Positions 1 to 4,754 of a stretch of DNA of 4,754 nucleotides are shown in pieces. The stretch is from the IMG/VR virus record IMGVR_UViG_2690316131_000003, one strand, 5' to 3'. The translations under genes were made by a program, and so were the position numbers. This stretch comes from a virus. Lineage: Duplodnaviria > Heunggongvirae > Uroviricota > Caudoviricetes. The notes below the pieces were generated by a model. It saw nothing but the letters and a program-made list of their open reading frames with translations. It was not told the origin of the DNA and made no database searches. The number at the start of each line of letters is the position of its first letter. Within the stretch, counting starts at the first letter, position 1.

Positions 1-140
1 TCCCGGGCAACCTGTGATGAAGACTGATTAATCGCCGTTGTGGCCACGCGGTTAATCGTCATTGCTGAAGCCGCCGGAATGGCGTTTTTACGAACCCGGC
101 TCAGATTATCAATCGCCTGAGCAAGCCCTTTTATCGCCAT
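1..140 (-). CDS. Z: Minor tail protein Z-like (lambda gpZ homolog), N-terminal 46 codons only; gene continues beyond the left window edge
   Basis: ATG at 140..138 (plus-strand cat), preceded by AGGGTGA-like RBS; translation MAIKGLAQAIDNLSRVRKNAIPAASAMTINRVATTAINQSSSQVAR matches my recollection of the lambda gpZ N-terminus (MAIKGLEQAVENLSR...); sits immediately downstream of FII as in lambda. Confidence 0.75.
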   Translation of the reverse strand, partial: MAIKGLAQAIDNLSRVRKNAIPAASAMTINRVATTAINQSSSQVAR

Positions 141-155
141 AATTTCACCCTGCGT

Positions 156-509
156 TTATCGTCGCCGGTTAACAGCGGGTGGTTGCCCACGGTTGAGCCA
201 GAGATAACAGCTTCCCCCGTCATCCGGAGAAACACGATCCACCCAGAACATCTCGCCGTTAATGGTCAGCGTGTCACCACGCCGCACGGCACGCACCGTA
301 TCCGTCCGCACAAATAATGACGGGCTGCTTCCTTCAATACGGACCCCGCCACCGGCAAAACCCAGCGACTCCGGATCGTCAAAAACCCCCTGAACTTCGC
401 CGCCACGTTGTGCCCCCGAGGTGAACTGCGCACAGAGCCCCATCACTTCAACAATCGTTCTGTCCACCCCGGCAAGGGCAGCATCAAAGGAATTCTCAAA
501 ATCACGCAT
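156..509 (-). CDS. FII: Head-tail joining / head completion protein FII (lambda gpFII-like), 117 aa
   Basis: ORF of 117 aa; C-terminal ...FWVDRVSPDDGGSCYLWLNRGQPPAVNRRR matches the lambda gpFII C-terminus as I recall it; start ATG overlaps the FI stop in the sequence ATGCGTGA (translational coupling); correct synteny position. Confidence 0.9.
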   Translation of the reverse strand: MRDFENSFDAALAGVDRTIVEVMGLCAQFTSGAQRGGEVQGVFDDPESLGFAGGGVRIEGSSPSLFVRTDTVRAVRRGDTLTINGEMFWVDRVSPDDGGSCYLWLNRGQPPAVNRRR

Positions 510-870
510 AAACGGCCATTCCGCTCCTAACCATGTCTTTTGCCACTGAGGGGGGCATCAGAATTACTCTGCCAGCATCAACATGCTCAACAGGCTCACC
601 TGTTTCATCGTCAACACCGCACAGGTAAAAACACTTCAGAAGCCTGATACGTTCCAGAATACCAACGTCATCCTCACCGGTGTGCCTGCATGCCTGCTCA
701 TGAACGGTATCATCAACATCTGCGATTTCATTTTCCGAGGCGCAAACCTCCTCTTCCCACTCTGCCACACGCTGTGCGATATCCGCAGCACTCCCCGACA
801 TATCCGCCTCGCGCCCCAGCAGACCAGCCAGTTCACGAAGACGTTTCTGATTTTCTTCTTTTGTTGCCAT
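502..870 (-). CDS. FI: DNA-packaging / head assembly protein FI (lambda gpFI-like), about 122 aa from the ATG at 870
   Basis: ORF track 502..918; I place the start at the internal ATG 870..868 (MATKEENQKRLRELAGLLG...) because it has a GGAG RBS 6 nt upstream, lies downstream of the E terminator hairpin, and aligns with the lambda gpFI N-terminus (MTKDELIARLRSLGEQL...); the 918 start is a GTG that overlaps the E stop region with no RBS. Confidence 0.8.
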   Translation of the reverse strand: MATKEENQKRLRELAGLLGREADMSGSAADIAQRVAEWEEEVCASENEIADVDDTVHEQACRHTGEDDVGILERIRLLKCFYLCGVDDETGEPVEHVDAGRVILMPPSVAKDMVRSGMAVYA

Positions 871-885
871 ATCCAGCTCCCTGTG

Positions 886-913
886 AAAAAAACACGGGGG
901 CATTTCGCCCCCG
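886..913 (-). terminator. Intrinsic-terminator-like hairpin plus U-tract immediately 3' of the major capsid gene
   Basis: On the minus strand: 7-bp all-G/C stem CGGGGGC (plus 907..913 / 895..901), 5-nt loop GAAAU, then UG and seven U (plus A-run 886..892); begins 8 nt after the E stop codon and ends just before the FI RBS. Confidence 0.6.
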
Positions 914-921
914 CTCACGGA

Positions 922-1950
922 TTATTTCACCTGTACCACCACAAACTCATCCGGATCCGGCAGCACCATCAGCGGCGCGGACTGCGTCATGGTGAATTCA
1001 CAGGACGGATCGCCCACGGTCAGCCAGTGTTTCGGGTAACGGGAAGAAGCCACCACTCCTTCAGACAACGCCTGTGCATCCTTAATGGCTCCATAGCAAC
1101 GAATCCCCTCTGCTGCCGTATTCCCCAGCACCAGCGTGCCCTCCGGCAGATAACGTTTTTCGGTACCGTCCTCTGCCACATAAGACGTTTTCGCTACCAC
1201 AATGGCCAGATCGCCGTAATACCCCTTGAAGGATACCACTGCGCCCAGATCTTTCACTGCCGTTTCGAGTTGTGAATTTGAACCGCGACGGGTATCCATT
1301 TTTTCGCGGAAAAGCTTAAAGCCATTCAGCAGACGCCAGACGGTACCGTCCATAATGGCAATATTCACAAGACCACTGGCCTGATCACAGAAAAGGTCGA
1401 TATCATATGTCGGGTCGAACGTGTCACGATCCTGTTTTGACCACTCCTTACCGCTACCTTGTATGATGTTATTCTTCGTCGATCGGCCAAAATCGACTTC
1501 AATTTTCTCGAACTGGTCTCCTTCCATCGTATATTTGCCATACAGCACGGCATTCACCGCCTGCATTTCTTCCACCTGCACAATAGCGTGCTCTTCCTGT
1601 TTGAGGTTATCAGTGATGATACGCAGACGACGGTAGGCCGGGTCGTTCAGCTGAGCCGGATCTTCACCGGGAAGGCGCTCAACCGCCTGCTGGTAATTAA
1701 ATTCGTGTTTCGGCTTGACGTAGCCCGGACGCAACACGCGGGTTTCACCACCACGATGGCGCAGCACTTTTCCTTCAACGATCGGGGAGACATAGGCCGC
1801 CACCGGCGTTTTTCCGGTAATTTTGTCCAGCATCACCTCTTCGGTGTGGAAATTCACCGTACGGCGGAAAAACAGCTCCAGAAATAGCGCACGGAATTTC
1901 ACTTTTTGTTCGGTATAACCGAGTAACTGGCGGGTCGTAAACAATCCCAT
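922..1950 (-). CDS. E: Major capsid protein E (lambda gpE-like), 342 aa
   Basis: 342-aa ORF; strong similarity along the whole length to lambda gpE as recalled (e.g. YVSPIV, PGYVKPKHE, DPAYRRLRI, VEEMQAV, TRRGSNSQLETAVKDLG, GDLAIVV, SAPLMVLPDPDEFV); AAAGGAA RBS about 8 nt upstream of the ATG at 1950. Confidence 0.95.
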   Translation of the reverse strand: MGLFTTRQLLGYTEQKVKFRALFLELFFRRTVNFHTEEVMLDKITGKTPVAAYVSPIVEGKVLRHRGGETRVLRPGYVKPKHEFNYQQAVERLPGEDPAQLNDPAYRRLRIITDNLKQEEHAIVQVEEMQAVNAVLYGKYTMEGDQFEKIEVDFGRSTKNNIIQGSGKEWSKQDRDTFDPTYDIDLFCDQASGLVNIAIMDGTVWRLLNGFKLFREKMDTRRGSNSQLETAVKDLGAVVSFKGYYGDLAIVVAKTSYVAEDGTEKRYLPEGTLVLGNTAAEGIRCYGAIKDAQALSEGVVASSRYPKHWLTVGDPSCEFTMTQSAPLMVLPDPDEFVVVQVK

Positions 1951-1978
1951 AAATCAGTTCCTTTCATTCAGAAATCAG

Positions 1979-2000
1979 TCAGGCCACCATGGTGGCCTGA
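1979..2000 (-). promoter_or_regulatory. 22-bp perfect palindrome (potential RNA hairpin, 9-bp stem, CAUG loop) in the D-E intergenic region
   Basis: TCAGGCCACCA|TGGTGGCCTGA reads identically on both strands; starts 7 nt after the D stop; no strong U-tract follows, so not a canonical terminator. Confidence 0.4.
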
Positions 2001-2007
2001 TAACGTG

Positions 2008-2355
2008 TTACGGCAGAGCCGCGTGACTCAGGGCTGTGCCGGCAAAGGCATTTGCCTTTTTGTGTTCATCCACACTGTCAGGCCAGCGGATTGCCTCCGT
2101 CGCAAAGGTCCCCGACTTGTAATAGGTCAGCACCGTCTCTGTGCCTTCAAGCGGCAGTACCAGTATGCCAACCGCACTACCGGCTTTCTGTCCATCCCAG
2201 ACCACCAGTTTCCCGGTGGCTTCATCCAGCATCAGGGGCGTCAGAGCCGGTGTTGCAGAAGAAATCCCGCTGCTGCCTGTGGCGGTATGAGCCGGATCAT
2301 TACCAGCAAAAATACGTACTTCCGCACGCTGTTCAGTGATGGTTTTCGTCACCAT
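2008..2355 (-). CDS. D: Head decoration protein D (lambda gpD-like), 115 aa
   Basis: 115-aa ORF; motifs DPAHTATG, PLMLD, KLVVWDG, VGIL, YKSGTF match the lambda gpD pattern as recalled; GAGGT RBS upstream of the ATG at 2355; position between C and E. Confidence 0.92.
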   Translation of the reverse strand: MVTKTITEQRAEVRIFAGNDPAHTATGSSGISSATPALTPLMLDEATGKLVVWDGQKAGSAVGILVLPLEGTETVLTYYKSGTFATEAIRWPDSVDEHKKANAFAGTALSHAALP

Positions 2356-2391
2356 TTTGTTAAAACCTCATATTGATGGTCAGCACTGACT

Positions 2392-2994
2392 TCATGGCAT
2401 GGCCATGAGCATTTTCACGTCCGCATCACCGTCTGCTGACGTCTGTGACACGCCACCCCGCACCGCTGCCGGTGAATGATTCGCCATGAAATGTTCAAAC
2501 AGGGCGGTTGTGGATGCAGAGACCGGTTCGGCCTTACCTGATCCCGCAGCCAGCACAGCCCGGGCGTTCTCCACGGTCATTCCCGGGCAGGCAGCCAGTT
2601 TTTCAGCCTGCGCTTCTGCCCCTTTTGCCTCATCCAGGGCCATGATCTGATCACGAAGTGAGGGCCCGGCATCCGCCAGTGGTGCAGCCGCCAGGATCGG
2701 GCGGGCTTTTTCCACCGTCATCTCCGGCATCGCCGCCAGCGTTGCCGCCAGTTGTTCACGACCGTTCGCTTCTTCACACGCCATAATGCGATCGGCTTCA
2801 CTCTGCGCGGATGCCACCGGCTGCTGCGGTGCCGCCGCGGCCAGAATCGCCCGGGCCTGTTCAACGCTCATGCCCTGTTGCCCTGCCAGCATCGTGGCAA
2901 GCTGTTCACGTCCTTTCGCTTCCTGACACGTCAGGATCCCCATCACTCGCTGGTTCTCCTGCACTGCGGCTTCCGTTGCAGTTAATTGCGGCAT
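2392..2994 (-). CDS. Nu3: Nu3-like scaffolding protein, translated from an in-frame internal start within C (200 aa, co-terminal with C)
   Basis: Internal ATG at 2994..2992 (Met302 of C), preceded by a consensus AGGAGG SD (plus 2999..3004 cctcct) 4 nt upstream; local context GGTMPQLTA... parallels the lambda Nu3 start inside C (established for lambda); downstream holds the scaffold motif. Confidence 0.6.
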   Translation of the reverse strand: MPQLTATEAAVQENQRVMGILTCQEAKGREQLATMLAGQQGMSVEQARAILAAAAPQQPVASAQSEADRIMACEEANGREQLAATLAAMPEMTVEKARPILAAAPLADAGPSLRDQIMALDEAKGAEAQAEKLAACPGMTVENARAVLAAGSGKAEPVSASTTALFEHFMANHSPAAVRGGVSQTSADGDADVKMLMAMP

Positions 2995-3897
2995 AGTGCC
3001 TCCTCTGACATTACTGTTCAGCGCCGTGGCCATCACACTGATGGCATCCGACGCATTGATTAATTCATCCGCCAGCCCGGCCTCAATGCCGGACTGACCT
3101 TCAAAAACGGCGGCCTCTGTTCCCGTGACGGCATCAACAGACAGACCGGTAAACATCGCCACTTTTTCGGCAAACATCCGGCGCGCCGCATCAATGCGCT
3201 GCTGCATGTCCTGGCGAACCTCTGCCGGTAAGGCTTCAAACTGATTGCCATCCACCTTGTGCGTCCCTGAGTAAATCAGCGTGATATCCACACCGGCCTG
3301 CGCCAGATGACCGGCATAGCTGACATGGCTCATCATCACGCCAATGGAGCCGATACGGGATGTCTGGGTAACCAGCCGTCGGGAGCAGGCCGACGCCAGC
3401 AGCATGGCTGCAGAACAGGCCGTGTCATTGCACAGTGCCCAGACCGGCTTCTGCTGACGGAGGCGGTAAATCATGTCAGCGCAGTCAAACGCGCCGGCGG
3501 CCTGCCCGCCCGGACTGTCAATGTCCAGCAGTACGCCCCGCACCTGGCTATCCGCCATTGCCTGCTGAAGACAGGCGACAATACCGTCATAGCCTGTCAT
3601 TCCGGAAAATGGCCGCATACCCCCCAGCCGGTGCACCAGCGTGCCGGTCACCGGCAGTACAGCAATACCGTTCACCACCCTGTAAACACGGGCCGGTCGT
3701 TTACCTCCGGCCATGTACTCGTCCGTTTCAGCCAGCATTCCGGGAGCATCAAACTGTACCTGCTGTTGTGGTACCGAAAGACTTGCTGCCCCCATCTCGC
3801 GCCCGAGCGCGCAAAAGAAAACCCGCGCATAGGCGGGCTCCAGAAGCAGCGGTTCATTGAATGCTGCGGCAATAATGTGTGAAAGATTACGTCTCAC
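2392..3897 (-). CDS. C: Head maturation protease / minor capsid protein C (S49 SppA-like peptidase family) with C-terminal scaffold (Nu3) domain, 501 aa
   Basis: 501-aa ORF; similarity to lambda gpC as recalled (FNEPL.LEPAYARVFF, NGIAVLPV.GTLV, SGMTGY.GI, LLD.D.PGG...AGAFDCAD.I, KPVWAL.ND..CSA..LLASA.SRRLVTQT.R.GSIGVMM.H, ITLIYSG.HKVDGN, GLADEL.N..DAI); start is GTG at 3897..3895 with GAGGAG about 10 nt upstream, overlapping the portal-fragment stop. Confidence 0.88.
   Translation of the reverse strand: MRRNLSHIIAAAFNEPLLLEPAYARVFFCALGREMGAASLSVPQQQVQFDAPGMLAETDEYMAGGKRPARVYRVVNGIAVLPVTGTLVHRLGGMRPFSGMTGYDGIVACLQQAMADSQVRGVLLDIDSPGGQAAGAFDCADMIYRLRQQKPVWALCNDTACSAAMLLASACSRRLVTQTSRIGSIGVMMSHVSYAGHLAQAGVDITLIYSGTHKVDGNQFEALPAEVRQDMQQRIDAARRMFAEKVAMFTGLSVDAVTGTEAAVFEGQSGIEAGLADELINASDAISVMATALNSNVRGGTMPQLTATEAAVQENQRVMGILTCQEAKGREQLATMLAGQQGMSVEQARAILAAAAPQQPVASAQSEADRIMACEEANGREQLAATLAAMPEMTVEKARPILAAAPLADAGPSLRDQIMALDEAKGAEAQAEKLAACPGMTVENARAVLAAGSGKAEPVSASTTALFEHFMANHSPAAVRGGVSQTSADGDADVKMLMAMP
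2512..2949 (-). repeat. Three diverged tandem copies of a ~47-53-aa scaffold motif inside the C/Nu3 coding region
   Basis: Protein-level repeats: RVMGILTCQEAKGREQLATMLAGQQGMSVEQARAILAAAAP / RIMACEEANGREQLAATLAAMPEMTVEKARPILAAAP / QIMALDEAKGAEAQAEKLAACPGMTVENARAVLAAG; DNA copies are clearly diverged, so not recent slippage. Confidence 0.6.
3088..3744. repeat. Direct repeat copy A (within the intact C gene), 657 bp, 654/657 identical to copy B
   Basis: Base-by-base comparison with 4098..4754 at constant offset 1010; only mismatches at 3583, 3619, 3681. Confidence 0.9.
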
Positions 3898-4090
3898 GTG
3901 GTGTTGTCTCCTCTTCCGGCCTGCGACTCTCCGCTATCTGCTGCTGATACGCCTGCGCTATCCACACCGGACGTGAGAGTCCGGCTTTTTGCCGCTCTGC
4001 AGATTCCCTGACCTGCTGGCGGAAAATGTCCTGATAATCCTCGCCCATCAGCGCCAGCTCTTTCTCATACGTGCTCAGTCCGGCCTCAAT
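3887..4090 (-). pseudogene. B: Orphan 3' fragment of the portal gene (lambda gpB-like C-terminal ~67 codons), fused out of frame to C-prime sequence
   Basis: Reading frame IEAGLSTYEKELALMGEDYQDIFRQQVRESAERQKAGLSRPVWIAQAYQQQIAESRRPEEETTPRET* ends with a stop (3887..3889) overlapping the C start, as at a portal-protease junction; it resembles what I recall of the lambda gpB C-terminus; upstream in the same frame (4091..4261) is out-of-frame C-prime sequence, not portal. Confidence 0.55.
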
Positions 4091-4107
4091 GCAAAAAGCC
4101 GGACTGA
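4075..4107. other. Duplication junction: 10-bp perfect inverted repeat (4075..4084 / 4098..4107) flanking a 13-nt spacer that contains the 7-bp novel insertion 4091..4097
   Basis: TCAGTCCGGC ... GCCGGACTGA; one arm lies in the portal fragment, the other in the C-prime copy; the native C copy has only an imperfect version (CAGCCCGGC / GCCGGACTG with 6-nt spacer). Confidence 0.8.
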
Positions 4108-4754
4108 CCTTCAAAAACGGCGGCCTCTGTTCCCGTGACGGCATCAACAGACAGACCGGTAAACATCGCCACTTTTTCGGCAAACATCCGGCGCGCCGCA
4201 TCAATGCGCTGCTGCATGTCCTGGCGAACCTCTGCCGGTAAGGCTTCAAACTGATTGCCATCCACCTTGTGCGTCCCTGAGTAAATCAGCGTGATATCCA
4301 CACCGGCCTGCGCCAGATGACCGGCATAGCTGACATGGCTCATCATCACGCCAATGGAGCCGATACGGGATGTCTGGGTAACCAGCCGTCGGGAGCAGGC
4401 CGACGCCAGCAGCATGGCTGCAGAACAGGCCGTGTCATTGCACAGTGCCCAGACCGGCTTCTGCTGACGGAGGCGGTAAATCATGTCAGCGCAGTCAAAC
4501 GCGCCGGCGGCCTGCCCGCCCGGACTGTCAATGTCCAGCAGTACGCCCCGCACCTGGCTATCCGCCATTGCCTGCTGAAGACAGGCGACAATGCCGTCAT
4601 AGCCTGTCATTCCGGAAAATGGCCGCATCCCCCCCAGCCGGTGCACCAGCGTGCCGGTCACCGGCAGTACAGCAATACCGTTCACCACCCGGTAAACACG
4701 GGCCGGTCGTTTACCTCCGGCCATGTACTCGTCCGTTTCAGCCAGCATTCCGGG
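4086..4754 (-). pseudogene. Truncated duplicate of the protease gene 5' portion (C-prime): would encode C residues about 52-269 in-window, then FLH-stop; 5' end beyond window
   Basis: ORF 4086..4748 translation is identical to C residues 54-269 then diverges after ...FEGQSG into FLH*; the frame stays open to the window edge (APGM... matches C residues 51-54); retains the putative protease core (CSAAMLLASA region) but lacks the scaffold domain. Confidence 0.7.
4098..4754. repeat. Direct repeat copy B (truncated C-prime), 657 bp, runs to the right window edge so its true length is unknown
   Basis: Identical to 3088..3744 except 4593, 4629, 4691; a further 11 nt (4080..4090 = 3077..3087) are identical at offset 1003 on the other side of the 7-bp insertion 4091..4097. 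Confidence 0.9.

What the first reader, a model, noticed from the sequence alone, without database searches (positions are those of the whole stretch)
886..913. Canonical intrinsic-terminator hairpin between the major capsid gene and FI, inside the late operon
A 7-bp G/C stem with a GAAAU loop is followed by UG and seven U, starting 8 nt after the E stop, and the FI RBS follows directly. In a Q-antiterminated late transcript this would be read through by modified polymerase, but it could attenuate unmodified transcription or act as a 3' stabiliser for the abundant D/E message. Either way it would help set the E to FI/FII expression ratio. It also supports the FI start at 870 over 918.
Basis: seen in the sequence. 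Interest (0 to 1): 0.5.

Follow-up and report, generated by a model that had tools for sequence, protein, structure and literature searches.

The report
Terminator-like hairpin after capsid gene
The stable RNA hairpin with a run of U just after the major capsid gene of this phage-21-like prophage is real and conserved, but it is the local version of a stem-loop already annotated after the capsid gene in lambda, HK97 and P22, and its role is still untested.

Summary
On the minus strand, 8 nt after the E stop (924..922), an 8-bp G/C hairpin (914..894, loop GAAAU, -16.8 kcal/mol) is followed by G893 and seven U (892..886). The FI Shine-Dalgarno (882..877) and ATG (870) come next. The hairpin keeps pair probability of at least 0.93 in contexts up to 1001 nt. 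It is the best terminator-like site on either strand of the window.

All 225 related loci with an FI-type gene after E, including lambda, carry a G/C hairpin at this spot. The sequences often differ, and some changes are compensatory. The U tract is not conserved: only 127 of 227 loci reach a terminator-grade score.

A second conserved hairpin lies between D and E. Lambda-type modules have the terminator-grade U tract there; 21-type modules have it after E.

GenBank already annotates such stem-loops or putative terminators after the capsid genes of P22 and HK97, and the P22 note also cites lambda. A phage L paper says their roles are unknown.

Most likely reading: an intrinsic terminator for polymerase not modified by Q, read through by Q-modified polymerase, then left in the message as a 3' protective hairpin. 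No transcript data were available. New member of a known kind; low interest.

The parts
922..1950 (-). Major capsid gene E (342 aa). Its stop UAA is at 924..922.
   Evidence: ORF listed. 60% identical to lambda E. Annotated as major capsid protein in phage 21, PhiR5_1 and E. coli genomes.
894..914 (-). Hairpin GCGGGGGC-GAAAU-GCCCCCGU. It has 7 G-C pairs (913..907 with 901..895) plus G914-U894. The loop is 906..902.
   Evidence: -16.8 kcal/mol and pair probability 0.93-1.00 in contexts up to 1001 nt. Conserved in relatives.
886..893 (-). U tract: G893 followed by seven U (892..886). This is the expected release zone for unmodified RNA polymerase.
   Evidence: Read from the sequence. T-score 3.44 and d = +20.8. 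Most relatives have GUCUUUUUU instead.
877..882 (-). FI Shine-Dalgarno AGGGAG, 6 nt before the ATG.
   Evidence: Read from the sequence. A GGAG-type motif follows the hairpin within 2-13 nt in most relatives' alleles.
502..870 (-). FI (DNA-packaging protein, 122 aa), starting at ATG 870..868.
   Evidence: Annotated with this start in NZ_CP148357, PV340545 and M81255 ORF1. 29% identical to lambda FI. 1-nt indels in the spacer break the frame from GTG 918.
1979..2000 (-). Companion hairpin in the D-E spacer: UCAGGCCAC-CAUG-GUGGCCUGA (-15.8 kcal/mol). Its tail is CUGAUUUCUG, with no U run.
   Evidence: Conserved upstream of E in relatives, and terminator-grade in lambda-type modules.

Best explanation
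The 51-nt spacer between the major capsid gene E and FI encodes the phage-21-type version of a known feature: the stem-loop that lambdoid phages carry right after their major capsid gene.

Proposed mechanism, in three steps:
1. In the nascent late mRNA it folds into an 8-bp G/C hairpin followed by U-G-U7. That is a complete Rho-independent terminator.
2. RNA polymerase that Q has not modified (spurious starts or read-in transcription in a lysogen) should release at about 890..886. Q-modified polymerase in lytic growth should read through.
3. The hairpin then stays in the message and blocks 3'-to-5' exonucleases. RNAs that end there, by residual termination or by cleavage in the U-rich stretch, keep an intact capsid message while the FI-distal RNA decays.

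Shown here: the structure, its stability in context, its position, its conservation and its compensatory changes.
Inferred: termination, read-through and stabilisation.
For: Structure and score:
-. d = +20.8 is the best site on either strand. The trp a terminator control scores 31.1 and shuffles give about 0.

Conservation:
- All 225 of 228 loci with an FI-type downstream gene have a G/C hairpin of 5-11 bp, 2-22 nt after the E stop (52 alleles).
- In 18 of 20 representative FI-type loci it ranks among the nine most stable 26-nt folds of the locus, and in most among the top three.

Different sequences, same structure:
- Window: GCGGGGGC/GCCCCCGU.
- E. coli/Shigella L087: GCGGGAGC/GCUCCCGU, where a G-C pair has become A-U.
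- L020: lost one G and one C.
- Others: Providencia CGGCGGG-GAAA-CCCGCCG; Trabulsiella, an 11-bp stem; lambda AUGGCCC-UUCG-GGGCCAU; an aeromonad CAUGCCCC-UGAAU-GGGGCAUG.
- Within the lambda type, RNAalifold finds 2 pairs with compensatory changes.

Context:
- It is not a dispersed repeat.
- In lambda, D-E (55 nt) and E-FI (41 nt) are the only spacers over about 12 nt among C to V, and both hold hairpins.
- Loops are often UNCG or GNRA tetraloops: UUCG, UACG, UCCG, GAAA, GCGA.
- Terminators can raise upstream mRNA stability (abstract of PMC11696848).
- The phage L paper lists partial termination or blocking of non-antiterminated transcription as the possible roles.
Against: - There are no 3'-end or RNA-seq data for this or any related phage. 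The EHEC Term-seq study describes no Term-seq of mitomycin-induced cultures and holds no site list in its text.
- The U tract is not conserved. 100 of 227 loci score below the terminator threshold, and some alleles have none (Trabulsiella CUGGAGG; Buttiauxella-type L148 UGUGGAG). Termination therefore cannot be the shared function.
- The core GGCCC/GGGCC of the lambda type never varies, which says nothing about structure.
- From memory, not checked here: Sampson, Hendrix, Huang and Casjens (PNAS 1988) attributed the different lambda late-protein yields mainly to translation initiation rather than mRNA level.
- The E stop lies only 8 nt before the stem. A terminating ribosome would cover the 5' arm and could delay folding (inference).
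Confidence: 0.5

Rival explanations
1. Insulator only. The element exists to stop polymerase that was not loaded with Q (spurious promoters, read-in from the host chromosome in a lysogen). Head and tail genes then stay strictly Q-dependent. It has no effect on message ratios during lytic growth.
For: - The reciprocal pattern fits a need for at least one real terminator near E, on either side.
- 21-type modules: terminator-grade tail after E in 24 of 31 unique flank combinations, but before E in 1 of 31.
- Lambda-type modules: before E in 72 of 72, after E in 17 of 72.
- The phage L paper names this as one of two possibilities.
- HK97 carries several annotated putative terminators inside its late operon.
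Against: - Hairpins without any U tract are conserved just as well on the 'other' side of E. Termination alone therefore does not explain them.
- Trabulsiella L090 has no terminator-grade site on either side.
Confidence: 0.2
2. True attenuator. Even Q-modified polymerase terminates here at a fixed fraction. This lowers transcription of FI, FII and the tail genes relative to D and E, as inefficient terminators do in T7.
For: - The shape is canonical and the score is high.
- Inefficient terminators are reported to balance expression in T7 and in Pseudomonas phages (PMC9163698).
Against: - In lambda-type modules the terminator-grade hairpin lies between D and E (72 of 72). There, attenuation would cut E relative to D, although both are needed in about equal numbers per capsid (established knowledge).
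- About half of the E-FI alleles lack a usable U tract.
- Q-modified polymerase is known to resist intrinsic terminators (established knowledge).
Confidence: 0.13
3. Translation element for FI. The hairpin and the pyrimidine-rich tail organise the FI initiation region. They would keep the Shine-Dalgarno free of long-range pairing, offer a U-rich landing site for ribosomal protein S1, or gate the site through weak alternative pairings.
For: - In nearly every allele the hairpin is followed within 2-13 nt by GGAG and the FI start, through a U/C-rich linker.
- In the window the U run (893..885) can pair with FI codons 4-8 (855..847) and enclose the SD and AUG.
- In several relatives a pyrimidine stretch just after the E stop can pair with the SD across the hairpin.
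Against: - The alternative helices are weak, and their covariation was not tested.
- The same kind of hairpin follows capsid genes with unrelated downstream genes: P22 orf69 and HK97 gp6.
- An equivalent hairpin precedes E.
Confidence: 0.12
4. No function: a chance inverted repeat, or a leftover of recombination at a module boundary.
For: The core of the hairpin never varies within each sequence type, so much of the 'conservation' is simple descent.
Against: - Non-homologous hairpins occupy the same spot in distant modules, and some changes are compensatory.
- It ranks at the top of local folds.
- The mosaic breakpoint relative to phage 21 lies inside FI at about window 749, not at the hairpin.
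Confidence: 0.05

Closest known systems
Stem-loops or putative terminators annotated after the major capsid gene of P22, HK97 and lambda
   Same: - Same place: a few nt after the capsid gene stop, before the next gene's Shine-Dalgarno, inside the late operon.
- Same build: a 6-8-bp G/C stem, a short loop and a U/C-rich tail.
- P22 (NC_002371) has a stem_loop at 6102..6119, noted as 'similar in location to stem-loops in phage HK97 and phage lambda'. Its sequence is AGGGGC-UGC-GGCCCCU UUCUUUAUGGAG.
- HK97 (NC_002167) has a 'terminator putative' at 5192..5213. Its sequence is GGGCGGG-GAAA-CCCGCCC UUUUAACG.
- Lambda has AUGGCCC-UUCG-GGGCCAU UGUUUCUCUG.
   Different: - The sequence is unrelated to the lambda, P22 and HK97 versions.
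- The window allele has the cleanest U tract of the set (seven U, d = +20.8, against +9.7 for lambda).
- It is not annotated in phage 21 (M81255), PhiR5_1 or the E. coli RefSeq records.
Intra-late-operon terminator at the end of the procapsid module of phage L and P22-like phages (bioRxiv 10.1101/2020.10.05.325894)
   Same: - A predicted Rho-independent terminator inside a single-promoter, antiterminated late operon, at the end of the head-shell genes.
[quoted passage not shown] They offer partial termination, or blocking of transcription that lacks antitermination.
   Different: Different head gene family (P22-type coat gene rather than lambda E). The prediction there is also only in silico.
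T7 T-phi after gene 10, and other leaky phage terminators
   Same: A terminator placed after the major capsid gene, with read-through into downstream structural genes. Inefficient terminators balance expression (PMC9163698; the T-phi position is from established knowledge).
   Different: T7 uses its own polymerase and has no antiterminator. Here the polymerase is expected to be Q-modified and largely terminator-resistant.
Intercistronic 3'-stabiliser hairpins (Rhodobacter puf operon, E. coli malE-malF REP, T4 C(UUCG)G hairpins)
   Same: A stable hairpin, often with a UNCG or GNRA tetraloop, at the 3' end of the highly expressed cistron of a polycistronic RNA. It is proposed to block 3' exonucleases. 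This comes from established knowledge; the general terminator-stability link appears in the abstract of PMC11696848.
   Different: - No decay intermediates have been shown for this element.
- It is not a repeated element: one copy per contig.

Membership tests
Rho-independent (intrinsic) terminator | G/C-rich stem of about 5-14 bp with a loop of 3-8 nt | tested here: met
   8 bp (7 G-C plus 1 G-U), loop of 5 nt, -16.8 kcal/mol.
Rho-independent (intrinsic) terminator | U tract directly 3' of the stem | tested here: met
   U894, G893, then U892..886: eight U in nine nt. T-score 3.44.
Rho-independent (intrinsic) terminator | Lies on the transcribed strand, downstream of a gene, outside coding sequence | tested here: met
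   Minus strand, in the 51-nt E-FI spacer. The plus strand has no T run after the stem.
Rho-independent (intrinsic) terminator | Combined hairpin and U-tract score above the terminator threshold (discriminant of the d'Aubenton-Carafa type; formula recalled from memory, Turner energies) | tested here: met
   d = +20.8, the best site on either strand. The trp a control scores 31.1. Shuffles give 0.1 sites at d>=0 and none at d>=20.
Rho-independent (intrinsic) terminator | RNA 3' ends or transcript release at the U tract | not testable with these tools
   No transcript data found. The EHEC Term-seq study describes no Term-seq of induced cultures and has no site table in its text.
Rho-independent (intrinsic) terminator | U tract kept at the homologous site in relatives | tested here: inconclusive
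   127 of 227 loci reach d>0. By module type: 24 of 31 unique flank combinations for the 21 type, 17 of 72 for the lambda type.
Capsid-gene-distal stem-loop of lambdoid phages (as annotated for P22, HK97, lambda) | Stable stem-loop a few nt after the major capsid gene stop, before the next gene's ribosome-binding site, in the late operon | tested here: met
   Window. Same place in lambda, P22 and HK97.
Capsid-gene-distal stem-loop of lambdoid phages (as annotated for P22, HK97, lambda) | Structure kept while sequence changes among E-FI modules | tested here: met
   52 alleles in 228 loci. G-C to A-U and U-A to C-G double changes, and a paired one-base deletion in both arms.
Curated RNA family (Rfam 15) | Match to a covariance model | tested here: not met
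   No match at or near 886..914, even at E-value up to 1.
Dispersed palindromic repeat (REP/BIME-like) | Many copies per genome in different contexts | tested here: not met
   120 of 120 contigs carry one copy, always after the E C-terminus.
mRNA 3'-stabiliser hairpin | Decay intermediates ending at the hairpin, and a shorter upstream half-life when the stem is broken | not testable with these tools
   Only the thermodynamic stability and tetraloop-rich alleles could be shown.

The most novel reading that the evidence does not exclude
The major capsid gene of lambda-like head modules is bracketed by two conserved hairpins, one in the D-E spacer and one in the E-FI spacer. Together they would define a nuclease-resistant capsid-message cassette within the long Q-antiterminated transcript.

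The terminator-grade U tract sits on opposite sides of E in the two lineages: after E in the 21 type, before E in the lambda type. If this reading is right, post-transcriptional processing, rather than termination, would be the conserved reason for these structures. It would also be a so far unmeasured contributor to capsid protein supply.
Probability: 0.25. Interest if true: 0.4.

Novelty: new member of a known kind. Interest (0 to 1): 0.2.

Why it matters
Little changes for phage biology. A stem-loop after the major capsid gene is already noted in the P22 and HK97 records, and the P22 note also cites lambda. This is the phage-21-type copy, which is common: the window matches 2062 of 5426 complete E. 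coli genomes.

Two practical points follow:
- It fixes the FI start at ATG 870.
- Genome annotation of 21-like prophages could mark it, because current records do not.

The modest new observation is comparative. Hairpins flank E on both sides across the family, and the U tract switches sides between lineages. This gives a clean pair of natural variants for testing what intra-operon terminators do in antiterminated operons. The literature calls that question open.

Tried and rejected
Searches that gave nothing:
- Rfam at a permissive threshold: nothing at the site.
- Ten literature searches for transcript mapping of lambda or 21-type late operons: no 3'-end data.
- Four papers are not held in the library: the lambda ribosome-profiling paper (looked up twice), Sampson et al. 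1988, and the Casjens and Hendrix 2015 review. What I say about Sampson et al. is from memory.
- The EHEC Term-seq paper describes no Term-seq of mitomycin-induced cultures and lists no sites in its text, so I did not pursue it.

Ideas rejected:
- Dispersed repeat: rejected, one copy per contig.
- Bidirectional terminator: rejected, because the plus strand has an A run before the stem and no T run after it.
- RNase III site: rejected by reasoning, since the stem is far shorter than the roughly 20 bp that enzyme needs.
- Mosaic junction at the hairpin: rejected, because similarity to phage 21 breaks inside FI near window 749.

Limits of the sampling and alignment:
- The first relatives search returned only sequences at least 96% identical. 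Diversity came from the species-level genome scan and three further queries.
- MAFFT/RNAalifold on 24 lambda-type spacers recovered only the 6-bp core and pushed the outermost pair into gapped columns. Cross-family covariation therefore rests on my loop-anchored table. That table is fitted to the hairpin, so it cannot serve as an independent test of pairing. The independent test is the rank of the site among all local folds.

Full report
**What the window is**

The window carries the head genes of a phage-21-like lambdoid prophage on its minus strand:
- C/Nu3: 2392..3897
- D/shp: 2008..2355
- E, the major capsid protein: 922..1950
- FI: 502..870
- FII: 156..509

E is 60% identical to lambda E, and FI is 29% identical to lambda FI. 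The DNA is 91-95% identical to phage 21, PhiR5_1 and related phages. It matches 2062 of 5426 complete E. coli genomes. In a complete E. coli genome the genes from terminase to tape measure are co-oriented with very short gaps, as expected of one late operon.

**Checking the observation**

On the minus strand the E stop UAA is at 924..922. After 8 nt comes the stem CGGGGGC (913..907), the loop GAAAU (906..902) and the return arm GCCCCCG (901..895). A G914-U894 pair extends the stem to 8 bp. Then come G893 and seven U (892..886), CAC, the Shine-Dalgarno AGGGAG (882..877) and the FI ATG at 870. All details in the finding are correct.

Stability:
- The hairpin alone is worth -16.8 kcal/mol.
- The seven core pairs keep a probability of 0.93-1.00 when folded within 71, 201, 401, 601 or 1001 nt of mRNA.

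More than chance:
- It is the top entry of the pattern scan.
- It is the second most stable 26-nt fold on this strand.
- With a hairpin plus U-tract discriminant it scores d = +20.8, the best on either strand. The formula is recalled from d'Aubenton-Carafa et al. and used with modern energies, so it is approximate.
- The trp a terminator control scores 31.1. Shuffled windows give 0.1 sites at d>=0 and none at d>=20.

**The FI start**

Three independent annotations start FI at the ATG that corresponds to window 870. Among relatives whose E protein is 98-100% identical, the spacer differs by single-base indels. L012 has six U. The L021 type, with 15 loci, is one base longer. Both put GTG 918 out of frame with the ATG.

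**Relatives**

I collected 228 loci with the 3' end of an E homologue. They came from viral contigs and from one genome per species, with E identity from 100% down to 28%.
- 225 loci have an FI-type gene after E, and every one has a G/C hairpin of 5-11 bp, 2-22 nt after the E stop (52 alleles).
- The three exceptions are a Kosakonia locus where a different gene follows at once, a truncated E (L242), and one alphaproteobacterial locus (L138).
- In 18 of 20 representative FI-type loci the hairpin ranks among the nine most stable 26-nt folds of the 1.9-4.8 kb held, and in most among the top three.

The sequences differ between lineages:
- Window and phage 21: GCGGGGGC-GAAAU-GCCCCCGU
- An E. coli/Shigella relative: GCGGGAGC-UAAAU-GCUCCCGU, where one G-C pair has become A-U
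- L020: one G and one C lost together
- Providencia: CGGCGGG-GAAA-CCCGCCG
- Trabulsiella: an 11-bp stem
- Serratia: AGGGGC-UACG-GCCCCU
- Lambda: AUGGCCC-UUCG-GGGCCAU
- Enterobacter/Klebsiella types: GUGGCCC-UGUC-GGGCCAC and GCGGCCC-UUCG-GGGCCGU
- An aeromonad: CAUGCCCC-UGAAU-GGGGCAUG

Within the lambda type the GGCCC/GGGCC core never varies and so says nothing either way. The basal pairs show compensatory changes. The exact 21-mer of the window occurs once per contig and always after the E C-terminus (120 of 120), so it is not a dispersed repeat.

**What is and is not conserved**

The hairpin is conserved, but the U tract is not.
- The window's uninterrupted seven U is a minority allele: 7 of 120 sampled contigs. 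Most have GUCUUUUUU, which scores only d = +5.9.
- Lambda scores +9.7.
- 100 of 227 loci score below zero. In these the tail is cut short by the FI Shine-Dalgarno, for example CUUUCUGGAG, CUGUUCCGGAG or CUGGAGG.

So 'terminator' describes this allele well, but it cannot be the function shared by the family.

**A second hairpin**

The D-E spacer also holds a conserved hairpin.
- In the window it is UCAGGCCAC-CAUG-GUGGCCUGA at 2000..1979 (-15.8 kcal/mol), with no U run.
- In lambda-type modules the D-E hairpin is a textbook terminator shape, AAAGGCCGC-CUGU-GCGGCUUUUUUUACGGG.

| Module type | D-E: terminator-grade (d>0) | D-E: median d | E-FI: terminator-grade (d>0) | E-FI: median d |
|---|---|---|---|---|
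| 21-type (31 unique flank combinations) | 1 of 31 | -27 | 24 of 31 | +5.9 |
| Lambda-type (72 unique flank combinations) | 72 of 72 | +26 | 17 of 72 | -13 |

In lambda, D-E (55 nt) and E-FI (41 nt) are the only spacers longer than about 12 nt between C and V. The C-D spacer of the window has no comparable hairpin.

**What is already known**

- The HK97 record annotates a 'terminator putative' after major head gene 5, and another after the major tail gene.
- Both have the same build as the window element.
- A genome paper on phage L describes a predicted terminator at the end of the procapsid module, inside the single-promoter late operon. [quoted passage not shown] It offers two options: partial termination, or stopping transcription that began without antitermination.
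- Leaky terminators that balance expression are documented in T7 and in Pseudomonas phages.
- Terminators can raise upstream mRNA stability (abstract of PMC11696848).
- The phage 21, PhiR5_1 and E. coli records do not annotate the element studied here.

**Mechanism**

I commit to the following reading, with about 50% confidence.
1. The element is a working intrinsic terminator for unmodified polymerase.
2. Q-modified polymerase reads through it.
3. It then persists in the message as a 3' protective hairpin for the capsid message.

The structure, place and conservation are shown. Termination, read-through and stabilisation are inferred.

The reciprocal U-tract pattern is the best argument for the insulator rival. 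That pattern suggests a need for one real terminator near E, on either side. It is also the best argument against a simple attenuator. In lambda-type modules attenuation would fall between D and E, which are needed in equal numbers.

A translation role for FI cannot be excluded, for three reasons:
- The Shine-Dalgarno always follows closely, through a pyrimidine-rich linker.
- The U run can pair weakly with FI codons 4-8.
- In some relatives a pyrimidine stretch after the E stop can pair with the Shine-Dalgarno across the hairpin.

None of these pairings was tested for covariation.

**Verdict**

- The element is a new, unannotated member of a known kind.
- Interest is low. The one mildly new point is that E is flanked by two conserved hairpins whose U tract switches sides between lineages.

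Noticed in passing
window 1979..2000 (minus strand), D-E spacer 1951..2007: A second conserved hairpin, UCAGGCCAC-CAUG-GUGGCCUGA (-15.8 kcal/mol), sits between D and E and has no U run. In lambda-type modules the D-E hairpin is a canonical terminator shape (A tract, GC stem, seven U). The terminator-grade U tract is before E in the lambda type (72 of 72) and after E in the 21 type (24 of 31).
   Followed up: partly
window 4093..4754 versus 3083..3744: The last 660 nt of the window nearly duplicate an internal part of gene C (4 mismatches). The junction is an 11-bp microhomology, GGCCTCAATGC (3078..3088 and 4082..4092), within the portal gene 3' end. Complete E. coli genomes are colinear over 4092 bp without this duplication. 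It is either a rearranged or chimeric prophage, or an assembly artefact.
   Followed up: partly
window 3072..3097 (minus strand): The most stable 26-nt local fold of the mRNA strand (-18.1 kcal/mol, CAGUCCGGC...GCCGGGCUG) lies inside gene C, exactly at the duplication junction sequence.
   Followed up: no
window 3822..3837 (minus strand): A second terminator-like site with a positive score (d = +10.4): CCCGCC-UAUG-CGCGGG followed by UUUUCUUUUGCG. It lies inside the start of gene C, close to the overlap with the portal gene end.
   Followed up: no
window 885..893 with 847..855 (minus strand): In the 201-nt fold the U run pairs with the purine-rich FI codons 4-8 (AAAAGAAGAAAA), enclosing the FI Shine-Dalgarno and AUG in a loop. 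FI homologues generally begin with Lys/Glu-rich codons, so this may be a by-product.
   Followed up: no
loci L165, L181, L183, L203 and similar, first 40 nt after the E stop: A pyrimidine stretch just after the E stop (ACUUCC or ACUCC) can pair with the FI Shine-Dalgarno (GGAGU) across the hairpin, giving a two-tier stem. This could couple FI translation to E termination. Covariation was not tested.
   Followed up: no
window about 749 (inside FI): Similarity to phage 21 and most relatives stops at query position 249-250 of window 500..2000. The C-terminal half of FI, together with FII, therefore belongs to a different mosaic segment, shared only with PhiR5_1 among phage records.
   Followed up: no
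loci L093-L108 and L126-L134 (genome contigs): Short, low-coverage contigs in assemblies of unrelated taxa (Chromatium, Kitasatospora, Paenibacillus, Bradyrhizobium, Akkermansia, Prevotella and others) encode an E protein 59-62% identical to the window's, like lambda's own. Those that reach the E stop also carry lambda's exact spacer. This is probably lambda DNA contamination of those assemblies.
   Followed up: no
loci L242 and L243: The E homologue matches only to residue 323, and then unrelated sequence follows with no hairpin. This may be an insertion into the 3' end of E. A paper on satellites integrated within prophage late genes turned up in a search (PMC10111431).
   Followed up: no
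window 2392..2900 (gene C / Nu3 region, minus strand): The C-terminal part of the C protein holds three repeats of about 35-47 aa (...EAKGREQLA...VEQARAILAAA...). The phage 21 record annotates them as Tri boxes with 'function unknown'.
   Followed up: no

Follow-up and report, generated by a model that had tools for sequence, protein, structure and literature searches.

Tandem Tri units in the protease/scaffold gene of a phage-21-type head module and their variable number among enterobacterial relatives

We analysed a stretch of 4,754 nucleotides from the Caudoviricetes record IMGVR_UViG_2690316131_000003 (the window), in which a list of open reading frames and Pfam matches revealed a lambda-type head module with every real gene on the minus strand (Table 1). 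A gene of 501 codons sits between the portal gene and the genes for the decoration and major capsid proteins, the place that gpC/Nu3 takes in lambda-type modules. Alignment of this coding sequence with gene 5 of phage 21 runs over 1506 of 1506 nt without gaps at 97.6% identity, for DNA and protein alike, and this high, colinear identity marks the two as orthologues. Chromosomal prophages of E. coli match the window at 99.9% identity, and the coding sequence of the 501-aa protein is identical in DNA to the WP_053899249.1 locus in NZ_CP148357. The head module of the window is lambda-like and of the phage 21 type (genus Jouyvirus). Antisense reading frames on the plus strand over the repeats (2486-2650, 2752-2985 and 2811-2996) were dropped for lack of support, and an RNA element was rejected since a scan of the window matched no Rfam family.

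Table 1. Features of the head module, with window positions, residues of the 501-aa protein and, for the Tri boxes, positions in the phage 21 entry M81255.
Feature	Window	Strand	Residues	M81255	Basis or remark
FII-like head-tail joining protein	156-509	-			PF05354
FI	502-918	-			PF14000
gpE-type major capsid protein	922-1950	-	342 aa		PF03864
gpD-type decoration protein	2008-2355	-			PF02924
S49 prohead protease/scaffold (lambda gpC homologue = phage 21 gp5)	2392-3897	-	501 aa		start codon GTG
Portal C-terminus	3887-4094	-			ORF/domain calls
SppA/ClpP-like protease domain	3019-3669	-	77-293		Pfam, PDB and fold match
Shine-Dalgarno-like AGAGGAGG	2999-3006	-			4 nt upstream of nested ATG
Nested in-frame scaffold ORF (= phage 21 gene 6, Nu3 counterpart)	2392-2994	-	M302-P501 (200 aa)		ATG 2992-2994; in-frame start scan
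Repeat unit R1	2833-2949	-	317-355		overlaps Tri1 box
Linker 1	2791-2832	-	356-369		Ala/Pro/Gln/Ser-rich, variable, indels, low pLDDT
Repeat unit R2	2680-2790	-	370-406		= Tri box
Linker 2	2650-2679	-	407-416		variable
Repeat unit R3	2539-2649	-	417-453		= Tri3 box
C-terminal tail	2395-2538	-	454-501		two conserved patches (F-x-x-F-M; D...L-L/M-M-x-x-P)
Phage 21 Tri1 box	2824-2927		gp5 324-358	5542-5645	
Phage 21 Tri box	2677-2787		gp5 371-407	5682-5792	
Phage 21 Tri3 box	2533-2646		gp5 418-455	5823-5936	

The upstream end of the window holds an anomaly of its own. Its last 660 nt (4095-4754) are a 99.4% copy (four mismatches) of 3085-3744, the interior of the C gene (aa ~52-271), and this duplicated segment is fused to the portal C-terminus. 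The join consists of a 17-nt near-identical stretch, CAGYCCGGCCTCAATGC, which codes for IEAGL in both genes, followed by six extra bases (AAAAAG), and 4091-4105 is an exact inverted copy of 3978-3992. For the junction at 4091-4105, none of the 1874 matching complete E. coli records reached 80% coverage and none spanned it. The end duplication looks like an artefact of chimeric assembly or template switching, or else a rare rearrangement between prophages sharing a host.

Several searches converge on a protease domain in the 501-aa protein. Pfam PF01343 (Peptidase_S49) matches aa 146-293 (E=1e-34), and PHROG 53 (head maturation protease) matches the protein (E=3e-228). The SppA structures 3rst and 4kwb match the domain by sequence in a PDB search (E about 1e-15), and both are in addition fold matches of the full-length model (Foldseek E=8e-14 for 4kwb), so the S49/SppA-like domain of lambda-type gpC/Nu3 proteins is present. 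Ser162, invariant in 80 homologues, is a candidate nucleophile and presumably aligns with the active-site Ser of SppA.

In the same frame, the Shine-Dalgarno-like sequence and the ATG at M302 form a putative scaffold start, the same as that annotated for phage 21 gene 6. The AGAGGAGG element overlaps conserved Gly-Gly codons, and among homologues G299 is invariant and M302 nearly so. The nested start and the sequence upstream of it are identical in phage 21, for which gene 6 or a 'scaffolding protein' with a ribosome-binding site is annotated in M81255 and OL657228. Lambda has AGGAGG-GCGA-ATG at the equivalent codon 309 (coordinate 5342), a strong Shine-Dalgarno sequence and ATG conserved with the phage 21 lineage, and the RefSeq nu3 of lambda begins at codon 239 (5132), where the upstream signal is weaker. 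With 131 positions, the profile of PHROG 8399 ("head scaffolding protein") is as long as lambda M309-V439.

The scaffold part of the protein contains three tandem copies of a unit of ~37 aa. The region flagged by the first-pass annotation (2512-2949, minus strand) comprises codons 317-462, and within it the units, which we call R1, R2 and R3, start 50 and 47 aa apart with variable linkers of 10-14 aa between them. Their consensus reads I-h-x-h-x-E-A-K-G-R-E-x-L-A-x-x-L-A-x-x-P-G-M-T-V-E-x-A-x-x-h-L-A-A-A-P, 16 of about 37 columns are invariant among R1-R3, and amino-acid identity between units is 53-64%. Pairwise local BLOSUM62 scores were 105, 86 and 97, where shuffles average about 25 (SD 5), equivalent to z = 16.3, 12.4 and 14.2, and the observed score was reached in 0 of 2000 composition-preserving shuffles. 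The near-invariant Arg of the G-R-E motif is lost in R3, which reads KGAEAQAE in the E. coli/phage 21 lineage in place of the KGRExLA of nearly all other units in all lineages; this third unit may be degenerate in function or specialised.

The three copies reported by the first-pass annotation, which self-align 12-16 SD above shuffles, are thus real, and it had also placed them correctly, in the Nu3-like C-terminal scaffold part of a C/Nu3-type protein. PHROG 8940 (Nu3) and PHROG 8399 (scaffold) match the scaffold region of the window in three to four stretches, and the scaffold module and the C-terminal tail are both shared with lambda Nu3. The only PHROGs to cover the unit are 8940, 8399, 1999, 17040 and 16406, and no model for it was found in Pfam or NCBIfam. 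In lambda gpC, a profile built from the three units detects exactly one copy (aa 364-399, i-E 1.5e-17), and relaxing the threshold to E<=10 adds none, which agrees with the single copy that the first-pass annotation gave for lambda. Both patches of the C-terminal tail are also present after this single unit. The protein had further been described as about 60 residues longer than lambda gpC, and the difference is indeed 62 residues (501 versus 439 aa).

The repeats turned out to be a known feature. A tblastn search with the scaffold region against GenBank phages retrieved 21 records, one of them coliphage 21. Its entry, M81255.1 ("Bacteriophage 21 head gene operon"), lists gene 5 (501 aa) and, nested in it, gene 6 (200 aa, putative RBS). 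In the same entry, the note "function unknown; putative" accompanies three repeat_region features, "Tri1 box", "Tri box" and "Tri3 box"; they lie inside the nested scaffold gene, and the three tandem units of the window stand at their positions in gene 5/6. A complete genome from 2022, OL657228, names the two products "capsid protease/scaffolding protein" and "scaffolding protein" (PMC9119081). The triplication is the Tri1/Tri/Tri3 boxes of phage 21, a re-discovery of an annotated feature that, as the first-pass annotation stated it, holds nothing new.

The region is widespread in E. coli. Of 5426 complete genomes, 1870 (about a third) carry the repeat region in prophages, and 1865 contain the 618-nt scaffold region at a coverage of at least 80%. 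In a sample of 60 records taken across the ranking, which includes O157:H7, O104:H4, ST131 and Nissle 1917, the best match was the full-length region in 58, a version with a 57-nt deletion in one and a truncated version in one. Three full-length units are apparently kept in all 20 isolated-phage records that match at 97-100% of the query over nearly the same record span, as judged by alignment spans and not by unit counts.

We then considered the divergence of the copies. TRF and a DNA repeat finder did not report the triplication because the copies are only 59-69% identical in DNA. Identity at third codon positions is 33-47% between units, and residues that are identical between units are encoded by the same codon in less than half of the cases. 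Synonymous sites are therefore near saturation between units, which argues that conservation acts on the protein and not on the DNA. When an alignment of 80 three-copy homologues is thinned to 36 so that no pair exceeds 90% identity, the majority residue has a mean frequency of 0.83 in R1, 0.76 in R2 and 0.76 in R3, versus 0.83 in the protease domain; the three linkers score 0.47, 0.52 and 0.35, and it is in the linkers that the indels sit. In Salmonella homologues about 68% identical overall, R1, R2 and R3 each find their best match in their positional counterpart, so the triplication predates the split of the E. coli and Salmonella lineages. Judged from these comparisons, the triplication is old and each unit is under purifying selection at the protein level. 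The first-pass annotation had proposed just this from the diverged DNA copies, and both the third positions and the protease-like conservation of the units bear it out.

The number of units differs among relatives. Counting by profile in the 120 closest 90%-identity clusters gave three units in 92 clusters, two in 25, four in two and six in one. Among relatives as a whole the number ranges from 1 to 5, rarely 6, and forms of about 2.4 units also exist; the neighbourhoods that were sampled are syntenic lambda-type head modules. Three units are found in proteins of about 497-508 aa from Salmonella, Klebsiella, Lelliottia and Trabulsiella (71 clusters), four in a 538-aa form frequent in E. coli, Citrobacter, Salmonella, E. 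albertii and E. marmotae (38 clusters), and five in rare forms of 568 and 578 aa. Forms with three to five copies are common in enterobacterial prophages. The first-pass annotation had set against its reading the case that lambda and most relatives carry the same three copies, and this case holds by half: lambda differs, but many relatives share at least three.

How the number changes can be read from hybrid units. Two-unit proteins of 451 aa contain units that are R1/R2 hybrids, joined at no fewer than two different crossover points, and a 551-aa protein contains an R3/R2 hybrid. Such hybrids, together with units identical in DNA, prove that unit number changes by recurrent unequal crossing-over. 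A five-copy gene (L008 3501-5237, GCA_040149825.1) has units 2 and 3 with 100% identical DNA over 108 nt, and all its other unit pairs are 71-80% identical in DNA; a single unit was thus duplicated very recently within an array of four old ones.

Other variants are larger or more disruptive. Six units occur in P0001 (657 aa, E. coli O145:H28 RM12581), in which aa ~274-429 are duplicated in tandem and in frame; in P0084 (721 aa) and P0085 (577 aa) the array is fused after R3 to unrelated C-terminal sequences. A 482-aa form has an in-frame deletion of 19 aa (57 nt) inside R2; its representative P0032 occurs on at least 1000 contigs, the most among close relatives. One example of the R2 deletion is H149 (NZ_CP163451 4903009-4903569), and the 20 isolated-phage records with near-full coverage of the region do not, by alignment spans, show the deletion. 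The 482-aa variant may be a widespread defective prophage lineage or a tolerated allele. Other partial deletions occur in forms of 472 and 382 aa, and the repeat region seems prone to rearrangement.

Over sequence space as a whole, the profile of the three units found 359 clusters at E<=1e-3 among 1.84 billion representatives at 50% identity, and most have a single copy. Among the matches listed, 136 of 150 contain one unit, a ratio that is no frequency, since clustering at 50% hides the multi-copy diversity of the enterobacteria. We discarded for this reason a first impression that multi-copy forms are very rare (53 of the 54 listed full-length 50% representatives are single-copy): it is misleading, as the enterobacterial proteins of three to five copies collapse into few clusters. 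A handful of the 54 listed matches of at least 380 aa were inspected, and all have the unit at the C-terminal end of S49 proteases. Short proteins of 194-223 aa (P0124, P0145, P0232 and P0255) have two or three copies of the module without a protease domain and may be scaffold proteins in their own right from other phage groups, or incomplete gene calls. The unit is the one stretch of the lambda-type scaffold region whose conservation can still be recognised in distant relatives.

Structure prediction points to the same modularity. AF2 modelled the full protein from an alignment of 80 sequences with a mean pLDDT of 70 and a pTM of 0.47, and each unit was predicted as three short helices with a pLDDT of about 75-82, those of the R1 region spanning 307-323, 331-338 and 345-354. 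The pLDDT drops below 50 at 358-364, within linker 1, and at 453-460, directly behind R3, and with such low-confidence segments the array looks like beads on a string. In the tail, helices were predicted at 461-474 and 492-498, with block-mean pLDDT of 34-59 across aa 451-501 and values below 50 at 475-501. Modelled alone from an alignment of 85 diverse units, R2 reached a pLDDT of 85.7 and a pTM of 0.63, with helices at unit residues 5-10, 19-26 and 33-42, and each unit is thus predicted to be a compact three-helix mini-domain.

Fold searches with the single-unit model returned UBA/RuvA-III-like matches, all below threshold and at 5-20% sequence identity. All are of a generic three-helix, UBA-like kind of protein-protein module and are too weak for any named fold; the UBA-like and RuvA domain III mini-bundles score below significance and have no known functional link to the unit. 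A PDB sequence search with the 501-aa protein matched the protease domain only, and with the full-length model the fold search yielded chiefly SppA/ClpP. For the C-terminal domain of P22 gp8, the 80alpha scaffold and P2 gpO, neither sequence similarity nor significant fold similarity to the unit was detected.

On balance we lean towards the reading that the units are protein-binding modules which tether scaffold and protease in the prohead, taken jointly with the account that this phage-21-type locus shares one array between its two products. Use of the nested start would place the array in two proteins, the protease (gp5, few copies) and the scaffold (gp6, many copies). Each unit would fold alone into a small three-helix bundle that acts as a protein-binding handle, its most probable partner being the inner face or the N-arm of the E-type major capsid protein. 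The array would hold scaffold and protease multivalently inside the assembling prohead until digestion by the protease, and more units would bring higher avidity or reach and not a changed head geometry. Interactions of lambda Nu3 with E, C, B and itself have been compiled from yeast two-hybrid data and the literature (PMC3224144).

A bolder version, which we regard as possible and somewhat doubtful, is that the Tri unit is an autonomous UBA-like three-helix handle for the capsid or the portal protein, and that enterobacterial lambda-like phages tune the valency of scaffold and protease by gaining or losing units of the array (1 to 5) through unequal crossing-over. If so, the relatives would constitute a natural allelic series, and scaffold avidity, not capsid geometry, would be the evolving trait. 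The series of 1, 2, 3, 4 and 5 units in otherwise syntenic head modules can be used for questions of binding and could probe the role of scaffold valency in procapsid nucleation, protease loading and assembly fidelity of the lambda system. The predicted folded module stands against a lambda Nu3 that the title of a published paper calls intrinsically disordered.

Alternatively, the units could be modules of scaffold-scaffold self-association that recruit the protease into the core with no contact to the capsid protein. We think this unlikely: the compilation that includes Nu3 with itself also reports Nu3-E (PMC3224144), intramolecular pairing would compete in arrays of three to five copies, and AF2 gave no confident packing between units (linkers below 50 pLDDT, pTM 0.47).

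It is more improbable still that the copies beyond one are a neutral spacer that arose by slippage or unequal recombination where the sequence is Ala-rich and prone to repeats. The existence of forms with 1 to 6 units would fit such a spacer, as would the 482-aa form with its R2 deletion on at least 1000 contigs and the partial deletions in the 472- and 382-aa forms. However, across the 36 non-redundant homologues R2 and R3 equal R1 and the protease in conservation, their positional orthology is kept between the E. coli and Salmonella lineages, and synonymous sites are saturated, yet 53-64% of the residues are kept. In addition, the 20 isolated-phage records with near-full coverage appear, by alignment spans, to have three units, and the region is full-length in 58 of the 60 sampled complete E. 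coli genomes.

That unit number sets prohead size or T number is very improbable. Scaffold or size-determination proteins control capsid size in other systems, P4 Sid and PLE TcaP among them to go by the titles of papers, and the first-pass annotation had raised an effect of scaffold length and valency on prohead size. This idea found no support: the major capsid protein is 341-342 aa long at copy numbers of 1 (lambda), 3 (window/phage 21), 4 (L006) and 5 (L008), the gene order and the D-type decoration protein are the same, and the E proteins are 58-99% identical. The genes with four and five copies lie in a syntenic module of terminase, W, portal, C, D, E, FI and FII, and their E proteins (342 aa) are 82% identical to that of the window, against 60% for lambda E (341 aa). 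Hybrids of lambda and phage 21 are viable, which suggests comparable head geometry.

The idea that the boxes act as DNA or RNA elements (binding, recombination or regulatory) and not as protein modules, prompted by their annotation as repeat_region and by the CII-site pattern matches that OL657228 lists nearby, is the least credible of all, given DNA copies of 59-69% identity with near-random third positions and a conserved protein motif, the failure to detect a tandem DNA repeat, and a motif kept at the protein level in relatives as distant as the 50% clusters.

The tethering reading finds parallels in other scaffolds. The scaffolds of P22 and 80alpha bind coat protein through small C-terminal helical motifs. 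P22 gp8, the 80alpha scaffold and P2 gpO would be analogous in having a short helical module in the scaffold's C-terminal part, presumed to hold the scaffold to the inside of the capsid, and P2 and lambda both have the scaffold fused to the protease; P22 gp8, the 80alpha scaffold and P2 gpO, in contrast, carry one coat-binding motif and not a tandem array.

Lambda gpC/gpNu3 (NC_001416) is closer, with an S49 protease followed by a scaffold region that has the same module and the same C-terminal tail, a nested in-frame scaffold gene, putative in the window, and the gene order B-C/Nu3-D-E-FI-FII. It differs in having one module behind a longer Ser/Thr/Ala-rich linker (439 versus 501 aa), in a protease part about 53% identical to that of the window protein, and in a RefSeq nu3 that starts at codon 239, whereas the start of phage 21 gene 6 corresponds to lambda codon 309. 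The C homologues of enterobacterial prophages (such as the Gifsy-1 gpC homologue, the Salmonella proteins of 497-508 aa and the E. coli/Citrobacter proteins of 538 aa) share architecture, synteny and the conserved tail, and differ in the number of units (3, 4 or 5); the units of the 538-aa lineage resemble one another much more closely in protein (e.g. ...PEAKGREQLAQ.LA.QPGMTV.QAK...).

Phage 21 itself is the nearest known system. There are only 36 nucleotide differences; the window is a prophage-type copy, and phage 21 lacks the anomalous partial duplication at its upstream end. The two have in common the 501-aa protein, the 200-aa nested ORF with identical RBS and ATG, the three boxes that fall on R1-R3, and the flanking genes for portal (4), shp/D, 7/E and the FI and FII homologues.

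What the first reader, a model, noticed from the sequence alone, without database searches (positions are those of the whole stretch)
3073..4754. About 1.0-kb direct duplication: truncated protease copy and orphan portal tail ahead of the intact C gene
Reading the minus strand 5' to 3', the window holds C-prime (5' part of the protease gene, 4754..4098), then a 7-bp insertion, then about 200 bp of portal 3' end, then the complete C gene. Copy B (4098..4754) matches copy A (3088..3744) at 654 of 657 positions. This is the structure expected from a tandem duplication whose unit is portal 3' end plus C 5' end (period about 1010 bp). A lambda-type head module normally has single copies, and head gene dosage and genome length are constrained by headful and cos packaging. 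The truncated C-prime keeps the peptidase core but loses the scaffold domain, so if expressed it could interfere with prohead assembly. The alternative is an assembly or chimeric artefact.
Basis: seen in the sequence. Interest (0 to 1): 0.75.

Follow-up and report, generated by a model that had tools for sequence, protein, structure and literature searches.

The report
Partial head-gene duplication in a prophage
A phage-21-type prophage head-gene cluster carries a unique extra 1-kb copy of "end of portal gene plus start of protease gene", joined at a scar typical of DNA-copying errors; it is a structural accident, or possibly an assembly problem, not a new biological system.

Summary
The repeat is real in the sequence. 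Positions 3088-3744 and 4098-4754 match at 654/657 with an offset of 1010 and run to the window edge. The genes are an E. coli phage-21/lambda-type head module.

Compared with single-copy relatives, the junction lies exactly at a natural 13-nt microhomology (CCGGCCTCAATGC). Portal and protease genes share it 1003 bp apart. A 7-nt filler, AAAAAGC, follows. With its flanks the filler forms a 15-nt inverted copy of portal-tail bases 3978-3992 (P about 6e-4), which is a template-switch signature.

The three differences between the copies are all synonymous natural polymorphisms. The copies are therefore different alleles, and both allele types co-occur in single E. coli genomes.

I found the junction in none of 5,426 complete E. 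coli genomes, and nowhere in the phage, viral, metagenome or species-representative collections.

Best reading (about 0.55): a real, private illegitimate exchange between two related prophage or phage genomes. It leaves a frameshifted protease fragment (270 residues + FLH) and an untranslated portal tail upstream of an intact protease-scaffold gene.

An assembly or library artefact (about 0.3) cannot be excluded without reads. The kind of event is known, so interest is low.

The parts
3088..3744 (-). Copy A of the repeat. It lies inside the intact protease-scaffold gene, codons about 52-270.
   Evidence: It is 100% identical to the allele in L002-L011 and L014.
4098..4754 (-). Copy B of the repeat. 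It runs to the window edge and differs from copy A at 4593, 4629 and 4691.
   Evidence: All three differences are synonymous. Two are shared with the L001/L013 allele. The third is found exactly in 16 complete E. coli records. No complete genome matches copy B at 100%.
4086..4754 (-). Truncated protease ORF (C'). It carries native residues 52-270, then Phe-Leu-His and a stop at 4086-4088. Its start lies off the window.
   Evidence: The Pfam Peptidase_S49 match covers only profile positions 3-128 of 154.
4093..4099 (.). 7-nt filler AAAAAGC at the junction. It shifts the C' reading frame.
   Evidence: Comparison with the native portal and native C sequences.
4080..4092 (.). Portal-side copy of the 13-nt microhomology CCGGCCTCAATGC. 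This is the last native portal sequence before the junction.
   Evidence: It is one of only two 13-nt direct repeats 200-3000 bp apart in 8 kb of the native locus.
3077..3089 (.). Protease-gene copy of the same 13-nt microhomology. Natively it lies 1003 bp from the portal copy.
3978..3992 (.). AGTCCGGCTTTTTGC in the portal tail. This is the likely template of the filler. Its reverse complement is 4091-4105.
   Evidence: Of all 16,384 possible 7-nt fillers, 0.06% give a match of at least 15 nt.
4075..4107 (.). New 10-bp perfect inverted repeat, TCAGTCCGGC / GCCGGACTGA, straddling the junction. It forms a hairpin with a 13-nt loop.
   Evidence: -11.1 kcal/mol, z = -4.15. The native C site gives only -6.7 kcal/mol.
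3887..4092 (-). Orphan portal 3' end: the last 67 codons plus the stop at 3887-3889. It is not in frame with C'. It contains the Shine-Dalgarno sequence GAGGAG for the intact C gene.
   Evidence: It has no Pfam match on its own.
2392..3897 (-). Intact protease-scaffold gene (lambda C / phage 21 gene 5 type), 501 aa with a GTG start.
   Evidence: The exact protein occurs in many E. coli assemblies.
2392..2994 (-). Nested scaffold gene (Nu3 type). It encodes the last 200 residues, with an ATG at residue 302.
   Evidence: By position, from the phage 21 annotation.
922..2355 (-). Context genes downstream: decoration gene (2008-2355) and major capsid gene (922-1950). Both are single copy.

Best explanation
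The window holds a real but private DNA rearrangement in a phage-21/lambda-type prophage head-gene cluster of E. coli. A replication or recombination error joined the protease gene of one genome, just after codon 270, to the last 67 codons of the portal gene of a closely related genome.

The join used a 13-nt sequence that both genes naturally share. It also picked up 7 extra bases, copied in inverted orientation from a site about 100 bp away. This is a short template switch.

The result is a direct repeat of about 1 kb: portal tail plus protease 5' part, 1003 bp plus 7 bp of filler.

Because the two copies are different natural alleles, the partners were most likely two related prophages or phage genomes in one cell. 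A single molecule copying itself is less likely.

Functionally it is a scar:
- The upstream copy encodes a frameshifted protease fragment with no scaffold domain. The fragment ends 20-23 residues before the end of the S49/SppA domain match.
- The portal tail is not translated in frame.
- The intact protease-scaffold gene keeps its own ribosome-binding site, and the decoration and capsid genes follow unchanged.

Shown: the repeat, the junction anatomy, the allele difference and the uniqueness. Inferred: that the event happened in vivo, that it involved two genomes, and the consequences for the proteins.
For: Repeat: 654/657 identity at an offset of 1010.

Junction against native single-copy loci:
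- native portal: ...CAGTCCGGCCTCAATGC|GCATCACC
- native C: ...CAGCCCGGCCTCAATGC|CGGACTGACC
- window: portal ...CCGGCCTCAATGC + AAAAAGC + CGGACTGACC...

The 13-mer is one of only two direct repeats of that length in 8 kb of the native locus.

The filler plus its flanks is a 15-nt reverse complement of 3978-3992. Only 0.06% of all possible 7-nt fillers give a match that long.

A de Bruijn mis-join would need a shared k-mer of about 21 nt or more (my knowledge of assemblers, not tested). It would not add a templated filler.

The three copy differences are all synonymous and occur naturally. E. coli C7 carries an exact copy-A allele and a copy-B-like allele in two prophages of one chromosome.

All ten long-context loci that carry the identical protease, and all related phages, have portal running directly into C, in single copy.

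Short-homology recombination (5-13 bp, RecET) and illegitimate recombination are established for lambdoid phages (PMC2327257). Template switching at inverted repeats is established in E. coli (PMC7202029).
Against: No reads are available, so neither the junction nor the linkage of copy B to it can be verified.

The repeat ends exactly at the window edge. If the window is a whole short contig, the extra copy sits at a contig end, where artefacts are common.

The junction occurs in no other public sequence. The junction ORFs are not on record. There is therefore no independent confirmation.

The upstream half of the presumed structure, namely the start of C' and the portal body, is unseen.

If the simplest two-switch model for the filler is right, the 13-nt microhomology is not strictly needed. 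The exact order of events is therefore unresolved.
Confidence: 0.55

Rival explanations
1. Assembly or library artefact. The strain carries two or more nearly identical phage-21-type prophages. The contig end was built from a chimeric molecule or read, or from a wrong walk through the repeat graph. In that case no genome in the culture carries C'-portal tail-C as a fixed structure.
For: The repeat reaches the window edge. Copy B is a different prophage allele from the rest of the window, as expected if an assembler changed prophage. Such modules occur up to 5-7 times per genome. Many assemblies carry this protease on short 2-10 kb contigs. The junction is unique in all collections.
Against: Graph mis-joins happen at shared k-mers much longer than 13 nt and do not create a 7-nt filler. 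Some physical molecule with this junction must have been read. Ligation chimeras lack microhomology. The junction has both a 13-nt microhomology and a templated filler, which points to a polymerase or recombination event. A pure unitig cannot contain the same 495-bp stretch twice, so the assembler had linking information across the repeat.
Confidence: 0.3
2. Classical intramolecular tandem duplication within one prophage, by slipped mispairing at the 13-nt repeat. One copy was later changed by gene conversion from another resident prophage, or by a second template-switch event that added the filler.
For: The local structure and the period (1003 + 7) are exactly those of a tandem duplication. 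A clean junction would create a hairpin with a 10-bp stem and a 6-nt loop, which could provoke a secondary template switch. The first 495 bp after the junction are identical between the copies, and the differences cluster within 100 bp, like a conversion tract.
Against: It needs two or three successive events where one inter-genome exchange suffices. Tandem duplications with 1 kb of perfect homology are unstable to homologous recombination (established for lambda duplications; my knowledge, not tested here). No relative carries the clean junction.
Confidence: 0.15

Closest known systems
Tandem duplications of bacteriophage lambda (classical lambda genetics) and microhomology-mediated tandem duplications in bacteria
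   Same: Head-to-tail repeat of an internal genome segment. There is a novel junction at a short shared sequence. The size is well within cos-packaging tolerance. The repeat is expected to be unstable to homologous recombination.
   Different: The two copies are different alleles. The junction carries a templated 7-nt filler. The second unit is only partly visible, so completeness of the tandem structure is unproven.
Illegitimate or short-homology recombination between lambdoid phages as a source of mosaicism (discussed in PMC2327257; RecET acting on 5-13 bp)
   Same: A join between two related lambdoid genomes at a 13-nt homology that is out of register. This is what the illegitimate-recombination model for phage mosaicism (PMC2327257) would produce before selection.
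   Different: Here the partners are over 99% identical and the exchange is between non-equivalent positions of the same module. It produces a duplication and not a new gene combination.
Replicative template switching (quasipalindrome-associated template switch in E. coli, PMC7202029; FoSTeS/MMBIR-type complex junctions)
   Same: A short inserted sequence that is an inverted copy of a site about 100 bp away, flanked by microhomology. A perfect inverted repeat is created at the junction.
   Different: Classical quasipalindrome events only homogenise hairpin arms. Here the switch is coupled to a 1-kb jump.
Phage 21 / lambda head module (portal B, protease-scaffold C with nested Nu3, D/shp, E)
   Same: Gene order, sizes (501-aa protease with a nested 200-aa scaffold), 94-96% DNA identity to the closest phages (93.7% to phage 21 itself), and the S49 peptidase domain.
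   Different: An extra C' fragment and an orphan portal tail lie upstream of C. All relatives examined are single copy.

Membership tests
Tandem duplication | Two adjacent direct copies of one segment | tested here: met
   654/657 identity at an offset of 1010, with the copies separated only by the rest of the unit.
Tandem duplication | A novel junction joining the end of the unit to its beginning, absent from single-copy relatives | tested here: met
   The junction at 4080-4100 was compared with native loci. It is absent from 5,426 complete E. coli genomes and from three contig collections.
Tandem duplication | The second unit is complete and continues into the normal upstream sequence (portal tail, then portal body) | not testable with these tools
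   The window ends at 4754, 353 bp short of a full second unit. The source contig could not be found.
Tandem duplication | The copies derive from the same molecule (identical at birth) | tested here: not met
   There are three differences, all synonymous natural polymorphisms of another allele.
Microhomology-mediated / template-switch rearrangement | Short sequence identity shared by the two parental sites at the breakpoint | tested here: met
   The 13-nt CCGGCCTCAATGC is present natively in both portal and C. It is one of two such repeats in 8 kb.
Microhomology-mediated / template-switch rearrangement | Inserted bases templated from a nearby site | tested here: met
   The 15-nt stretch 4091-4105 is the reverse complement of 3978-3992. 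Enumeration of all possible fillers gives P = 6e-4.
Microhomology-mediated / template-switch rearrangement | Arose in vivo during replication or repair | not testable with these tools
   This needs reads, PCR or related isolates.
Lambda/phage-21 prohead protease-scaffold (gpC, Peptidase_S49) | S49 peptidase domain above the Pfam threshold, with a Ser/Lys dyad | tested here: met
   PF01343 scores 120 bits against a cutoff of 24.9, over residues 146-293. The protein aligns to SppA 3RST. The dyad assignment of Ser162/Lys214 is by motif and alignment and is an inference.
Lambda/phage-21 prohead protease-scaffold (gpC, Peptidase_S49) | Nested in-frame scaffold gene in the C-terminal part, and portal-C-D-E synteny | tested here: met
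   Phage 21 annotation, with an ATG at residue 302. Synteny is shown.
Assembly artefact (repeat-induced mis-join) | Junction at a long sequence shared by the joined parts, with no extra bases | tested here: not met
   Only 13 nt are shared, and a 7-nt filler is present.
Assembly artefact (repeat-induced mis-join) | Junction unsupported by reads, or at an anomalous contig end | not testable with these tools
   No reads are available. The repeat does end at the window edge, which is compatible with an artefact but does not show one.

The most novel reading that the evidence does not exclude
The window captures, essentially unselected, a fresh out-of-register illegitimate exchange between two co-resident phage-21-type prophages. 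The exchange was made by a double template switch. The hybrid may still be an inducible phage. It would then express a scaffold-less S49 protease fragment, which could poison or modulate prohead maturation of all related prophages in the cell.
Probability: 0.12. Interest if true: 0.45.

Novelty: new member of a known kind. Interest (0 to 1): 0.2.

Why it matters
If real, this is a clean natural example of how lambdoid phage genomes are rearranged: short homology plus template switching between co-resident prophages. That process is usually inferred only from ancient mosaic boundaries.

It also flags a prophage whose head operon now contains a truncated protease gene. This may affect inducibility or the packaging of neighbouring Stx-type prophages.

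Practically, it is a reminder that near-identical head modules in STEC genomes are hot spots both for true rearrangements and for assembly errors. It reveals no new type of system.

Tried and rejected
(1) Finding the source contig or any second occurrence.
- The junction 26-mer gave zero matches in genome, viral and metagenome contigs.
- The hypothetical clean junction also gave zero.
- A 141-nt junction query against the complete E. coli genomes found no place covering 80% or more.
- Exact look-ups of the C' fragment (222 and 220 aa) and of the 124-aa junction ORF found nothing on record.

(2) Sequencing errors as the cause of the three differences. Rejected: all three are synonymous, and all are natural alleles.

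(3) Contig-end logic. I tested whether the window ends coincide with points where known prophage alleles diverge. No such signal appeared among L002-L011, so this is uninformative.

(4) A regulatory role for the junction. No promoter-like site was found. The only terminator-like hit (3967-3984, + strand) is on the antisense strand, inside native portal sequence, and at the chance level. The junction hairpin has no T-run after it.

(5) The short repeat families D2-D4 and inverted pairs I1-I5. These are imperfect matches of 20-31 nt and I treat them as chance.

(6) A packaging-size constraint. Rejected, because 1 kb is small against the 42.9-54.4 kb range of related phages.

(7) One script was empty and one timed out. 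One search repeats the latter.

Full report
**Observation**

A self-comparison at an offset of 1010 shows that window 3088-3744 and 4098-4754 are identical except at 3583/4593, 3619/4629 and 3681/4691. The identity continues to the last base of the window.

ORF listing and comparison with annotated records identify the genes, all on the minus strand:
- FII (156-509)
- FI (about 502-870)
- major capsid protein (922-1950)
- decoration protein (2008-2355)
- a 501-aa S49 peptidase/scaffold gene (2392-3897)
- upstream of that gene, the last 67 codons of a portal gene (3887-4092)
- then a second, partial copy of the protease gene (4086-4754)

The module is that of phage 21 and related E. coli phages, at 94-96% DNA identity. 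Positions 1-4092 are 99.98% identical to prophages in several Shiga-toxin-type E. coli genomes.

**What single-copy relatives show**

Portal runs directly into the protease gene, once, in the complete genome F2_81 (L001) and in all ten long-context loci that encode exactly the same 501-aa protease. The same holds in all related phages.

I aligned the window with the native locus:
- native portal reads ...GTGCTCAGT-CCGGCCTCAATGC-GCATCACC...
- native protease reads ...CCGCCAGC-CCGGCCTCAATGC-CGGACTGACC...
- the window reads ...GTGCTCAGT-CCGGCCTCAATGC-AAAAAGC-CGGACTGACC...

The join therefore sits exactly at a 13-nt sequence that the two genes share naturally, 1003 bp apart. In both genes this sequence encodes Ile-Glu-Ala-Gly. 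Seven extra bases lie at the join.

In 8 kb of the native locus there are only two direct 13-mers spaced 200-3000 bp apart, and this is one of them.

**The filler**

The filler is not random. GCAAAAAGCCGGACT (4091-4105) is the exact reverse complement of 3978-3992 in the portal tail, about 100 bp away.

I enumerated all 16,384 possible 7-nt fillers. Only 0.06% give a contiguous match of 15 nt or more anywhere in 12 kb of the native locus on either strand.

The join also brings together TCAGTCCGGC and GCCGGACTGA. They form a 10-bp perfect hairpin stem (-11.1 kcal/mol, z = -4.15).

A 13-nt microhomology with a short inverted templated insertion is the signature of polymerase template switching or short-homology recombination. 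It is not the signature of ligation or of a k-mer-graph mis-join.

Template switching at inverted repeats is documented in E. coli (PMC7202029). Recombination at 5-13 bp by RecET, and illegitimate recombination among lambdoid phages, are also documented (PMC2327257).

The exact order of switches cannot be resolved. A two-switch model explains the filler with 2-nt and 8-nt microhomologies. A slippage event at the 13-mer followed by a secondary hairpin-driven switch is equally possible.

**The two copies are different alleles**

The three differences are all synonymous: codon 105 GGT/GGC, codon 93 GGT/GGG and codon 73 AGG/CGG.

Copy A is 100% identical to the allele in L002-L011. Two of the copy-B variants are those of the L001 allele. 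The third occurs exactly in 16 complete E. coli records.

No complete genome has copy B exactly; the best has one mismatch.

In one complete chromosome (E. coli C7), one prophage carries an exact copy-A allele and another carries a copy-B-like allele.

Sequencing error is therefore excluded as the source of the differences. A recent in-place duplication of one molecule is not the simplest origin.

Three origins remain:
- an out-of-register exchange between two related prophage or phage genomes
- a duplication followed by gene conversion
- an assembler that crossed a real junction and then followed another prophage's allele

**Consequences for the genes**

The filler shifts the frame. The upstream copy reads ...FEGQSG, ending at residue 270, then FLH and a stop at 4086-4088.

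In the intact protein the Pfam S49 match spans residues 146-293. In the fragment it stops at profile position 128 of 154. The alignment to the B. subtilis SppA structure runs to residue 290.

By motif and alignment, the likely Ser162/Lys214 dyad is retained. This is an inference. The fragment lacks the residues that align to the last 20-23 positions of the S49/SppA domain match. The whole scaffold part is also lost. In phage 21 the nested scaffold gene is the last 200 codons, starting at Met302, which is window 2994.

Without the filler, the join would have produced an in-frame protease-portal fusion.

The portal tail is open only as the end of an out-of-frame 124-aa ORF and has no domain match.

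The intact protease gene keeps its GAGGAG ribosome-binding site inside the retained portal tail. It and the downstream genes should therefore still be expressed; this is an inference.

Related phages range from 42.9 to 54.4 kb. By my knowledge of lambda cos packaging, an extra 1 kb is tolerated.

**Real or artefact?**

For a real event: a physical molecule with this junction must have existed, because assemblers do not invent a templated filler at a 13-nt microhomology. In addition, a contig that contains the same 495-bp stretch twice needs linking information.

For an artefact:
- the extra copy ends at the window edge
- the far side of the junction is another prophage's allele
- these head modules are present up to 5-7 times per genome and typically fragment assemblies
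- there is no second occurrence anywhere

I put about 0.55 on a real inter-genome exchange, 0.15 on a one-genome duplication later modified, and 0.3 on an artefact.

**Comparison with known things and verdict**

Partial tandem duplications in lambda, microhomology-mediated duplications in bacteria, template-switch insertions and inter-prophage recombination in STEC are all established. This is a new, private instance with an unusually informative junction. It is not a new kind of element.

It has no evident function. At most, a truncated protease might interfere with prohead maturation, which is speculative.

Interest is low (0.2). The most novel reading is that of a freshly formed hybrid phage expressing a scaffold-less protease fragment that modulates the assembly of sibling prophages. 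It has low probability (about 0.12) and moderate interest (0.45).

Noticed in passing
window 2536-2946 (minus strand; protease-scaffold residues 318-454): The scaffold (Nu3-like) part contains three tandem repeats of about 37-40 aa. The consensus is roughly IMa..EA.G.EQLA..LA....MTVE.AR.ILAAA, and the repeats are separated by short linkers.
   Followed up: partly
window 1707-1951: A 245-bp stretch at the 5' end of the major capsid gene matches Aeromonas phage AP1 (MT713136.1, 254 kb) at 96.7%, near the end of that record (250152-250396). This looks like contamination or a chimeric assembly in that public record.
   Followed up: no
window 509-745 (FI gene): The alignment to the prophage of E. 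coli F2_81 (L001) breaks between 509 and 745. The flanks align at 95.6-96.7%. FI appears to be a mosaic or variable segment of this head module.
   Followed up: no
window 2593: This is the only difference between window 1-4092 and several STEC prophages (L002-L004, L006, L008-L010). It is a synonymous change in codon 435 of the protease-scaffold gene, GCT versus GCG.
   Followed up: partly
L013 (NZ_CP010240.1 4129656-4131248): In E. coli C7, the prophage carrying the copy-B-like protease allele has a portal gene annotated as a frameshifted pseudogene. This is an example of decay in these co-resident head modules.
   Followed up: no
window 3887-4261 (minus strand): A 124-aa ORF starts in an alternative frame of C' and reads across the junction into the portal frame, ending with the authentic portal C-terminus. 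The run of five T in the filler lies where a +1/-2 slip from the C' frame would enter this frame. There is no evidence that this happens.
   Followed up: no

What the first reader, a model, noticed from the sequence alone, without database searches (positions are those of the whole stretch)
4075..4107. Junction architecture: 11-nt microhomology, 7-bp insertion and a perfect 10-bp inverted repeat
On the minus strand, both the C gene (codons IEAG) and the portal tail (IEAG) contain ATTGAGGCCGG. In the junction, the C-derived sequence ends at ...CAGTCCGGC, then comes TTTTTGC (plus 4091..4097), which is absent from native C, then the shared ATTGAGGCCGG continuing into portal sequence. The insertion creates a perfect 10-bp inverted repeat (4075..4084 / 4098..4107), where native C has only an imperfect 9-bp version. 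This pattern is typical of template switching or microhomology-mediated recombination at a quasi-palindrome. It also shifts the reading frame by one, so C-prime terminates three codons later.
Basis: partly seen in the sequence, partly recalled or inferred. Interest (0 to 1): 0.55.

Follow-up and report, generated by a model that had tools for sequence, protein, structure and literature searches.

The report
Duplication scar in prophage head genes
This is a mutational scar in a lambda-like E. coli prophage, where about 1 kb spanning the end of the portal gene and the start of the head-protease gene was duplicated at a chance 13-base repeat and 7 extra bases were copied from the opposite strand nearby; it is a clean example of a known kind of replication error, not a new element.

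Summary
The sequence features are real. On the minus strand a head-protease fragment (C', 4754..4098) is followed by 7 extra bases TTTTTGC (4097..4091). Then come the last ~200 nt of the portal gene and a complete C-D-E-FI-FII head module.

Native relatives (99.9% identical) have GTGATGCGC, not TTTTTGC, before ATTGAGG in the portal. The 7 bases are therefore new on both sides.

- The shared repeat is 13 nt (GCATTGAGGCCGG), not 11.
- The perfect 10-bp inverted repeat comes from the join itself, C left flank plus portal right flank. The insertion only widens its loop from 6 to 13 nt.
- AGTCCGGC+TTTTTGC (4105..4091) is the exact reverse complement of native portal-tail sequence 98 nt away (3978-3992). 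The insertion was therefore templated, extending an 8-bp inverted repeat to 15 bp (chance about 3e-4 to 1.4e-2).

Best reading: a ~1-kb duplication joined at a 13-nt microhomology, plus a quasi-palindrome-type template switch.

The junction is absent from every collection searched. An independent 442-bp tandem duplication at the same gene boundary exists in another E. coli assembly.

C' is a truncated, probably dead, protease fragment. This is a known mechanism and of low interest. An in vitro or assembly artefact cannot be excluded.

The parts
4098..4754 (-). C' : upstream, partial copy of the S49 head-protease gene (lambda gpC-like). It runs off the window end.
   Evidence: It is offset by 1010 nt from the full copy at 3088-3744 and identical to it except at 4593, 4629 and 4691. 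Pfam Peptidase_S49 matches only profile positions 3-128 of 154, so the domain is truncated.
4091..4097 (-). 7-nt insertion TTTTTGC (plus strand GCAAAAA). Its placement is ambiguous by 2 nt because GC flanks the T run on both sides.
   Evidence: It is absent from native C and native portal and from every collection searched.
4086..4088 (-). TGA stop of the frameshifted C' (…GQSGFLH*)
   Evidence: ORF list and translation.
4080..4092 (-). Junction copy of the 13-nt repeat GCATTGAGGCCGG, which is shared by the portal tail and C
   Evidence: Direct repeat D13 with spacing 1003. It is the longest portal-by-C direct repeat in native L003, at 3001 and 4004.
3077..3089 (-). Copy of the 13-nt repeat inside the full-length C gene
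4075..4084 (.). Portal-derived arm of the perfect 10-bp inverted repeat (minus strand GCCGGACTGA)
   Evidence: Exact reverse complement of 4098-4107. Hairpin -13.3 kcal/mol.
4098..4107 (.). C-derived arm of the perfect 10-bp inverted repeat (minus strand TCAGTCCGGC)
4091..4105 (.). 15-nt tract AGTCCGGC+TTTTTGC (minus strand): 8 native C bases plus the 7 inserted bases
   Evidence: Perfect inverted match I6 to 3978-3992.
3978..3992 (.). Native portal-tail sequence (minus strand GCAAAAAGCCGGACT) that served as the template for the insertion
   Evidence: It is present in native L001, L003 and L004 at the same place and in 28 of about 107 related loci with both 13-mers. Chance of such a match is 3e-4 (8-nt flank) to 1.4e-2 (4-nt flank).
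3887..4092 (-). Duplicated 3' tail of the portal gene (last ~67 codons plus stop). It is not attached to a portal body here.
   Evidence: Matches native portal 3' ends at 99-100% identity. BLAST alignment starts at window 4092.
2392..3897 (-). Complete S49 head-protease/scaffold gene (C, 501 aa). Its GTG start overlaps the portal stop.
   Evidence: ORF. Annotated as S49 family peptidase in L003 and L004. Pfam hit.

Best explanation
The site is the novel joint of a ~1-kb direct duplication in a phage-21/lambda-like E. coli prophage. The unit is 1003 nt of native sequence plus 7 inserted nt, giving a period of 1010. The joint links codon ~272 of the head-protease gene C back to the last ~67 codons of the portal gene.

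Two error steps are written in the sequence:
1. A jump between two chance copies of the 13-nt repeat GCATTGAGGCCGG, one in C and one 1003 nt upstream in the portal tail. This jump makes the duplication.
2. A quasi-palindrome-type template switch. A nascent strand ending in ...AGTCCGGC paired with the complementary GCCGGACT of the portal tail on a strand of the same sense, copied 7 nt (TTTTTGC), and returned by a 2-nt GC match.

The sequence does not say whether these were one unstable replication episode with serial switches (MMBIR/FoSTeS-like) or two separate events. Because both breakpoints coincide exactly with the 13-nt repeat, that repeat must have been used.

Consequences:
- The C left flank and portal right flank happen to form a perfect 10-bp hairpin.
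- The 7 nt shift C' by +1, so it stops after 3 codons instead of making an in-frame C'::portal-tail fusion.
- C' lacks the end of the S49 domain and is probably inert.
- The downstream complete C keeps its own GAGGAG ribosome-binding site and GTG start.

Shown: the join, the foreignness of the 7 nt, and their exact inverted template. Inferred: a replicative in vivo origin, the order of events, and an intact portal gene and complete first copy upstream of the window (tandem topology).
For: - Native references L003 and L004 match window 4090..1 with 1-2 mismatches and lack the duplication.
- The C' part maps to native C ending exactly at ...CAGTCCGGC. The portal part starts at GCATTGAGG.
- The 13-mer is present at both parental sites and is the longest portal-by-C direct repeat.
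- Native portal has GTGATGCGC, not TTTTTGC. The control scan found at least 120 viral contigs with the native motif against 0 with the variant.
- The 15-nt perfect inverted match 4091-4105 / 3978-3992 (I6) is the only match of 9 nt or more covering the insertion near the junction. The one other such match in the 10-kb native locus is an 11-mer about 6 kb away.
- Monte Carlo chance of such a templated match: 3e-4 with an 8-nt flank, 1.4e-2 with a 4-nt flank.
- An independent, perfect 442-bp tandem duplication with full portal, C'(58 aa)::portal tail, then full C exists in E. coli BDHQ01000085.1. This shows the inferred topology occurs in assembled genomes.
- The definition of quasi-palindrome mutation, in which a template switch makes an imperfect inverted repeat more perfect, is taken from PMC7202029.
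Against: - The window ends inside C', so the upstream copy and an intact portal gene are not seen.
- The two C copies differ at 3 sites in the distal 160 nt, and those variants are natural alleles of other prophages. A simple recent intra-element duplication alone is therefore insufficient. It needs either a second related prophage as partner or a later homologous exchange.
- The return switch rests on only 2 nt.
- The inverted arms are 98 nt apart in the product and about 890 nt apart in the native order, much further than in classical quasi-palindrome hotspots.
- Neither hypothetical intermediate was found anywhere: the simple join without the 7 nt, or C carrying only the 7-nt insertion.
- No reads are available, so an in vitro origin cannot be excluded.
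Confidence: 0.7

Rival explanations
1. The joint is an artefact: a chimeric molecule made in vitro by polymerase template switching (PCR or multiple-displacement amplification), or a mis-join by the assembler between paralogous prophages of one genome.
For: - The junction is unique: 0 of 5,426 complete E. coli genomes, 0 phage records, 0 plasmids, and 0 related viral, genome or metagenome contigs.
- The window ends inside the repeat.
- The distal part of C' carries alleles of other prophages, as expected if reads or graph paths from two prophage paralogs were mixed. E. coli genomes that carry any copy of this module have a median of 2.
- In vitro strand-displacing polymerases are known to make inverted, microhomology-primed chimeras (own knowledge: Lasken and Stockwell 2007).
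Against: - An assembler cannot invent 7 bases that are an exact inverted copy of nearby sequence, so only a polymerase artefact remains.
- Such an artefact would have to dominate the consensus at this site.
- The proximal 495 nt of the two copies are identical and the join uses the longest available repeat, as in vivo events do.
- A comparable duplication is present in an independent NCBI assembly.
Confidence: 0.15
2. The chemistry is the same but the topology is not a tandem duplication. C' would be the truncated right end of a different, degraded prophage, or of the first unit of a tandem dilysogen or concatemer. It would have been joined by illegitimate recombination or deletion to the portal tail of a second prophage.
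For: - Three allelic differences in C' match other natural prophage lineages.
- The best natural C allele is 1 mismatch from C', against 3 mismatches for the window's own C.
- E. coli genomes commonly carry 2-6 copies of this module.
Against: - The 495 nt next to the joint are identical between the copies, which is the simplest outcome of a duplication within one element.
- A deletion between tandem prophage copies gives a product indistinguishable from a 1-kb tandem duplication.
- The sequence upstream of the window is unknown.
Confidence: 0.2
3. TTTTTGC is native portal sequence in this phage lineage, so the join would be a plain microhomology join with no insertion.
For: None found.
Against: - All five native E. 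coli loci, L007, and at least 120 IMG/VR contigs read GATGCGC-ATTGAGG.
- The pattern TTTTGCATTGAGGCCGGACTGAG has 0 matches in viral and metagenome contigs.
- Portal-side BLAST alignments all start at window 4092.
Confidence: 0.01
4. The 7 nt are untemplated filler, or a slipped direct copy of the TTTTTG that lies 15 nt upstream in C (CCGTTTTTGAAGG), added during end-joining.
For: TTTTTG (6 nt) does occur 15 nt upstream on the same strand.
Against: - That direct match has no flanking homology. The primer end ...CCGGC is opposite ...GCCG, with a terminal mismatch, and the match covers only 6 of the 7 nt.
- The inverted template matches 15 of 15 nt including an 8-nt primer, with chance about 3e-4.
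- E. coli has no canonical NHEJ (own knowledge).
Confidence: 0.03
5. The hairpin and frameshift form a functional element, such as a terminator, a regulatory stem-loop, or a programmed frameshift or stop that controls the expression ratio of C' to C.
For: A strong local hairpin (-13.3 kcal/mol, z = -5.4) sits exactly where C' stops.
Against: - No T or U run follows the stem on either strand, and the scan finds no terminator or promoter at the joint.
- The structure is unique to this one sequence and absent from about 1,870 related genomes, so it shows no conservation.
- C' truncates the S49 fold.
Confidence: 0.02

Closest known systems
Tandem duplications formed by recombination or slippage between short direct homologies in E. 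coli (e.g. ampC 12-13-bp repeats, Edlund and Normark 1981; own knowledge)
   Same: The distal end of a segment is joined to its proximal start at a chance direct repeat of about 13 nt. That repeat is present at both parental sites and once at the join. The unit is about 1 kb.
   Different: This join carries 7 extra templated bases. Only 657 nt of the upstream copy are visible. The copies differ at 3 sites.
Quasi-palindrome-associated template-switch mutation (Ripley 1982; Lovett laboratory reporters; PMC7202029, PMC6357072)
   Same: A pre-existing imperfect inverted repeat (8 bp, AGTCCGGC/GCCGGACT) becomes more perfect (15 bp). The new bases are the exact complement of the partner arm, and the result is a frameshift.
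   Different: The arms are 98 nt apart in the product and about 890 nt apart in the native order, instead of a few to tens of nt. The event is coupled to, or sits exactly on, a 1-kb duplication joint. The return step has only 2 nt of homology.
MMBIR / FoSTeS-type complex rearrangements with serial template switches (Hastings et al. 2009; Slack et al. 2006 lac amplification junctions; own knowledge)
   Same: Breakpoints at microhomologies of 2-13 nt, with a short insertion templated from nearby sequence in inverted orientation. This is compatible with several switches inside about 20 nt of synthesis.
   Different: There is no evidence here for a break, stress induction or the proteins involved. 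A two-event history is equally compatible.
Tandem inversion duplication (TID) of Salmonella and E. coli (Kugelberg et al. 2010; cited in PMC3857721 and PMC3533179)
   Same: It is initiated by snap-back or strand switch at short quasi-palindromes and leaves inverted material between direct copies.
   Different: A TID has a full inverted central copy, later trimmed by deletions. Here only 7 new (15 total) inverted nt exist, and no inverted copy of the unit.
442-bp tandem duplication at the same portal/C boundary in E. coli BDHQ01000085.1 (L007, protein P0005)
   Same: The gene order is the one inferred here: full portal, C' fragment fused to a duplicated portal tail, then complete C.
   Different: Different breakpoints (C codon 58; portal tail 92 codons), 1-nt junction homology, no insertion, an in-frame fusion, and copies that are 100% identical.

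Membership tests
Short-homology (microhomology) tandem duplication | Two head-to-tail direct copies of one segment | tested here: inconclusive
   Direct repeat with period 1010: 4098-4754 against 3088-3744, 654 of 657 identical. The upstream copy runs off the window, so the full first unit and an intact portal are not seen.
Short-homology (microhomology) tandem duplication | The novel joint is the distal end joined to the proximal start, at a short repeat present at both parental sites | tested here: met
   13-nt GCATTGAGGCCGG lies at native L003 3001 (portal) and 4004 (C) and once at the joint, 4080-4092. The 7 extra nt depart from the simple form.
Quasi-palindrome-associated template-switch mutation | A pre-existing imperfect inverted repeat in the parental sequence | tested here: met
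   Native C has AGTCCGGC and native portal tail has GCAAAAAGCCGGACT, an 8-bp complementary core.
Quasi-palindrome-associated template-switch mutation | The mutant bases are the exact complement of the partner arm, making the repeat more perfect | tested here: met
   The repeat goes from 8 bp to a 15-bp perfect inverted repeat, 4091-4105 / 3978-3992. Chance is 3e-4 to 1.4e-2.
Quasi-palindrome-associated template-switch mutation | Arms close enough to form one hairpin at the fork (spacers of a few to tens of nt in the described hotspots) | tested here: not met
   The spacer is 98 nt in the product and about 890 nt in the native order. The 148-nt fold prefers the local 10-bp hairpin over the 15-bp long-range pairing. 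I therefore say it works like a quasi-palindrome switch rather than filing it as a typical member.
Quasi-palindrome-associated template-switch mutation | Arises during DNA replication in vivo | not testable with these tools
   No reads, strains or genetics are available.
MMBIR / serial replication template switching | Microhomology at each breakpoint and short templated insertions from nearby sequence | tested here: met
   Microhomologies of 8 nt (inverted), 2 nt and 13 nt. The 7-nt insertion is templated 98 nt away.
MMBIR / serial replication template switching | A single event initiated at a collapsed fork or one-ended break | not testable with these tools
   Neither intermediate was found in any collection. 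This neither proves nor disproves a single event.
Tandem inversion duplication (TID) | A central inverted copy of the duplicated unit between two direct copies | tested here: not met
   Only 15 nt are inverted. No long inverted repeat of the unit exists in the window.
Intrinsic terminator / regulatory hairpin | A GC-rich stem followed by a T/U run, and conservation among relatives | tested here: not met
   No terminator-like site at 4075-4107. The joint is absent from all relatives.

The most novel reading that the evidence does not exclude
The portal/protease gene boundary of lambda-like prophages could be a recurrent site of small tandem duplications that are kept by selection. Two independent events were seen, this window and L007. 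One possible advantage is that a truncated protease fragment or a C'::portal-tail fusion interferes with head assembly of the resident or a superinfecting phage. In that case the templated 7-nt frameshift here would be a secondary, selected fix that removes a toxic in-frame C'::portal-tail fusion.
Probability: 0.04. Interest if true: 0.45.

Novelty: new member of a known kind. Interest (0 to 1): 0.2.

Why it matters
It matters little beyond the locus.

- It gives a naturally occurring, fully interpretable example in which a microhomology duplication joint and a templated, inverted 7-nt insertion sit on the same base pairs. That is a useful illustration of serial template switching in enterobacterial prophage DNA.
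- It is also a caution for annotation. The region would be called as a truncated S49 peptidase plus an orphan portal fragment.
- If the joint is real, the prophage carries 1 kb of extra DNA and a dead protease fragment upstream of an intact C gene, and it is probably still assembly-competent.
- If the joint is an artefact, it flags a chimeric assembly.

Tried and rejected
- Source and sister copies of the joint. I used megablast of the junction against E. coli complete genomes, phages and plasmids. I ran exact-pattern scans of viral, genome and metagenome contigs. The only hit was a chance 21-mer in a Syntrophobacteraceae MAG (L002).
- Exact protein look-ups. The 124-aa junction ORF and the 222-aa C' fragment are not on record.
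- Protein search with the C' tail gave only 4 short fragments, none ending in FLH.
- The two hypothetical intermediates. The simple join without the 7 nt was not found. C carrying only the insertion is covered and was not found either.
- Native portal carrying TTTTTGC: rejected.
- The insertion as creator of the hairpin: rejected, -13.7 kcal/mol without it against -13.3 with it.
- Direct-strand source of the 7 nt: no direct match of 9 nt or more covers the insertion.
- Terminator or promoter at the joint: none.
- A TID-type inverted central copy: none.

Full report
**What the window is.** Read on the minus strand, the window is the head-gene module of a lambda/phage-21-like E. coli prophage.

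| Feature | Coordinates (minus strand) |
|---|---|
| Fragment of the S49 head-protease gene (C') | 4754..4098 |
| Seven extra bases | 4097..4091 |
| Last ~67 codons of the portal gene | 4092..3887 |
| Complete C (501 aa) | 3897..2392 |
| D | 2355..2008 |
| E | 1950..922 |
| FI | 918..502 |
| FII | 509..156 |

These come, with annotation of the native relatives. Two complete E. coli genomes (CP148357 = L003, CP050998 = L004) match window 4090..1 with only 2 and 1 mismatches respectively. Both have the ordinary order portal-C-D-E with no duplication.

**Check of the observation.**
- 4075-4084 is the exact reverse complement of 4098-4107.
- Minus-strand TTTTTGC sits at 4097..4091.
- ATTGAGGCCGG is in both C and the portal tail.
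- C' reads …GQSG-FLH-stop, with TGA at 4088..4086.
- The local hairpin folds at -13.3 kcal/mol, z = -5.4 against shuffles.

Two refinements follow from the native sequences.
- The shared exact repeat is 13 nt (GCATTGAGGCCGG), at native L003 3001 and 4004. It is the longest direct repeat between the portal and C genes. A 13-mer repeat is about what chance gives somewhere in 10 kb.
- Both arms of the 10-bp inverted repeat lie outside the inserted bases. One arm is C's left flank (TCAGTCCGGC). The other is the portal's right flank (GCCGGACTGA).

| Sequence folded | Free energy |
|---|---|
| Hypothetical join without the 7 nt | -13.7 kcal/mol |
| Observed join | -13.3 kcal/mol |
| Native C | -9.4 kcal/mol |
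| Native portal | -1.6 kcal/mol |

The join, not the insertion, makes the perfect hairpin. The insertion only widens the loop from 6 to 13 nt.

Native portal does contain ATTGAGGCCGG at the corresponding place, but it is preceded by GTGATGCGC, not TTTTTGC. This holds in all five native E. coli loci I read and in L007.
- The TTTTGC variant found 0 in viral contigs and 0 in metagenome contigs.

The seven bases are therefore foreign to both parental genes.

**Where the seven bases came from.** The repeat finder reported a 15-nt perfect inverted match, 3978-3992 / 4091-4105 (I6).
- On the minus strand the junction reads AGTCCGGC·TTTTTGC.
- The native portal tail, 98 nt further on, reads GCAAAAA·GCCGGACT, its exact reverse complement.
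- The 8-nt core AGTCCGGC/GCCGGACT already exists in native C and native portal. The insertion extends it by exactly the 7 new bases.

In the native 10-kb locus only one other match of 9 nt or more covers the insertion, an 11-mer about 6 kb away. I ran a Monte Carlo with random 7-mers of the locus composition. A random insertion lies next to a matching flank on either strand of the 10-kb locus with these probabilities:

| Flank length required | Probability |
|---|---|
| 8 nt | 3e-4 |
| 6 nt | 1.4e-3 |
| 4 nt | 1.4e-2 |

The only direct-strand candidate is TTTTTG, 15 nt upstream in C. It covers 6 of the 7 nt and has no flanking homology. I conclude that the insertion was templated from the opposite strand.

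**Mechanism.** Two signatures coincide on the same bases.
- Signature (a): both breakpoints sit exactly on the 13-nt repeat. That is very unlikely unless the repeat was used, so a jump from the C copy to the portal copy, 1003 nt upstream, made the duplication.
- Signature (b): an imperfect inverted repeat was made more perfect by copying the partner arm. This is the defining outcome of quasi-palindrome-associated template switching (PMC7202029; Ripley 1982 is cited there).

A minimal path has five steps.
1. A nascent coding-sense strand ends at …AGTCCGGC.
2. It pairs with GCCGGACT on a same-sense strand, either its own upstream portal tail or the sister template.
3. It copies TTTTTGC.
4. It returns by its terminal GC and copies ATTGAGGCCGG.
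5. It slips between the two 13-mers, in the same episode or in a separate event.

A two-event history would be a simple 13-nt duplication first and the templated insertion later. It is equally compatible with the sequence. I looked for both intermediates and found neither. The simple join has 0 of 5,426 E. coli genomes and 0 viral contigs. C carrying only the insertion has no hit.

The sequence shows the join, the foreign 7 nt and their template. The replicative in vivo origin, the order of events and the tandem topology are inferred.

**Topology and the three SNPs.** The window stops inside C', so an intact portal upstream is inferred, not seen.
- Support for the topology comes from an independent case. 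E. coli BDHQ01000085.1 (L007) has full portal, then a 150-aa C(1-58)::portal-tail fusion, then full C. This is a perfect 442-bp tandem duplication with 1-nt junction homology.
- Against a simple recent duplication, C' differs from the full C copy at 4593, 4629 and 4691, while the 495 nt next to the joint are identical.
- Those three variants are natural alleles: 9 genomes match the distal 215 nt exactly.
- No genome matches all 657 nt; the best has 1 mismatch.

So either the left partner was a closely related second prophage or concatemer unit, or a later homologous exchange replaced the upstream part, or reads or graph paths of paralogous prophages were mixed during assembly.

**Consequences for the genes.**
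- Without the 7 nt the join would be in frame (…GQSG-IEAGLSTYE…), giving a C'::portal-tail fusion.
- With the 7 nt, C' stops after FLH.
- C' covers Pfam Peptidase_S49 profile positions 3-128 of 154, against 3-151 in the full C. It lacks the end of the protease fold and all of the scaffold part, and is probably inert.
- The complete C keeps GAGGAG upstream of its GTG start, read directly.
- There is no terminator-like or promoter-like site at the joint. The structure is not conserved in any of about 1,870 related genomes. A regulatory role is therefore unsupported.

**Artefact.** The joint is found nowhere else. An assembler cannot invent an inverted-templated 7-mer. An in vitro polymerase chimera could look exactly like this, and the allelic mosaic at the window end is compatible with mixed prophage paralogs. 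I put this at about 0.15. Only reads or PCR can settle it.

**Comparison with known kinds.** The site works like a short-homology tandem duplication combined with a quasi-palindrome or MMBIR-type template switch.
- It meets the sequence criteria of both. It fails the short-spacer criterion of typical quasi-palindrome hotspots, with a spacer of 98 nt in the product and about 890 nt natively.
- It is not a tandem inversion duplication, because there is no inverted central copy.

**Verdict.** The feature is a new instance of a known mutational mechanism, of low general interest (0.2).

Noticed in passing
L007 5732-6616 (E. coli BDHQ01000085.1; protein P0005): An independent, perfect 442-bp tandem duplication across the same portal/C boundary. 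It makes an in-frame 150-aa C(1-58)::portal-tail(92 aa) fusion between a full portal and a full C. Junction homology is 1 nt.
   Followed up: yes
window 4593, 4629, 4691 (versus 3583, 3619, 3681): These are the only three differences between the two C copies, and all lie in the 160 nt farthest from the joint. All three are natural alleles of other E. coli prophages. This suggests a second parental prophage, a later homologous exchange, or assembly mixing.
   Followed up: partly
window 3967-3993, + strand: A terminator-like hairpin CCGGAC-GTGAGA-GTCCGG followed by CTTTTTGCCG lies on the antisense strand of the portal tail. It is native, and its 3' part is the very sequence that templated the 7-nt insertion.
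   Followed up: partly
window 1979-2000: A perfect 22-bp palindrome TCAGGCCACCATGGTGGCCTGA sits in the short spacer between the decoration gene D and the major capsid gene E. It is also present in the native relatives. Its function was not examined.
   Followed up: no
window 2392-2990, minus strand (C-terminal third of C): Three tandem ~40-50-aa repeats occur in the scaffold part of the protease: …QEAKGREQLATMLAGQQGMSVEQARAILAAA…, …EEANGREQLAATLAAMPEMTVEKARPILAAA…, …DEAKGAEAQAEKLAACPGMTVENARAVLAAG…
   Followed up: no
protein P0001 (97 aa, NCBI, contig of 2768 nt): A portal-tail ORF in another assembly carries an internal duplication of ~25 aa (EKELALMGEDYQDIFRQQVRESAER twice). This is another small duplication in the same 200-nt region.
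   Followed up: no
window 1707-1951 (5' end of E): The Aeromonas phage AP1 record MT713136.1 (254 kb) holds 245 nt that are 96.7% identical to this E. coli prophage capsid gene, about 4 kb from the record's end (250152-250396). This looks like contamination or a chimeric record.
   Followed up: no
L002 2128-2148 (Syntrophobacteraceae MAG CAZURN010000148.1): This is the only exact match to the 21-mer CCGGCTTTTTGCATTGAGGCC in the species-representative genomes. The organism is unrelated, so I took it as a chance match.
   Followed up: no
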